Position numbers and translations under genes: made by a program. A stretch of 64,000 nucleotides of DNA from an uncultured Spirochaetota bacterium (lineage in GTDB: Bacteria; Spirochaetota; Brevinematia; Brevinematales; JAOACQ01), in the NCBI GenBank assembly GCA_963783575.1, contig CAWAOD010000005.1, forward strand, positions 32,001 to 96,000, given 5' to 3'. Of this stretch, positions 1 to 64,000 are shown piece after piece. The notes under the pieces are model-generated. The model had not been told where the DNA came from and did no database searches. It was given only the letters and a program-made list of their open reading frames with translations. Each line of letters begins with the position of its first letter. Position 1 is the stretch's first letter.

Positions 1-14
1 TTCTTGACGAGAAA

Positions 15-509
15 ATGCTTTTTATCCGAAACGGCAAAGGTAAAAAGGATAGAATCCTTCCGCTCGGTGAAACGGCTTTAAAATATCTTGCGGAATATAT
101 CAAGAAAATCAGGCCGAAAAAGGCAATACAGCCTATTAGAAAATATCGAACCGGTAAATTATTCCTCGGTAACTTTGGAAAGGCTCTATCAACCGGCGGC
201 TTAAGCGGCATTATCCGCAAGATCAAGGATGCGCAGGGATTTACAAAAACTATTTACCCTCACATAATCCGCCATTCCTTCGCAACGCATCTGCTCAACG
301 CCGGTGCGGATATCCGGGAAGTCCAGCTTCTTTTAGGGCATACAAGCCTTGATTCAACACAGATTTATTTGAACCTTTCAACGGCCTATTTAAAAGAAAT
401 TTATCGGAAATATCATCCGTTAGAAAATGAATTGTATTTTGATGTATTATCAAGAGAAAGCTATATTTTTGAATGGAAATTATTTGATAAAAAGATGCCG
501 GATGGTTAA
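15..509 (+). CDS. XerC/XerD-like tyrosine recombinase, C-terminal part (gene begins before the window)
   Basis: GKGKKDR, HIIRHSFATHLL (HxxR), LLGH..L..TQIY catalytic motifs. Confidence 0.93.
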   Translation: MLFIRNGKGKKDRILPLGETALKYLAEYIKKIRPKKAIQPIRKYRTGKLFLGNFGKALSTGGLSGIIRKIKDAQGFTKTIYPHIIRHSFATHLLNAGADIREVQLLLGHTSLDSTQIYLNLSTAYLKEIYRKYHPLENELYFDVLSRESYIFEWKLFDKKMPDG

Positions 510-531
510 AATACTTAAGTAGGAGAAAAAA

Positions 532-801
532 ATGATTACAGAATACAAAGTGGCGGAAGCTAAAGAAAATCTGGATCAGCTTCTGGATATGGCCAATTCG
601 AGCCATGTACCGATTAAAATCATAAGGAAGAAATCTCCTTCCGCTTATGTTATATCGGAAGACGATTATGATTCGCTTGAAGAAACTCTTTATCTTCTTA
701 GTAATCCGGCTAATGCGGCGCATTTGAGAAGATCGATAAAAAGCAAAAAGAGAGTCCGGTTTAATTCCTTAGAGGATTTGAAGCATGAAATTGGACTTTA
801 G
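532..801 (+). CDS. yefM: Phd/YefM family antitoxin
   Basis: AKENLDQLL N-terminus, YDSLEETLYLLSNPANAAHLRRSI; overlaps toxin gene. Confidence 0.92.
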   Translation: MITEYKVAEAKENLDQLLDMANSSHVPIKIIRKKSPSAYVISEDDYDSLEETLYLLSNPANAAHLRRSIKSKKRVRFNSLEDLKHEIGL

Positions 802-1042
802 CAGCGAGGCTTTCAGCGATTTGCATGAATGGATAATTACGGAAAAGAAGAAAGCTTCAAAAATCATGGATTTAATAGCCGATATACAAAAGCATCCGTT
901 TGAAGGGATCGGAAAGCCTGAACCGCTCAAATATGAATGGTCCGGTTATTGGTCAAGAAGAATCGATGGTGAGCATCGTCTTGTTTACAGGATAAAGGGA
1001 GACGCCATCGAAATTGCATCTTGTAAATATCATTACAGTTAA
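785..1042 (+). CDS. yoeB: Txe/YoeB family mRNA interferase toxin
   Basis: PFEGIGKPEPLK...WSRRIDGEHRLVY...CKYHY signature. Confidence 0.95.
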   Translation: MKLDFSSEAFSDLHEWIITEKKKASKIMDLIADIQKHPFEGIGKPEPLKYEWSGYWSRRIDGEHRLVYRIKGDAIEIASCKYHYS

Positions 1043-1057
1043 TTGAGGTAGGCGAAG

Positions 1058-1234
1058 ATGAAATCTATTGATCCGATTGTAGAAGAAATGACGAATGCCG
1101 GGAAGAAAATACAGGAAGAATGCGGAAACGATTGGGACAAATTCGCTGAAAGGATTCAGGAGAATGAAAAGAAATTGAAGGCTGAAGGCTGGAAATTTGC
1201 CTACTTAAAACCACAGCGTAGAAAAGCCAGTTAA
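1058..1234 (+). CDS. 58-aa small protein MKSIDPIVEEM..., possibly an orphan antitoxin-like protein (below the ORF-track cutoff)
   Basis: GAGG RBS upstream; open from ATG 1058 to TAA 1234. Confidence 0.6.
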   Translation: MKSIDPIVEEMTNAGKKIQEECGNDWDKFAERIQENEKKLKAEGWKFAYLKPQRRKAS

Positions 1235-1235
1235 T

Positions 1236-2249
1236 ATGAATCAGTCGACCTATGTAATCTGCCGAAACGCTGCTTTAATACTTTTGTACACCGTGGCCAA
1301 GTCGAAGGCTATAAAAGCGAAACAAGCGGCTCTGGCCATGGAGTGTACAAAAGCGAAGCGGGGGAAAGCGGCCGCTAAAAAAGCCGCAACTCTCATGGGG
1401 TTTACAGGGAGTAGTTCCCCCAGTTCACTACAGGGGAATACTCCAAATATAGAACCAACATCTTTGCATACAGGCAATTATGCGAATGATTATGGAGCTA
1501 ATATAAATCCAATTACAGGTTCAGTAAATTATGCAAATGATTATAATGCTCCGATAAACCCGAATTATACGGATAATCCAACAAATTACAGGGACACTTC
1601 CTGGCATGGACAGGAAAGCCTTGATAAGGTAAATGATGCATATCAAGACTTTAAGAATCAATACAAAAATGGTAAAATACCTTTCAATAGTTTAACTTAT
1701 GACAGTATTAAAGACTTTGCTGATGATCATAATATGACCGATGCGGAAAGGCTTTATTTCACAGAAAGAATTGCCCATGATAATCCTGAATTTTATTCAA
1801 ATACTAAACTTGCCTATATTGGGACATTCCCAGAGTTAAAAACTCAAACATATTGTGATCGGTACGCATCTTATGTAACCAAGATATATACTGGAAATTC
1901 AGATTTGGAAGCCGCAGGTCATTGGGGTGTACCGTATGCGAATCAATATTTTCAAGATAATTCATATAATACTTATAACGTATCACATGGACAAGATATG
2001 CAAGAGATGGCAAATTTTGGTAAATTGACGTATGCTTCTGATTCAGGACATATAATTGTTATTTCACCTGGAAATGGAAAATGGTCAGAAGATATTTACA
2101 CAATAGGTGAAGAAGATATGCAAGTTTATTTACCTGCTATTGCCCAACAAGGGAGAGATAACTACTTAAATGGTTTAGGCGGAAATTATAACTTACGTAA
2201 TGCTTATAAACCAATTCAAATACCAAATATAATTTATTATAACAAATAG
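1236..2249 (+). CDS. Orphan polymorphic-toxin C-terminal cassette with a putative papain/CHAP-like amidase domain; the first ~55 codons are probably a non-coding hairpin
   Basis: TYCDRYASYV (Cys) and SGHIIVI (His) motifs; low-complexity linker; followed by an exported AT-rich gene. Confidence 0.55.
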   Translation: MNQSTYVICRNAALILLYTVAKSKAIKAKQAALAMECTKAKRGKAAAKKAATLMGFTGSSSPSSLQGNTPNIEPTSLHTGNYANDYGANINPITGSVNYANDYNAPINPNYTDNPTNYRDTSWHGQESLDKVNDAYQDFKNQYKNGKIPFNSLTYDSIKDFADDHNMTDAERLYFTERIAHDNPEFYSNTKLAYIGTFPELKTQTYCDRYASYVTKIYTGNSDLEAAGHWGVPYANQYFQDNSYNTYNVSHGQDMQEMANFGKLTYASDSGHIIVISPGNGKWSEDIYTIGEEDMQVYLPAIAQQGRDNYLNGLGGNYNLRNAYKPIQIPNIIYYNK

Positions 2250-2270
2250 TGATGGAAGGAGCGAATTATT

Positions 2271-3152
2271 ATGAAAAGATATATTTTAATATCTTTACTG
2301 ATATTATTTTGCTTAAATATAAATCTCCTATATAGCCAAAAAGTAATAAATTATCAGAGAATAATTGAATTTTCCGAAAATCAATGGGGTCATGGATTTG
2401 TTATTTCAGCAGACAATTCATTTTTAATTAGTATTTCAGAACATAGTGATAAGAAAGGGTTGAATTGGATTTATTGGTATAAAGATGGAGAAATTACAAA
2501 AAAAATTGATAACGCAATGTTTGGTTCTACAAGTCCTGATGGTAAGTATTATGCTTATATTAATAAAAAGAATGTTTACATATTTAAAAATGATGATACT
2601 CTAATTAATAAATTTGAATTTAAAGGAATGTTATACAAATATATGTGGGATTATAATTCTAATTTCATATTTACAATTGAATTAGTTAACAATCTTTATA
2701 AGATAATTAGATTTGATTTTTTAAATAATAGAAAAGAGGAGATATTAAGTTCATCAAATTATTTTTATCCAATTCCTGTAAAATCAAAAGATATTTTATA
2801 TTTATTGAAAAATTATAATTTTTCAGATAACTCCACAGAAGATTACAAAATAGTAAAATATAATATTAATACAAAAATATTCAATGAAATACATTTACCC
2901 GATGAGAATTATAATATCTTGAATTCATTTACAATATCACCAGATGAAAAATTCATTGTTTATGTAGATAAGAATGACTTAAATATGAATATTATTGAAG
3001 TTAATGAAAAAAAAGTCATCATTAGATTTAAAGTTAATGATTTTCCTGAGAGTTTTAGTTGGGAGTCAAATGATTTATTTTTCATATTTTCTATGGATAA
3101 TAGAGGTATAGATAAATTCAATATGCAAGATTATTTGAAGCCGATAGAATAA
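2271..3152 (+). CDS. Exported beta-propeller (TolB/WD40-like) protein, candidate immunity protein
   Basis: Signal peptide; repeated SPDGK/SPDEK/SADNS blade motifs; very AT-rich; directly after the toxin-like ORF. Confidence 0.6.
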   Translation: MKRYILISLLILFCLNINLLYSQKVINYQRIIEFSENQWGHGFVISADNSFLISISEHSDKKGLNWIYWYKDGEITKKIDNAMFGSTSPDGKYYAYINKKNVYIFKNDDTLINKFEFKGMLYKYMWDYNSNFIFTIELVNNLYKIIRFDFLNNRKEEILSSSNYFYPIPVKSKDILYLLKNYNFSDNSTEDYKIVKYNINTKIFNEIHLPDENYNILNSFTISPDEKFIVYVDKNDLNMNIIEVNEKKVIIRFKVNDFPESFSWESNDLFFIFSMDNRGIDKFNMQDYLKPIE

Positions 3153-3180
3153 AGCTTCCCGGTTTTTTTATTTTCTCCTT

Positions 3181-3340
3181 TAGAGCATCCAAACCGGAGC
3201 AAAAAGGGAGGAATTCCGAGCAAAAAGCTTCGAAGTCGGAGCTCAGAGGTCGGAATTTGGAGTAAAAAGCCCCGGTGTCGAAGCTCTGAACTAGGAAACC
3301 TGAGTAAAAAGCTTCGGCTTCGAGACTCGGAACTCCGGTT
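3181..3340. repeat. Degenerate 7/21-nt periodic tandem repeat
   Basis: GAG(C/T)AAAAAG recurs at 3197, 3218, 3260 and 3302 (spacing 21, 42, 42). Confidence 0.7.
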
Positions 3341-3533
3341 TACACATTAGCAAAATCTGACGGCAAAGCGAGAGCATGAAGAAAGTAGAAAGATTTTATT
3401 CAAGCCTCGTCAGCCCCATTCCTTACAAAACTGGCAGGCTCGCCGTCTCACACTGCCAGTTTTTCCAGTCAGGGGCATTCCTCGGCTTGCGCGCTCTATT
3501 GGCGGAAGTCAGAGGCAACCGAACCCGCTGACG

Positions 3534-3561
3534 CTTTAACATAATTGTTCTTATGGTCAGG
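3534..3561 (-). other. dif-like Xer recombination site
   Basis: Minus strand CCTGACCATAA-GAACAA-TTATGTTAAAG; 11-6-11 layout; XerD arm matches TTATGTTAAAT at 10/11. Confidence 0.75.
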
Positions 3562-3773
3562 CCGGGGGGCGAAATCCTCCGCTCCCCAGCAGCATCTGAA
3601 GCGAATCTGAAGAAAAAGTCCAGGATTTTGGACTAATAAAAGAGACATAAAAAGGAATGGACAGAGAGGGAAATTAGGAATGTGGTTATTGGAATAAGGC
3701 GAATAAAAGAAAGGAAGAGGAATGGAAGGCAGCAAAAATATCCATATTGTCTTATTTAACTTTAATAATTTTC

Positions 3774-5027
3774 TTAATATTGGCATATAGGACAAGCGGC
3801 GAGACGATTTTCATGGATTCTTTGCAAACGGGCTTGTTCGAAACCGGATTGAATGGAAATAAAATCAGGTTTTTTACCAAAGTAAGCTTCGGCAGGAGTC
3901 TGGTATTTATGAGCATGGTGAGGCCGGACATGATTATATTCCTGGACTGCTGTTTCAAGATACCTTTCAAGTTCCTTAAGGTCATGAAATTTGGAACGCA
4001 AAAGCCAGGAATACTTGAGGGTTTTATTGACAGCTTCGATCATACTGTTTGAAAAATGAATATCTTTCAAAGCTATCAAATGTCTGATAGAGATTTTATC
4101 TTTAAGAAATTGTTTAATGAGGTCATTATCATTTTCAGTACCGCCATCCGTCAGAAATATGATATATGAATCAATATGTTCGGTAAAATTTCTGAAAATT
4201 TTATCATAGGATTCCTTCAGGTTGGAAAGAGCTATATCTGCAGATAGTGAAAGAGAAACTTTGTAAGAAATGATAAAACGTGAAAAATTATCAATGAGAA
4301 TATAGATGTAGGCTGTGAGTCCGTTAAGGAGTTTCAGGCAGGTAACATCGGCGTGGATGACCTCATTGGGAAAGGAAGCCCGGATTCCTTTTTCATAGCG
4401 GGGTTTTTTAATGATGAAGCGCTTAAACCCAAGAAGTTTTGAGTATTTATAGAAGGAATCGCGGCAGATAAAAAGCCTTTTTTTTCTGACAGATTCTGAA
4501 TGGATGGAATGAACAGACCACTTATGATATGCTGGATCAAATAAGATATTTTTCATTTCATAAAGTTCTCTTTGTGAAATCTGATTAGGCCAGACTTTTG
4601 GACATTTATGTATGGGCGAGATTAGGCACTTTGTTTTAAGAAGAAAGAATTTACAGGCTCTTTCAATGGTAAGTTTGAAACGGTTAACAAGGAAATAAAC
4701 GGCTTTTACGGTAATATCCTGAATTTTATCAAGATACCCGGCAGGTTTATGAATAAGCAGGTATTGTATTTTATTTTTAAAGGAATATACATGAACAATA
4801 ATCCTGGTCATTAATAGTAATGATTTTGAGGATGAGACGGTTTTAAAAAGGGGCATAAATTTGGATTCGAATTCCCTGTATTCTAGTCCAAAAAGAGAGG
4901 AAAGGTCGTAATTCATAAGATGATAATAGGATGATTTTGAAATATTATCGCGGATGGATTCATAATTTAAAAGGCCAAGCTGCAGAGCGAGTGTAAAACT
5001 ATGATCATATTTTCTTATGAAACGCAT
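3774..5027 (-). mobile_element. DDE integrase-core (rve) transposase, IS3/IS481-like; element ends not resolved
   Basis: IHADVT, LIDNFSR, LTDGGTEN, IEAVNKTLK, YNHVRPH motifs. Confidence 0.85.
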
Positions 5028-5567
5028 ATAAAGTCCTTATTCATTTAATTTAATAAAAAATGATAATGTAAAAGACAGGCTATAGTCAATATGACTTTGG
5101 TTACATTTTGATGTGACGTCTGTCATATTTTTAGAATGATAAAAATGTGACAAATATCATATTGACAATCGGGGTATTTGTAGGATATAATAATTCCGTA
5201 ATGGTAACAAATGTTAATAGAATTAAGGCAGCTTGTACAACCAAATGCGCAGGCACACGTCTCCGGTTGCTTACGGAGCTTCTTCTAAGGCGTACACGAT
5301 GTACGCCGCTGAGCGCGGATGAGGCAGGATGCCGAATCGCGCGATTACGCAGTAAGCAAGCGGAGACGTGTGCCGGAGCAGTTGATGGAAAAGGGGGGAT
5401 ACTACTACTAGACAGGGCGGGACATAGCACAAAAAACTGAACAAGAAAAATGATGCCCGTAGGATGGAAAAAAGAGCTTTAAGAATAAACCTGGGTGGGA
5501 TCGGTATAGGGTGCCCTGTAAAGTCCCCAAAATTGCTTTAATTATTTTTCTTTTACAAGGCTTTCGA

Positions 5568-5691
5568 AGCGCGGCGTCCGAAACGGCACACTTTCCAGAG
5601 CGGCCAGGGACGGCCGCGGGCCGGAGATCTGTCCGAAGCAGGATGCAAGTTTACGGAGGCCTGGAAAGTGTGCCGTTTCGGACGCCGCGCT
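5568..5691. repeat. Perfect 31-bp inverted repeat with 62-nt spacer
   Basis: AGCGCGGCGTCCGAAACGGCACACTTTCCAG (5568-5598) and its exact reverse complement (5661-5691). Confidence 0.95.
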
Positions 5692-6384
5692 CGACAGCAA
5701 CCCGCGCTCTCGCGCGATTATGTCGGTGCGGCCAGCGGAGCAATCGGCGGAGCGCTTAGAGGCATGATGAGCGGCGTTGATATGGGACAGGCGGGATCGA
5801 CTGTATACGGCGGTGTAAGCGGATCAATAGGCGCTTATAGCGGATATAATCAACAGAAAGCCGCTGAAGCTGCTCATAGGGATAACGCTCAGAACGAAAT
5901 GGCTGATAATTACAGAAAGAACAATGAAGATATGATGTATGATTACAAAAGGGCTAAGTTTGAACAGGGATTAACACAGCCGATAGGTTATATGATTGGT
6001 GAAACTACTGCAGGGATAAGGACTGTGAGCAACACATCAAATTTACCGCCTGAATATCGTGTACGTGATACTGAAACATATAATTATGGCTTTGCTAGCG
6101 GATCACCGGGGGATCCTCGAATAATAACTGTTGGTGGAGTTGGAGATAATAAACAGTATTTAGATACTACCACTTTGCTGAACAATGATAATTATAAAAA
6201 ATTGGTCGAAGAAAAGCCAATGAAAATGCAAGAAATACTGCACGAAAGAGAAATGAATGAGAGTAATTATAATGAAAGGATATATTCGACGAAAAATTGG
6301 CGGAATACCGAAAATAAATTGAATGCTGCAATGGCTCAAATTGATACTAATATAAACGGTCAAAAAATGGCCGGCGGCGGTTGA
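5668..6384 (+). pseudogene. Start-less polymorphic-toxin (Rhs-like) C-terminal fragment
   Basis: Gly/Ala/Ser-rich GAASGAIGGA...GGVSGSIGA pre-toxin-like segment begins right after the hairpin; no credible RBS or start codon. Confidence 0.5.
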
Positions 6385-6694
6385 TTAATCAATGATATTG
6401 CAAATGTGCTGCAGCAAAAGGGGATTGATTTTTCACCACAAGATATAGACAGGCTTGCTGATGAAAATGATTGTTATATATATAAAAACAAAATCCTTGA
6501 TATTATAAGAACAATCCCATTTTTTGTAATAAGCATTGTTACCAACTTCTGGAAATGGGTTTTTCGGGGCTCTTCTGAATGATGGTTTGTGTGAACTGGA
6601 CTGATCTGTGCAAAAGAAATATTGACACTTTTTGTAAAAGTTCTTATAGAGGAGCCATTTTCGATAGTAACTCAAGCTCTCGAGCAATTCACCT

Positions 6695-7315
6695 TTAAAA
6701 ATATCCCTGCAGCAGGATTAATTTGAAAAAAGGAAGTTGAGTCATGGGAATATAAATAAAAAAAGCTGCTTCCATAAAAGGCAGGAAAGGTATTCTTTCC
6801 TTTTTTTTATAAACAACAAGGCGGATAAGCCCGTAGCATAAGGCAAATATAGCCGCCAAAAATCCTATGATGAAAACCGAATGTGGCATAACCAGAAGAC
6901 TCAGTCCTGTAAAAATCGCAACATCTCCAAGGCCCAGACCTCTGCCTTTTGTTATGATAAATGGTATCAGGAGAAAAAGCAGGCCTGATATAACCGCAAT
7001 TAAATTCGATATAAAAGGCAGAACTATTAAAACTCTCAATAATATTACCGGTATTAAAAATATTATAATTGAGAAAATCGAAACAGCTTGAAATTTTATA
7101 TCATAAATACTTAAGAAATTTAAAACAATGAATAAAAGCCAGTAGAGCAAAAAAATCTGAATAGGAATAAATTTATAAAAATAATAAAAGGCTGTTGAAA
7201 ACGCCATCAAAAAAATGATTATTGTAATTCGGTTTATCCTGTAAATATAAAAATAGGTTAAATAGGATACAATTAAAAATCCGGCTGATAAAAGTATTTT
7301 CAACAGCATTTTCAA
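6695..7315 (-). CDS. A24 family prepilin peptidase-like membrane protein
   Basis: IYD, GLGLGDV and IPFLPF motifs; multiple TM segments. Confidence 0.8.
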   Translation of the reverse strand: MKMLLKILLSAGFLIVSYLTYFYIYRINRITIIIFLMAFSTAFYYFYKFIPIQIFLLYWLLFIVLNFLSIYDIKFQAVSIFSIIIFLIPVILLRVLIVLPFISNLIAVISGLLFLLIPFIITKGRGLGLGDVAIFTGLSLLVMPHSVFIIGFLAAIFALCYGLIRLVVYKKKERIPFLPFMEAAFFIYIPMTQLPFFKLILLQGYF

Positions 7316-8169
7316 TTGTCCCGGGAATGTTTTTGTAACAGTGTTAAAAAGTCCAGACTGCTTTTGATTACAGAACGGGTTTCGTCATTGTCATCCAGAG
7401 CATCGAAGGCATGGCGGCCGGTTTTATGACGGATTAAGGTTATGTTTAAGCCTTTTTCTCCTGCAAGCCTGTAAAATTCCTCGTTTGAATCTTTAATGAT
7501 CTTCATGCTGTCCCTTTCTGATTTTACGGTAAGAAAAGGCGGCAGGCCGGTGTTTGTTAAAGGACTGAAAATTTTCAGGATATCGACAGGAGAATATTCC
7601 GGGTATTTTGTTTTTAACAGGCCGTAATATATTATTACGCCTTTTATATAATCCTGATTTTCCCTTAAAATCCAGCTAACTCCTGCTGCTCCACCGGCTG
7701 AAAAGACCCATATAAATATATTGTCCCTGTCAAGCCTGTATTCTTCACTATGATTTCTTAAAAAATTCACCATATCTTTAAAGTCTTTTTCTGCAAGATC
7801 ACCATTTTTTCCCATGTCTGAATTACCGTGATTGAAAGTTATGCCCGCGAATCCTTTTGAAGCCGCCAATCTGCCGTAGTCTTTAAATATCTGCCAGTTT
7901 TTTGCATTTCTTATGAGGAATTTCGGTCCGTCGCCATGGATAAAGATAACACAGGGATAAGCGCCTGATTTATTTTCATCGGGTGGAAGATAAAGATCAA
8001 ACATTAATATTTTTCCGTTTCTTTCATTATAAATAAGATTTTTCTTAATTACTGTGTTTTTGTGATCCTCTATTTTGTACAGAAGATTTTTTCCTGTGAT
8101 ATAATGAATGTAGAATATGGAGAAAATTACATAAATAGCTATAACGGCAAGTATAATTATTATGGGCAT
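7312..8169 (-). CDS. Alpha/beta hydrolase
   Basis: DLYLP, IFIHGDG, FSAGG nucleophile elbow, HAFD. Confidence 0.85.
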   Translation of the reverse strand: MPIIIILAVIAIYVIFSIFYIHYITGKNLLYKIEDHKNTVIKKNLIYNERNGKILMFDLYLPPDENKSGAYPCVIFIHGDGPKFLIRNAKNWQIFKDYGRLAASKGFAGITFNHGNSDMGKNGDLAEKDFKDMVNFLRNHSEEYRLDRDNIFIWVFSAGGAAGVSWILRENQDYIKGVIIYYGLLKTKYPEYSPVDILKIFSPLTNTGLPPFLTVKSERDSMKIIKDSNEEFYRLAGEKGLNITLIRHKTGRHAFDALDDNDETRSVIKSSLDFLTLLQKHSRDN

Positions 8170-8187
8170 AAATACTCCTTATTTTAA

Positions 8188-9333
8188 TTAAAACAGGACC
8201 TCAAACCTGATCGCGTATTCCAGTTTCGGCGAAATAACCCATGTCAAACCGTCTATATTATTATCATAATACCGTAAATAGGCGGTCATATTAACGTTCT
8301 GGAAGATATTTCTGAAATACTGAGCGGTCAGGAATGTAGCCGGCTGAAGCGGATTATAGATTACGCTCAGGCTTGCCTGCTGAATTTCATCGATCTGGTA
8401 CTGGCTTAAAAAAAAGAGATAATGCCGGTTATAAAAAAGCCTGTTTATTGTGGAAATATTCCCGGGTGTTACCTGATCAGGGTCTATCGGTTTTTCATTA
8501 TAATAATATTCAAGGAGAAAGATGAGTTTACTGTCAAAAAATGAGTAATCGGCGCCGAGCATGCCCTCGAAATAATTGCTTATATTATCATTAAAGAAGT
8601 GTTCGACAGCTTCCCCATGGATTCCTATCTCAATGTCACCTTTGAAGGTAAGCCCTGCAATCGCTTCATTTCCGGCGCCCCTGTATATTCCAATAGCGGA
8701 TAAATCATAGCCCGAGATATTCGCGAAAAGCTTAACCGCGGAAGTGTTATTTGATAAATGGGAAGTTAAAGATGTAACGAGGTCAAGCCCTGCGGTTGAA
8801 TTGAAGGGGACCTTTATCTCGGCAATATCAGAACCGTTCCTTGTAAAATTGATGTCGCTGAGGTCGATGGCAGAAAAAACATTAATCGGCGAGAATAATT
8901 CACCCACCCCGAAATTAATTATCTGCCTGCCCAGTGTGATGTCAGCAAAATCGGGATACAATTCCAGATAGAGTTTTCTCAGGTTGAACATTATGGCGGT
9001 TTGATTCCCGGAGGAAAAGAGAGCCGGTAGAGCGGTTCCATACTGGGCCATGTAAGAATCGGCATATTCCCCGTAAAAAAGGTTAACATCAAGGCTTCCT
9101 TCGATTTTGGCGGAGCTTCTGTCACGGTTCAGCAAATTAAGCCTTAATGTGTTTTCCCCGGCATAGGCGAATGTCGTATTATTCGAATCATAGCTGTAAT
9201 ATTGATTGATGATATTATCATTGATGATGCGTCCGTTTATATCAAGCCCTTTATTATCGTTATCCTCTGCGGTTGAAATGCTGGCAGAAGCAAAAATAAA
9301 AAATGTTAATATTGAATATTTTAAATTACCCAT
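8188..9333 (-). CDS. Exported putative outer-membrane beta-barrel protein of the ABC operon
   Basis: Signal peptide, GRQIINFG motif, C-terminal F. Confidence 0.65.
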   Translation of the reverse strand: MGNLKYSILTFFIFASASISTAEDNDNKGLDINGRIINDNIINQYYSYDSNNTTFAYAGENTLRLNLLNRDRSSAKIEGSLDVNLFYGEYADSYMAQYGTALPALFSSGNQTAIMFNLRKLYLELYPDFADITLGRQIINFGVGELFSPINVFSAIDLSDINFTRNGSDIAEIKVPFNSTAGLDLVTSLTSHLSNNTSAVKLFANISGYDLSAIGIYRGAGNEAIAGLTFKGDIEIGIHGEAVEHFFNDNISNYFEGMLGADYSFFDSKLIFLLEYYYNEKPIDPDQVTPGNISTINRLFYNRHYLFFLSQYQIDEIQQASLSVIYNPLQPATFLTAQYFRNIFQNVNMTAYLRYYDNNIDGLTWVISPKLEYAIRFEVLF

Positions 9334-9763
9334 TCTCCCCTCCTTCGGAGAGCCTGTCCTGAGCTTGGCGAAGGAGGTTAGGGGTGGGTGGCATATTAAG
9401 GATATTATTTTTTATCCAATCTCTAATGCTATTCACAACTTTCTCAGGGTTTTTTCTTACTTCCATATCAGAAAATCTTATACATTTTATTCCAAGTTTT
9501 TCAAGTTTATACTGACGAATATAATCGTCTTCCTTCATTCCATTGTGAGTTATACCATCTATTTCAATAGCTAGCATTAGTTCCTTACAAAAAAAATCCA
9601 CAATATAATTGTCTATTGGCTTTTGCCGGTCAAAATTAAAGCCAATTATATTTTTACCTTTTAGATATTTCCATAGAAGTTCTTCTGATAATGTGCTATT
9701 TTTACGAAGTTTTCTGGCTAATTCTTTTAATCTGGGATTGTATGCTAATATCTTCCATTTCAT
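9326..9763 (-). CDS. DUF559 (Vsr-like) endonuclease; probable start at 9763
   Basis: YNPRLKELARKLRKNSTLSE, FDRQKPIDNYIVDF, AIEIDGITH. Confidence 0.9.
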   Translation of the reverse strand: MKWKILAYNPRLKELARKLRKNSTLSEELLWKYLKGKNIIGFNFDRQKPIDNYIVDFFCKELMLAIEIDGITHNGMKEDDYIRQYKLEKLGIKCIRFSDMEVRKNPEKVVNSIRDWIKNNILNMPPTPNLLRQAQDRLSEGGENG

Positions 9764-9830
9764 ATTACCCACCCCAAGCCCCTCCGCAGGAGGGGAAATT
9801 GTATTACAGAGCTGAAGCAGAGAAAAAAGT

Positions 9831-10580
9831 TCATCTCTCAAGATACCGGATTGAGAAAATATTCTCGTTTACCTTAATGTCGAATTTAATATCTGTCATA
9901 GTCATAACGGTTTTGCTGTTTTCTCTGAGTTTATCGGATATCTCCGATTTTACAGGGTAATACCTGTCGCCGATCTTTTCAACATCCAGGCTTCTGGATT
10001 CTTTAAGCAATTTTCCGCTTAATGCGTACATCTCTTCCTTGAGTTGAATATAACGTTCCTTATCTATCCACATTTTTCTTACATCATAAGGAACATTTTT
10101 TACTTTAGCTTTTAATGTAATTATCCAGCAGTCCCTGCCGTCGACAGTTTCATTGCCTGTAATTTCTATGGAATACTTTTCATAAAGCGATTCGGATTCC
10201 AGCGCGTCCTCATAAGAAACATCGCTGCCCATGATCCCCTGTTTGAGCATATGTCCCGAAATAAGGAAGGTATTATTCTCCTCGCCGTCATGAATCCACA
10301 TACTCTTGTCCAGCTTGAGGTATTTTGTGTTGATGTCTTCTTTATTTATAAATTCCACATAAGCCTTTTTATCCCCTATTGCGGTAACCTTCATAACCTT
10401 CGACCTGGGCTTTTCATCCCCCCCCGGGAGTATCTCCATTGTACCGGTATATTCCATTGTGCCGAATTTTATGTTTGCGTCGACTTTCCTGAGTATTTCC
10501 TCACCTGTGATAGAATATAGAAAGGTGTTCAATAAAAATAAAAGGCTTATTAATAAAATGGCTTTTTTTGTTGTATCCAT
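9831..10580 (-). CDS. Outer-membrane lipoprotein-sorting (LolA-like) protein
   Basis: Signal peptide, EEILRKVD, MGSDVSYED, GKLLK motifs. Confidence 0.85.
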   Translation of the reverse strand: MDTTKKAILLISLLFLLNTFLYSITGEEILRKVDANIKFGTMEYTGTMEILPGGDEKPRSKVMKVTAIGDKKAYVEFINKEDINTKYLKLDKSMWIHDGEENNTFLISGHMLKQGIMGSDVSYEDALESESLYEKYSIEITGNETVDGRDCWIITLKAKVKNVPYDVRKMWIDKERYIQLKEEMYALSGKLLKESRSLDVEKIGDRYYPVKSEISDKLRENSKTVMTMTDIKFDIKVNENIFSIRYLER

Positions 10581-10869
10581 AAATTTTCTCCTTTATAACC
10601 TGTATGTAATGTCAAAAGTTTTCGATTATTTGTTTAATAACTTAGTACTATATTTACAAATAAAGTCCTGTTCTATAACCTCCCCTCCCGTGGAGCGATG
10701 CATTGAGCCTGCCTGCCTGGTAGCAGACAGGTCGAATGTGGTAGTGGGTCGTCTCGATAGTATAGAAAGAAGCGGTAGACTCGACGATCGGTTCCCGAGT
10801 CCACTTCTTCCTGCTTTACAGCTGTAATCCGAAGCTATTAAGAAGTTTTTTACCAATCCTAGCAGCCTT

Positions 10870-12150
10870 TCACACACTCTTTATCGCGTCCACTGCGTTC
10901 ATCTTCGCTGCCTGCCTGGATGGTATTATTGAAACAACAGAAGCAACTATGATCCCTAAAAACATAATCCCGATAACACCGGGAACACTCAAAGTAATTT
11001 TGATTACATTATCTATGGGCATATTCATCTGCCCTACTGAAGCGGAAAAATCTATTCCGTTGATAATAAAGTAAAGGGATAATACCAGCCCCAGTACAAT
11101 GCCGGCAACACTTCCGACAACGCCCAAAGCAGACCCTTCAAAAAGGAAAAGAAGAAGCACTTCACCTCTTGAAAATCCCATACTCTTGATAATCCCTATT
11201 TCTTTTCTTCTCTCCAGGACCACCATCATCATAATATTGGTGATGATAAACGCTCCGAGAAAAGCAATTATCACGTAAATGGTACCATAAACACCGGTCA
11301 ATTCCTGCAAGGTCTGGGCATATCCTCCGGCTTTTGTCCAAGGCACAACGGCAAGATTCCGGTAATCATTATTTCCTTTTAATTTCGCACTGATCTCTGC
11401 CGCGACCCTGTCCGCGTTCCGGTAATCTTTCAGCATGAAAATGATCTGCTGGGCGGAATCTCCACTATGCATAATTTCTTTAGCGTCCTTCAGCGGCATC
11501 TGGAAAATTGTGTCATCCAATTCGTTCAAACCGGTCTTAAATATTCCTACCAGTTTCAGCGCAGGAACATGGGGTGCGGAATCGCTCCCCATGACCAGAA
11601 CGGTGGTGACATCCCCAATTTTAAGGTTGAGAGTATCGGCCATTTTTTGGCCCATAATCACTTCATGGACTTTTTTCGTTCCCGGGGCTTCGAGAGGGCT
11701 GTTTTCACTGAAATAGCTGCCGGAAACCAGGCTTTTATTCAGCATCAAAAGCTTTTTTTCATCATTCGGATCTCCGCCCATCGCTATAGCGGTTTTATTA
11801 TTGCCCTCGTGCTGAAGGAGAAGGCCGAAATTAAATCTTTCGGATATCATGTCTACTTCTTTAGCTATTTTTGAATCATTGGTAATCAGAGCAATGAGCT
11901 TCCGGGGTTCCGGGACATTTTGATCCACAGGCATAAACTGCTTTTTGTTAATAAATGCCTGGGTTGTTATCCTGATGTGCCCCGAATCGTTTTTAGTCGA
12001 GTTTTTTATCGCCGATGTCGAAATACCGCTGATAAAACCCTGCAGAAAAAAGAGCATCCCGATGGAAACTGCCACGGATGAAAAAGCAAGGATCGATCTT
12101 CTTTTATTTCTCAGGATATTCCTGAAAGCCATATTTATCAAATACATCAT
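10870..12150 (-). CDS. FtsX/LolC-E-like ABC transporter permease
   Basis: AFRNILRNKRRS, ERRKEIGIIKSMG, PSRQAAKM. Confidence 0.92.
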   Translation of the reverse strand: MMYLINMAFRNILRNKRRSILAFSSVAVSIGMLFFLQGFISGISTSAIKNSTKNDSGHIRITTQAFINKKQFMPVDQNVPEPRKLIALITNDSKIAKEVDMISERFNFGLLLQHEGNNKTAIAMGGDPNDEKKLLMLNKSLVSGSYFSENSPLEAPGTKKVHEVIMGQKMADTLNLKIGDVTTVLVMGSDSAPHVPALKLVGIFKTGLNELDDTIFQMPLKDAKEIMHSGDSAQQIIFMLKDYRNADRVAAEISAKLKGNNDYRNLAVVPWTKAGGYAQTLQELTGVYGTIYVIIAFLGAFIITNIMMMVVLERRKEIGIIKSMGFSRGEVLLLFLFEGSALGVVGSVAGIVLGLVLSLYFIINGIDFSASVGQMNMPIDNVIKITLSVPGVIGIMFLGIIVASVVSIIPSRQAAKMNAVDAIKSV

Positions 12151-12164
12151 AATTTAACCCCTTA

Positions 12165-13427
12165 TTAAACAAAATGGAGGCATTCCGTCGCATGCATCAG
12201 GGCCGCTTTTCTGGCCGGTACATAGGAGGCTATGACCGAGATGATAATGCCGAATATAAACATGCCCACGAAGGTTCCCGGGTTCCATTGGCCGAAAAAA
12301 ACGTAACTCATAGGAATACCCTGTGTGCTGATGTTTTTCATCATACTGGTCACGTCATATCCGACATAAATCAGCCAGAGGTTGGCTAAAAATGCTAGAA
12401 CCACCCCGATAATGCTGCCGATGAATCCGATTAATACGCCTTCGTACATAAACATCCGCATGATTTCTCCCTTCCGGATCCCCATGGCTTTCAGCACTCC
12501 GACTTCCCTGATTCTCTCATAAACGCTCATCAGAACGGAATTGACGATACCGATAGCCGCAATCAGCAGGATGAGTAAAGACATAATTCCGATAGAGGCG
12601 CTTTTCTGCTTCAGGAGGGCAAGGAATCCGCCGGCCAGTTCATTGAAATTATAAGCCTTCACTTCCGGAAACCGCTGTTTGAGTTGACCCATAACCCCCT
12701 GGATAACGCTGAGATATTTTTCGGCACTCAGTCCTTTTTTCCAGTCAATACGGACATCGGCTTCCGTATAAAGTCCGCCCAGGTCCAGAAATTCGTTAGC
12801 GGCCTGATAGGTGATATAGGCACTTCCGCTGTTCACATTGGGATCGGGAGTGTTGAGTAATCCGACAATTTCAAAATCCACCGCGTTATTAGCCTCAAAT
12901 TTGGTCGAAGATTGGAAAGTGACTATGTCTCCGACTTTTAGCTTCAGATCATCCGCCAGTTTTTTACCCAGCAGAATTTCAGTTGTACTGTTTGTGGAAA
13001 AATACCTCCCTTCCTGGATAAACTGGGAGGTTGTAAAAACGGTTTTATCCTTTTCCGGGTCTATCACACTGCCGATAACATTGAGAGATAAAGGCCCCGA
13101 TATCAGCTCTCCCAGAAAAGATGTTCTGGGTGTGACGCCTGAGACAAGTTTATCATTCTTCAAAAAGGATTCGATCTCATTATAATTTGTAACCCCATAT
13201 TTCAGGGGAAGCGCATTTTTATTCAGATCATAAGCCGATGTATATATTTTGAAAGAGGATTCGGTCAGATTGATCAAATTCTCAATCGCACTTCTATTGA
13301 TTCCCGTCATCAGGGAATCCATTGAAATATAGACCAATAATCCTGCCGATATGATAATCGCGGTCAGGAATGTTCGTCTTTTATGCCGCCATATATTCCG
13401 TGCGGCTATTTTAAAAATTGATCCCAT
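12165..13427 (-). CDS. FtsX/LolC-E-like ABC transporter permease
   Basis: AARNIWRHKRRT, ERIREVGVLKAMG, PARKAA. Confidence 0.92.
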   Translation of the reverse strand: MGSIFKIAARNIWRHKRRTFLTAIIISAGLLVYISMDSLMTGINRSAIENLINLTESSFKIYTSAYDLNKNALPLKYGVTNYNEIESFLKNDKLVSGVTPRTSFLGELISGPLSLNVIGSVIDPEKDKTVFTTSQFIQEGRYFSTNSTTEILLGKKLADDLKLKVGDIVTFQSSTKFEANNAVDFEIVGLLNTPDPNVNSGSAYITYQAANEFLDLGGLYTEADVRIDWKKGLSAEKYLSVIQGVMGQLKQRFPEVKAYNFNELAGGFLALLKQKSASIGIMSLLILLIAAIGIVNSVLMSVYERIREVGVLKAMGIRKGEIMRMFMYEGVLIGFIGSIIGVVLAFLANLWLIYVGYDVTSMMKNISTQGIPMSYVFFGQWNPGTFVGMFIFGIIISVIASYVPARKAALMHATECLHFV

Positions 13428-13429
13428 AA

Positions 13430-14116
13430 CTACCTCCTCTCATCGGAGAAAATATTCCCGTCTTTCAATACAACTATCCTTTTAGCGTATTTTTCAACTA
13501 GATGGTCGTGTGTGGAAAAAACAAATGTCGCCTTCCTTTTTTCATTGATATCGTGCATTATTTCTATGATTTCTTCGGCTGTATGAGAATCAAGATTTGC
13601 CGTCGGCTCATCTGCCAGGATCAGGATCGGGTCTTTAACCAGAGCCCTGGCGATCGCCACCCTCTGTTCCTGTCCGCCGGACAATTCCCTTGGATAACGG
13701 TCCTCCATTCCCCCGAGCCCGACATCGGCAAGAATGCTTTTAGCCCTCTTTTCCATTTCACCCTTTGAAAATCTTTTTTCTATGACCATAGGAAGCTCGA
13801 CATTCTCCCTTACAGTTAATACAGGTATAAGGTTGTAAGACTGAAAAATAAATCCAATGTTTTCTTTTCTATAATCCGAAAGTTCTTTCTCATTCATTTT
13901 TCCAAGTTCCCTGCCGTCATAAACAACATTTCCTTCCGACAGTGTGTCCAGGCATCCGATGATGTTAAGGAGGGTTGTTTTACCGCTTCCCGAAGGTCCT
14001 ACAACGGCCATAAATTCTCCCTTATCCACGGAAAGGTTAACACCCCTCAAGGCAAGGATATCAAGATCCCCTTTCTGATACTTTTTCTTAACATTTTCCA
14101 GCTTCAGCAATACCAT
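13430..14116 (-). CDS. LolD-like ABC transporter ATPase
   Basis: [26 protein letters not shown]. Confidence 0.95.
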
Positions 14117-14126
14117 AACTATCCTC

Positions 14127-14450
14127 CTATTCGCTTTTCTTCAGCGATTTTATGATGCTTTCCATCTCTGTTAAATACTCATCCAGAGCCGCAATGCCCT
14201 CCGGAGTGATTGAAATGTTTGTGAGGGGCTTGTTTTTTCTGAATATTTTATTTATTATAATATAATCAACTTCCTCAAGGCTTTTCAAGTGTATTGAAAG
14301 ATTTCCCGCGGTAAAGCCGAGTTTTTCCTTTAATTCGTTGAAGCTCACGGTTTCTTCCTTTATTCTGGTAAGATAGCTTAATATCAGAAGCCTGGCCCGT
14401 TCATGGATGATTTTATTTAAATTAAACTGTTTTTGTATGCCGGACGCCAC
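14127..14450 (-). CDS. Winged-helix transcriptional regulator
   Basis: IIHERARLLILSYL, TAGNLSIHLKSLEE. Confidence 0.85.
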   Translation of the reverse strand: MASGIQKQFNLNKIIHERARLLILSYLTRIKEETVSFNELKEKLGFTAGNLSIHLKSLEEVDYIIINKIFRKNKPLTNISITPEGIAALDEYLTEMESIIKSLKKSE

Positions 14451-14500
14451 TATTTTCTCCTTAACAAGCTTGAAGGAACCATTATTAAATAATTGCTAAT

Positions 14501-15184
14501 TTATTTATTCTTCATGTCTATTAATCTTGTAATTTGAGTTATTACCGGGAAAAGAATATAACCGGCACCGGCTGAAACTGCCAGCCAGATAAAAGAGTTC
14601 AATGGGTTAGCGGAAATAAAAGGTACGCTGATAAGCCCGGTTAATATAAGCCACATTCCAAGAGACAATATTTCAAAAAGATTAATAAAACCTGTCATCA
14701 GGTAAAAACATATTCCCATGTCGGTACAGGCAACAGGCACTATAAATTGCGGTTTTTCGATTATTCCAAAATAAATTGATAAATAAAATATAACTCCCAA
14801 TAAAACAAAATATACGAAAAGCACTTCACGGGCAAAAAGCTTCAAAGTCATTCCGATATAGTTTTCATAGGGATATTTTTGTTTAAGGAATATGTAAACC
14901 GTCGTTTTTATCAAAGACGCGATGATTGTCGAAATAATCACCCCGATAATCAGCAATGTTCTATATACGGATGGTATATTTGCGTATCCAGAATATTTTG
15001 TGATCGAATAATAATACAGAAAAGAAAACACAACTGTCATTATACCTGTAAATAGCGATGTTATCTGTATTGACAGTGTGTAAATCATCTCTCTGAGCCG
15101 AATATTGTTTTTTTTGATCGACGTTTTGATAAACTTTATATCCTCAATCAGCTGGTTCAGATCGTCTATTTTGTTCTCTTCCAT
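14501..15184 (-). CDS. Hypothetical multi-TM membrane protein (start probably 15184, MEENK)
   Basis: About 6 hydrophobic segments; GGAG RBS; first gene of the operon. Confidence 0.7.
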   Translation of the reverse strand: MEENKIDDLNQLIEDIKFIKTSIKKNNIRLREMIYTLSIQITSLFTGIMTVVFSFLYYYSITKYSGYANIPSVYRTLLIIGVIISTIIASLIKTTVYIFLKQKYPYENYIGMTLKLFAREVLFVYFVLLGVIFYLSIYFGIIEKPQFIVPVACTDMGICFYLMTGFINLFEILSLGMWLILTGLISVPFISANPLNSFIWLAVSAGAGYILFPVITQITRLIDMKNK

Positions 15185-15224
15185 ATTTATACTCCAACAA
15201 TTACTTTTTGTTATTATCATAAAC

Positions 15225-15276
15225 TAGTTTGTGTCACAAACTAAATAATTATAATAAATTTAATCATGCCTGTCAA
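15225..15276 (-). promoter_or_regulatory. Consensus sigma70 promoter with an adjacent palindromic operator
   Basis: Minus strand TTGACA(15276-15271)-17 nt-TATAAT(15253-15248); palindrome TAGTTTGTG-T-CACAAACTA at 15225-15243. Confidence 0.8.
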
Positions 15277-15293
15277 GAGTTTTTTGAAATAAA

Positions 15294-16643
15294 TTAATCT
15301 TTAAAAAATGCCAGGAATGCGTCTTCCGATATTTCCCTGATTCTTTTATAGAATGAGTTGTTCTTGCAGTTGTTATCGACGCTGAAAAGGGAAAATAAGA
15401 TGATGGAAGTATTCGCAAGCCCCTGCCGCGCCAGTATATCCTGGATTGTTTCCATTGAAATGCAGGGAACGGGGTAGGGCAGTTTGTATATTATAAAGCA
15501 CTGGTTCTGGTCTTTTAAAATCCAGAATTCCTTCTGCTTTTCAATAATACTGTCATCTTTTTGCTTATATTTTTTCAGGATATAATCCTCAAATTCAACT
15601 TCATTTGTGTTATAAACATATTGAAGCGACGGGTTTTTCTTCAAAACATCGTACCGGAGCAGTATCGAATCAAGGTCCTGGTAACTGGGGTTCAATTCGT
15701 AAGCGCTCTGCCAGGCTTCCAGAGCCTGGTAAATTTCCCCGCTTAACAGGTATGCCGTTCCTATTTCATAAAGTATACCGCATCTGTCATCCCTGGGTAT
15801 TTTTAAAAGATAATCGCTTCCAATCTGGATAGCCTGACGGTAATCGCTGTTTTTTATCAAACAAGTGACTACTTTAAGAAGCACTTTTGGCCTCAGATTA
15901 TCATCATTCAGTAGAGGTTTTAAAACCTTTATTGAATCGGCGTATCTTTTCAGGGCAAGATAATTATCTGCAAGAAGCATCAATGATTCGTTATAAAGTG
16001 CTATGGGTATTTCCATTTCTTTTTTTAATTCGAACCACTTATCAAGCTGGATTACGGATTTCTGATATTCAGCCAGCTTATTATAAACTTTTGCTAAAAG
16101 ATATCGTGAATCAAGAAATTTCGGCTTTTGTAAAATGAAATTTTCCAGTGAATCTTTTGCTTTCATATATTTTTTCATTTCGTAATTTATCTGTGAGATA
16201 CTCCATAGAGCCTTGGTGTTTCTCGGGTGGTCCCTTAGAACCAATTCAAAATACCCGAGCGCCTGCTCGGGTTTTTTAATAATATTGGATAATTCTCCGA
16301 GTTTTAAAAGAATCTCCGCACGCATATCTTCGCGGTTGTGATTCTCAAGATCGACAAGAGCCTTCTCATAATTTTCGATGGAACGCCTGTATTGGTTCAG
16401 CCCTTCGTAACCCTGGGCCATATAATTATATATCCAGAAGTCCGCGCTTCTTTTTTTTATAAATTTATGAGCCAGGTCAATTACTTTTTGATAATTTTTG
16501 GCTTCAAGCGATTTTCCCATCTCGCTGAGAATCGATTCGGCGCTTGCAATGTTATATATCAAAATTATAATGCCCACACAAACCAGGATACCTATAAAAA
16601 AAATAAAGTAAATCATCGTACTGCCGCCGCCTGCAGAATTCAT
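15294..16643 (-). CDS. Membrane-anchored TPR protein
   Basis: N-terminal TM segment and multiple TPR-like helical repeats. Confidence 0.8.
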   Translation of the reverse strand: MNSAGGGSTMIYFIFFIGILVCVGIIILIYNIASAESILSEMGKSLEAKNYQKVIDLAHKFIKKRSADFWIYNYMAQGYEGLNQYRRSIENYEKALVDLENHNREDMRAEILLKLGELSNIIKKPEQALGYFELVLRDHPRNTKALWSISQINYEMKKYMKAKDSLENFILQKPKFLDSRYLLAKVYNKLAEYQKSVIQLDKWFELKKEMEIPIALYNESLMLLADNYLALKRYADSIKVLKPLLNDDNLRPKVLLKVVTCLIKNSDYRQAIQIGSDYLLKIPRDDRCGILYEIGTAYLLSGEIYQALEAWQSAYELNPSYQDLDSILLRYDVLKKNPSLQYVYNTNEVEFEDYILKKYKQKDDSIIEKQKEFWILKDQNQCFIIYKLPYPVPCISMETIQDILARQGLANTSIILFSLFSVDNNCKNNSFYKRIREISEDAFLAFFKD

Positions 16644-16711
16644 TTGATTCTCCGCCGCAATATTTCATTTAATAATAAAATTTTATAATAAAATGTTTTA
16701 TACAGATATAT

Positions 16712-16851
16712 GGGCACTTCTAAAACTCATTTTTAGAAGTGCCTGTTTAAATTGCTGAAGTTTTTGTCTTTCTTTCATATACACTTACAAAAACTTAAGG
16801 GCAGTTCTTTTTTATAAAAAACTGGTTTTTAATGAGATTTTCGAACTGCCC
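16712..16851. mobile_element. MITE-like element of about 140 bp
   Basis: Terminal IRs GGGCACTTCTAAAA-CTCATT / GGGCAGTTCGAAAATCTCATT; ATATAT on both flanks. Confidence 0.65.
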
Positions 16852-16889
16852 ATATATTATCGAACAACCGGTTTCAGAATTAAAACTTT

Positions 16890-17519
16890 TTAAGTAATAT
16901 AAACAAAATTAATGCCTTTTTCAATTATCTCCTTAATTTTTTCCTCATCAAGTACTGTGAACGATTTGAAAAGAGTTTCTCCATTCTGAATCATGACCGG
17001 TAATCCGATGATCATATCAGGCTTTAGCAATTTGGAATCGATCTTTTGATAAGAAACTGTTTTTTTGCCCTCTCTAGTTTCGGCAGGTATTTCTTCAGGT
17101 AATATTTTATTAAAGCTTAAACTTGAGATCTCCTCTTCGGTTATATTCAGAAGATGAGTGATTTTTGTCAGCAGTTTTCCGATATGAACCGGCTTAATTA
17201 AATAATATTGAGCACCGGCGGCCATTGCTTTTTCAACATCTTCCGGATGATGGCTTGAAGTAGTAATAATTGCTGGAATTTTTGCCGTCGCGGGATTATT
17301 TCGTATATTCTGGAGAATTGAAAACCCTGTTAAATCCGGAAGATTCAGGTCAAGTAAAATAATATCAGGCCTTTCGGATTCGGCCATATTTATTCCGGTA
17401 TTTCCGTCAGTCGCTTCTACAAATGCTATATTATAATTCCTTAATCCATCCCTGATGTTTTTCCTGGCGATATTGCTGTCTTCAATTAAAAGCATTTTGA
17501 GATAAAATAACCTTTTCAA
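16890..17519 (-). CDS. Response regulator (receiver domain plus C-terminal extension)
   Basis: LLIEDS, IILLDLNLPDLTG, YLIKP. Confidence 0.9.
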   Translation of the reverse strand: MKRLFYLKMLLIEDSNIARKNIRDGLRNYNIAFVEATDGNTGINMAESERPDIILLDLNLPDLTGFSILQNIRNNPATAKIPAIITTSSHHPEDVEKAMAAGAQYYLIKPVHIGKLLTKITHLLNITEEEISSLSFNKILPEEIPAETREGKKTVSYQKIDSKLLKPDMIIGLPVMIQNGETLFKSFTVLDEEKIKEIIEKGINFVYIT

Positions 17520-17520
17520 A

Positions 17521-19449
17521 CTATTCCCCTTTTACATAATTGCATAACTTTTCTATGACATTCATATTAAGTGTATTACAAATATTTTTCGCTTCCGGAG
17601 TATATAAGAATTCTATCCTGTCCTTATAATGTGCGATTATTTTTCCCCTAACTATTTTTAGGGTGGAATTAATGAAGCTGTTTTTTTCTGTGAAAGGTTC
17701 TTCAAGAACACCTATCGCGGACGGTATCCATCTTTGAGGGAACAATCCCTCGTATTTGCCTCCATCCCGGTACTGATTTATCTCTGATTCAAGGAGTTTT
17801 AAAACAGCTTCGCTCCCTTCCTTTGATTGGCAGGACAGATTGTTATTTGAAAGCCACAGGATCAGGTTATCCTTATTCGGCACCAATAGAGCCGTTGTAT
17901 ATGTGTTCTGATTATTATACAGCATAATCTGTTCAATAAATAATGACTTATCGGTTATGGCTTCCTCAATCCCTTCCGGACTGTATTTTTCGCCGTCATT
18001 GCTTATCAGCAGGCTTTTATTCCTTCCCAGGACATAAAGGAATCCGTCATTATCCATATATCCCACGTCGCCGGTAAAAAGCCAGCCGTTACGAACGGTT
18101 TCTCCGGTTGCTTTTTCATTTTTCCAGTAGCCGGCCATAACATTTTCGCCTTTCACCGCGATTTCACCCTTTATGCCTGCCGGCAGATTATGACCGTTAT
18201 CATCGTATATTTTTATTTCCAGGCCTTTTACTACATAACCGGATGAACCTAGTTTATGCTTTTTCGGCACATTGGATGAGATGATCGGAGCCGCTTCGGT
18301 TAATCCATATCCCTGAAACATTGGAATGCCGATCGCATAAAAAAAATGCTGAAGTTCCAGATCAAGTAATGCGCCTCCGCCGATGAAAAATTCAAGCCTT
18401 CCGCCAAAGCTTTTTCTGATTTTACTGAAAATTAAAATATCATATAAAACATAAACCGGTTTTAAAAAAATCCTCATGCCTTTTCCACGGTTCCATCCTT
18501 CGGCGTTATACCTGTAAGCCAGCTTTAGGGCGGAATAAAACATTTTCTCGGTTTTCTGCCCTTTTTCACGAACAGCCTTCTCGATATTTTTTTTAAAACT
18601 CTTTGCAAGTGAAGGGACGCTCAATAAAAATGTAGGGCGTATCTCCTTAATATTAACCGGGATATTTTTTAATGTTTCGATCGGGGTCCTGCCGTTCTGT
18701 ACTGAAGCAATGGACGCCCCGTTTTTTATCAGGGTGTAGATTCCCACAGTATGAGCGAATGAGTGATCCCAGGGGAGTATAAGGAGCGAAACATACCGCT
18801 GAGGTATCGGAAGGAGGTATGTCGCCTGTTCGGTGTTTGCGGTATAATTCCTGTGAGTCAGGATTGTTCCTTTTGGATCGGCAGTAGTACCGGATGTATA
18901 GCAAATATTTGCGTAATCCTTTTCGTCAATTTCGTTCCAGATCTTTTCAAATTCTTTACTGTGCGATTTTAAATATTCCAAACCGCTGTCCATTAAATCA
19001 TTTTTATAAATTTCATCCATTTCAAATTTTTCCGGCTTGTCAAGAAGGATGGTTTTTTCAAGCAGGAGAAGTTCTTTTTTTACCTGCCTGATTTTTTTAA
19101 CCTGGCTTTCTGAAACGATTACCAGCCTGCATTCCGAATGAGCCAGCCGGAATTTCAGGTCTTCCAGTTCGTCAATCTTTATCGAAACCGGTACATTGAC
19201 AGCACCGGTATATAGAATGCCCAGCTCACACATTACCCAGTCGTTTCTCCCTTCGGAAATCAGGGCGATCCTGTCGCCTTTTTTAATACCGTAATTTATT
19301 AATCCCGCGGCGAAACTATAAACCCTTTCCTTCATCCGGCTATATGTTTCCGCTTTATATACTCCTTTGATTTTTTCCCATGTAAGGTTATTGGAGGCGT
19401 ATTTGTTTACACTGTCTTCAAAAAGTTTCGGTATTGTACGGCCCGCCAT
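17521..19449 (-). CDS. Long-chain fatty acid-CoA ligase (AMP-binding)
   Basis: YTSGTTADPKG, QGYGLTE, WLFTGDVG. Confidence 0.92.
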   Translation of the reverse strand: MAGRTIPKLFEDSVNKYASNNLTWEKIKGVYKAETYSRMKERVYSFAAGLINYGIKKGDRIALISEGRNDWVMCELGILYTGAVNVPVSIKIDELEDLKFRLAHSECRLVIVSESQVKKIRQVKKELLLLEKTILLDKPEKFEMDEIYKNDLMDSGLEYLKSHSKEFEKIWNEIDEKDYANICYTSGTTADPKGTILTHRNYTANTEQATYLLPIPQRYVSLLILPWDHSFAHTVGIYTLIKNGASIASVQNGRTPIETLKNIPVNIKEIRPTFLLSVPSLAKSFKKNIEKAVREKGQKTEKMFYSALKLAYRYNAEGWNRGKGMRIFLKPVYVLYDILIFSKIRKSFGGRLEFFIGGGALLDLELQHFFYAIGIPMFQGYGLTEAAPIISSNVPKKHKLGSSGYVVKGLEIKIYDDNGHNLPAGIKGEIAVKGENVMAGYWKNEKATGETVRNGWLFTGDVGYMDNDGFLYVLGRNKSLLISNDGEKYSPEGIEEAITDKSLFIEQIMLYNNQNTYTTALLVPNKDNLILWLSNNNLSCQSKEGSEAVLKLLESEINQYRDGGKYEGLFPQRWIPSAIGVLEEPFTEKNSFINSTLKIVRGKIIAHYKDRIEFLYTPEAKNICNTLNMNVIEKLCNYVKGE

Positions 19450-19450
19450 T

Positions 19451-20188
19451 TTATTTCCTCCAATAATTACTAAGGATGGTTGTACTGATAATATTCATCT
19501 TGATAAATAAAAAACCGCCGGTACCTTGCATAGTTAGTAATGATGGATACCAATTACTTTCACCCCCGGCAGTATTATAAAGGATTGTGTTTGTCATACC
19601 GCTTACAAACCTGGGCAGCGGATCCAGTGTAAATTTAACGGCGGCAGGCAGGCCGGTTGCTTCATCAATCCAGGCGGAACCGGTCTGAAATATATCCCCT
19701 GGCATTTTACGGCGGTATTCGAAAATATAGCATTCTTTATCATACCTGTATTCATGTATTCCGGTATTTGAAATCGTAATATTTGACTGGGAATCCGGGT
19801 CGAATGGATTCATATCCGATAAATTAAGGCTGAATTTTCTTTCATTCTTATTTTCCTTTTTTTCTTCAGGCTTGTTGAATTCTCTCATTTTTTTTTCGGT
19901 GACGTCATCCCCATTTTCTATGTATTTAATAAGAATGTTGGAAATTCCGCCATTTGTATTCGAGGATGTCTCCGCCCAGAGTTCTGTGCTGTTTTTAATT
20001 TTTCCATTATTGTCTTTCATAATATTTTTTAAATAAAGGTTTCCCGGTATCCAGTTTATGTTCAGTCTTGAGATTTCAACGGCTTTTTCCCAGAGGTTGA
20101 TTTGATTTGAAACATCGCAAAAGCACAATAAAGGGATAAGCATTAAAAAAGTTAAAACCGGATATTTTAATAACCTATAAATATACAC
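19451..20188 (-). CDS. Hypothetical exported protein
   Basis: Signal-peptide-like N-terminus; co-oriented with neighbours. Confidence 0.6.
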   Translation of the reverse strand: MYIYRLLKYPVLTFLMLIPLLCFCDVSNQINLWEKAVEISRLNINWIPGNLYLKNIMKDNNGKIKNSTELWAETSSNTNGGISNILIKYIENGDDVTEKKMREFNKPEEKKENKNERKFSLNLSDMNPFDPDSQSNITISNTGIHEYRYDKECYIFEYRRKMPGDIFQTGSAWIDEATGLPAAVKFTLDPLPRFVSGMTNTILYNTAGGESNWYPSLLTMQGTGGFLFIKMNIISTTILSNYWRK

Positions 20189-20242
20189 TTTTAATTTCCC
20201 TAATAAAATTCCAAATTGTCCTGTTTATCTTCCTGAATATTG

Positions 20243-21649
20243 TTATGCATCCTTCAAAAATGCTCCGTAACCCTTGTAAGTTTCATAAAGATCGGCTTTG
20301 CTGACTACCTCAAAAGGCGAATGCATACCGTCCACGCCTGTACCGCTGTCGACAACCTGAATACCGAGGTCGGCCAGATAAAGCGCGACGGTTCCTCCAC
20401 CGCCTTCATCAACCTTTCCGAGAACGCTTGGCTGCCATATCACATTATTTTCATTAAAGATTTTTCTGATTTTTCCCATCATCTCAGCAGAGGCGTCGCT
20501 TGCGCCGGATTTTCCCCTTGAACCGGTGTATTTTTCAAGAAGAAGGCCGTATCCCATTTTCGGGGAATTTACAGGGTCGAATACATCCTTGAACATCGGG
20601 TTGATTACGGCTCCAACATCTCCCGATATGGCGTATGATTTTTCAAGGGCTTTCCTTAAATCCTGTTCCCTGTATCCTGGCCGCAGGCGTTCCAATAACT
20701 CGCCGATTGAATTGTAAAGGAATCTGGACCGGATACCCGTGACTCCGAAAGAGCCAATCTCTTCCTTATCAACCAGCAGGGCGATTATTGTTTTTTCGGG
20801 TATCCCGTTAAAATCGACAATGGACCTGAAAGCAGAATAACTGCAAGCCCTGTCGTCATGGCCGTATGAACCGACCATGCTCCTGTCAATCCCGACATCG
20901 CGAGCTTTGAAAGCCGGAACGATCTCTATCTCGGAAGAAATAAGATCTTCTTCAGATACGCCGTATTTATCATTCAAAATCTTGAGAACCATTTCCTTGA
21001 CTTTGTCCTGAATATCTTTATCATTAACAGGAATGTTGCCGATTACAAGCCTTAAATTTTCACCCTCTATTCCTTCAAGGAGCTTTTTTTCTCCCTGAAC
21101 CTTGCCCGAGAGATGGATTAAAATATCATTGATGGTAAAAACGGGATCGTTTTCATCCTCTCCGATTACTATCGGGAGGACCGATCCGTCGGATTTTATG
21201 ATAGTGCCATGCAGTGCAAGAGGTATGTTTACCCACTGGTATTTTTTTATCCCGCCGTAATAATGTGTTTTTAACAGTGCCATATCGCTGTCCTCGATGA
21301 CGGGCATCGGCTTTAAGTCGAGCCTTGGGGCGTCAATATGGGAGGCGATAAGGTTTATGCCGTCCTTTATATCTTTTTCCCCAATAATAGCCAGAATAAT
21401 ATTTTTATTGTTATTCTTAATTATAATTTTTTTCCCGGGATTGAAAGTGCCCTCGGATAATTCCGTAAATCCCATTTTTTTTGCTTCAGTTTCAATAAAG
21501 CCGACGCATTCCCTTTCGGTTTTACATTTGCTCATAAACCTTTTGTAATCCTCCGAAAAATCGAAGATAAGGTTTTTTTCGGTTTCATTCACGGAAAGCC
21601 AAACATTCTTCCTTTCATAGGCAAAAGCGGATTTTTTCGATTCCTGCAT
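20243..21649 (-). CDS. M18 family aminopeptidase
   Basis: SHIDAPRLD, HYYGGIKKYQW, DDRAC, KEEIGS, MHSPFE. Confidence 0.93.
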   Translation of the reverse strand: MQESKKSAFAYERKNVWLSVNETEKNLIFDFSEDYKRFMSKCKTERECVGFIETEAKKMGFTELSEGTFNPGKKIIIKNNNKNIILAIIGEKDIKDGINLIASHIDAPRLDLKPMPVIEDSDMALLKTHYYGGIKKYQWVNIPLALHGTIIKSDGSVLPIVIGEDENDPVFTINDILIHLSGKVQGEKKLLEGIEGENLRLVIGNIPVNDKDIQDKVKEMVLKILNDKYGVSEEDLISSEIEIVPAFKARDVGIDRSMVGSYGHDDRACSYSAFRSIVDFNGIPEKTIIALLVDKEEIGSFGVTGIRSRFLYNSIGELLERLRPGYREQDLRKALEKSYAISGDVGAVINPMFKDVFDPVNSPKMGYGLLLEKYTGSRGKSGASDASAEMMGKIRKIFNENNVIWQPSVLGKVDEGGGGTVALYLADLGIQVVDSGTGVDGMHSPFEVVSKADLYETYKGYGAFLKDA

Positions 21650-21768
21650 GGGAACATCTCCTATTTAATAAATTATCTGTGCCAGAAGCTCTTGATTGAA
21701 AAAGTAAATTTTGATTTGCGGTAATATTTTATATTGTCCTTTATGAACTGTCAACAAGGCGGATTGCT

Positions 21769-22374
21769 TTAATTTACCTTGAATGTTTTTCGGTGATATG
21801 GGGAAAAACCATGGCTTTTAATGGCTTCGCGGTGGGCTTTTGTAGGATAACCCTTGTTTTCGTTCCATTTATATATCGGGTATTCATTATGGAGTTTCCG
21901 CATAAGATCATCCCGGTAAACCTTTGCAATGATAGATGCGGCTGCGATAGTATGGCTTTTTTGATCGCCCTTTATGATCGGTTCAACCGGAATCGGGAGA
22001 TTAAGTTTCACTGCATCGACAAGAATATATTCCGGCTTTCGGGATAGTTTTTCCACAGCCATCTTCATTGAAAGTTTTGCGGCTTCTAATATATTGATCC
22101 TGTCTATTGTTTCGTTATCAACTATTCCGATAGAATAGCATACGCAGTCGGAAATGATTTTTTGATAGAGTATTTCCCTCTGTCGGCTTGAAAGGGATTT
22201 TGAATCATAAACCCCTTCAATTATAAATGAAGGTTCGAATATAACACATGCCGATACAACAGGCCCTGCCAGGGGGCCTCTTCCAGCCTCGTCTATGCCC
22301 GCAATAAAACGGTAACCCAGGTTCCACAATTTTTTCTCGTAATTTAACAGGTCTTCCGCTTTTGGTATGGGCAT
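21769..22374 (-). CDS. rnhB: Ribonuclease HII
   Basis: GIDEAGRGPLAGPV, DSK, IAAASIIAKV. Confidence 0.97.
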   Translation of the reverse strand: MPIPKAEDLLNYEKKLWNLGYRFIAGIDEAGRGPLAGPVVSACVIFEPSFIIEGVYDSKSLSSRQREILYQKIISDCVCYSIGIVDNETIDRINILEAAKLSMKMAVEKLSRKPEYILVDAVKLNLPIPVEPIIKGDQKSHTIAAASIIAKVYRDDLMRKLHNEYPIYKWNENKGYPTKAHREAIKSHGFSPYHRKTFKVN

Positions 22375-22382
22375 ACTGAAAA

Positions 22383-22856
22383 TTAAACTTTTTCAGTGAT
22401 AACGGCTGAACGGCCGAACCTGCCTCGAAGATAATAAAGCTTAGCTCTTCTGACCCGTCCCTTTCTAATCTGCTCTATTCTATCGATATAAGGCGAATGG
22501 AACGGAAATACCCTTTCGATAGCTACACCATAGCTGATCCTTCTGACTGTAAAGCTTTTTCTGGATCCGCCGTGTTTCATCGCAATGACAACCCCTTCGT
22601 AAGGTTGAATTCTCTGCTTTTCCCCTTCGATAATTTTCACATATACCTTAACGGTATCCCCAATATTAAATTTCGGGAACTTTTCGGAGTTATTGTTCTC
22701 CGCCAGAAGTGCATTTTCAATATCAACCATAGTGTTCTTAACCTTTTTTGGGGCTTTTATTTCTTCTTTAACTTCGGCTTTAACTTCTACCGGTTTATTT
22801 TCTTCCGGAGCGCTTTCAACAGCACCCGCGCTATTTTTCTGAATCTCGTCCGCCAT
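22383..22856 (-). CDS. rplS: 50S ribosomal protein L19 with acidic N-terminal extension
   Basis: [32 protein letters not shown]. Confidence 0.97.
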
Positions 22857-23646
22857 CTTTCCACTCCTTCGATATTTTTTCTATATTCTTCAAAAATTCT
22901 GCCAATTGCTGATTTTTTCTTCTTAAAGCCTTAATCTCGTTCCCTGTTTTACCGCCATCGGGTATAAAGCTGAAACCGTTTAATAAATCTATCCGGTTAA
23001 AATATGTTTTTTTTAAACTGTTGTACAACCGGTATTTCCCTATTTCCTTATGATTGCCCGATCTCAGCACATCGGGAACATTCATACCGGAAAATTCAAT
23101 CGGCTGTGTAAAATGATCGTGTTCAAGCAGGCCGTTTTCAAAACTATCGTTACCGGCCGATTCTGTTTTTATAAATCCTTCAATAAACCTGGAAACGCTG
23201 TCCATCACAATTAAAGCGGGCAGTTCGCCTCCGGTAAGGACATAATCGCCTATTGATAATTCTTCATCTACGTGCTTCCGGACTATCCTCGAATCTATGC
23301 CCTCATATCTTGCGGAAACAAGTATGACGCTTTCTTCTCCGGCAAGCCTTTTCGCGGTCCTGTTGTTAAACATTTGACCGCCGGGGCTTAAATATATGAC
23401 CCTGCTGCCCGGATGCTTTTTTTTTATAAGATTTATCGTTTGATCCAGGGGTTCCGGCCGGAACAGCATACCTCTGCCGGAGCCGAAAATCCTGCCGTCT
23501 ATCTGACCGTATTTGTTTACCGCATATTCCCTTAAATCGTAAATTTCTGCCGCGATCAACTTTTCTTTTATTGCGCGCGAGAGAACCCCATATTCAAGAT
23601 AATTCTTTATCAACTGAGGAAAAATCGTGATAACATTAAATATCAC
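22831..23646 (-). CDS. trmD: tRNA (guanine37-N1)-methyltransferase
   Basis: [27 protein letters not shown]; operon position. Confidence 0.96.
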
Positions 23647-23658
23647 TTCAGGTCTCTC

Positions 23659-24168
23659 TTATAACAAATCATCTATGTCTTTAATAATAACCCTTTTATC
23701 TGTTAACTCAACTTTTTCAACATATTTATTTTCAAATGGGACTACCACCTCTTTGCCGTTCGAATTCTTAATCATCAGCATATTTTTATTAGCCGTCTCG
23801 AAAATATTATAAACTTTACCGAACAGGTTGTCTTTGTAATAAACATCCAGATCAAGCAGATCTTTTATGTAATAACTGTCCTTTTTTAATTTGGGAAGCT
23901 CGTCCTCATCAATAAAAAGCTCAACACCTCTAAGCAAATCCGCCTGCGTCCGGTCTGCGCATCCGGCCACTTCAATAATAATCCCCAGGTTTGAAAGCCT
24001 GATATCGCTAAAATTTATTTCTTTATAACCATTTGAGCTTTTTTTGTCTTTTATGTAAAATTGTGTAAAATTCTTCAATTCATTAAAATCATCAATATAA
24101 AAATTAGCTTTTAAAAGTCCTTTCAGACCGTAAGACTTTACAAGCTTGCCGATAAGGAGAAAATTCAT
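23659..24168 (-). CDS. rimM: 16S rRNA processing protein RimM
   Basis: IGKLVKSYGLKG; position in rpsP operon. Confidence 0.92.
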   Translation of the reverse strand: MNFLLIGKLVKSYGLKGLLKANFYIDDFNELKNFTQFYIKDKKSSNGYKEINFSDIRLSNLGIIIEVAGCADRTQADLLRGVELFIDEDELPKLKKDSYYIKDLLDLDVYYKDNLFGKVYNIFETANKNMLMIKNSNGKEVVVPFENKYVEKVELTDKRVIIKDIDDLL

Positions 24169-24174
24169 ATCCTA

Positions 24175-24411
24175 TTAATCCAGAATTTCCAGAATAACTC
24201 TTCTGCCGTTTTTAACGGATACCGCATTAACAATTGTCCGAATTGATTTGGCGATTATTCCATGCCTTCCGATCACCTTGCCTACCTCGCCGGGCCCAAC
24301 CTTTAACTCAAGTATGTTCGACTTTTCACCGTCAACAACATTGACGCTGACTAATGCAGGATCATCCACCAGACTGGAAACAATAAGCTCAACAATCTCT
24401 TTTTCTCTCAT
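24175..24411 (-). CDS. khpA: KH-domain RNA-binding protein
   Basis: GKVIGRHG; between rpsP and rimM. Confidence 0.9.
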   Translation of the reverse strand: MREKEIVELIVSSLVDDPALVSVNVVDGEKSNILELKVGPGEVGKVIGRHGIIAKSIRTIVNAVSVKNGRRVILEILD

Positions 24412-24452
24412 TGAGTCTGACTCCTATTCATTTTTACAGAGCTGACCGTTAA

Positions 24453-24698
24453 TTAAACTGCCTTTCTTTTTTTCTTTGCCAGATCTTTTACTACTGTACT
24501 GACCTTTGCACCTTTTTTAATCCATTCATCATATTTTTGAATATCAATATCAAACGCGCCGTCTTTTTCAATCGGCTGATAATACCCGAGATAATCTAAA
24601 TAAGCCCCGTCTCTGGGCAACCGGTTGTCGAGAACAACTATCCTGTAATATGGCCTTTTCGTTTTACCTGTCCTTTTTAATCTGATATGAGCTGCCAA
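24453..24698 (-). CDS. rpsP: 30S ribosomal protein S16
   Basis: IRLKRTG..KRPYYRIVV.D.R.PRDG. Confidence 0.97.
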   Translation of the reverse strand: MAAHIRLKRTGKTKRPYYRIVVLDNRLPRDGAYLDYLGYYQPIEKDGAFDIDIQKYDEWIKKGAKVSTVVKDLAKKKRKAV

Positions 24699-24730
24699 AA
24701 GAGTCCTCCCTTATAAAAATTAGAAATAAT

Positions 24731-24780
24731 ATTGTAAAAGCAATTTATAGCTTTGTCAAACAAACTGTTTGTTTGACAAA
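24731..24780 (-). promoter_or_regulatory. rpsP promoter overlapped by a perfect 14-1-14 palindrome
   Basis: Minus strand TTGACA(24759-24754)-17 nt-TACAAT(24736-24731); TTTGTCAAACAAAC-T-GTTTGTTTGACAAA at 24752-24780. Confidence 0.8.
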
Positions 24781-24912
24781 CAAAGATACCAAATACAGGT
24801 ACTTCATTGCATGAGAATGGTATTATATACCGATTCATTGATTAATTTGATAATTTACTTTAAAATTTTATGCAAAGGGTTTGTGATTTGGATAAAGGTT
24901 CTTTCATTCTGA

Positions 24913-27465
24913 ATGATTAATCATAAATCCTGCCGGACTGATAAAGGAAAATTTATGAGTATAAAAAAATATGTGCATCAGATAAGAAAAAAGTTTCCAT
25001 TGACAACCATGCAGAAGATTTTTTTCGGCGCTTTAATTGCGCTGGGGCTGCTGACAGGTATCTTTATATCGCAGATAATCCTGACATTCTCGGATTTAAA
25101 AGACATAAAATCGCTTGAAAACTATTCGACATATTCTATTCCAACCAAGGTATATGATAAGAATGGAAAATTGATCACGGAATTCTATCTCCAGAAAAGG
25201 GAAATTATATCCTTTAAAGACATGCCGGAATCCCTGATAAAAGCGATAATTGCCATCGAAGACCCTGACTTTTACCATCACCATGGTTTTAACGCGTTAG
25301 CTATTATTAAAGGCGTGATACTTGATCCGATAATTGGGAAAAAGGCAAGAGGCGGTTCTACAATTACCCAGCAGCTCGCAAAAAACCTGTTTACTACCAG
25401 TGAGAGAAGTATATTCCGCAAAATGATAGAGTTATGGTATGCGTTTCAGATAGAGAAAAAATATTCAAAAGAGGAAATACTTGAACTTTATTTCAACCAG
25501 GTAAATCTTGGCCATGGATGCTATGGAGTACAGGCGGCTGCTCATTATTACTTTGATAAGGATGCCAGGGACCTCGATCTGGGTGAAACCAGTTTATTAG
25601 CGGGGATGGTTCAATTACCCAATGCATACTCTCCGATACTTTATCCATATAGGGGCTCAAAAACGCCATCAAGCGGTATTAAACTCAATGGTTAAATCGG
25701 GGTTTATATCTAAAGAAACAGCGGCCGATGCATTTGAGAATTTCTGGGGAAATTATTCTTCCATTATAAAAGCTAAAGGCATAATCGTACAGAGGAATGA
25801 AAATAACTATGCTCCTTATTTTACGGAATATGTAAGGTCAATTCTTCTGAAAAAATACGGAGAGGATATGCTTTATTCCGGCGGGCTTGAAATTTACACA
25901 ACTCTGGACATTGATAAGCAGAAGATTGCCGATAAGGAAATTGATAAAGGAGTTTCGAATGAACAGGCTAACTATGATCGGGATACAAAATCGACATCAT
26001 TAAAATATAAAGAGGGTTATGAAGACATTATTGATCTTTTAAGCCTGACGTTCGGTATTAATAATATCCAGGTGGGCTTTGCTAAAATAAAAAACAGGCT
26101 TGAAAACCTTGTTAAAAATTATGAGGATTACCTTTATCTGTCTTCCTATATTTTTGGTCTGGATTCGATTAACAAGAAGGTTAAAATAAGTTATCAATTG
26201 AGCAATATGGAGAGGAGAAAACAGGATCAGGTTGAAGCTTCCCTTATATCGATAAATCCTACCAACGGTTATATCGAAGCGATGGTCGGCGGCAGCGAGT
26301 TTAATTATGCCAATCAATATAACCGCTCTATTTTGGCGAAAAGACCTATGGGGTCTATGTTTAAACCGATCTATTATGCAATTGCCCTTGATAAAAAATT
26401 GATAACACCCGCTTCGGTGTATGAAGATAAACCTATGGTTTATCAGGACGCGGCCGGTAACCTCTGGGCGCCCAGAAACTATGAGGGTACTTTCAGCGGG
26501 AAACTTCGTGTTCGGCAGGCATTGCAATTTTCTGTTAACCTTGTTTCCATCCAGATATGGGATATGATGCTTAAGACACTGGGGTATAATAATATTATTT
26601 CGCAGATGGCAGAATATTTCGGTATCGATAAAGAAGAGGCTAAAAAGAGGGTAGCTCCTCAATTGTCATATGCTTTGGGGGTCGGCACTTTCTCTCCATT
26701 TGAAGTCGCGAGGGCGTTTTCCGTATACGCCAATGACGGAGTGTCAATCAAACCGATAGCCATCTTAAAAGTTAAAGATAGATACGGAAGGGTGTGGATG
26801 ATTTTGAAATGGAAAGAGATATGGATAAAAGCAGCAAATTGACAGTTATGAGCCGTGGAGCAGCCTTTCTGATGCAGAATATGCTTTATGACGTGCTCTA
26901 TCATGGAACAGGCGCCCCCGCCGCTATTAACGCCAATTTTCATTTAAATGCCGGCGGAAAAACAGGAACAACTTCAAACTGGAAAGAGGCCTGGTTTGCA
27001 GGCTTTACTAAAAATCTTGTAACTGTAGTCTGGTTCGGGTTTGACGACGCCAGGAAGTCCCTGGGAAGGAACCGTACCGGGGCTGTTGTCGCCGCGCCGG
27101 TCTGGATGAACTATATGAGGGATACTTTAAAAGATAATCCCGACATTCCATTTAATCCCCCGGACGAGGTTGTAGAAGCAAATGTCTGCTCCACAAGCGG
27201 TTTACTTCCGACGGAATACTGCCCGCATGTAATTACCGAGTATTTTTTAAGAAACACTGCTCCATCTAAAAAATGTGATATTCATTCAACATCAGGATCT
27301 GTCAACGATGATGACAAGCTTCAGGTTGAGATGCTGACTAACAGCCTCAACATAGATGAACAGCAGCTTAGTATTGAACCTGAAACGAACGGTGAAAAAC
27401 CTGAAGAACCTCGAAAAGATAAGAATCAAACCGAGAATTTCAATCTAAAGTCGGGAATAGAATGA
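24913..27465 (+). CDS. Class A penicillin-binding protein (PBP1A family), split into 3 ORFs by two frameshifts (~25650, ~26795)
   Basis: Transglycosylase EDPDFYHHHG and GGSTITQQLAKN; transpeptidase SMFK, SVN, KTGT. Confidence 0.92.
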
Positions 27466-29084
27466 AGATTCTCATAATTGATGGTTTTATTGACGAACCG
27501 ACCTGTCTTGGTGTTCCTCCTTTTCTATCGACTTATGTCCGTTATACAGCCGGAGCGGCTGTTTGCGCGGGTATTAAAGATACTGATTATATTACAATTG
27601 AGTATTTGAGAAAAAATGACTTTATTCTCCGGGATGTTGATGTTGCCGTAATTATAGCCGGTAATCCAGTCCCTGGAAAATACTTGGGCGGTATGCCGAT
27701 AAAGGGGTTTGAACTTGAAATGATAGCGTCAAGGAACCCTGAAACCGCTTTCTTTGCCGGCGGACCGATCCAATTTGACGGCATTGATACTTTTCTTCCC
27801 CGAAATCTTAATATTATACATAAAGATATTGAGAGCTTTATCTATCATTATTTGCTTGAAGGGAAAAATAATGAATCTTTTCGAACGATCGATGAAATAA
27901 ATTTATTTTCCATAGCAGGAGCTTATATTGCGCAGAAACACCCGCGTTATCCCGAAATAATAGCGGAAATCGAGACGGGGAGGGGATGTCCAAGGCTTGA
28001 ACACTGTTCATTCTGCATTGAAGCCGGGTATAAGGTCGAATTCCGTAATCCTGTCGATATTATCCGCGAGGTTAAAGCATTATATTCAGCGGGTATAAGG
28101 CATTTCAGGATTGGAAAACAGGCTGATTTATACTCATACGGCTCTCAACTTCAAGAATGGAAAAATGGTTTTCCAAAACCTAATATTGATTGGATCAGAA
28201 AATTATATACTGGAATCAGAGACGGCGTTCCCGGTTTGAAAACCCTTCACCTCGATAATGTAAATCCCGGTACTTTAGCGGCTTTTCCCGATGAATCGGC
28301 TGAAATAACAGGCATAATTGTAAATAATAATACTGCCGGAGATGTCGCGGCGCTTGGAATGGAAAGCGCAGATCCCGGCGTGATTGAAAAGAATTTTCTT
28401 AAAGCTTTACCTTCCGGAATAATAAAAGCAGTTGAAATCATAAATAATACCGGGAATATCAGGGAGAACGGCATTCCGAAACTTCTGCCCGGTATTAATC
28501 TGATCCGCGGCTTGATAGGAGAAAGCCGTGAAACCTTCCGGATGAATTATGAGTTTCTAAAGCAAATTCTTGATAAGGGGCTTTTGCTGAGAAGGATCAA
28601 TATCCGCCAGATAAAATTATCAGGCAATAACTGCGGTGATAAACGTTTCAAGACATCTCCAAGGGAAGAAAAAAAGTTGGACGCTGTTTTCAGGAATTAC
28701 CGGGAAAAGATCAGGGATGAAATCGATAATCCGATGATTCAAAAAATATTCCCCGTCGGCACTATTATGAAGGATTTGATTGTTGAGGCCATTCGCGGTG
28801 ACTGGAGTATAGCCAGAGCTATCGGAAGCTACGCTATCGCAGTAAATATACCCAAGATTCTACCGGTTTTATCCGGGATAGACGTTTTTGTCGTCGGATG
28901 GCGCAACCGTTCCCTGATAGGATTGCCGAATCCATTAATAATAAAGAATTCAAGTCTTCAGGAGCTTAAACAAATCCCCGGGTTTTCAAAAAAAGCCGGA
29001 GAAATTTTTGCATCAGGAAATTTTAATAAATCGGTATTTTCTACTTCCCCTGCTTTTGAAAAGATTAAGGATTATTTGATATAA
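27462..29084 (+). CDS. Radical SAM protein resembling the family with a C-terminal HhH motif (COG1031-like)
   Basis: IDGFIDEPTCLGVPP, ETGRGCPRLEHCSFCIE, LLRRINIRQ, ELKQIPG. Confidence 0.8.
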   Translation: MKILIIDGFIDEPTCLGVPPFLSTYVRYTAGAAVCAGIKDTDYITIEYLRKNDFILRDVDVAVIIAGNPVPGKYLGGMPIKGFELEMIASRNPETAFFAGGPIQFDGIDTFLPRNLNIIHKDIESFIYHYLLEGKNNESFRTIDEINLFSIAGAYIAQKHPRYPEIIAEIETGRGCPRLEHCSFCIEAGYKVEFRNPVDIIREVKALYSAGIRHFRIGKQADLYSYGSQLQEWKNGFPKPNIDWIRKLYTGIRDGVPGLKTLHLDNVNPGTLAAFPDESAEITGIIVNNNTAGDVAALGMESADPGVIEKNFLKALPSGIIKAVEIINNTGNIRENGIPKLLPGINLIRGLIGESRETFRMNYEFLKQILDKGLLLRRINIRQIKLSGNNCGDKRFKTSPREEKKLDAVFRNYREKIRDEIDNPMIQKIFPVGTIMKDLIVEAIRGDWSIARAIGSYAIAVNIPKILPVLSGIDVFVVGWRNRSLIGLPNPLIIKNSSLQELKQIPGFSKKAGEIFASGNFNKSVFSTSPAFEKIKDYLI

Positions 29085-29129
29085 TAAACTTATCATTTTG
29101 CCTGAATGGCAAAAATTATTTATAATTAA

Positions 29130-30083
29130 TTGGATGTTAATATGTCAAGAAAAAAAGTTATTGTCATAGTGATACTTTTAAACTTGGTTATTGTGATTGC
29201 AGAGGTTTTTTTCGGGATTATTTCAAATTCAATGGCCCTGATTGCCGATGCCATTCATAATCTAGGAGATGTCCTGTCAATTATAATCGCCCTGATTGCA
29301 ATTGTTTACAGTGAAAAAAAGGCTACCCGCGAAATGACTTACGGTTATATCCGATCGGAAATGATGGCCGGGTTTATTAATTCGTTTTTCCTTCTTTTGA
29401 CTATGATTTATATCCTTTATGAATCCGTCCTCAAGATAATAAAGCCTGAACAGGTGAACGGATTTTATATGATCGCTGTTGCCGGAATCGCCCTGATTGC
29501 GAATGCCTTCTCCGCCGGTCTGCTGAGAACCGGGGAGGGCAAAAAACTGCAGTACAACCATTCGAATGAGGATAAATCATGCAGGGAAGATGGTGATTTT
29601 CATCATAATGATATGAATATTAAAACGGCTTATTTTCATATGTTAAGCGATGCCGGAATTTCCATCGGTGTTGTGATCGGCGGTGCAGTAATATATTTTT
29701 TCAGAATATATATCATTGATCCTGTTTTTTCAATTGTTTTTTCAGTTTATATTTTGTTTGAATCTTTTAAAATCCTGCGAGCAACATTTTTCAGCCTGTT
29801 AGATGTTGCCCCTGAAAACCTTCCGGATATTGAAAAAGAAATTTTGTCCCATGAGGAAATTATCAGTATTCATGATATCCACATATCAAAACCTTCATCA
29901 AAAGATGTACATTTTTCTGCCCATTTGATTTTCAAGGACGAAATGTCTCTGGAAGAAATTGAGGAATTACTGGAAATATTGCGTGTTGACCTGAAAAAAT
30001 ACGGCGTTACTCATCCTCTTTTCCAGCCTGAAACACAAAAATATCATAACAGGGATCCCTTCTGCCAGAGCCACTGTAATTGA
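29130..30083 (+). CDS. Cation diffusion facilitator (CzcD-like)
   Basis: ALIADAIHNLGD, FHMLSD, IHDIHI. Confidence 0.92.
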   Translation: MDVNMSRKKVIVIVILLNLVIVIAEVFFGIISNSMALIADAIHNLGDVLSIIIALIAIVYSEKKATREMTYGYIRSEMMAGFINSFFLLLTMIYILYESVLKIIKPEQVNGFYMIAVAGIALIANAFSAGLLRTGEGKKLQYNHSNEDKSCREDGDFHHNDMNIKTAYFHMLSDAGISIGVVIGGAVIYFFRIYIIDPVFSIVFSVYILFESFKILRATFFSLLDVAPENLPDIEKEILSHEEIISIHDIHISKPSSKDVHFSAHLIFKDEMSLEEIEELLEILRVDLKKYGVTHPLFQPETQKYHNRDPFCQSHCN

Positions 30084-30088
30084 CCCCT

Positions 30089-30165
30089 GCGACATCGTGT
30101 CGCTGCCGAACTTCGTTCGGCGGCCTTTATGATTAAAGAGGGGCTCTCATGGAACATCCTGTTCC
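30089..30165 (+). repeat. Three-hairpin composite repeat, copy A
   Basis: GCGACA-TCG-TGTCGC, GCCGAAC-TTC-GTTCGGC, TCAT-GGAACA-TCC-TGTTCC. Confidence 0.8.
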
Positions 30166-30301
30166 CTTGGTTACTTGGGCTAATGTACGACGTCGTGTCC
30201 CCGTGGTTACTTGTTTGGTAAAAATCAAAATCAATAAGTTTTTCAGAGATTGATTTTACCTGCTGTTTATATTAAAATATATGGTTATCCGGAGTTAAAA
30301 A

Positions 30302-31615
30302 ATGGCACATATTTTAGTTATTCCAATCATACTTTTCCTTTTAATCCTGAGCAAAAAAGTTCTTAAAATATTTTATATACCTTCATTGATATCAATGGTA
30401 ATTCTGGGTATTTTATTTGGGCCTGCGGGATATAATTTTATTGAAAGTTTTATGAACTTTATCGGGCAGCCGGAAAAATTTCAATTAATTAATAATTCGA
30501 TCGAATCGTTTAGTTTGTTAGGAATGGTTTATTTAATGGTTCAGGCGGGCCTGGAATCCGATTTGCGTTTTTTTAAGCCCGTAAAACGTGAAATTATTAT
30601 TTTGACAATTTTAACGGTAATTTTGCCTTTATTGGGAGTGATTGCCGTATCTCTGAAATTCAACCTGAAGATAGCGGAAGCCGTACTCCTTGCCGCGGTT
30701 TTTATTTCACGATCAATCGGCGCTGTTATGGATGAAAGCGGTTTTAACAAAGTGAACAATGCAAAACTATGGGCAATTCTTACAGGGACTACCGAAATTA
30801 CAAATTTTGTATGCATGGTTTTGCTTATAGCCGCTTTACAGCTTCAGCAAATTGAAGGGAGTTCATTACTGGTTAATAATATTTCAATAATCAGAAAATT
30901 GTATTTATTGAATAATAAAATGTTAATAATGATTGTTTTTTTATTAATCGTATTGGTGTATTTATATTTATGCCTGATATTAATACCAGGAGTATTAAAG
31001 AATATTTTTGCAAGACTCAATAAGATTCGAATAAATTCTATTATGATAATTATAATAATTTTATTGTTTTTTTGTTTTACATCCGAGTTGATAGGTATAA
31101 ATTTATTGATCGGAGCTTATATCGCGGGATTATTTTTGTCTCAAACAGGTTTGGCTTTTTCTCCCGGCGAGGGAAAAAATATTTTCACAAGACTTGGTTA
31201 TTGGATTTTTCTGCCGTTCATTTTTTTCTATATCGGCTCAGGTACTCAATTCCAGTATTTTTTGCAATTGAATAATCTATTTTTCTTTTTACTGATATTT
31301 ACCGGAATGGTTATAACAAAATTTATTGCCGGTTTTCCGGTTTTTAAATTCTCAAACTTCAATGGCATTAAAAGTCTGTATGGAGGTATTGCGGGTGTGT
31401 CACATCTAGCTTTTACACTTATTATCGCCCAGATCGGCAAGGAAGCAGGTATTATCAATACGGAAATATTTACCTCGATTGTGACGGTGTGTATTATTAC
31501 AAGCATTTTTGTGCCTGTAATTTTAAAAATGATAATGCAGAGAAATCCGAAAATTATTAAAAGTCTTGATTCTGTTAATTTTGATAAAAGCATATTCGAA
31601 AAAAATATAATATAA
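30302..31615 (+). CDS. Cation:proton antiporter (CPA2-like)
   Basis: ILGILFGP, AGLESD, GAYIAGL; about 12 TM segments. Confidence 0.85.
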   Translation: MAHILVIPIILFLLILSKKVLKIFYIPSLISMVILGILFGPAGYNFIESFMNFIGQPEKFQLINNSIESFSLLGMVYLMVQAGLESDLRFFKPVKREIIILTILTVILPLLGVIAVSLKFNLKIAEAVLLAAVFISRSIGAVMDESGFNKVNNAKLWAILTGTTEITNFVCMVLLIAALQLQQIEGSSLLVNNISIIRKLYLLNNKMLIMIVFLLIVLVYLYLCLILIPGVLKNIFARLNKIRINSIMIIIIILLFFCFTSELIGINLLIGAYIAGLFLSQTGLAFSPGEGKNIFTRLGYWIFLPFIFFYIGSGTQFQYFLQLNNLFFFLLIFTGMVITKFIAGFPVFKFSNFNGIKSLYGGIAGVSHLAFTLIIAQIGKEAGIINTEIFTSIVTVCIITSIFVPVILKMIMQRNPKIIKSLDSVNFDKSIFEKNII

Positions 31616-31625
31616 GGAAATTCCA

Positions 31626-32414
31626 ATGAATGTTTTGAAGATCATTTCGATGAAGGGAAAAGAAAAAATAACAATGCTTACAGCCTATGATTATCTTACT
31701 GCAAAAATCCTTGAAGAAGCGGGGATAGACATTATTCTGGTCGGAGATTCCCTTGGAAACGTAATAATGGGTTATGATAACACGATCCCTGTCACCGTTG
31801 AAGATGTTATTCACCATACAAAGGCGGTGAGGCAGGGTGCAAAGCAAAGCATGATCATTGCCGATATGCCGTTTTTAAGCTACGGCGTTTCAATTGAGGA
31901 TAGCGTTTATCAGGCCGGAAGAATAATGAAGGAAACCGGCGCGAACGCCGTAAAACTTGAGGGCGGCGTGGAATTTGAAGAAATTGTCCATGCAATGGTA
32001 AAAATCGGTATTCCTGTGATGGGCCACATCGGTCTCAAGCCTCAATCCGTTAATAAAACCGGCTTTAAAATCGCCGGAAAAACGGATAAGGAAATTGAAA
32101 ATCTTATAAAAGACGCCCAATCGATAGAGAAAGCCGGTGGATTTTCGATAATTATCGAGGAAACAACGGAAGAAGCGGCCAAAGCCGTTACGGAAAGCGT
32201 ATCAATACCGACGGTTGGAATAGGGGCCGGGAAATATACAGACGGGCAGGTACTTGTAATTACCGATATGCTCGGTTTGAATAAGGATTTTAAATCGAAA
32301 CACACAAAAGTTTATGCAAACCTGAACAGGATTATTAAAAAGGCTGTTAAAACATACCAGGGAGAAGTTAAGGGCGGGAGCTTCCCGGAGGAAGAGCAGA
32401 GTTTTCACAAGTAA
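31626..32414 (+). CDS. panB: 3-methyl-2-oxobutanoate hydroxymethyltransferase
   Basis: MLTAYD, ILVGDSLG, VKLEGG, GHIGLKPQ, GIGAG. Confidence 0.97.
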   Translation: MNVLKIISMKGKEKITMLTAYDYLTAKILEEAGIDIILVGDSLGNVIMGYDNTIPVTVEDVIHHTKAVRQGAKQSMIIADMPFLSYGVSIEDSVYQAGRIMKETGANAVKLEGGVEFEEIVHAMVKIGIPVMGHIGLKPQSVNKTGFKIAGKTDKEIENLIKDAQSIEKAGGFSIIIEETTEEAAKAVTESVSIPTVGIGAGKYTDGQVLVITDMLGLNKDFKSKHTKVYANLNRIIKKAVKTYQGEVKGGSFPEEEQSFHK

Positions 32415-32505
32415 TCCCTTTTGTAAAAGGGAGAAAACGCTTACTTACTTTCTTTAAGAAAAATACCGCCCGAGAGGGCGGGTTATTGACGGGAGGTAAC
32501 ACTCT

Positions 32506-32716
32506 GCGCAATCGTTGCGCTGCCGAACTAGCGTTCGGCGTAACATAAAAAATTTGAAAAATCTCATGGGACATCCTTGTCCCCCTTTCTGGCTTCCATG
32601 GAAAGTCCACTATTTATTAGACATAGTAACAATAGGCACAAGGATGTGCCATGAGAGCTTAATTTTTATTAATCAGACAATGGCGAACACTAGTTCGCCA
32701 AACGACACGATGTTGT
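32506..32716. repeat. Three-hairpin composite repeat, copies B (32506-32583, +) and C (32635-32716, -) as an inverted pair
   Basis: Same hairpin order and TCATGG motif as copy A, with compensatory stem changes. Confidence 0.8.
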
Positions 32717-33095
32717 ACGGGCACGCGCGAATCCTATCGCGCTCGCAAAAGTGACTTTCTTTCTCCGCTGTGCTTTCCCGTGAATCTTGTAAGGAAGAAC
32801 AGCCGGACTTATTACAAACTATTCCTTATTAATTACAAATCAAATCTTTTATTATAATCATTCTATAGGTAAAAGGCCGGCTGTTAAGAGGATTTTTATT
32901 TAACCCTCCTAAGGCATCTTGTACTTACTGAAATTTCATTTGTTAAATTTGAAATGACAATCATACTGTGGGGGGATGGCTAGCAAGATTGTGGAAAATT
33001 GATATTTAAAAACTGGTCTTGACAGTTTGAGGTGATCACGTTAAGATATATCTTATAATTTATATTTAGATTATACGAAAAAGATAAATAATAGG

Positions 33096-34938
33096 ATGAT
33101 ATTTATGTTTGACATAAATAACTTCAAAACAAAAAAACAATACTCCAAAAGATATGAAAAACGGCTTGAAAAATTAGATTTTAATACAGCTTGTATAGAA
33201 GAAGCTGTCATAGGTGCTGTTACAAATCTTAATAATGCTGTAAAATCATTCATAATATATGGTGAGCCTCAAAGTGGAAAAACGGAAATGATGATTGCTT
33301 TGACTGCAAAATTGCTCGACTTAGGTCACAAAATTGTTATAATTTTGTTGAATGACAATGTTGGATTACTTGAACAAAATCTTCGTCGCTTTGCAAAATC
33401 AGAACTTGATCCTGATCCAAAAAATTTTAAAGAAATATTGGATGATATTATGGAAATAAATGATTATGAATGGATTATTTTTTGTAAGAAAAATGCATCG
33501 GACTTGACCAAACTTATACGTAAATTAGAGGGACACAGTAATAGAGTTATTATAGATGACGAGGCTGATTATGCAAGTCCTAATAGTAAAATTAATCAAA
33601 ATGAAAAAACAAAAATAAACGATCTTGTTGGCCAACTATTGCTTGATGGGATTTATATAGGTGTAACAGCCACTCCAGCCAGATTAGATTTAAATAATAC
33701 ATTTGAAAATGCTAATGATCGATGGGTTCATTTTCCTCCACATTCAAATTATACAGGACAAGATGTATTTTTCCCTTTAGACCTTCAACAACCTAAATAT
33801 AAGTTAAATATCTTACCTCCTGATTATGATGATCCAAAACATTTACGTGAAGCATTGTTTCGGTTTATGATTAATGTAGCTTATTTAAACTTATATGTGA
33901 ATAAGCAAAATGATAACTTTTCTATGCTAATTCATACCAGTGGGCGTAAAAATGATCATTTGAAAGATCAAAATGCTATTTTATCAATATGGAATATTCT
34001 GAAAGATCAAAACCAATTTGAAAAATATGTTAAACAAATATGGGAAATAGCAAAAAAACAATATGATGAGATAAAAGCTGATGAGACGGTAAAATTTATT
34101 ATAGAAAATAGAAATAAAAACAAAGTACTTGTAATAAATAGTGAAAAAGACAAAGATAATCTTGAAAAAACTACAAATCCAATCGCTCTTTTTACAATAG
34201 GAATAGGTGGGAATATTGTTTCTAGAGGAGTAACATTTAATAATTTGCTTTCAATGTATTTTACAAGAGATGTCAAATCAAAGATTCAGCAAGATACTTA
34301 TATACAAAAGAGCCCGAATGTTTGGTAACCGCGGCAAATATTTATCATTTTTTGAATTATCAATTCCGGAACAATTATATCTTGATTGGCAAAAATGTTT
34401 TGCTTTTCATAAGTTGGCTTTAGATTCCGTAAAAAATGGGAATCCTCCAGTATGGCTTGAAGATAACCGGGTTAAAGCAACAGCTTCATCAAGTATAGCT
34501 AAAACAACCATCGAAATGAATAGCGGAGAAATGAGTTTTGAAGTATTTAATTATAAATCAGAGATTAATCAAATAATTAACCAATCTATAAAACCAATCG
34601 AAAAATTATATAGATTACAGTCTTTACTTGGAATGAATGTACTTCCTAACCATTTAATAAATTTTATAACTAATTTCAGCCCTGATGGTTCAGATTCACT
34701 TGCTATTCATGAAAGTACGGATATATCCAACCGTAAAGATGACACAAATAAAGTGAGTATCTATCGTGCTAAAGGATTGATAGGTACTAATGAAAGGGAG
34801 GAAAAGAAATATCCACATGCAATTCACCACATAAAAATTTTTTATAATAAAGATAATTTAAATGCTCGAGTTTTTTACAGGTTTAACGGTAGTATCAAAT
34901 TCTTGAAAAACACGAGGAAAAATGCTCAAACAAAGTGA
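33096..34938 (+). CDS. SF2 helicase-like Z1-domain protein (about 613 aa once the frameshift at ~34306 is corrected)
   Basis: GEPQSGKT, IIDDEAD, TATP, SRGVTF..L...YF.R; QDTYIQ|RARMFG is restored by removing one A. Confidence 0.8.
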
Positions 34939-35368
34939 TTTTTTTCATGGAGTTTTACTATCAAAACTCCTGGACCATACTGAATTGAACGTAAAAAAAC
35001 ATGATTATTTTTCTGCTTATATTATTAATAACAAGTCATTTTATATTAAATATTCTACAAGCAGAATATCACCCTGGACTTTTTCCTTTTCTGAAAGCCA
35101 TATTGCTGAGCTAGTAAATCTTTCAGAACAGTATGAGCAGATATATGTTGTGTTAATATGTAATGAAGATGGTATTTGTTGCTTAAATTTCATTGAATTT
35201 AAAACAGCTATAGCAATTGAAAATATGAATTTTCCTAAGTGGATAAAGGCTATACGGCAAAAAGGTGAAAAGTACTCAATTACGGGGTCTGACGGTAAAT
35301 TATTACACAAAATTGGTGACAGTTGCTTACAACAATCCATACTGAATAATGGAGAAAATAATGAATGA
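34922..35368 (+). CDS. Hypothetical 148-aa protein, possibly a degenerate restriction-endonuclease fold
   Basis: Overlaps both neighbours; YIKYST...W.FSF...E pattern. Confidence 0.55.
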   Translation: MLKQSDFFHGVLLSKLLDHTELNVKKHDYFSAYIINNKSFYIKYSTSRISPWTFSFSESHIAELVNLSEQYEQIYVVLICNEDGICCLNFIEFKTAIAIENMNFPKWIKAIRQKGEKYSITGSDGKLLHKIGDSCLQQSILNNGENNE

Positions 35369-36623
35369 AATCACTAATCTATATAAAACTAATTTTGAAT
35401 CAATAAAAGCTGATGGATTTTGGAATATTGGAGCTGGAAAAGAACAAAAGATGCATCACATTCATACTTACCCAGCAAAATTTCCAGCATTTATCACATC
35501 AAAAGCGCTTTATTTTGCGCAGCAAAATAATATTAATGTAGCAAGAATAGCAGATGTATTTTGCGGGTGTGGGACAGTAGCTTATGAATCAAAACGAAAC
35601 AATATTCCTTTTTGGGGGTGTGATATAAACCCTGTTGCTACATTAGTTGCTAAAACAAAAAGCTGTAATTATAAACAACGATATTTAAATAATTATTATC
35701 AATCTATACTTAAGGAGTTTAATTCCGTTGTGCAAACTAACATTGAATACGATGTTGATGAACGATTAGGTTATTGGTATGATAATAACAATTATAAAGA
35801 GCTTTTAGTTTTAAAAAATGCCATCGAAAACAATATTCCACTTGGCAGTAGTTATAGATTTTTTTTTCTTTGCGCATTTTCAAATATTCTAAAAGCAACC
35901 TCACGCTGGTTAACAAAATCGATAAAGCCTCAAATTGATCCAAATAAAAAGCCAGCAAATGTAATTTCTGCGTTTCAAGAACAATGTAAATTTATGATGG
36001 CTGCATATATTGAAAATAGCTGTATAAAAAATGTAAAAACTGAAATAGTAACTGGTAGTTTCCTTAAAGAATCTATTAAACCACCAATTGTTGATATGAT
36101 TATTACAAGCCCTCCTTATGTAACATCATATGAATATGCGGATTTACATCAATTATCAACTTTATGGCTTGGATATTCAAATGATTATAGAAAATTTAGA
36201 GAAGGTTCTATTGGAAGCCTTTACCATATTTATGATTTTGATAAAGAATTAGATCAATTAAATTTAACTGGGAAAAAAATTGTTTCCGAATTACTTAATA
36301 AGCAAAAATCTAAAGCACGTTCTGTAGCAAAATACTTCTTAGATATGCAATCTGTTACAAAAAAATGCTATAATATGATCTCAATAGGTGGTATTGCAAT
36401 TTTTGTGATTGGGAATACTGAATATAAGGGAGTAAGAATTAATAATGTAAAACATCTTGCAGAGTCACTGAAAAATAGTGGTTTTAATAGACTTTTTGTT
36501 ACAAAAAGAAAAGTCCGGCAAAAGATACTTACACCATATCGCAATCTATTAGGGCGTTTTTCTACCGATAGTACAAATAGAAAAGTTTATAGCGAAGAAT
36601 TTATTTTAATTGGAATCAAATAA
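35349..36623 (+). CDS. Amino-DNA methyltransferase, probably N4-cytosine
   Basis: HTYPAKFP, DVFCGCGT (motif I), ITSPPY (motif IV). Confidence 0.9.
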   Translation: MEKIMNEITNLYKTNFESIKADGFWNIGAGKEQKMHHIHTYPAKFPAFITSKALYFAQQNNINVARIADVFCGCGTVAYESKRNNIPFWGCDINPVATLVAKTKSCNYKQRYLNNYYQSILKEFNSVVQTNIEYDVDERLGYWYDNNNYKELLVLKNAIENNIPLGSSYRFFFLCAFSNILKATSRWLTKSIKPQIDPNKKPANVISAFQEQCKFMMAAYIENSCIKNVKTEIVTGSFLKESIKPPIVDMIITSPPYVTSYEYADLHQLSTLWLGYSNDYRKFREGSIGSLYHIYDFDKELDQLNLTGKKIVSELLNKQKSKARSVAKYFLDMQSVTKKCYNMISIGGIAIFVIGNTEYKGVRINNVKHLAESLKNSGFNRLFVTKRKVRQKILTPYRNLLGRFSTDSTNRKVYSEEFILIGIK

Positions 36624-36994
36624 TACTTGTAATTTTAAATGCCTTGTAACTTTTTATTTTCTGTACGACTCGATATAAAGTCAGTTGTTATTCCTGTTTG
36701 ACATGATCTGAACAAGCTAGAGGGTTTCATACAGGGATGTATGAAACCAAGGAATCAGTTTGAGCCTGTCGTATTATAGGCGTCAGCCTGTATCGAAGTA
36801 ACCATAAACAAGACGCTACTCAGTAACCGAAAAAGCCTTTATGCCGTATCTTTTTCGCGAGAGCCGGTAAATCAGTGTATCTTCCTTCGATTAAAGCTAT
36901 TTTCTTCTTTTTGCTATTCCCGGTTTGGATTCTAAAAGGACCTTATTTCCTCTCAAAGAATCTAACTTCTCACAAAAAGAGCCGGTTCCGGTTC

Positions 36995-37170
36995 TTTGTG
37001 AGGGAACTTTTCTTCCCGGAGTGGAAATATTCCCTCTGTGAAAGGAAATATTTAATCTCAAAGCAGGAATGTTCCCGCTAAAAGAGGGAACATTCCTTTT
37101 CCCGAAGGTAATTTTTCTTCCCGGAACACCAATGTTCCCCTTGAGAGAGGAAATATTGCTTCTTTAAGAA
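36995..37170. repeat. Degenerate 21-nt periodic tandem repeat
   Basis: Units such as GGAAATATTCCC, GGAATGTTCCC and GGAACATTCC recur at about 21-nt intervals. Confidence 0.7.
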
Positions 37171-37254
37171 CCAAGAATTGACCATGTTAAACATCCGCTA
37201 CTCAGTGACCGCAGCCTTCTTAATCGCCCCCCGTCTATGATAAAAGTAAAGAGT

Positions 37255-38325
37255 TTAAGCGGCTTTTTTTAAGAAATTATTGTACTCACACATTTTGCTT
37301 TCATAACACTTCTTATCAATGTAGTAAAACAACTCTTTCTTTTTAAGCATATGATAAATAGCTACCATGACTTTTCTTGCTAATGCAACCCTGACTTTGC
37401 CTTTTGACTTACCTTTACTTTTCTTTTCATAAAAATAATTAAATTTCTTACAATCCCGAAAGTGTTGAATGCTCTGGATTAATAACTCCATCGTTAAACG
37501 TCTTGACTTCTTATTAAGCTTTCCGATTTTCGTCATTTTATTCGAGGAATCCACTTTTGGAGCCGATCTCAGATAAGAACAAAAGTCTTTTACACTGTTA
37601 AAACGGTTAATATCAGCCACATCCGACATTATTCCTATCGCGGTAAATGGACTAATGCCTTTTATACTCATTAGTAATTTTATTTCCTCTTTGAATATCT
37701 TGCCTTTTACCAAGATCTCTTTCTTTATTTCATTAGCACTGTTAATCATTTCTTCCATCTGCTTGTACAATAGATTTATCTCAAATTTTACAGTTTCGCT
37801 TAAATCAAGCTGAAGAATTTGTTCTTTTGTACCTTTAACATTCAGGCTTTCCCGTTCCTGTTTGTAACCGTTCTGCTTTAATAATGAATGAATCCTGTTT
37901 TTCATTCTGACAATATCCGTCTTAAAAAGCTTATATGTTGTAAATAGCCCGCGGATTTCCCTTACTTCCAAATTAGGTATATAAATGGTATGTAAAGGTT
38001 CTCCGGTAATTACACTATATTTAAGCATTCTTACAATACTGATAGCGTCCCTCTTATTTGTCTTGACCATTGAGTTTGAAACCAATTGGAATTTACCGGG
38101 ATTGATTACATAACATTCTGCGATAAGAGGTTTAACCTGGTCATAAAACCAGAATGTGTTTGTTGATGCTTCTACTGCAATGTAATCATCTTTTGTTAAC
38201 CGGTTTAAAAACTTTTCAAAATACTTTGGCTCAAGGCTCGATCTGAATATCCTCGGTTCAGTTTCATTATCCCCAAGAATCGCAACCTTCAGATTATCCG
38301 AATGCAAATCAACTCCGTAATACAT
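37255..38325 (-). CDS. IS110-family transposase/recombinase
   Basis: GVDLH, AVEAS, KTNKRDA (DEDD-type), SIKGISP, RF...FCSY...P...SS, VALARK. Confidence 0.93.
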   Translation of the reverse strand: MYYGVDLHSDNLKVAILGDNETEPRIFRSSLEPKYFEKFLNRLTKDDYIAVEASTNTFWFYDQVKPLIAECYVINPGKFQLVSNSMVKTNKRDAISIVRMLKYSVITGEPLHTIYIPNLEVREIRGLFTTYKLFKTDIVRMKNRIHSLLKQNGYKQERESLNVKGTKEQILQLDLSETVKFEINLLYKQMEEMINSANEIKKEILVKGKIFKEEIKLLMSIKGISPFTAIGIMSDVADINRFNSVKDFCSYLRSAPKVDSSNKMTKIGKLNKKSRRLTMELLIQSIQHFRDCKKFNYFYEKKSKGKSKGKVRVALARKVMVAIYHMLKKKELFYYIDKKCYESKMCEYNNFLKKAA

Positions 38326-38580
38326 TTGACACTCTCCTTCTTATGTTTTAGAATACTTAAGAAGAAATATAAAAAAGTCACCTTGACGGGCTGAGTAATG
38401 GCAGCCATCCGTCTATTCGGGTTCAGGAGCTTTGCTCCGGTCCCATAATGTTGGTAAGGAAGAAGGCTGGACTATTCGCAGCTTCGGGCTTTATTCGGTA
38501 TTCTCAAAAAGAATCCCGTTATATCCCAGGGGAGCAGCCAGCCTTCTTCTGCCTTTTTATACCCATCTTGAGTATATCCG
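38326..38580 (-). ncRNA. Putative bridge RNA of the IS110 element
   Basis: Own promoter TTGACA(38614-38609)-17 nt-TAAACT(38591-38586); 12-bp stem 38459-38470/38538-38549; loop segments match the donor junction and target. Confidence 0.7.
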
Positions 38581-38936
38581 GGCAGAGTTTAATACCATCT
38601 CCCTCACCTGTCAAAATTTCTTTTTTTATTTCCTCATTTTATCATAACATCGCAGCATGAACGCCATTTCTGATTGAGCTTTTATCAAACTTTAATAGAA
38701 CTTAGTATTACAATTGTTGTTATTCCCCTTTAATGATCAATCGATCTGTTCGTATTTCGCAGCCAGGACGGCTGCGACCCGAACGCAGCAGGACTGCAGA
38801 GTGAGGCTCTTTAATAATGAGAAAATCTTTAATAAAACCTGGAATAACAACACCTCAGGACTTAAAGACTGCTTTTCATGAAATGGCGTTAATGCGTAGG
38901 GGCGATTCTTTCTTGGCACACCTTCTTTCTGATCGC

Positions 38937-40664
38937 TTGTCTGTCGAAAAACCTTTAAAAAAGATAAAGCGATTCTTTTACATTCGTATATCAAAATTAA
39001 ATTTTTGAATAGCCGAAAATTAGTCTCTTATACAATTTTCTTTGCTTAAATTACATCATTATACTCCTGTATTCTTTTACTATCATCCTCATATGCTCAA
39101 CCTTTTGTAGGCTATTGCCTGTAAATACTTGTTCAAATTATGAGCTATGGAATTCCAAAGCCAGTCCATTCCTACTTTATCTTTTCCTCGATAAAATGTC
39201 TGGGAAAAATCTTTCTGTGTTTTTAGATTAGCAAAATTATGTTCTTTTCCAATTCTCTTGCAGTATATCTTTTGTCCTTTATCGTTTCTCAATTTGTTCA
39301 GATAACAGTCTACTTCTTTCCTGTTTTCTAACTCAAACAAATTGAAATTCACAGTCTTTTGGTTTCTTTTTGAGTTTATTTTCGCATAACATTCCTGATA
39401 AATTTTGCACCCCTTACATTGTGATCGGTTATAGAAAAAGTGGATTTTCCCTCTTTTATCATCCCTATATCCTTTTGTAATTATTCCGCCGCCGCATTTT
39501 AACAGGTAATTACCGCTACCTTCTTCTTTTATAATCTCAAAATTCTTCCTCTTTTGCACCTCTTTCCCAAAATCTTTTTCCTTTACATCAATATAACAAT
39601 CCAATCCTTTTTCTTCCATTTCCAGTATGTCAGGCATATTCTGAAATCCTGAGTCCAGTAAATATTTACTTCCCTTATCTACTCCCAATTTAGATTTCAA
39701 TTCTTCAACTTTTGTGATCATCGGTTTTGCGCTATACTTCTCATGAAGTTTTTCATTTTCACAACTTAATATGATATCATTATTACTGATCATCATTCGA
39801 ATATTATACCCCTGTATGAACCCGCTCTTATCTGAACCCTGGGTCAATGAGCTGTCCGGGACTGTCAGATTATAATGATCTTCACCCATAATAGTTGTAT
39901 CTCCGTCTTTCAATGTTTCATTTTCTAGCATCCCTTTATAAGTTTCCACCTGTTTGATCACACTGTTATATATCTTTTTTTGACGTTCGATCCTTTTCTT
40001 TTCCGCCTCATATTTCTCCGGTTCTAACTCCCCGCGATTGAGTTTCTCATCAGTATCCAAACCCCTCTGAATAATTTTTGATGCCATTTTACGGTAGGTC
40101 TTCAAAGTCTTTTCCGCTTTCTCCCTGTTCATTGTTTTGGATTTTGATGCATTTGCTTTTATTTTGGTCCCATCCCCAACAACTATATCCCAATCGATCT
40201 CTCCTATATTGTTCAATAAATACAATATTAAGGAAAAGAGTTTTTCAATTTCTTCACGGAACTGGATTTTGAAATTACAAAGTTTGGAGTGATCAATACT
40301 CAAACGGTTGGAAACATACATAAAACCTACATGACTTTTGAGAAGGTTTTCAACTTTTCTACTTGATCTAATCCCCATCAGATAACCGTATATGATCGCT
40401 GAGATAATATCTTGAGGATGTTTTCCTTTTCGCCCTGTTTTATCATTGAAATAATATTCATCGAAATTTTTCATGTCAATATATTTAGCCACAAATTCTT
40501 TGACCATGGTTTCCCGGCTGTCTTCTACATATTGATCATTGAAGTTGATTGTGATAAACTCGCCCTGCTCCAGATTTCCCCTCGTATATCTTGCCATAAA
40601 TATTAACCTCATTTTATTTTGCAACTAACTATTATAACATATTTTTGAGTTTTTCGACAGACAA
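38937..40664 (-). mobile_element. IS1182-family element, copy 1 (transposase 39089-40624)
   Basis: Perfect 16-bp IR TTGTCTGTCGAAAAAC; 4-bp TSD TCGC; GIRSSRKVE, GDGTKIKANAS, LLDSGF, EHNFANLK. Confidence 0.93.
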
Positions 40665-40696
40665 TCGCTCAGAAAGAAGGTGTGAAAGCAACATTA

Positions 40697-40777
40697 GGAG
40701 CAGGATGCTCCATGAAGATTTTTTCAATTACCACAATCCAATGCAGTACGATAGTACTGCTGGCGACACGATGTCGC
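40697..40777 (-). repeat. Three-hairpin composite repeat, copy D
   Basis: Minus strand GCGACA-TCG-TGTCGC, GCAGTAC-TATC-GTACTGC, TCAT-GGAGCA-TCC-TGCTCC. Confidence 0.8.
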
Positions 40778-40977
40778 ACGGCTTTACGGCAATAATACCT
40801 ATAATTTGACATCCCCATATTTTTAAATTAAATTATCAATACATAAAAGTTCTATCATTGTTATAAAAAATAATAATCAAGCTTATTCGAGACTCCATAA
40901 CATTTGTTAAAAGAGTAATTTTATGAAAAAGATTATAGAAATTCTGGTTTCATTAATTATCATATTTACTATAAAGA

Positions 40978-41550
40978 TTGGTTATTGCAAGACGGATTAT
41001 AAGGGCTTTATCAGTGAGGCGCCGGAGTCTCAGAATAACCGAATACATCAAAGTTATGCTGAAATCTTCGGATTATTTTACAAATTACCGTAATTATATC
41101 GAAACAAATGGATTAATATTTGACGGTACTTATGATTATATAATAAAAGATTTGTCGGTAAATAATGATTTTGCAAATTTAATTCTGAATACGCCATACC
41201 GGGGAATTCCCATTTTTTTTGAGGATTTTAAATTATTTTCAAAAATATATTCTTATTATATTTTTTACCGGCAGCTTCAGGGTAAATCCGAAGATGATTA
41301 TATTAAAAATCTGGATTTGCTTTTAATGAAATACCGTGACAGACGCAAGCAGGTTAAAACCGGCAGCGATGAGATTCGGCAGATTGACAGGGGAATAAGT
41401 TCTTTTGTTTTATTGAAAAAGAGAATGGAAGAATATAAAAATTTAAAGCGGTCCATAAAAAAGAAAGATCTGGACGCTGTGACAGCCCATGAACCTGAAT
41501 TGACAGAGATTTATCAAAGGATTATTATCACGGATGATAAAGAGCAGTGA
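40978..41550 (+). CDS. Hypothetical protein (start uncertain)
   Basis: Long ORF upstream of and co-oriented with dgkA. Confidence 0.6.
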   Translation: MVIARRIIRALSVRRRSLRITEYIKVMLKSSDYFTNYRNYIETNGLIFDGTYDYIIKDLSVNNDFANLILNTPYRGIPIFFEDFKLFSKIYSYYIFYRQLQGKSEDDYIKNLDLLLMKYRDRRKQVKTGSDEIRQIDRGISSFVLLKKRMEEYKNLKRSIKKKDLDAVTAHEPELTEIYQRIIITDDKEQ

Positions 41551-41565
41551 TAACGGTAAAAAATT

Positions 41566-41955
41566 ATGGTATTTGATTTAAAAAAGATTTGTAAAAGCTT
41601 TGTTTTTGCATTCAAAGGCATATTTCAGGCATATAAATCCGAGCAGAATTTCCGTTTTCATATAATAATAATTCCATTGGTCATAGCCGCCGGATTTTAT
41701 CTGCAATTAACCCCGGCCTCGTGGGGATTGATAATAATCTCTATTTTTTTTGTGCTTATTTCAGAATTGTGGAATACTGCAATAGAAAAGCTTTGCGACC
41801 TCACATTCGGTCTTAAGCGTGATCAGGGAATAGCGGTGGTGAAGGATATCGCAGCCGGGGCGGTTCTGCTCACCGCCGTCAACGCGGTAATTATCGGTAT
41901 AATCCTGATTGCCTGGCCGCTTATAAGAAAAGTTTCAATTTATTTTTTTAAATAA
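41566..41955 (+). CDS. dgkA: Diacylglycerol/undecaprenol kinase family protein
   Basis: SF.FA.KGI, EQNFRFH, ELWNTAIE, KDIAAGAV. Confidence 0.92.
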   Translation: MVFDLKKICKSFVFAFKGIFQAYKSEQNFRFHIIIIPLVIAAGFYLQLTPASWGLIIISIFFVLISELWNTAIEKLCDLTFGLKRDQGIAVVKDIAAGAVLLTAVNAVIIGIILIAWPLIRKVSIYFFK

Positions 41956-41982
41956 TACTTTCAGGACAGGGTTAACTCCGGG

Positions 41983-42906
41983 TTATTTCATCAATTCATA
42001 GAGAATGGCTTTCTGGGCATGGAGCCTGTTTTCCGCCTGGTCATACACAATGGAATGCTCCCCGTCAATCACATCGGCGGCAACCTCTTCTCCCCTGTGA
42101 GCCGGCAGACAGTGCATAAAAATATAATTCTTATCCGCATTAAGTGTCAAACTGCCGTTGATTTCAAATCCCCGAAAAGCTTTTATTCTCCGGGCTGCCT
42201 CATCCTGCTGATCCATCGATGTCCATACGTCGGTATAAACGACATCCGCTTTTTCAATTGCCTGCAAAGGATTATTGGAGATATCAATTCTGCTTTTGGA
42301 TATTTTCGCATTGGCAAGTATTTTTTCCTTGATTTCCGGGTTCATTTCATAACCCTTCGGCGTGGCGATTGAGAAATCCATCCCGGTCTTGCTTGCAAGA
42401 AGGCCCAGTGAATGAGCCATATTATGCCCGTCCCCTATAAAACAAAGCTTTATGCCGGGCAGCCTGCTTTTTTTTTCTTTGATTGTCATAAAGTCCGCTA
42501 AGGCCTGGCAGGGATGAAGTAAATCGGTAAGCCCGTTTATGACCGGGATAGATGCAAACCCGGCCAATTCTTCAACATCCGCCTGCTTGAAGGTCCTGAT
42601 CATAATTCCGTCAATATACCTTGATAAAACTTTTGCAGTGTCTTTTATTGGCTCTCCTCTGCCGATCTGGATATCCCTTGAACTTAAAAATAATCCCATT
42701 CCGCCGAGTTCGTAAATTCCAGCCTCAAAAGAAATGCGGGTCCGGGTTGAAGATTTCTCAAATATCATTCCGAGCTTTCTATTTTTGAGAGATGCGGCAT
42801 ATTGCTTTTTGTCTTTTTTGATATTGGCCGCAAGTTCTATTAATGATAATAACGCTTCTTTTGAAAAGTCCTGGGTATCCAGAAAATCCTTTTTGCCTTC
42901 AATCAT
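41983..42906 (-). CDS. argF: Ornithine carbamoyltransferase
   Basis: STRTRISFE, HPCQ, DVWTSM, HCLPAHRGEE. Confidence 0.97.
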   Translation of the reverse strand: MIEGKKDFLDTQDFSKEALLSLIELAANIKKDKKQYAASLKNRKLGMIFEKSSTRTRISFEAGIYELGGMGLFLSSRDIQIGRGEPIKDTAKVLSRYIDGIMIRTFKQADVEELAGFASIPVINGLTDLLHPCQALADFMTIKEKKSRLPGIKLCFIGDGHNMAHSLGLLASKTGMDFSIATPKGYEMNPEIKEKILANAKISKSRIDISNNPLQAIEKADVVYTDVWTSMDQQDEAARRIKAFRGFEINGSLTLNADKNYIFMHCLPAHRGEEVAADVIDGEHSIVYDQAENRLHAQKAILYELMK

Positions 42907-43048
42907 ATGAAGCCTCCAATCTTATAAGCATATAGAGGAAATATTATAATTACAGAGGAATTATTTATCAAATACTTTCTCTGTTAATAAGTCCCTTAGT
43001 TACAGGTAAAAATAATATTTGTCTATTTATTAATAAAATTTGTATAAT

Positions 43049-43188
43049 GTCATTGCGAGTAGATTATTAGAATACCGCGACTGAGTTGACATACGTGGCA
43101 ATCCTCAAATTAATGAGATAGCTTTTTACTTCTTGAGATTGCTCGTACAAAATTATTTGCCCTCAATAAAAATACTCTCACAATAACA
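43049..43188. repeat. Degenerate palindromic REP/RPE-like element
   Basis: GTCATTGCGAG...CGTGGCAATC...GAGATTGCTCG...CTCACAATAAC layout. Confidence 0.5.
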
Positions 43189-43394
43189 TTGATAAAAATA
43201 ATGATTCATTATAATTTTGAAACACTCATTTGATTTTCAAATTCCACCCGTAACTCTTGGATTACATTAATAACCGTTTTCGCCAAAAAATTACTGCATA
43301 ATGTTAAAATTCCGATAATTTAAAAAATGTCTATTATGGCGATTTTATATTATAATAATTAGCATATTTTTTTGTATTAACCGGAGGGGTTCCC

Positions 43395-44786
43395 ATGAAT
43401 GATCTGGACAAAAACAGGAAAATCTTTTTTATCGGCATAGGCGGAGTGGGAATGTCTGCGATTGCTGTTATTCTTCACAAAAGGGGATATAAAGTATCCG
43501 GCTCGGACAGGTCGGAATCTTCCACAATAAAGGATTTAATCCAGCTGGGGATTGAAGTTAAAATCGGGCATGATGCCGATAATATTAAAGATGACGTGGG
43601 ATCTGTCGTTTACACAAACGCGATCTCACCCGACAATCCTGAGTATGTGAAGGCTAAAAAAACAGGTTTGAAGATTTATGAAAGGGCAAAAATGCTGGAT
43701 ATGGTTGCCGGATCAAAGTTTGCCATTGGAGTTTCCGGAACGCATGGAAAGACGACGACAACTTCCATGGTATCAAAGATTTTCCTGAATGCGGGATACG
43801 ATCCTTCGCTTGCGGTCGGCGGTTTTTTGAAAGAAATTAACGGCTCAGGTTATGAGGGAAAAGGAAAGTATTTTATTTACGAAGCCTGCGAAGCTTTCAG
43901 TTCCTTTTTAAAGCTTCACCCGGATATTGCCATAATCACAAATATCGATGACGATCACCTTGATTATTACAAAAGCATGAGCAATATCAAAAAAGCCTTT
44001 AAAAAGTATATTTCAAGCAATATACCTCCTTATGGGATATTGATATATAACCGTGATGACGCAAATCTCAGGGGGGTTGTCGACAGGGTAAATCCCGTCC
44101 GGGTTATTTCCGTCGGAATCAATGAAAATGCAGATTATACAGCCGAAGCTATCCGCCTGGATGATTTTTCATCGTCTTTTATAGTAAAAAAAGGGAAAGA
44201 ACTGATCGGGAAATTTATTATCAATATTCCCGGAATGCATAATGTTTATAACGGGCTGCTGGCTATCGCCGCGTCTCTTGCGAACGGTATTTCCATTCAG
44301 GACATTTACAATACGCTGGCGAATTTTAAGAATGCTGACAGAAGGTTCCAGCTCAAGCTTAACATGAGCAATTTGATTGTAATCGACGATTATGCCCATC
44401 ACCCTTCGGAAATAGACGCCACATTAAAGGCGGCAAAACAGCTTTCACTAAGGAAAAATGCACAATTGATTGCGGTATTTCAGCCTCATTTATATTCCCG
44501 GACACAGCTTTTATATAAAGATTTCGCAAAATCGCTTTCGAAAGCCGATAGGATTGTTCTGATGGAAATCTATGCGGCTCGTGAAACTAATGATAACAAT
44601 ATAAGCTCGAAGATGATATACGATGAGATCGTGAAGATAAAGGGTGAAGAGAATGTTATTTATTCGAAAGATTTTAAAGATGTGCCTGAAAAAGTGAAGC
44701 TTCTGATGAATGGAAATAATATTGTTATTACCCTGGGAGCAGGTGATGTCTGGAAAGTATCGGAAATGTTTACCGGCAGTCATTAG
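43395..44786 (+). CDS. murC: UDP-N-acetylmuramate-L-alanine ligase
   Basis: GIGGVGMS, GTHGKTTT, DHLDYY, DDYAHHP, FQPH. Confidence 0.97.
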   Translation: MNDLDKNRKIFFIGIGGVGMSAIAVILHKRGYKVSGSDRSESSTIKDLIQLGIEVKIGHDADNIKDDVGSVVYTNAISPDNPEYVKAKKTGLKIYERAKMLDMVAGSKFAIGVSGTHGKTTTTSMVSKIFLNAGYDPSLAVGGFLKEINGSGYEGKGKYFIYEACEAFSSFLKLHPDIAIITNIDDDHLDYYKSMSNIKKAFKKYISSNIPPYGILIYNRDDANLRGVVDRVNPVRVISVGINENADYTAEAIRLDDFSSSFIVKKGKELIGKFIINIPGMHNVYNGLLAIAASLANGISIQDIYNTLANFKNADRRFQLKLNMSNLIVIDDYAHHPSEIDATLKAAKQLSLRKNAQLIAVFQPHLYSRTQLLYKDFAKSLSKADRIVLMEIYAARETNDNNISSKMIYDEIVKIKGEENVIYSKDFKDVPEKVKLLMNGNNIVITLGAGDVWKVSEMFTGSH

Positions 44787-45444
44787 TATCTGTATTTTTC
44801 TTTTTTTTCCGGCTTTTGTCCATTCGGAAGATAACTCATTAGGCGGCCAATTAAGCAACTGGTTCTCTTTTCTTTTCAATAATCAGCAGAACCCGGTAAA
44901 AGTAACAGCAGTAAAACCCAACAAAACCGAAAATACCAAAGAAAAGATTATGATAAACGGATTTACCCCTGGAATATTAAACGGAAACGTTTTGCTCGGG
45001 CTGAGGGCTAAGGCGGTTGCCGACCTTTATTTTAGACAGGCGGATTATTCCCAGGCTTTAAAGTACTATGAACAGGCATCACGCCACATAACAAATGAGG
45101 CTGATATTTATTATAACCTGGGTAACATTTACGCATATGAAAAAGTCTATAATATGGCTCAAAGCTACTATTTGATTGCCGCTTCAAAATACAGGCTCCC
45201 CGAAAATTTCGGTAAAACTCAGAAATATTATTATCTGTCAATGATCCGCTACGGGTTCTCGCTTGAAAAAACCAGGCAGATTGATGATAATCACAAAAAA
45301 GCACTGGATGTTGCCGATTCTTTAAATGATAAAAAGAATGAGATGAAGCAGAATTACCCTGAAATATTTGAGGAATTTGATCAGTTTTACCGGATAGTTT
45401 ATGGTAGTGTAATGATTCAGAATATCACAAATACAAATCAATAA
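44710..45444 (+). CDS. Exported TPR protein (start probably downstream of 44710)
   Basis: Signal-like segment; IYYNLGNIY TPR motif. Confidence 0.7.
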   Translation: MEIILLLPWEQVMSGKYRKCLPAVISICIFLFFPAFVHSEDNSLGGQLSNWFSFLFNNQQNPVKVTAVKPNKTENTKEKIMINGFTPGILNGNVLLGLRAKAVADLYFRQADYSQALKYYEQASRHITNEADIYYNLGNIYAYEKVYNMAQSYYLIAASKYRLPENFGKTQKYYYLSMIRYGFSLEKTRQIDDNHKKALDVADSLNDKKNEMKQNYPEIFEEFDQFYRIVYGSVMIQNITNTNQ

Positions 45445-45466
45445 CATCTACCAGATTTTTTTAAAT

Positions 45467-46624
45467 CTACCAGATCTTATCAACGCTTGTTCCATGGTAA
45501 AAATAAGTCACAATGTCCTTATATTGATATCCCTGGCTTGCCATTCCAAAAGCGTCCCATTGTCCCATTCCCACGCCATGACCGTAACCTACGCCGGAAA
45601 TTAATACAAAATCGTTTGAAATATGGATGTTTGCCCTTGTGCTTTTCATAGATTGCGGGCCGACTATATTTCTGAAATCCTGTCCGGATATACGGATTTT
45701 ATTACTCAATTGATCATCTATCTCTATGGTTTTAATCCGTTTTGAAATTGTTCTGACAGGAACGCTTATTTTTATAATTGAGTTTGTTAATTTTAATTCT
45801 TCCTCCAGCTTCTTTAATGTTATGGCGATGTCCCATTTATTTTCTTTATAATAAGTGGAATATGGTGATGGTACCGGCGTTAAATAAGGTTTATCATCAT
45901 TAAATACCTCTCTGGATGATTCCGTCATTCCGCCGCTTGAAGCATGAAAAAATGACTGAATTATCCTGCCCTGGTATTTTAAAACCTCGCCGATGGTTGA
46001 ATAGATGGCCAGCGAAGTAAGCTCCGTTTCATTTTCAATACCGTTATATACCTGCGATCTTGTGTCGCTGTATAGATCAAATTCTTTATTGCTTTTTCTT
46101 GAGTTAGCGACCTCATAAAGCGCATAAGTTCTGGAAACAACGGCCTGGGCTTTCAAAGCCTGCAGATTCCAGCCTGTCGGAACCTCGTTGGGAAGTACCC
46201 CATGCAGATATGTTTCAATATCTATGATATTTATCAGCATCAGGCCTTTTTGAGTTTTTATAACGCTGGCATTTCCGGCATATTTTTTCCCCTGGAATTC
46301 AAAATACCGGGCCGGATAAATTTCTATGCTGTCTACTTCAGCGCAGACGCCATTTAATTCCATACGGTTGCTTATAAATGAAATATACAAAGGGCCATCA
46401 CCAACCTCTTTCCTGGAATTAACCGACAGAATATAGTTTTTAAAAGGTTTAATCTGAATTTCGTTGCCTTCGTATAACTGGACTTTAATCAAGGGTGAAG
46501 CCTGGTTCATCGGCTTACTGATGCTGCCGCAGCCTGATATGATCAATACTGAAACTGAAAAAATGAAAATTACGGCCAAACTCTTAACAATCATAAAATG
46601 CCTCTTGAAGACCTGAAAATACAT
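45467..46624 (-). CDS. SpoIID/LytB domain protein
   Basis: YLHGVLPNE, ALKAQAVVSRTYA, SQVY, GYGHGVGMGQ. Confidence 0.93.
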   Translation of the reverse strand: MYFQVFKRHFMIVKSLAVIFIFSVSVLIISGCGSISKPMNQASPLIKVQLYEGNEIQIKPFKNYILSVNSRKEVGDGPLYISFISNRMELNGVCAEVDSIEIYPARYFEFQGKKYAGNASVIKTQKGLMLINIIDIETYLHGVLPNEVPTGWNLQALKAQAVVSRTYALYEVANSRKSNKEFDLYSDTRSQVYNGIENETELTSLAIYSTIGEVLKYQGRIIQSFFHASSGGMTESSREVFNDDKPYLTPVPSPYSTYYKENKWDIAITLKKLEEELKLTNSIIKISVPVRTISKRIKTIEIDDQLSNKIRISGQDFRNIVGPQSMKSTRANIHISNDFVLISGVGYGHGVGMGQWDAFGMASQGYQYKDIVTYFYHGTSVDKIW

Positions 46625-46676
46625 TTAAAATTCACAGATCCCGGTTATGATTATCGGAAGAGTTTTAAAAAACTTT

Positions 46677-47273
46677 TCAGTTAATGATAGATTTCATTAT
46701 TGCATCTATTTGTAAGTTGAGTTCATCGATTTGTCCATCGTTGACTAAAATAAAATCGCATTTTGACTTTAATTCGTCAAATTTTTCCTGGATCTTAATT
46801 ACATTTCGGGCTTTTTCTTCAGTCCACTTTTTTGAATTTATTGTTCTCTGAATTGCTTGATTTTCTTTTGAGTCAATATATATTGTAAAATCACAGAGAA
46901 TATTTAATTCCATCTGAAACAGCAGGGCCGCGTCAATAATAAAATTTTTATCGCCTGCTTTATTATTGATATATCCGGCAATTTCATTTTTCATGATAGG
47001 ATGAACGATGGAATTGAGGTCTGTAAGCTTTTCCTCATCGAAAAATACTATATTTCCCAATTTGACCCTGTCAATTTTACCTTCTGGATCAAGAATAACT
47101 TTTCCGAATTCTTTAACCAACATGTTTTTTGCCGTTTCCTGAGCGAGGTGTCCAATACTGTCGGCATCAATTCTTTCAAAATCGTATCTGTCCTTAAAGA
47201 TACCGGCAACGGTAGATTTTCCGCTTCCTATTTTTCCTGTGACGCCGATTACCAATTTATTGATGTTTTTCAT
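46677..47273 (-). CDS. coaE: Dephospho-CoA kinase
   Basis: GVTGKIGSGKST, IDAD, IDR..LG.IVF, LN.IVHP. Confidence 0.93.
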   Translation of the reverse strand: MKNINKLVIGVTGKIGSGKSTVAGIFKDRYDFERIDADSIGHLAQETAKNMLVKEFGKVILDPEGKIDRVKLGNIVFFDEEKLTDLNSIVHPIMKNEIAGYINNKAGDKNFIIDAALLFQMELNILCDFTIYIDSKENQAIQRTINSKKWTEEKARNVIKIQEKFDELKSKCDFILVNDGQIDELNLQIDAIMKSIIN

Positions 47274-47276
47274 AGC

Positions 47277-47654
47277 TTAATTCCTTTCATTTTTAAATTC
47301 CCTGGCCAATGTACGCCGGATTGATGATACACTTTTATTCTTGTAAAGAAGAACAAGAAATCTTTTGACAACGTCATCGCGATGAATAAAACCGCATCCG
47401 CTGCAGTCCCAAACTCGCTTTCCGTTTTTCGTCCTTATCCATTTTCCATTACCGGGTCTGTTTCCGCAGGGATAAAACGGGCAGTAGCAGAAAAGACAAT
47501 TCAGCTCATCCTGAATTTGCGTAGATTTACCATCTTTACCGTAGAATTCAAGCGGAAGCCTGTGGCAAGGGTAAAAGGAACAGTTTTTATAACGCTGATT
47601 GCGGTTTGTAAAATCGAGCTGAACATTAAAATGTTTATTCTCACTTTTAATCAT
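47277..47654 (-). CDS. Cysteine-rich small-domain (zinc-binding) protein
   Basis: CSFYPCH, NCLFCYCPFY, DCSGCGFIH. Confidence 0.85.
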   Translation of the reverse strand: MIKSENKHFNVQLDFTNRNQRYKNCSFYPCHRLPLEFYGKDGKSTQIQDELNCLFCYCPFYPCGNRPGNGKWIRTKNGKRVWDCSGCGFIHRDDVVKRFLVLLYKNKSVSSIRRTLAREFKNERN

Positions 47655-47911
47655 ATAATTACCTGATAATAATTATAAATTCGGCGAAAAGTAAAATTAT
47701 AGACAAAAACTTCATCAATATTTAAACATATTATAGTTGAAATGCGGATTATAATCAAAAGGAAATATCAATAAATAAATATAACAATAATAATGTGCCG
47801 TTTTCAAGATATAATTGAGTATAATGCCTTATCATTTCTTCAATAGATTTTTAAAGATTGGGATAAGCTCAATGCAGTATTTTATAATTAATGAAGCCAG
47901 TTTTGATTTGT

Positions 47912-48667
47912 CTATTCGTCTATTTCATTTATGAATTCATCAATAAACTTTTTCATTCTTTCAAAATGCGAACCTTTCCAGAAAACTTTACCGCATACAG
48001 CGCATTTTACAAATTTAAAGTAATATTTTCTGGTATCAGGCAATAAGAAATCATCGACTTCATTTTTATTGACTTCAATTAAATTCCCATTGCAGACAAG
48101 GCACCTGGTAAAAGACCTGATCAGATTGATAAGGCTGAAGCGAAGGACAACTTCTTTTAGCTGTTCTTCGGGAATCTGAGATCTGAGCCAGTAGCCATGA
48201 TCAACTTTTTTGTTTTTGAGAAGGCCTTTGTCACGTGTGAGGATGATTCTTTTTTCAGCATGTGCCGTATTTATTATATCCAGGTCTTCATAATCCCTGC
48301 CGTATAAAGAATCAAATCCGAAAATTCTGAGATATTTGCATAATTTTCCTATGTGGGTATCGAGTATAAATTTTATTACTCTTAAGGGTTCCGGCCTTAA
48401 ATGAGATATCGGCGAAATGTCAAGGCTTTCGAAAACTGGATAAACAGAAATTCTGTCCCCTGCTTCAAGATTGTAGCCGAAATTGACCGGATTGCTGTTA
48501 GCAAGTATAAGGTCAACTTCAGTGTGCGGTATTCCTATGGCTTCAATTACATCTTTAATCGACGGGCTTCCGTTAAACCGGTAAATAAATTCTTTTTTTT
48601 GTTTTTCCTGAGGCAGAAAATCGTTAAGTTCCTCATAAAAACGAAAATACGCGATGTTTTGATCCAT
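47912..48667 (-). CDS. Mut7-C RNase domain protein with ubiquitin-like N-terminus
   Basis: FRFYEELNDFL, GIPHTEV, LTRD, RCLVCNG, C..C.K.FW.GSH. Confidence 0.9.
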   Translation of the reverse strand: MDQNIAYFRFYEELNDFLPQEKQKKEFIYRFNGSPSIKDVIEAIGIPHTEVDLILANSNPVNFGYNLEAGDRISVYPVFESLDISPISHLRPEPLRVIKFILDTHIGKLCKYLRIFGFDSLYGRDYEDLDIINTAHAEKRIILTRDKGLLKNKKVDHGYWLRSQIPEEQLKEVVLRFSLINLIRSFTRCLVCNGNLIEVNKNEVDDFLLPDTRKYYFKFVKCAVCGKVFWKGSHFERMKKFIDEFINEIDE

Positions 48668-49424
48668 TTTTAACTCTTGGTAAATTATTATTAAGCTTTG
48701 ATTTAAGAAAATGCTAAACCTAAATATTTCAGCGGTTTGACAGAGCCTGCACTGAGGAATCGAATGTGCTCACCGCATCGCTTAAAACTTTGTAACTTTA
48801 AACTTTCAACTTATAATTATAAATATTTGATCAATTTAGGGAATTATCTAATAATATTAAGTATAGTGGATATTTCAGTGAATACCACTTTTCAAAACAA
48901 AAACAATTCCAATATTATTGTAATCCAAGTGGCAGTTTTCGTCCAGAATCTTAAAATTAGTTTGAAAGATATACATTTTAATTTGCTTGACACATCTCCA
49001 TCGGGATAGCTTGACAAAATGGTGAGGGAGATTATTTTCGTACTTTTTTCGTGTACATTTTTAATATGAGTCAACGAAACGTTTTTGAGTACTTTAATTA
49101 TTAAGCAATTCGTTTAATTGAAATCCCTTCAAAATTCATTTATAATTTAAGAGTTAGGTTTTGATCTTATGCAATACAAATGATCATTTTTATTATATTA
49201 GTGCTTAATTATCCATATTAATTCCGGAGATAACCGCATATGGAACATAATACAAAACCTCAATTTTCAATAAATGAAATCATACAAATAATTAAAGCCG
49301 AAGCGGAGAAAAAGAGATCGATGACTTTTCATTGATCGGACATTCACCGGAGTGGAAAAGAGGAGATTTTATGTTTATTCTTTCTAAATTCAAATAATAA
49401 CTGAAAATAAAAAATGGAGTTTTT

Positions 49425-50066
49425 ATGAAAATTATATCAATTCAATCATTATCAATATCTGAAATCAAGGTTATTCGTTTTGCCCGTTTCTGCGACCAGA
49501 GAGGATATTTTACCGAGCACTTCCGCAGAAGCGATTTGAAAAATCATTTGGATTGTAAAGATTTTATGAAAAAGGTTGAGTTCTTGCAGTTCAATGAAAG
49601 TTATTCAAAAGCAGGTGTAATGCGTGGGCTTCATTTCCAGTGGAACCCGTTTATGGGCAAACTTGTCAGAACATTATACGGGCATATGATCGACATATTT
49701 CTTGATATCCGAAAAGGCTCACCGACTTTCGGCAAAGCCGCGATGTACGATATGCCGATAAGCCAGTCTCAGGATTATAGTGAATGGATATGGATTCCGC
49801 CCGGATTTGCCCATGGCAATTTCTTTACGGAAGACAGTATGATTGAATATTTATGCTCCGGTGAGTACAGCCAGGGGTGTGAAGCCGGAATATCTCCTCT
49901 TGCTGCTGATATAGACTGGTCACTTTGCGATAAAGAATTAAAAGCAAGCTTCGCTAGATTAATCGAAAATCAACTGATCATTACCGACAAAGACAGAAAC
50001 GGCTTTAATCTTGCGAATTGGGTCAATGACAGCCGGTCGGATAATTTTATATATGGAAAATGTTAA
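49425..50066 (+). CDS. rfbC: dTDP-4-dehydrorhamnose 3,5-epimerase family protein
   Basis: DQRGYF.E, GVMRGLHFQ, DIRKGSPTFG, PGFAHG. Confidence 0.92.
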   Translation: MKIISIQSLSISEIKVIRFARFCDQRGYFTEHFRRSDLKNHLDCKDFMKKVEFLQFNESYSKAGVMRGLHFQWNPFMGKLVRTLYGHMIDIFLDIRKGSPTFGKAAMYDMPISQSQDYSEWIWIPPGFAHGNFFTEDSMIEYLCSGEYSQGCEAGISPLAADIDWSLCDKELKASFARLIENQLIITDKDRNGFNLANWVNDSRSDNFIYGKC

Positions 50067-50797
50067 ACGGAGGAAAAATGCTGGATCAAAAAACAACCTT
50101 ATACACCGGTGGCAAAGGCCTTTTAGGGAGCGAATTCAGGAAACAGCTGCCGGATGTCAAATATGTTGATATTGAAGAATTCAATATTATAAATTATGAT
50201 GAAATCGATAAGTATTTTTCAGATAAGGATTTCAAACAAGTAATTCATGCCGCAGCTTTTACTTCGCCTCCAAGATGCGATCAGGAGCCGGAAAAAGCCA
50301 TTGATGTCAACATTATCGGTACTTCAAATATGGTTAAGATCTGCAGGAAATATAATATAAAGCTGGTCTACATATGTACCGATTATGTTTTCAAAGGTGA
50401 TAAAGGAAACTATAGTGAAGAAGACCCGGTTTACCCGGTTAATAAATACGCATGGTCCAAGCTTGGCGGCGAGTGCGCGGTCCGGATGTACGATAATTCC
50501 CTGATAATCAGGACCACTTTCGGCCCGAATGTTTTTCCTTATGAAAAGGCTTTTGTGGATCAATGGACATCAAGGGAAAGTGTAAAATCCATTGTCGGAA
50601 GGATAATAAAAGTTTTGGACAAAGACATAGCCGGGACAATTCATGTCGGCGGCAGCAGGAAGACTGTATACCAGTACGCAAAAAGTCTTGATATGTCGAA
50701 GTATATAAAAGAATTGTCAATTCATGATGTGAATTTTAAGGTGCCTGTTGATACATCTTTAAATATCGATAAGTATGAAAGAATTATAAAAAAGTGA
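50060..50797 (+). CDS. RmlD-like sugar-nucleotide reductase
   Basis: GGKGLLG, TDYVFKG, YAWSKLGGE. Confidence 0.85.
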   Translation: MLNGGKMLDQKTTLYTGGKGLLGSEFRKQLPDVKYVDIEEFNIINYDEIDKYFSDKDFKQVIHAAAFTSPPRCDQEPEKAIDVNIIGTSNMVKICRKYNIKLVYICTDYVFKGDKGNYSEEDPVYPVNKYAWSKLGGECAVRMYDNSLIIRTTFGPNVFPYEKAFVDQWTSRESVKSIVGRIIKVLDKDIAGTIHVGGSRKTVYQYAKSLDMSKYIKELSIHDVNFKVPVDTSLNIDKYERIIKK

Positions 50798-50812
50798 TCT
50801 TGTGAGGATTTT

Positions 50813-51766
50813 ATGAAGATTTTAGTTGCGGGAGGAGCCGGTTATATCGGTTCAAAACTGGTTCCGGTTTTGGCGGATCATGGCTATGATGTGGATGTCA
50901 TCGATGCTTTATGGTTTGGGAACCATCTTCCTTCTGATATTAAGGTTGTAAAAAAGGATTTATTTGATTGCAATGAAGAAGATTTTAAAGGCTATGAACA
51001 GTTTGTTTTTCTGGCCGGTTTATCGAATGATCCGATGGCCGAATTTAGCCCGTCGACGAATTTTATTTCAAACGGCGCTTTACCTTCATATTTAGCTTTT
51101 ATTGCAAAGAAAGCCGGCGTCAGAAAGTTTATATATGCCTCATCCTGTTCGGTATACGGTTATACCGTCGATAAATTGTATGATGAGGAATCACCCGTTA
51201 CATGCGGATATCCCTATGGAATTTCAAAGCTTCAGGGTGAAAGGGGAGTGTTCCAGCTTCAGGATGAAAATTTCTCGGTTATTTCATTAAGGCAGGGCAC
51301 GATATGCGGATATAGCCCCCGAATGCGGATGGATTTGATTGTTAATACTATGTTCAAGACAGCAATGAAAGAGGGAAAAGTAGTTGTAAATAATGCGTCT
51401 ATATGGCGGCCTATTTATGATATCCGCGATGCCGTAAAAGGTTTTGTCCGGGCCATACAGGCAAATTATTCCATCAGCGGAGTATTCAATGTTTCATCAG
51501 GCAACTATACGGTCGGCCAGGTCGGGGATTATGTCAAAGAAGAAGTTGAATTATTGACGGGCAATAAAATAAAACTGGAAATAAAGAATGTTCAGGATTT
51601 TAGGAATTACAAAGTATCGATTGAAAAGGCTAGAACTGAGCTTGGTTTTGAACCGCAATATTCGATCAAAGATATTATCATAGATCTGGTAGATCATAAG
51701 GATGAATTCGGCGATTTTGAAGATGATTTATTTTATAATATCAGAGTTTTTAAAAAAATGAAATAA
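50813..51766 (+). CDS. NAD-dependent epimerase/dehydratase
   Basis: GGAGYIG, ASSCSVYG, YGISK. Confidence 0.9.
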   Translation: MKILVAGGAGYIGSKLVPVLADHGYDVDVIDALWFGNHLPSDIKVVKKDLFDCNEEDFKGYEQFVFLAGLSNDPMAEFSPSTNFISNGALPSYLAFIAKKAGVRKFIYASSCSVYGYTVDKLYDEESPVTCGYPYGISKLQGERGVFQLQDENFSVISLRQGTICGYSPRMRMDLIVNTMFKTAMKEGKVVVNNASIWRPIYDIRDAVKGFVRAIQANYSISGVFNVSSGNYTVGQVGDYVKEEVELLTGNKIKLEIKNVQDFRNYKVSIEKARTELGFEPQYSIKDIIIDLVDHKDEFGDFEDDLFYNIRVFKKMK

Positions 51767-51784
51767 AATCAAATTTTCCAGGTG

Positions 51785-52518
51785 AAATACTTGTGTAGCA
51801 GTATGTCCAGTAAAAGCTATTGAAAACAAAATAGATACAGGTATCCCAATGATGTCAGAAGAAAGAAAGGATTATTGCTTAAAGTGCGGGCATTGTGAGT
51901 CATTTTGTAAGCAAAAGGCTCTTACATTTGATTTTTGGTCTGATTGAACCACAAAATCTTGCTTTATACATAAAAAAACACCGTTCTGTGCGGCATTTTT
52001 CTTCAAAACCTGTTAATAAAGAATTAATTACTCAGGTTATTGATGTAGCCAGGTATGCTCCTTCAGTAAACAACAGTCAACCAGTTAAATGGCTCATTAT
52101 TTATGATTCATCCGAGGTAAAACGTATTGCTGGTCTAACAGTCGAATGGATGCGAATTCAAAATACGTCTCATCCACTTGCTGGCTATGTATCACCAATA
52201 ATATTTATGTGGGATAATGGCGTAGATTTAATTAGTCATAATGCCCCTCATTTACTTTTTGCTCACATTCCATTTGAATCAGACTCAACTGACGCAATAA
52301 TTGCCATGACTCATTTTGACATTGCAGCGCCTTCATTTGGCTTAGGTACATGCTGGGTTGGATATGTTAAAATGGCAGCAGAAGTTTATAAACCAGTGCA
52401 AGATGCTTTGCCACTGCCTGCAGGACGCAAAGCTGCTTGTCCGATGTTATTCGGATATCCTTCATACGAAGTTGTATCTATTCCAAGACGTAATCGGGTT
52501 GATATTAAATGTATATAA
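51785..52518 (+). pseudogene. Ferredoxin-fused nitroreductase, 5'-truncated and frameshifted
   Basis: CVAVCPVKAI...CLKCGHCESFC in a different frame upstream of RSVRHF, APS..N.QP, GLGTCW. Confidence 0.75.
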
Positions 52519-52803
52519 GTTTAAGCTTTTGTATCTTATATTCCTAGAAAAATCACTCTAAGAAATTTAGTTAATAATTGACTATTTTATCCCTCTAAGT
52601 TAATAATTTTTTAATTATAACATAGGTTAAATATGGGTTAATCTCATAATTCGGTGTTTATGAATTTTAAGAATTTTATTATCATTAAATGAAAAAATCA
52701 TATACTTTATAGTATTATCAAAAATTGATGTTATATGGAAGTATGCAAGAATATTTCTTGTTTGCCGTACTATTTTTCCAAAATCTTGAGCTGACACAAT
52801 GTT

Positions 52804-53194
52804 CTACTTCTTAATTATTTCCACTCTGAGGGAATGACCGATCACAGCATAAATATTGCCCATATTTTTTGCCACACATGTAATAGCCCTGCCGAACTTA
52901 AACATATTGGACATATCTTTCTGTTCTTTTCTCCTGGAGTCCCCATGAACTGGTCCATCAAAAACCAGGACATGAAATTGGTTATTTACAAGGTGTCGGG
53001 CAAGCAGTGCCATGTGACTGGCACGGGAACTCCAGTAAAATATTCTTCCCAATGCCCATAGAATAACCTTTCAATATACGATTTTCAAACTTGATATCCA
53101 GGGTTTTTGCATCAGCAAAAATCTTTTTGTCAAAATCGGTCTCCCCCTGTCGATGAGGAGTGCAGAATTGTTCAACAAGAATATCATGATTCAT
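52804..53194 (-). pseudogene. Alpha/beta hydrolase remnant (frameshifted, truncated)
   Basis: FCTP, FDGPVHGDS and IGHSL spread across two frames. Confidence 0.65.
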
Positions 53195-54571
53195 TTTTCA
53201 CTGCTCCTTGGAATCCCCAAGGATCTGTTTTCTTTGTTAACAAAGAAATCAATGCAATTTTCTCTGCTAAACAATTGAATAATACTATTTTTGTGATTGT
53301 TTATATAATTATCAATGTCATACCAAGCATCCTTATTAAAGGCCGATGACAAATAAAACGCCGGCTTTATAAGGTCGCCGGATATTATATTTTCTGATCT
53401 GGCTATTGTTTCCAGTTCCGTATCCGGGTAGATACGTAAACCTATCATCATGAACACATTAGTAGGATCTGTTTCTTCGGCAATATCAAGGGTTGTCCTA
53501 ACTGTATCACGATCCTCTTTGGGGCCTCCTAAAAGCAAATAATACATAAACTGTTGCTTTCTTTTCCCGGCATAATTTAGCCGCATTTATGATATCCAAT
53601 ACTGAAAATGATTTTCTTAATGAAGTAATCATTTTATCACATGCAGTATCGATCCCAAATTCAACTTTGGTACAACCCGCGTTTATCATTTTGTCCAAAA
53701 GTGATTCAGTCATATAAGCCGGATTACATGTCGCGGACCATTTCACTTTTAAACCGGAACTGATTATTTTATCGCAAATTGATTCGGCAAAGTCAGGAGG
53801 ATAATTAAAAATGCTGTCTGCCATTTCAAACTCTATATCATTATATTTCTCAATTGTCATCTTCATTTCATTAACGATTGATTCCGGTTTTCGGTATCGA
53901 ATACTTCTCCCTTCAATCTGAGGGTAATTACAATAAATACAGTTAAAAGGGCAACCTCTTTTTGTTTGAACCCCTACTTTTAATCTGATTAATCCCATCG
54001 GTGTATTTTTAGAAAATGTAAAGTATCTATTGTCATATAAATCATAATCAGGTAAAGGAATTTCAGTCAAATCGGAAATCGGCCTCCATTTTTCGGAAGT
54101 GATAACCCCATTATGATATCCTACAACCCCTGGAATGTTATCTGTCCTGCTTTTTTCTTCAAGTGCTTTAATAAGTTTTGGCAAAGTTACTTCTCCTTCT
54201 CCCACTATTGCATAATCCGGTTCCAAATAACAAAAAGCCTTTTCTTTAAAACTTCCAACAGCAGCGCCGCCTATGACAACTATACAACCCGCTTTTTTAC
54301 AGATATCAATATATGGTTTTACACCATCAAGATAAAACTGCTGATTCACCATTATTACATTATCACTATTTCTTACACTGATAGCGACTATATCTGGTTT
54401 AGTTTCGTTTATTTTATTCTTTAAATCCTCGGCAGGAGAGTCACTGAAACAAAGGTCAAGAAACTTGACCGGCAAATTGTGCTTCCTTAAGGATGAAACA
54501 ATAATATTTGGACCCAAAGGTAAAACTATTGGTGCTTTCACTTGATTCGTAGATACAACTAATGTCATCAT
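53191..54571 (-). CDS. B12-binding radical SAM protein, frameshifted near 53560
   Basis: GEGE, KRGCPFNCIYC; C-terminus LLGGP.E and RIYPDT in a second frame. Confidence 0.85.
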
Positions 54572-54814
54572 ATAAAACTCCCTGTATAGAATATTTTTAA
54601 ATTCACTGTCTCTTATTTTAATTAGTTTATTTTGTTAAGAAATAAAAATATCATCAAATTCCATAAAACCTGTCAAACAATAAGGGGCATTTGCAATTCC
54701 AGTAATTTTCCAACATCAAAAATCAGCCTGGTATATTATTGCTAATATAGCCATTTCTTTTTGAAATTTATATCATGTTGATCTATACTATTGTGAAGCA
54801 AAAATGAGGATATC

Positions 54815-55165
54815 ATGAGCATAGGTATCATCAAAATTTTAAAGGCCCTTGCCGATGAAACAAGAATGAGGCTCCTCAATTTATTATATGATAAAAAACT
54901 TTGTGTCTGCGAACTTGAGGAAAGCCTTGGTCTGAACCAGACAAATGTCTCGCGTCATCTGAATAAATTAAAAGACGCTGGTATACTGCAGTCGGAAAAA
55001 AGGGCTCAATTTGTCCTGCATTTCATTGATCAAGATATCCTGAAGAATTATCCCTTTCTCGGGCAGTTATTGGATCAGGTACGGCAGATGGAAAAGTTCC
55101 AGTCCGACCGGAAAAAGCTCGATATCATTGCCGCCAAGAAAGGGCTTCATTGCGAATGTAAATAG
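54815..55165 (+). CDS. ArsR/SmtB family regulator
   Basis: KALADETR, LCVCEL, SRHL. Confidence 0.92.
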   Translation: MSIGIIKILKALADETRMRLLNLLYDKKLCVCELEESLGLNQTNVSRHLNKLKDAGILQSEKRAQFVLHFIDQDILKNYPFLGQLLDQVRQMEKFQSDRKKLDIIAAKKGLHCECK

Positions 55166-55173
55166 TTTTACCC

Positions 55174-55691
55174 TCATTCTTTTTTTTCATTTTCTTTCTC
55201 TTTTCCTTCTTCGGCCTTAATATTTATTTTACCCTTTTGTGCCAGTCTGGAGATAAAATAGATAGCGCTTTTCCTGGAAATTTTCAGATGCTTCGCTATA
55301 TCGTCAGGGTCAATGGAATTTTTTCCCTTCACATATTGCATTATTTCTTCATCTACTTCTTGAACCCATTCCTCAAAAAGTTCTCTTATCTCAGGTGTAG
55401 CAAACTCTGCAATATCCGAACTTTTTCTGATTGATCCCATCATGTTTGGCACATGTCCATCGGATTGAAGCTTTCCCCGGCGGATTTATTCCTTCCCATC
55501 ATCATCTCCATCATCCCCATCATTCCACCGCCTCCTGTCATTTTAGACATCATATCTTCCATGATCTTCTGCTTTTCCTCATTGGACATCCCGGAAAAGA
55601 AGTTTTCCATCATTTTATCCATCATCTCCTTCTTTTCATCGGAAGACATTCCATTCATCATTCCATCCATCATTTTTTCTTTTAATCCCAT
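55174..55691 (-). CDS. Met-rich protein with C-terminal HTH-like region; probably one gene split by a 1-nt frameshift at ~55446
   Basis: ORF 55691-55440 runs into ORF 55452-55174 (PMDMCQ|NMMGS) at an A run. Confidence 0.6.
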
Positions 55692-55715
55692 AAATATCTC
55701 CTTAATAGATTTATT

Positions 55716-56054
55716 TTAACACCAATTGTCCTTCCACCAGCGTGGACGTTTAAACATAGTCTCTTCTGCCTTCAGATCGGCATTGCCGAATATCTCAAGT
55801 ACTAATCCCAGGGCATCTAGAAGCCGTATATCCTTAAGTTTATAATAAATAAAAGGGCCCTGCCGTCTTGTTTCAAGTATACCGTTTTCCCTCATGGTAC
55901 GAAGATGATGAGAAACCAGAGGTTGAGATAATCCTGTTTCTTCAATTATCTGCGTTACAGAACACTCCTCAACTCCTATAAACTTGATTATCTTGAGCCG
56001 GTTGGCATCGCCCAGTGTCTGAAATAAAATTTGAAGTTTTTGAGCATCTTCCAT
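55716..56054 (-). CDS. ArsR/SmtB family regulator
   Basis: LGDANRLKI, LSQPLVSHHL. Confidence 0.9.
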   Translation of the reverse strand: MEDAQKLQILFQTLGDANRLKIIKFIGVEECSVTQIIEETGLSQPLVSHHLRTMRENGILETRRQGPFIYYKLKDIRLLDALGLVLEIFGNADLKAEETMFKRPRWWKDNWC

Positions 56055-56195
56055 ATAAACCTTCTTTTATATAAATACACATATATATAAATGATAATTT
56101 ATATAGTATCATTTAAATTCTGTTTTGTCAAGTACTTTGAAAAAAATTTAAATAATTATAATAAGATTGACAGGAATTAAAATATATATTACAAT

Positions 56196-57005
56196 ATGAG
56201 AATATGTGAATATAGTAGAAAATTCATGATAAACAAAACTATCGGGTTTATCGGCGGCGGCAGAATCACAAGGATCTTTTTAACCGCATTTCAAAAGAAG
56301 GGATTGAGTTTTAAAGATGTCTGCATAAGCGATTCAAGCTTAGAAGTGCTGGAAAGGCTGAAGAGGGAATTTCCCCAACTGAATAATTACTTAAATGATA
56401 ATTCCATACCGGCATCAAAAGATCTGGTATTTATTGCCCTGCATCCTCCCGTCATTCCGCAGGCTCTTCCGGAAATCACTAAAGCGATAAAACCGGATTC
56501 TATTATTATTTCATTGGCACCGAAACACACCATAAAGGTTTTAACAGGTATTCTAAATAGATTTAATAGAATTGTATGGGTTATTCCTAACGGACTAAGT
56601 TTTATTAATTCCGGATTTAATCCAATAGCTTATTCAAAGACTTTAAATAATAATGATAAAACTATTATCAACAATATATTATCTACCTTGGGTAATAGCC
56701 CTGAGGTCCCGGAAGAAAAACTGGAGTCATATGCGGTTCTTACAGCAATGGGCCCGACTTACTTCTGGTTCCAGTGGGAGGAATTGCGTAAAATAATGAA
56801 TTCTTCCGGAATAACAAATAGTGAATTTAATAGAGCCATTGAAGAAATGATAAACGGTGCAATGAAAACATATCTTTATTCCGGATTATCCTATGAAGAT
56901 TTAGTTGACTTGATTCCAGGAAAACCAATTAAAGAAGATGAGGAAACAATTAAAAGTATCTATCAAGCAAGGCTTAATGACATCTATCAAAAATTGAAAG
57001 CATAG
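56196..57005 (+). CDS. Pyrroline-5-carboxylate reductase-like NAD(P)-binding protein (start probably ~56226)
   Basis: IGFIGGGRIT, SLAPK, TAMGPTYF. Confidence 0.75.
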   Translation: MRICEYSRKFMINKTIGFIGGGRITRIFLTAFQKKGLSFKDVCISDSSLEVLERLKREFPQLNNYLNDNSIPASKDLVFIALHPPVIPQALPEITKAIKPDSIIISLAPKHTIKVLTGILNRFNRIVWVIPNGLSFINSGFNPIAYSKTLNNNDKTIINNILSTLGNSPEVPEEKLESYAVLTAMGPTYFWFQWEELRKIMNSSGITNSEFNRAIEEMINGAMKTYLYSGLSYEDLVDLIPGKPIKEDEETIKSIYQARLNDIYQKLKA

Positions 57006-57112
57006 AAAGAAGCCGTATACCCGGTTATGCCCTCAATCCGCTGTAATTAACAAAATGGAAGACAGCGAGCCATTGGGGAGTGATTTGGAGAAAATAATTT
57101 AGTGAGTTATTT

Positions 57113-57346
57113 ATGAAAGTTCAGATTTTAGGTTCCGGCTGTGCCAACTGTAAACGGCTGGAAGCAAGCACTATAGAGGCCATTGAGGAATTGGGCATCA
57201 AAGCGGATATAGAGAAAGTAACTGAAATGGAAAAAATCATTGAATTCGGTGTGATGTCAACACCGGCACTTGCCATTGACGGTAAAGTGAAAAGCTCAGG
57301 AAGGGTTCTGAATAAAGATCAAATAATACAGATATTAAAGGGATAA
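57113..57346 (+). CDS. Small redox-active disulfide (thioredoxin-like) protein
   Basis: GSGCANC, GVMSTPALAIDG. Confidence 0.92.
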   Translation: MKVQILGSGCANCKRLEASTIEAIEELGIKADIEKVTEMEKIIEFGVMSTPALAIDGKVKSSGRVLNKDQIIQILKG

Positions 57347-57349
57347 ACT

Positions 57350-59910
57350 ATGTGGAAATCGTTTGTTGACTGGCTAGTCTATCAGGTATTCGGCTTTTCA
57401 TCACTATCACAAATCGGGACCGCTCTAAATTTTTTTATTTATGACACCTTTAAGATATTTTTTCTGCTGGTCATAATTATTTTTGTGATTGCCATCATCC
57501 GCAGTTTCTTTCCGCCTTGTCTGTCGAAAAACTATAAAAAGAGAAAAAGCGATTTTCTATAACATTCGGATATCACATTTGATTTCTAGGATATCCGAAA
57601 ATTAATCTCATATACAATTTATTATAGCTTAAATTACATAATTACACTCCTGTACCATTTTATATCATTCTCATATACTCAATCCTTTGCATATTACAGC
57701 CTGAAAATATTTTCCCAAATTATGTGAAGTGGAATTCCAGAGCCAATCCATTTCTACTTTTTCTTTTCCACGATAATAGGTTTGAGAAAAATCTTTCTGC
57801 GTTTTAAGGTTGGCAAAATTGTGTTCCTTTCCAATTCTCTTGCTGTATATCTTTTGCCCTTCATCACTTCTCAATTTATTAAGATAACTGTCGATTTCCT
57901 TTCTGTTCTCTAACTCAAACAGATTGAAATTTACAGTCTTTTGGTTTCTGCTGGGATTTATGTTCGTATAACATTCCTTATTATTTTCACATTCCTTACA
58001 TTGTGATCGATTATAGAAAAAGTGGATTTTGCCTCTTTTATCATCAATGTATCCTTTGGTATTTAATCCACCACAGCACTTTAACCGATACTCTCTGTTA
58101 TCACCTTTTATGATTTCAAAATTCTTTCTCTTTTGTACCTCTTTCCCAAAATCTCTCTCTTTTATATCAATATAGCAATCCAATCCTTTTTCTTCCATTT
58201 CCAGAATGTCTGTCATATTTTGAAATCCCGAATCCAGCAGGTACTTACTTTCCTGCTTTACCCCCAATTCCTCTTTAAGCTTTTCCACTTCCTCAATCAT
58301 GGGTTTCGCACTGTATTTCTCATTCAATTTATCGTTTTCACAGCTTAGTATTATGTCATTGTTACTGATCATCATTCTTATATTATATCCCTGAATATAT
58401 CCGCTCTTGTCAGGCCCCAATGTAAGAGAGCTGTCGGGATCGGTTAAATTATAATGATCTTTGCCTGTAATGGTTTTGTCTCCTTCTTTTAATCTTTCTT
58501 CTTCAAGCATCTTTTGATAAACTTCCACCTGTTCCATCACTCTGTTGTAAAGCTTTTCCTGACGTTCTATACGCTTTTTTTCAGCCATATACTTTTCTTC
58601 TTCCAATTCACCACGATTTAGTTTCTCATCTGTCTCCAAACTCCTTTTAACTACTTTGGTTGCCATTTTGCGGTAAGTTCTCATCACTTTGTCGGCTCTT
58701 TCCCTGGTCATCGTCTTTGACTTTGATGCATTGGCTTTGATTTTCGTTCCGTCCCCCACAACTACATCCCAATCAATCTCTCCTATGTTATTTAATAAAA
58801 AAAGAATTGTCGCAAACAGATTTGTAATTTCGTCATCAAACTGGATTTTAAAATCGCAAAGCTTTGAATGATCTATGCTAAGACGGTTTGATACATACAT
58901 AAATCCTATGTGGGTTCTGAGAAGATTTTCTACCTTGCGGCTGGAATGGATTCCTTGCAAATAACCATAGAGAATCGCAGATATAACATCTTGAGGATGT
59001 TTCCCTTTCCGCCCTGTTTCATCATTGGAATAATATTTATCAAACCTTTGTATATCAATGTATTTCGCCACAAACTTTTTTAGAAGGACTTCACGGCTGT
59101 ATTCATCGAATTGTTCCTGCAAATTGATGGCTAACAATTCTCCCTGGTCTAGATTTCCTCTCTTATATCTCGCCATTGTCTTTCCCCTCTTTAATTTTGC
59201 AACTAACTATTATATCATATTTTCGGATTTTTCGACAGACAACGCCTGAAAGAACAAAGATATTCATCGGCTTTATAGAGGCCGGTATACCACTGGGAGT
59301 AACCTTTTCTTTTCTCGTTTCTTCACCGATGGTCAATGAGGTTGCTCTGATTATGCTATGGGGGCTTTTTGGATGGAAGGTTGCGGTTATTTATATTGCT
59401 AGCGGTATTGTCATAGCGATTGCCGGCGGATTGGCTATAGGCAGAATGAAGCTGGAGAAGGAAGTTGAGGATTATATTTATAAGCTTCAGACCGGAAATA
59501 AAATTATTGAAAAGCTGAACTGGAAAGATAGAATTCAATACTCTTCCGGTTATGTTCTGGAAATCATCAGCAAGATCTGGCCTTATGTGGTGATCGGCAT
59601 CGCCATCGGCGCAGTCATGCATGGCTACGCTCCTGATGGTCTGCTGTCAAAGATCGCCGGACCATCCAACTGGTTTGCCGTTCCGGTTGCGGTTTTAATC
59701 GGTGTACCGCTATACTCCAACGTTGCTGGAGTCATACCAATTATAAAAGTCTTGATGGACAAAGGAATGGCCATTGGAACCGCTTTATCCCTGCCAGATG
59801 CGATCATTCTCAGGAAAGTTTTGAAACCGCGTCTGCTTGTCATCTATTTCAGTGTGGTCGCTTTTGGAATTATGCTGACCGGGTATTTTTTTAACTGGAT
59901 TTTAAAATAA
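57350..59910 (+). pseudogene. ArsP/DUF318 permease interrupted by IS1182, with internal deletions
   Basis: Removing the IS restores IRSFFPPERTK; SSPMVNEV and GVPLYSN present; PFCSC motif absent. Confidence 0.85.
57517..59242 (-). mobile_element. IS1182-family element, copy 2 (transposase 57671-59176)
   Basis: IR TTGTCTGTCGAAAAA; 4-bp TSD CGCC; protein clearly homologous to copy 1. Confidence 0.93.
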
Positions 59911-60039
59911 TGAATTTTAATTTATTGGGTTTAACTTTCCCCACTGGCTTGCAATGGGGGATATTTATTTTACTAGATCTTCATCGTTTCTTAATAATTT
60001 TACAGTGTGATAATATAATTGTAAATTTGGAGGAAATTT

Positions 60040-60138
60040 CTATAGAGCCAATTAAAGTTCTTTTCGTTTGCACTTACAATTCTGCCAGAAGCCAGATGGC
60101 TGAGGCGTTTCTCAATCAAATGGGAGGAGGCCACTTTT
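60040..60138 (+). pseudogene. arsC: Arsenate reductase (LMW-PTP type) 5' fragment
   Basis: [20 protein letters not shown]-loop; truncated at the IS21 remnant. Confidence 0.75.
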
Positions 60139-60671
60139 TACCTGCTTTGTATTCCTTCCAATTTATTGTAATGATAACAGAATTGCGTGAATCCATATCC
60201 GTTAAAATACTTCTGATGATACTCTTCCCAGAGTAATTTCAATATAATCCTTGTTTTCATTAATTCCTTGCCATATTCCGGGAATAGGTTGTATAGGGTT
60301 TCTTGATGATCACTTTTCACAGCGTTGTTTTGTTCGAATGCTTTAATCAGTTCAGAATCGCTCATTTCACTTATCTCGGCCAATGTCAGCCCGCTTTGTT
60401 CATATTTACAGACGTACTCATGGATTGTGGGCCTTGAAAAATTGAGTGCTTTTGATATCTTTCGATGACTGATTCGGAATTCCTCATACATTCGGATAAC
60501 TTCGCAGATTTTCTTCATAGATTTCCTCTTATTTGGCATATTAACTCCTTCCCCATTGTTATAGAAAGAGCCAGTCAAAATAATGGAGTAATTGTTGAGG
60601 TTTTGATAATATTTGTAAGGCAGGTGGTAATCTTTAACCGAAATACCCAGCAGGTTCGTCCGAATTTTCCA
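60138..60671 (-). mobile_element. istA: IS21-family remnant (left end plus 5' istA from ATG 60539)
   Basis: MPNKRKSM....EVIR, SRPTIHEY, LLWEEY, GY..TQFC; end begins TGGAAAATTCGG. Confidence 0.8.
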
Positions 60672-60896
60672 GTATGACATGAAGTCATAAATTAATATAA
60701 TTTAAGACTTTGCATAATTATCAAATAATTTTATGACTTATTTAGATTATTTTTCTAATATAAATTAGCAATAAAATCATTTATTTTCTTTATAAAATAA
60801 TAAATATATGATAAATTAATGAAGTAAAAGAATTTGCAAAGTATTTTTTAGTTTATGACATTTTGATAAATATTAATTTTCTGTGGTACAGAATAT

Positions 60897-62159
60897 ATGG
60901 CGGAGGATTTCATGCGTCATGTAATAAAAATATTTTCCCTGTTATCAATAATTTTCTTTTCCAGTGTATTATATTCTGCTGGTGATACAAATAAATTGAC
61001 TTTAGCCGTGATGGATTTTAGAAATCTTAGTAAAAACAAGGGTTATGATTTTCTGGAAAAGACTATTTCCGAGTCTCTTATCACAAGTTTTGAAAGAAGT
61101 AAACACTTTAATATTGTTGAAAGGCAGCAGATATCAGCACTTATCGATGAAAAAAAGCTTATCCTTTCCGGTCTGGCTGAAGATGATGCGCAGGGAAAGC
61201 AAATCGGGGTTCTTTTAAAAGCCGACAATCTGGTTCTTGGAAGTTTTTCTACAATAGAAGGAAAAATTGAGATAAATGCCCGTCTTGTTAATATAGATAC
61301 AGGCGAAGTGTTGATGACCGAAAAGGTTGTTGAGGAAATGGGCGACAAACTATTTGCCAGAATTGATGAACTTGCCGAATCCATGATAATAAGACTATCC
61401 GATTCCAAATTCGGTTTTCTGAATCTTGATACAACCCCTCAGGGAGCCCAGGTTAAATTAGAAAATTCGATTATTGGGACCACACCAGTGTCTTCAAAAA
61501 AAATGCGTACGGGAAGTTATTCCGTAACAATTGTCAAAGACGGTTTTGAAATAAAAACTGTCGGTTTTGAGATCCAGGACAATAAAACAAAAGACATTGA
61601 TATTTCTTTAACTAAAAAGATCGGAGAATTGTTTCGAAATCATATTTCAATTTATTCGCATTTTATACAGTTTTTAAGCCCGGATTACCAGTTTGACTGG
61701 GGGGCTGTTTTTGAAACTTATTTGTCGGATTTTTCCATCGGATTAGATATGGGGGGGCATAATTTATATCACAATTATGAGGATAAAACCGCTCCCGGTA
61801 TTCCTTACAAAGATAATATGACCCTTGTATTTTTACGGCTCGCTGGTGTTTTGAAATACAATTTTTTTAAAGATTCTCAATATATTTCACCATATATCGG
61901 AGCTGGCGCCGGAGTTGATTATTTAAATGCGAATGAATACGGCCTGACAAATACTTCTTTCTATTACAAAGGAATAGCAGGTATTACACTTTTTCCTGCC
62001 GGAAGATGGTCGATTTATGTTGAACTTATTTATAATGATCTCGGATATATTGAAATGCATGAAAAGAAATTCAACCTTTTCGGAAATTATACATTTACAA
62101 AATTTAATTATCCGCTTAACAATCTTATGCTTGGTGCCGGTATTAGACTGGGATTTTAA
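60897..62159 (+). CDS. Exported CsgG/FlgO-like plus PEGA domain protein with a C-terminal beta-barrel
   Basis: LAVMDF.N, IVER, ARLVNIDTG, TTPQGAQV...GTTP, PYIGAGAG, terminal F. Confidence 0.8.
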   Translation: MAEDFMRHVIKIFSLLSIIFFSSVLYSAGDTNKLTLAVMDFRNLSKNKGYDFLEKTISESLITSFERSKHFNIVERQQISALIDEKKLILSGLAEDDAQGKQIGVLLKADNLVLGSFSTIEGKIEINARLVNIDTGEVLMTEKVVEEMGDKLFARIDELAESMIIRLSDSKFGFLNLDTTPQGAQVKLENSIIGTTPVSSKKMRTGSYSVTIVKDGFEIKTVGFEIQDNKTKDIDISLTKKIGELFRNHISIYSHFIQFLSPDYQFDWGAVFETYLSDFSIGLDMGGHNLYHNYEDKTAPGIPYKDNMTLVFLRLAGVLKYNFFKDSQYISPYIGAGAGVDYLNANEYGLTNTSFYYKGIAGITLFPAGRWSIYVELIYNDLGYIEMHEKKFNLFGNYTFTKFNYPLNNLMLGAGIRLGF

Positions 62160-62173
62160 TAAGGAAGTGAAAT

Positions 62174-62641
62174 ATGAAAAAAATAAGTTTAATATTTTGT
62201 TTTGTAATAACAATTTTCATGACAGTATTATCTGCATGCAATACGGCCAAAGATATAACGGAACCAAAAAATCCTATTTTTTCCGGAACGGCGTTAATAG
62301 ATGTTTATTCGCCGGTCGATAGTACCGATAAAGATTTTCCCGATTTTACCTGGACTTCTACAGGACTGCCGTATGAAGTTGCAGGATTGTTTTCAAAACC
62401 GATCCGGACTTCGGGCCTTCAGATTGATAATACATCAGACTGCTTCGCAATGTGGACAACCGGGCTATCCGGGTCCGCGGGCAAGGTGCCTTACAGTAAT
62501 TTCAGGAAGGTTGTGAACGGAGAATTGACGGAAACCCCTGTCGATGCCCTTACTAATGGAACATACTACTGGGCGGTCTGGGCATATACAGCTCAAATGA
62601 CTCTCACAAACTCAAGTTCATTAATAACCTTTACAAAGTGA
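62174..62641 (+). CDS. Putative lipoprotein
   Basis: Lipobox LSAC; YYWAVWAY beta-sandwich motif. Confidence 0.75.
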   Translation: MKKISLIFCFVITIFMTVLSACNTAKDITEPKNPIFSGTALIDVYSPVDSTDKDFPDFTWTSTGLPYEVAGLFSKPIRTSGLQIDNTSDCFAMWTTGLSGSAGKVPYSNFRKVVNGELTETPVDALTNGTYYWAVWAYTAQMTLTNSSSLITFTK

Positions 62642-62719
62642 AAGTTCTATTCTAATCTAACAATCCGGTTCGATAATTGGCAAAAAATCATACTTAAATT
62701 TAATAATTTAATTAAACTA

Positions 62720-62766
62720 TTGACAATGAAGCAGAACATATGTTATAATACATATGTTATAATACA
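62720..62766 (+). promoter_or_regulatory. sigma70 promoter with a 14-bp tandem duplication
   Basis: TTGACA(62720)-18 nt-TATAAT(62744); ACATATGTTATAAT twice at 62736-62763. Confidence 0.7.
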
Positions 62767-62847
62767 ATAGTTATATTATTTTTGTATTATATTAAAGTGA
62801 TTTTTTCAGGACTCCCTTTTTGAAAATTTACAAAGATAGGAGATTAT

Positions 62848-63687
62848 ATGAATCTGTCGGGAAAATCATGTCTTATTACCGGTGCAAATTCGGGTTTAGG
62901 ATTTGCGGCCGCAAAGAAATTTGCAAAACTTGGGGCAAAAGTGGTATTAGTCTGCCGTGATAGAGACAAGGGGCAAAATGCTTTGGAATCAATCCGAAAA
63001 GAGTATCCGGATTCGAAAGCAGAATTGATGATATGTAATTTAGCTTCTCTTGCCTCGATCAGAGATTTTATCACTCAATTTAAAGAGAAATATTCAAGTC
63101 TAGAAATTCTTTTTAATAATGCGGCTGTTATGAAATCAAAGAGAACATTTACATTGGATGGTCTGGAAACAATGTTCCAGGTTAATTACCTTTCAGCTTT
63201 TTTGATTACAAATTCGCTGATTGATTTATTAAAGATAAGCGGTTCTTCACGTATTATAAACATAGCCGTTCCGCCTGATAACATAAGACTCGACTTTGAA
63301 GATTTGCAGGTGGAAAAACAGTACAGTATGTTTGATGCCTTTTTTAGAAGCAAGTTGTGTCTTCTTTTGTATAGTCTCGAACTTTCAGAAAGATTATCAG
63401 ATTTAAAAATTAGCGTAAATTTAACCGATCCAGGGCCTGGAAAATTCAGGTCAAATCTTGTAAAAGAAGCCGGTGTATTTGGAAGGCTTATCGACATATT
63501 TGCAAAATCTGCCGATCAGGCTGCTGAGACAATCTTCTTTCTCGCCTCTTCGGATGAAGTTAAGGATATAACCGGAAAAGTTTTTCTTGGGAAAAAAGCC
63601 AGGAAACTTGCGCCTTACTGGAGAGATAAAACAGTAAGGGAACGGCTGTTTACATTAACAGAGTCGTTGTTAATGAAAGTTATATGA
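62848..63687 (+). CDS. SDR family oxidoreductase (retinol dehydrogenase-like)
   Basis: TGANSGLG, NNAA, FQVNYL; FFRSK in place of YxxxK. Confidence 0.9.
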   Translation: MNLSGKSCLITGANSGLGFAAAKKFAKLGAKVVLVCRDRDKGQNALESIRKEYPDSKAELMICNLASLASIRDFITQFKEKYSSLEILFNNAAVMKSKRTFTLDGLETMFQVNYLSAFLITNSLIDLLKISGSSRIINIAVPPDNIRLDFEDLQVEKQYSMFDAFFRSKLCLLLYSLELSERLSDLKISVNLTDPGPGKFRSNLVKEAGVFGRLIDIFAKSADQAAETIFFLASSDEVKDITGKVFLGKKARKLAPYWRDKTVRERLFTLTESLLMKVI

Positions 63688-63788
63688 AAAAAAGGAGAAA
63701 TTTATGAGAAAGTCGTTTTATTATATATCGATGGTTCAAAGGTGTAGGGGCTATTAGATGTTATTATTTACTATACAGGATGAAAATA

Positions 63789-64000
63789 ATGTATAAAAAA
63801 AGAAGTATAATTGCTTTAACCCGGATAAAAAAAGTACTGAAAATATTTGGCATAATACTTGTTGTAATATTTATTGCAGGGTCAATTGCATATTTATATA
63901 TAACCGGCACTTTTAAACCGGGAAATGCAATTCAATACAGCGTAGCACAAACTGAAGCACTTCAAAGCAGCCCTATATCCGGTAAAACCATATACTTTTT
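63789..64000 (+). CDS. Membrane-anchored protein, possibly an SGNH/GDSL hydrolase; runs off the window
   Basis: Open frame with a TM segment, ending SPISGKTIYF. Confidence 0.5.
   Translation, partial: MYKKRSIIALTRIKKVLKIFGIILVVIFIAGSIAYLYITGTFKPGNAIQYSVAQTEALQSSPISGKTIYF

Follow-up and report, generated by a model that had tools for sequence, protein, structure and literature searches.

What does a tyrosine recombinase do directly upstream of toxin fragments that seem to lack a start of their own? The question is raised by the first kilobases of the window, as we call the whole stretch analyzed here, 64,000 nucleotides of a contig from an uncultured Spirochaetota bacterium. A sequence-only reading had suggested that a shared motif followed by a hairpin serves as a recombination site and lets this recombinase capture or exchange two toxin tips. 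The first part of the window contains the following features, numbered by position; units are counted along the array described below.

1 to 509, forward strand: tyrosine recombinase 2 of unit 5, 3' part (335 aa; start 498 bp before the window)
532 to 801, forward strand: YefM/Phd antitoxin (PF02604, E 7.8e-19)
785 to 1042, forward strand: YoeB toxin (PF06769, E 2.7e-33)
1058 to 1234, forward strand: open reading frame of 58 aa, no family found
1236 to 1416, forward strand: right end of the proposed element, non-toxin, 50% GC, with the motif (1253–1279) and hairpin 1 (1281–1353)
1394 to 1439, forward strand: element/tip junction and proposed recombination site, conserved over about 45 bp, core CCCCCAG at 1417–1423
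1419 to 2249, forward strand: tip 1, an orphan Rhs C-terminal toxin; counted from the junction it has 276 aa, and it shares 73% identity with the C-terminus of the intact Rhs protein
2271 to 3152, forward strand: predicted immunity protein of 293 aa with a signal-peptide-like start and weak beta-propeller matches
3188 to 3331, forward strand: tandem repeats of 42 bp, degenerate and found nowhere else in the genome
3535 to 3560, forward strand: dif-like site (pdif-like); homologous sites flank the cargo of other units, often as an inverted pair
3774 to 5027, reverse strand: IS transposase with integrase core (rve), single copy
5162 to 5191, forward strand: sigma-70 promoter of perfect consensus, resembling the sequence upstream of the operon whose last gene is the intact Rhs gene
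5242 to 5384, no strand: GC-rich, REP-like palindrome with 33-nt arms

Much of the earlier description was recovered. Both motif copies (1253 and 5517), the repeats of both hairpins, the 3' end of the recombinase, YefM, YoeB and the dif-like site are present, the GC-rich blocks (50% and 65%) precede AT-richer coding DNA (33% and 41%), and both open reading frames are polymorphic-toxin C-terminal fragments. The description of the frames as start-less has to be amended for the first: at 1236 and 1395, inside the element end, it contains ATG codons in frame. Beyond the window, where the sequence-only reading had proposed to look for a second recombinase and a full-length Rhs gene, the former was found just upstream and the latter on another contig.

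Behind this full-length Rhs gene stand five stacked units, each with a primase and two tyrosine recombinases, and the window begins within the last one. The stack would extend over contigs C15 and C5, for which a candidate join shows 76.5% identity over 341 bp. Upstream of the window, C5 carries the remainder of unit 5: an HTH repressor on the opposite strand, an open reading frame of 91 aa, ParA, a primase of 912 aa (CHC2/Toprim, with a P-loop in the C-terminal half) and, ahead of recombinase 2, the 419-aa tyrosine recombinase 1. The slot behind the recombinases is occupied by YefM/YoeB in unit 5 and by other TA-like genes in other units. Identity among the five units amounts to 82–90% for recombinase 1, 83–90% for recombinase 2 and 64–89% for the primase; in units 3 and 4 both recombinases are identical and 5.8 kb agree to 98.6%. 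Recombinase 2 retains the catalytic R-H-R-H-Y motifs in all five units and recombinase 1 its boxes I and III, with box II, read in one unit, also intact. No phage genes were seen among the unit genes scanned.

The intact Rhs gene (C15:48116-36855) encodes 3,753 aa, matches PF05593 (E 3e-107) as well as TIGR03696 above cut-off, and has the PxxxxDPxG core end, the sole such core motif found in the genome. Model NF002331 matched nowhere, controls included, and no close full-length relative was found among 2,171 candidates scored. At each of the five junctions of the genome a tip is followed by a gene of 203–408 codons, and the four tip partner genes inspected all have a signal-peptide-like start. 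One of the five tips is split into two frames, and that of one unit is an M23 peptidase (E 3e-16). The predicted immunity protein in the window is 29% identical to the product of the gene behind the intact Rhs. For tip 1, Cys/His motifs hint weakly at a CHAP/Tae-like cell-wall amidase. A CHAP match (E 0.005) was obtained for a homolog of tip 1 only, structure predictions for tip 1 itself were of low quality (pLDDT 41.5 and 43.5), and neither Foldseek with the model (nothing at E <= 0.001) nor a PDB sequence search (0 matches) gave a hit. A wide structure search with the poor model reached Z <= 3.5, with Tse1 as best match; the Atlas leads were Tae4 (0.88) and CHAP (0.87), with no usable lead for tip 2.

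In our view the window probably carries the right-hand end of an integrative element whose targets are the 3' ends of Rhs genes and which displaces their tips. All units close at the same site of about 45 bp, in frame with the toxin tip. The left part of this site occurs at element ends only, whereas the intact Rhs gene also has the right part, some 340 codons past its DPxG motif; in the window, the Rhs homology of the first open reading frame starts at about 1417. At all seven element junctions tested (five in this genome, two in the genome G001) the site opens in frame into a tip of 171–276 codons. The five copies and the right half in the intact gene are direct repeats in array orientation, with a spacing of 11.6–19.6 kb between junctions for a unit with both ends on one contig. 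Four of the tips are mutually unrelated beyond about 25 bp: identity between unrelated tips is 57–83% over positions −3 to +26 and 17–42% past +27. Of 9,823,632 positions scored by a site profile, which was trained with the tip family of the intact gene left out, the window site came 4th and that of the intact Rhs gene 6th. The margin of this profile is thin (23.0 for the best unrelated position versus 25.4), which counts against the element, as does the doubling of the core in the intact Rhs gene at a 12-bp offset. In the Rhs gene of G001, where the element model expects a good right half, the best site scored 8.8 bits and was not significant. The PISP motif of the G001 Rhs was dropped as a candidate location of the site core, the DNA match there holding at the codon level only. 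Neither a conserved dyad in the window-type site (inner 6-bp match 1–5 of 6) nor a common fold or hairpin at 14 junctions was found.

As proposed, a unit would consist of tip, immunity gene, cargo, HTH repressor, small open reading frame, ParA, primase/helicase-like gene, recombinases 1 and 2, TA pair and end block. In a circular form the end block would be joined to the unit's own tip in an attP-like manner, and the recombinases would cross this circle site with its in-frame counterpart in Rhs, some 340 codons past DPxG. The Rhs body would gain the incoming tip together with its immunity gene; the previous tip and its partner would be displaced, intact, behind the right end of the element. 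Repeated insertion would let the stack grow, and excision between any two sites would restore a downstream tip. We infer that the unit's own recombinases do the crossing, and likewise at which exact bases they cross, that the circle replicates and passes between cells, and that the tips are active toxins. The right end possibly contains an outward promoter, as homologous ends read TTGAAA-16-TATAAT. The exchange of toxin tips put forward by the sequence-only reading is largely retained, without the sites named there: recombinase, TA pair and tip 1 are parts of a single system, most likely one that exchanges tips.

Other spirochaetes and Proteobacteria also carry related units, placed behind Rhs, CdiA or further toxin genes. 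In E. coli, with a primase 33% identical to that of the window family over 907 aa, a relative is carried by 56 of 5,426 complete genomes. Here an empty and a filled locus could be compared. Locus L177 is without the element, and L178 has a unit of 7,789 bp bounded by 15-bp repeats; the rhs tip and immunity gene of L177 are those that lie intact behind the element in L178, and the switch occurs within the 15 bp. After all twelve xerC-like genes (at eight loci) the element end abuts GA(C/T)CCG of the DPIG motif. One unit, reaching from tip to recombinase, occurs fused with rhs at ansP (L171) and free-standing, as an orphan, at kdp (L172). The pair L175/L173, with one versus two units, was left out, as it fits site-specific loss or homologous recombination. 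Since a tree of 33 proteins does not firmly group the window recombinases with the single-recombinase clade to which the E. coli enzyme belongs, the E. coli result applies to the window by layout and primase homology, not by proven orthology.

For the window lineage, with G001 as the sole close genome, no empty target allele was found. Of the 13 other genomes of the phylum with the primase, only six have a Rhs core at most 3 kb behind the recombinase genes, several contigs ending early. Circular records of relatives (8.8 kb and 11.3 kb) have the predicted content and may be collapsed tandem repeats. A metagenome scan returned mostly host-type Xer genes, with a primase at two of 80 loci, and the four loci on viral contigs were not informative and included no circle.

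Following Jackson et al. 2009 (PMC2935791) and Koskiniemi 2014 (PMC3967940), tips might instead change by RecA-type homologous recombination and tandem duplication, the units having been inserted once at a fixed site and then copied passively. The near identity of units 3 and 4, and of the units in the relative G344, is in accordance with such copying. Three tips of one family (intact gene, end of unit 1 and window) are 88–100% identical over 360 bp, which is long enough for homologous recombination. E. coli arrays also contain orphans with at least 480 bp of core homology, and orphans of Leptospira-like members share 193–1,704 aa with the intact gene. Nevertheless, we regard this explanation as unlikely. 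Apart from the family with 360 bp in common, the long, near-identical core fragments of variable length that mark homologous-recombination orphans were not found here; all tips begin in one register, and the stretch that the four unrelated ones share (−3 to +26, about 25 bp) is too short for ordinary homologous recombination. The primase backbones differ by up to 36%. In G344, six orphans begin at the same Rhs core base behind one element end, and in G011 two orphans begin at one point even though they are 73–75% identical to the intact gene there. The fixed insertion positions in Rhs moreover differ between lineages. Orphans of Providencia and Janthinobacterium gave no DNA match to upstream genes, and two Leptospira/Providencia rows were left out of alignment A2.

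The dif-like sites suggest another arrangement. pdif modules and IMEX are mobile units bounded by dif-like sites, and inverted dif-like pairs flank the cargo of most units here as well. Such sites were found in five of the six spacers examined in this genome and in all three of G001, and host-type XerC/XerD genes lie on contigs C6 and C9. The locus could accordingly be read as a mobile unit bounded by dif-like sites and moved by host XerCD or the element recombinases, with the tip at its right end and the 45-bp junction internal or a relic; the poor right half in the G001 Rhs gene would fit. We consider this quite improbable. Unlike the boundaries of pdif modules or IMEX, dif-like sites are absent from distant arrays of the same layout (the loci of G344, G011, G233, G285 and G198) and, with the pattern used, from the spacer of unit 2. 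In the E. coli pair the tip is at the left end of the element with breakpoints at the Rhs site, and the single register of unrelated tips would be left unexplained. Beside an element that inserts at the junction, the dif-like sites seem to be a second, cargo-level system.

That the motif-plus-hairpin units are attC-like folded sites at which the recombinase captures both cassettes integron-style is highly improbable: both hairpins are real, each precedes a toxin fragment and two homologous ends retain part of hairpin 1, but the motif is not conserved, attC boxes (RYYYAAC...GTTRRRY pair) are missing from window 1–6700, the junctions share no fold, and the integron integrase model TIGR02249 yielded 114.5 and 117.8 bits, in two short stretches, against a cut-off of 265. 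The shared motif is at chance level, as 58 of 60 block shuffles of window 1–6600 give such a pair (9-mer plus 5-mer at the same spacing, not conditioned on a following hairpin), with a mean of 4.4 pairs compared to seven in the real sequence. Its pattern occurs only twice in 4.9 Mb, both times in the window, and is changed or missing at the remaining unit ends. Hairpin 1, an imperfect inverted repeat (1281–1300/1333–1353), also varies from unit to unit and is kept in only three of seven aligned unit ends; the conserved junction lies 60–85 bp downstream of it. The GC-rich blocks before the two frames are unrelated in sequence. The second cassette comprises two features.

5568 to 5691, no strand: hairpin 2, with perfect 31-nt arms (5568–5598/5661–5691); not an element end
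5716 to 6384, forward strand: tip 2, remnant of another toxin C-terminus with a glycine-rich pre-toxin part and a variable part

The loop of hairpin 2 matches an intergenic palindromic repeat of about 150 bp that is dispersed at seven other places in the genome, none of them beside a toxin-like gene on inspection of the open reading frames. The sole match in an Rfam scan was a spurious miRNA precursor on hairpin 2. Tip 2 is without the junction site (5.5 bits) and without an immunity gene behind it, and its frame runs on for about 66 codons past an in-frame stop. Its one homolog, P0069, is 62% identical over residues 12–102 and unrelated beyond.

Among known systems, P4/PICI and IMEs are small tyrosine-recombinase elements that insert inside genes, and in shufflons (Rci/sfx) short conserved sites let a tyrosine recombinase exchange C-terminal segments in frame. 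In contrast to shufflons, the sites here are direct repeats 11–20 kb apart, each with its own recombinases, which points to insertion and excision and not to inversion. Integrons and rAID combine a recombinase with arrays of toxin or immunity modules. RIT elements have three adjacent tyrosine recombinases, whereas the present units have two. XerC/D-linked polyimmunity loci (Zhang et al. 2012, PMC3482391) likewise have a recombinase beside such arrays; compared to these and to integrons, each module here travels with its own backbone. The HE-PICIs (PMC10111431) are similar as small elements with repressor, primase-type replication gene and integrase, and in their repeated tropism for one gene class with new sites in sub-lineages. 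They differ in that the target here is a polymorphic toxin gene whose new 3' end is a toxin with immunity gene and not a restored copy, and in that the units have two recombinases and ParA, with no phage genes seen. Rhs orphan arrays (PMC2935791; Poole et al. 2011, PMC3150448; PMC3967940) likewise show an intact Rhs gene followed by start-less tips and immunity genes; here, however, each tip is preceded by a primase-recombinase backbone and has a fixed start base. Jackson et al. 2009 propose a circle that inserts by a single crossover and shunts the old tip downstream; the circular carrier is postulated there, with no integrase known at Rhs loci. A literature search over titles and the starts of abstracts, mostly in open papers, found no description of the element; Additional File 1 of PMC3482391 may show such neighbourhoods.

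More tentatively, these units may represent a cross-phylum, undescribed class of self-replicating mobile elements that re-arm polymorphic toxins. The tyrosine recombinase of each lineage would have evolved its site in a conserved stretch of Rhs codons, perhaps also of CdiA and other large toxins; the circle with tip and immunity gene would be the missing carrier of C-terminal displacement, and the array a reversible weapon stack whose order records past invasions. Since Jackson et al. 2009 it has been an open question how Rhs/CDI tips move between strains and how one replaces another while the earlier tip escapes deletion. An element with a defined short site makes this question directly testable, E. 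coli included. On this reading, many neighbours of rhs annotated as 'xerC' or 'DNA primase' would not be housekeeping genes, and the units would offer recombinases for joining coding sequences in frame. If the reading of insertion and displacement is true, it would supply the long-sought mechanism of tip swapping.

The gene set seen in the window repeats upstream of it on the same contig (C5) and on a second contig of the genome, C15. In gene order, each repeat has an HTH repressor gene, encoded on the other strand, and an ORF of ~90 aa, then ParA and a ~910-aa CHC2/Toprim primase with a P-loop in its second half, which suggests a helicase role for that half. Two tyrosine recombinase genes come next, and after them a TA pair; a non-coding end block then leads to a start-less ORF with its partner gene. 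There are five recombinase pairs, of which C15 holds two and C5 three. Each contig terminates within a primase, and their arrays are likely a single continuous one, the overlap being 76.5% over 341 bp only. An intact Rhs gene (3,753 aa) heads the C15 array; over its final 275 residues it shares 73% identity with the first toxin C-terminus (tip 1) of the window, and between its partner gene and window 2271-3152 identity is 29%. A second recombinase lies just upstream of the window and the full-length Rhs is on the other contig; the sequence-only reading had proposed to look for both. The features concerned are:

Window 1253-1279 and 5517-5542: the two motifs
Window 1281-1353 and 5568-5691: hairpins 1 and 2
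Window 1394-1439: junction site
Window 1419-2249 and 5716-6384: tips 1 and 2
Window 3188-3331: four degenerate 42-bp repeats 3' of the immunity gene, seen nowhere else in the genome
Window 3535-3560; C15:35516, 33632, 3497, 2546; C5:8888, 24786: dif-like sites
C14:285668: candidate chromosomal dif
Window 5082-5191: perfect sigma-70 promoter after TGAC-N4-GTCA-like palindromes
C15:64483-64439 and C6:61872-61931: similar promoter regions
C15:64011-36855, minus strand: Rhs operon
C5:19948-23724 and C15:14037-19404: four reverse-transcriptase-like ORFs
C13:136800-136060, minus strand: lone element end
C5:358610, C16:219950, C13:283190, C11:233885, C11:377465, C4:7435, C9:181830: copies of the hairpin 2 loop repeat

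Except for units 3 and 4, the unit backbones are divergent (primase identity 64-89%). The cargo between partner gene and HTH gene differs among units and includes TA genes, genes for a radical SAM protein and a GHKL ATPase, and the four reverse-transcriptase-like ORFs, labelled as group II intron type from sequence motifs; one of the latter is 98% identical between two units. In the Rhs operon, genes of 1,132, 3,446 and 368 codons precede Rhs, which has a signal-peptide-like start. This gene order recurs in the same-genus genome G001 and in G011, another genome of the phylum; no secretion system was identified. The window promoter region resembles that 5' of the operon, and promoter and palindromes are possibly a shared operator.

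A ~45-bp site is common to all five unit ends and to two ends in G001 (consensus GGGT.TAcAGGGAg.Aga.CCCCCA.ttC...AcaGG.GAAT). All seven junctions lead in frame into tips, of which four types are without relation to each other past +27. The intact Rhs is unrelated to the unit ends on the left side of the CCCCCA core (15-26% over -30..-4), whereas on the right side the two match (60-90% over -3..+26). In a genome scan the five unit ends ranked first, followed by one C13 remnant and then background. With the tip family of the intact Rhs left out of training, the junction profile placed the window site 4th and the intact Rhs site 6th among 9,823,632 positions, the latter just above the best unrelated position. 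The C13 remnant comprises a recombinase tail, TA pair, end block and junction site; it has no tip and is flanked by a response regulator and a host gene. CATGGG stands directly 5' of the junction in the source genome, G001, G011 and a further phylum genome, G344, despite differing Rhs targets (window 1394-1399; L135:2019-2036); its ATG is in the tip frame in the window and G344.

One tip is an M23 peptidase. Tip 1 contains Cys and His motifs, with weak leads only to CHAP/Tae. The partner genes inspected begin with signal-peptide-like stretches, which would fit immunity to cell-wall enzymes. Tip 2 is a remnant of a toxin C-terminus: its single homolog among 1.84 billion representatives is alike over residues 12-102 and divergent after. 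The profile gave no junction site at tip 2, and G001 and G011 gave no match to the tip.

Close recombinase homologs occur in G001 alone besides the source genome (2/61 and 2/401 genomes, source counted). There, an Rhs ortholog again has a partner gene behind it, then a unit and a tip with its own partner. Primase matches were obtained in 15 of 401 phylum genomes. Among the 13 other than these two, an Rhs core lies ≤3 kb behind the recombinases in six and upstream in one; two have long-homology orphans of a different large protein, and four, some on short contigs, have neither. In G344 six orphans start at one identical Rhs-core base behind an identical end, and the intact Rhs matches them from this base onward. 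Two orphans in G011 start at one repeat-region point, where they are only 73-75% identical to the intact gene. Also in G011, two back-to-back units (L137-L138) form a 6.7-kb inverted repeat behind the Rhs gene; one tip and its partner duplicate those of the intact gene in inverted orientation.

The unit layout also occurs behind cdiA in Enterobacter, behind large toxin-like genes in Janthinobacterium, Providencia and Leptospira, and behind rhs in E. coli (recombinase and end in 56/5,426 genomes). Over 907 aa the E. coli primase shares 33% identity with the window-family primase; for its recombinase the figures against the two window-family enzymes are 31% and 26%. In a 33-protein tree the host-Xer group excludes every element recombinase (95/94), but the tree does not resolve the window enzymes together with the single-recombinase clade. 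Ten E. coli loci were inspected, and for 12/12 recombinase genes in eight loci the end abuts GA(C/T)CCG of the DPIG motif; in Lonsdalea, 8-bp inverted arms flank these 6 bp. Locus L177 is without the element, and its rhs terminates in the tip and immunity gene located behind the 7,789-bp element in L178; its match to the displaced tip begins at GACCCG and runs for 1,354 bp with zero mismatches, and the upstream match to the L178 rhs extends 15 bp beyond GACCCG. Further, a 5.2-kb tip-to-primase stretch is rhs-fused at one L171 locus, and L172 carries it as an orphan at a different locus (95.6%). Circular records of relatives (8.8 and 11.3 kb) have the content predicted for a circle and may be collapsed repeats. 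Three small plasmid-filed records with element genes alone (L164, NZ_CP072857.1; L165, NZ_CP055112.1; L166, NZ_CP091935.1) represent either genuine excised circles or tandem repeats that were collapsed.

These units are probably an integrative element with its attachment site in frame within the Rhs 3' region, insertion re-arming the Rhs and excision reversing this. Against this reading stand the lack of an empty allele in the window lineage, the weak site of the G001 Rhs itself (8.8 bits), a window-type site without conserved dyad, a core doubled in the intact Rhs at 12-bp offset, and three tips near-identical over 360 bp. That homologous recombination, with passive copying of the units, accounts for the array appears unlikely. 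It is also unlikely that dif-like sites are the unit boundaries: inverted pairs (TTWACATAA-N6-TTAT(C/G)GTCA) do bracket the cargo, from immunity gene to HTH gene, in most units, resembling pdif modules, but the L177/L178 switch lies at the Rhs GACCCG site.

An integron-like hairpin model is highly improbable. All features listed in the sequence-only reading (both motifs, both inverted repeats, recombinase tail, YefM-YoeB and dif-like site) were found; its proposal that motif and hairpin form a common recombination site was not upheld. The pattern occurs only twice in the 4.9-Mb genome, both times in the window, the two blocks share no further sequence, and 58 of 60 block shuffles produced such a pair. 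In an alignment of seven homologous unit ends the motif is altered or absent at those of other units, and hairpin 1 is retained in three. The hairpin 2 loop matches a ~150-bp intergenic palindrome at seven other places beside transposases and metabolic genes; this repeat family is frequently near transposases. The suggested exchange of toxin tips stands in part, with the site relocated away from motif and hairpin.

The proposed element works like the circle insertion that Jackson et al. 2009 modelled (PMC2935791) on the assumption of homologous recombination; in the available text of that paper no integrase was noted at Rhs loci, and the words primase, recombinase, SymE and Xer are absent from its main text. 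The accessible parts of Poole 2011 (PMC3150448) and Koskiniemi 2014 (PMC3967940) name no site-specific enzyme, those of Zhang 2012 (PMC3482391) mention XerC/D beside polyimmunity loci only, and those of PMC13183296, PMC11278526, PMC4428218 and PMC7043789 do not describe the element. HE-PICIs, from the available text of PMC10111431, are the closest precedent for gene-targeting tropism. Integron, shufflon, RIT, pdif, IMEX and rAID were compared by their general features. No description of the element was found in the literature searched (main texts, with few subscription papers). Given this scope, and because RefSeq annotation shows the layout plainly, earlier notice by others is quite possible.

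For the Rhs locus, the integrative reading implies that an incoming circle would bring a tip with its immunity gene and thereby re-arm the Rhs, while the old tip and immunity gene would be shifted behind the right end of the element; excision would undo the insertion. Primase and ParA may maintain the circle and the TA pair may stabilise the unit. Two homologous end blocks read TTGAAA or TTTTAA-16-TATAAT; expression of the displaced immunity gene may be sustained from an outward promoter within the end block.
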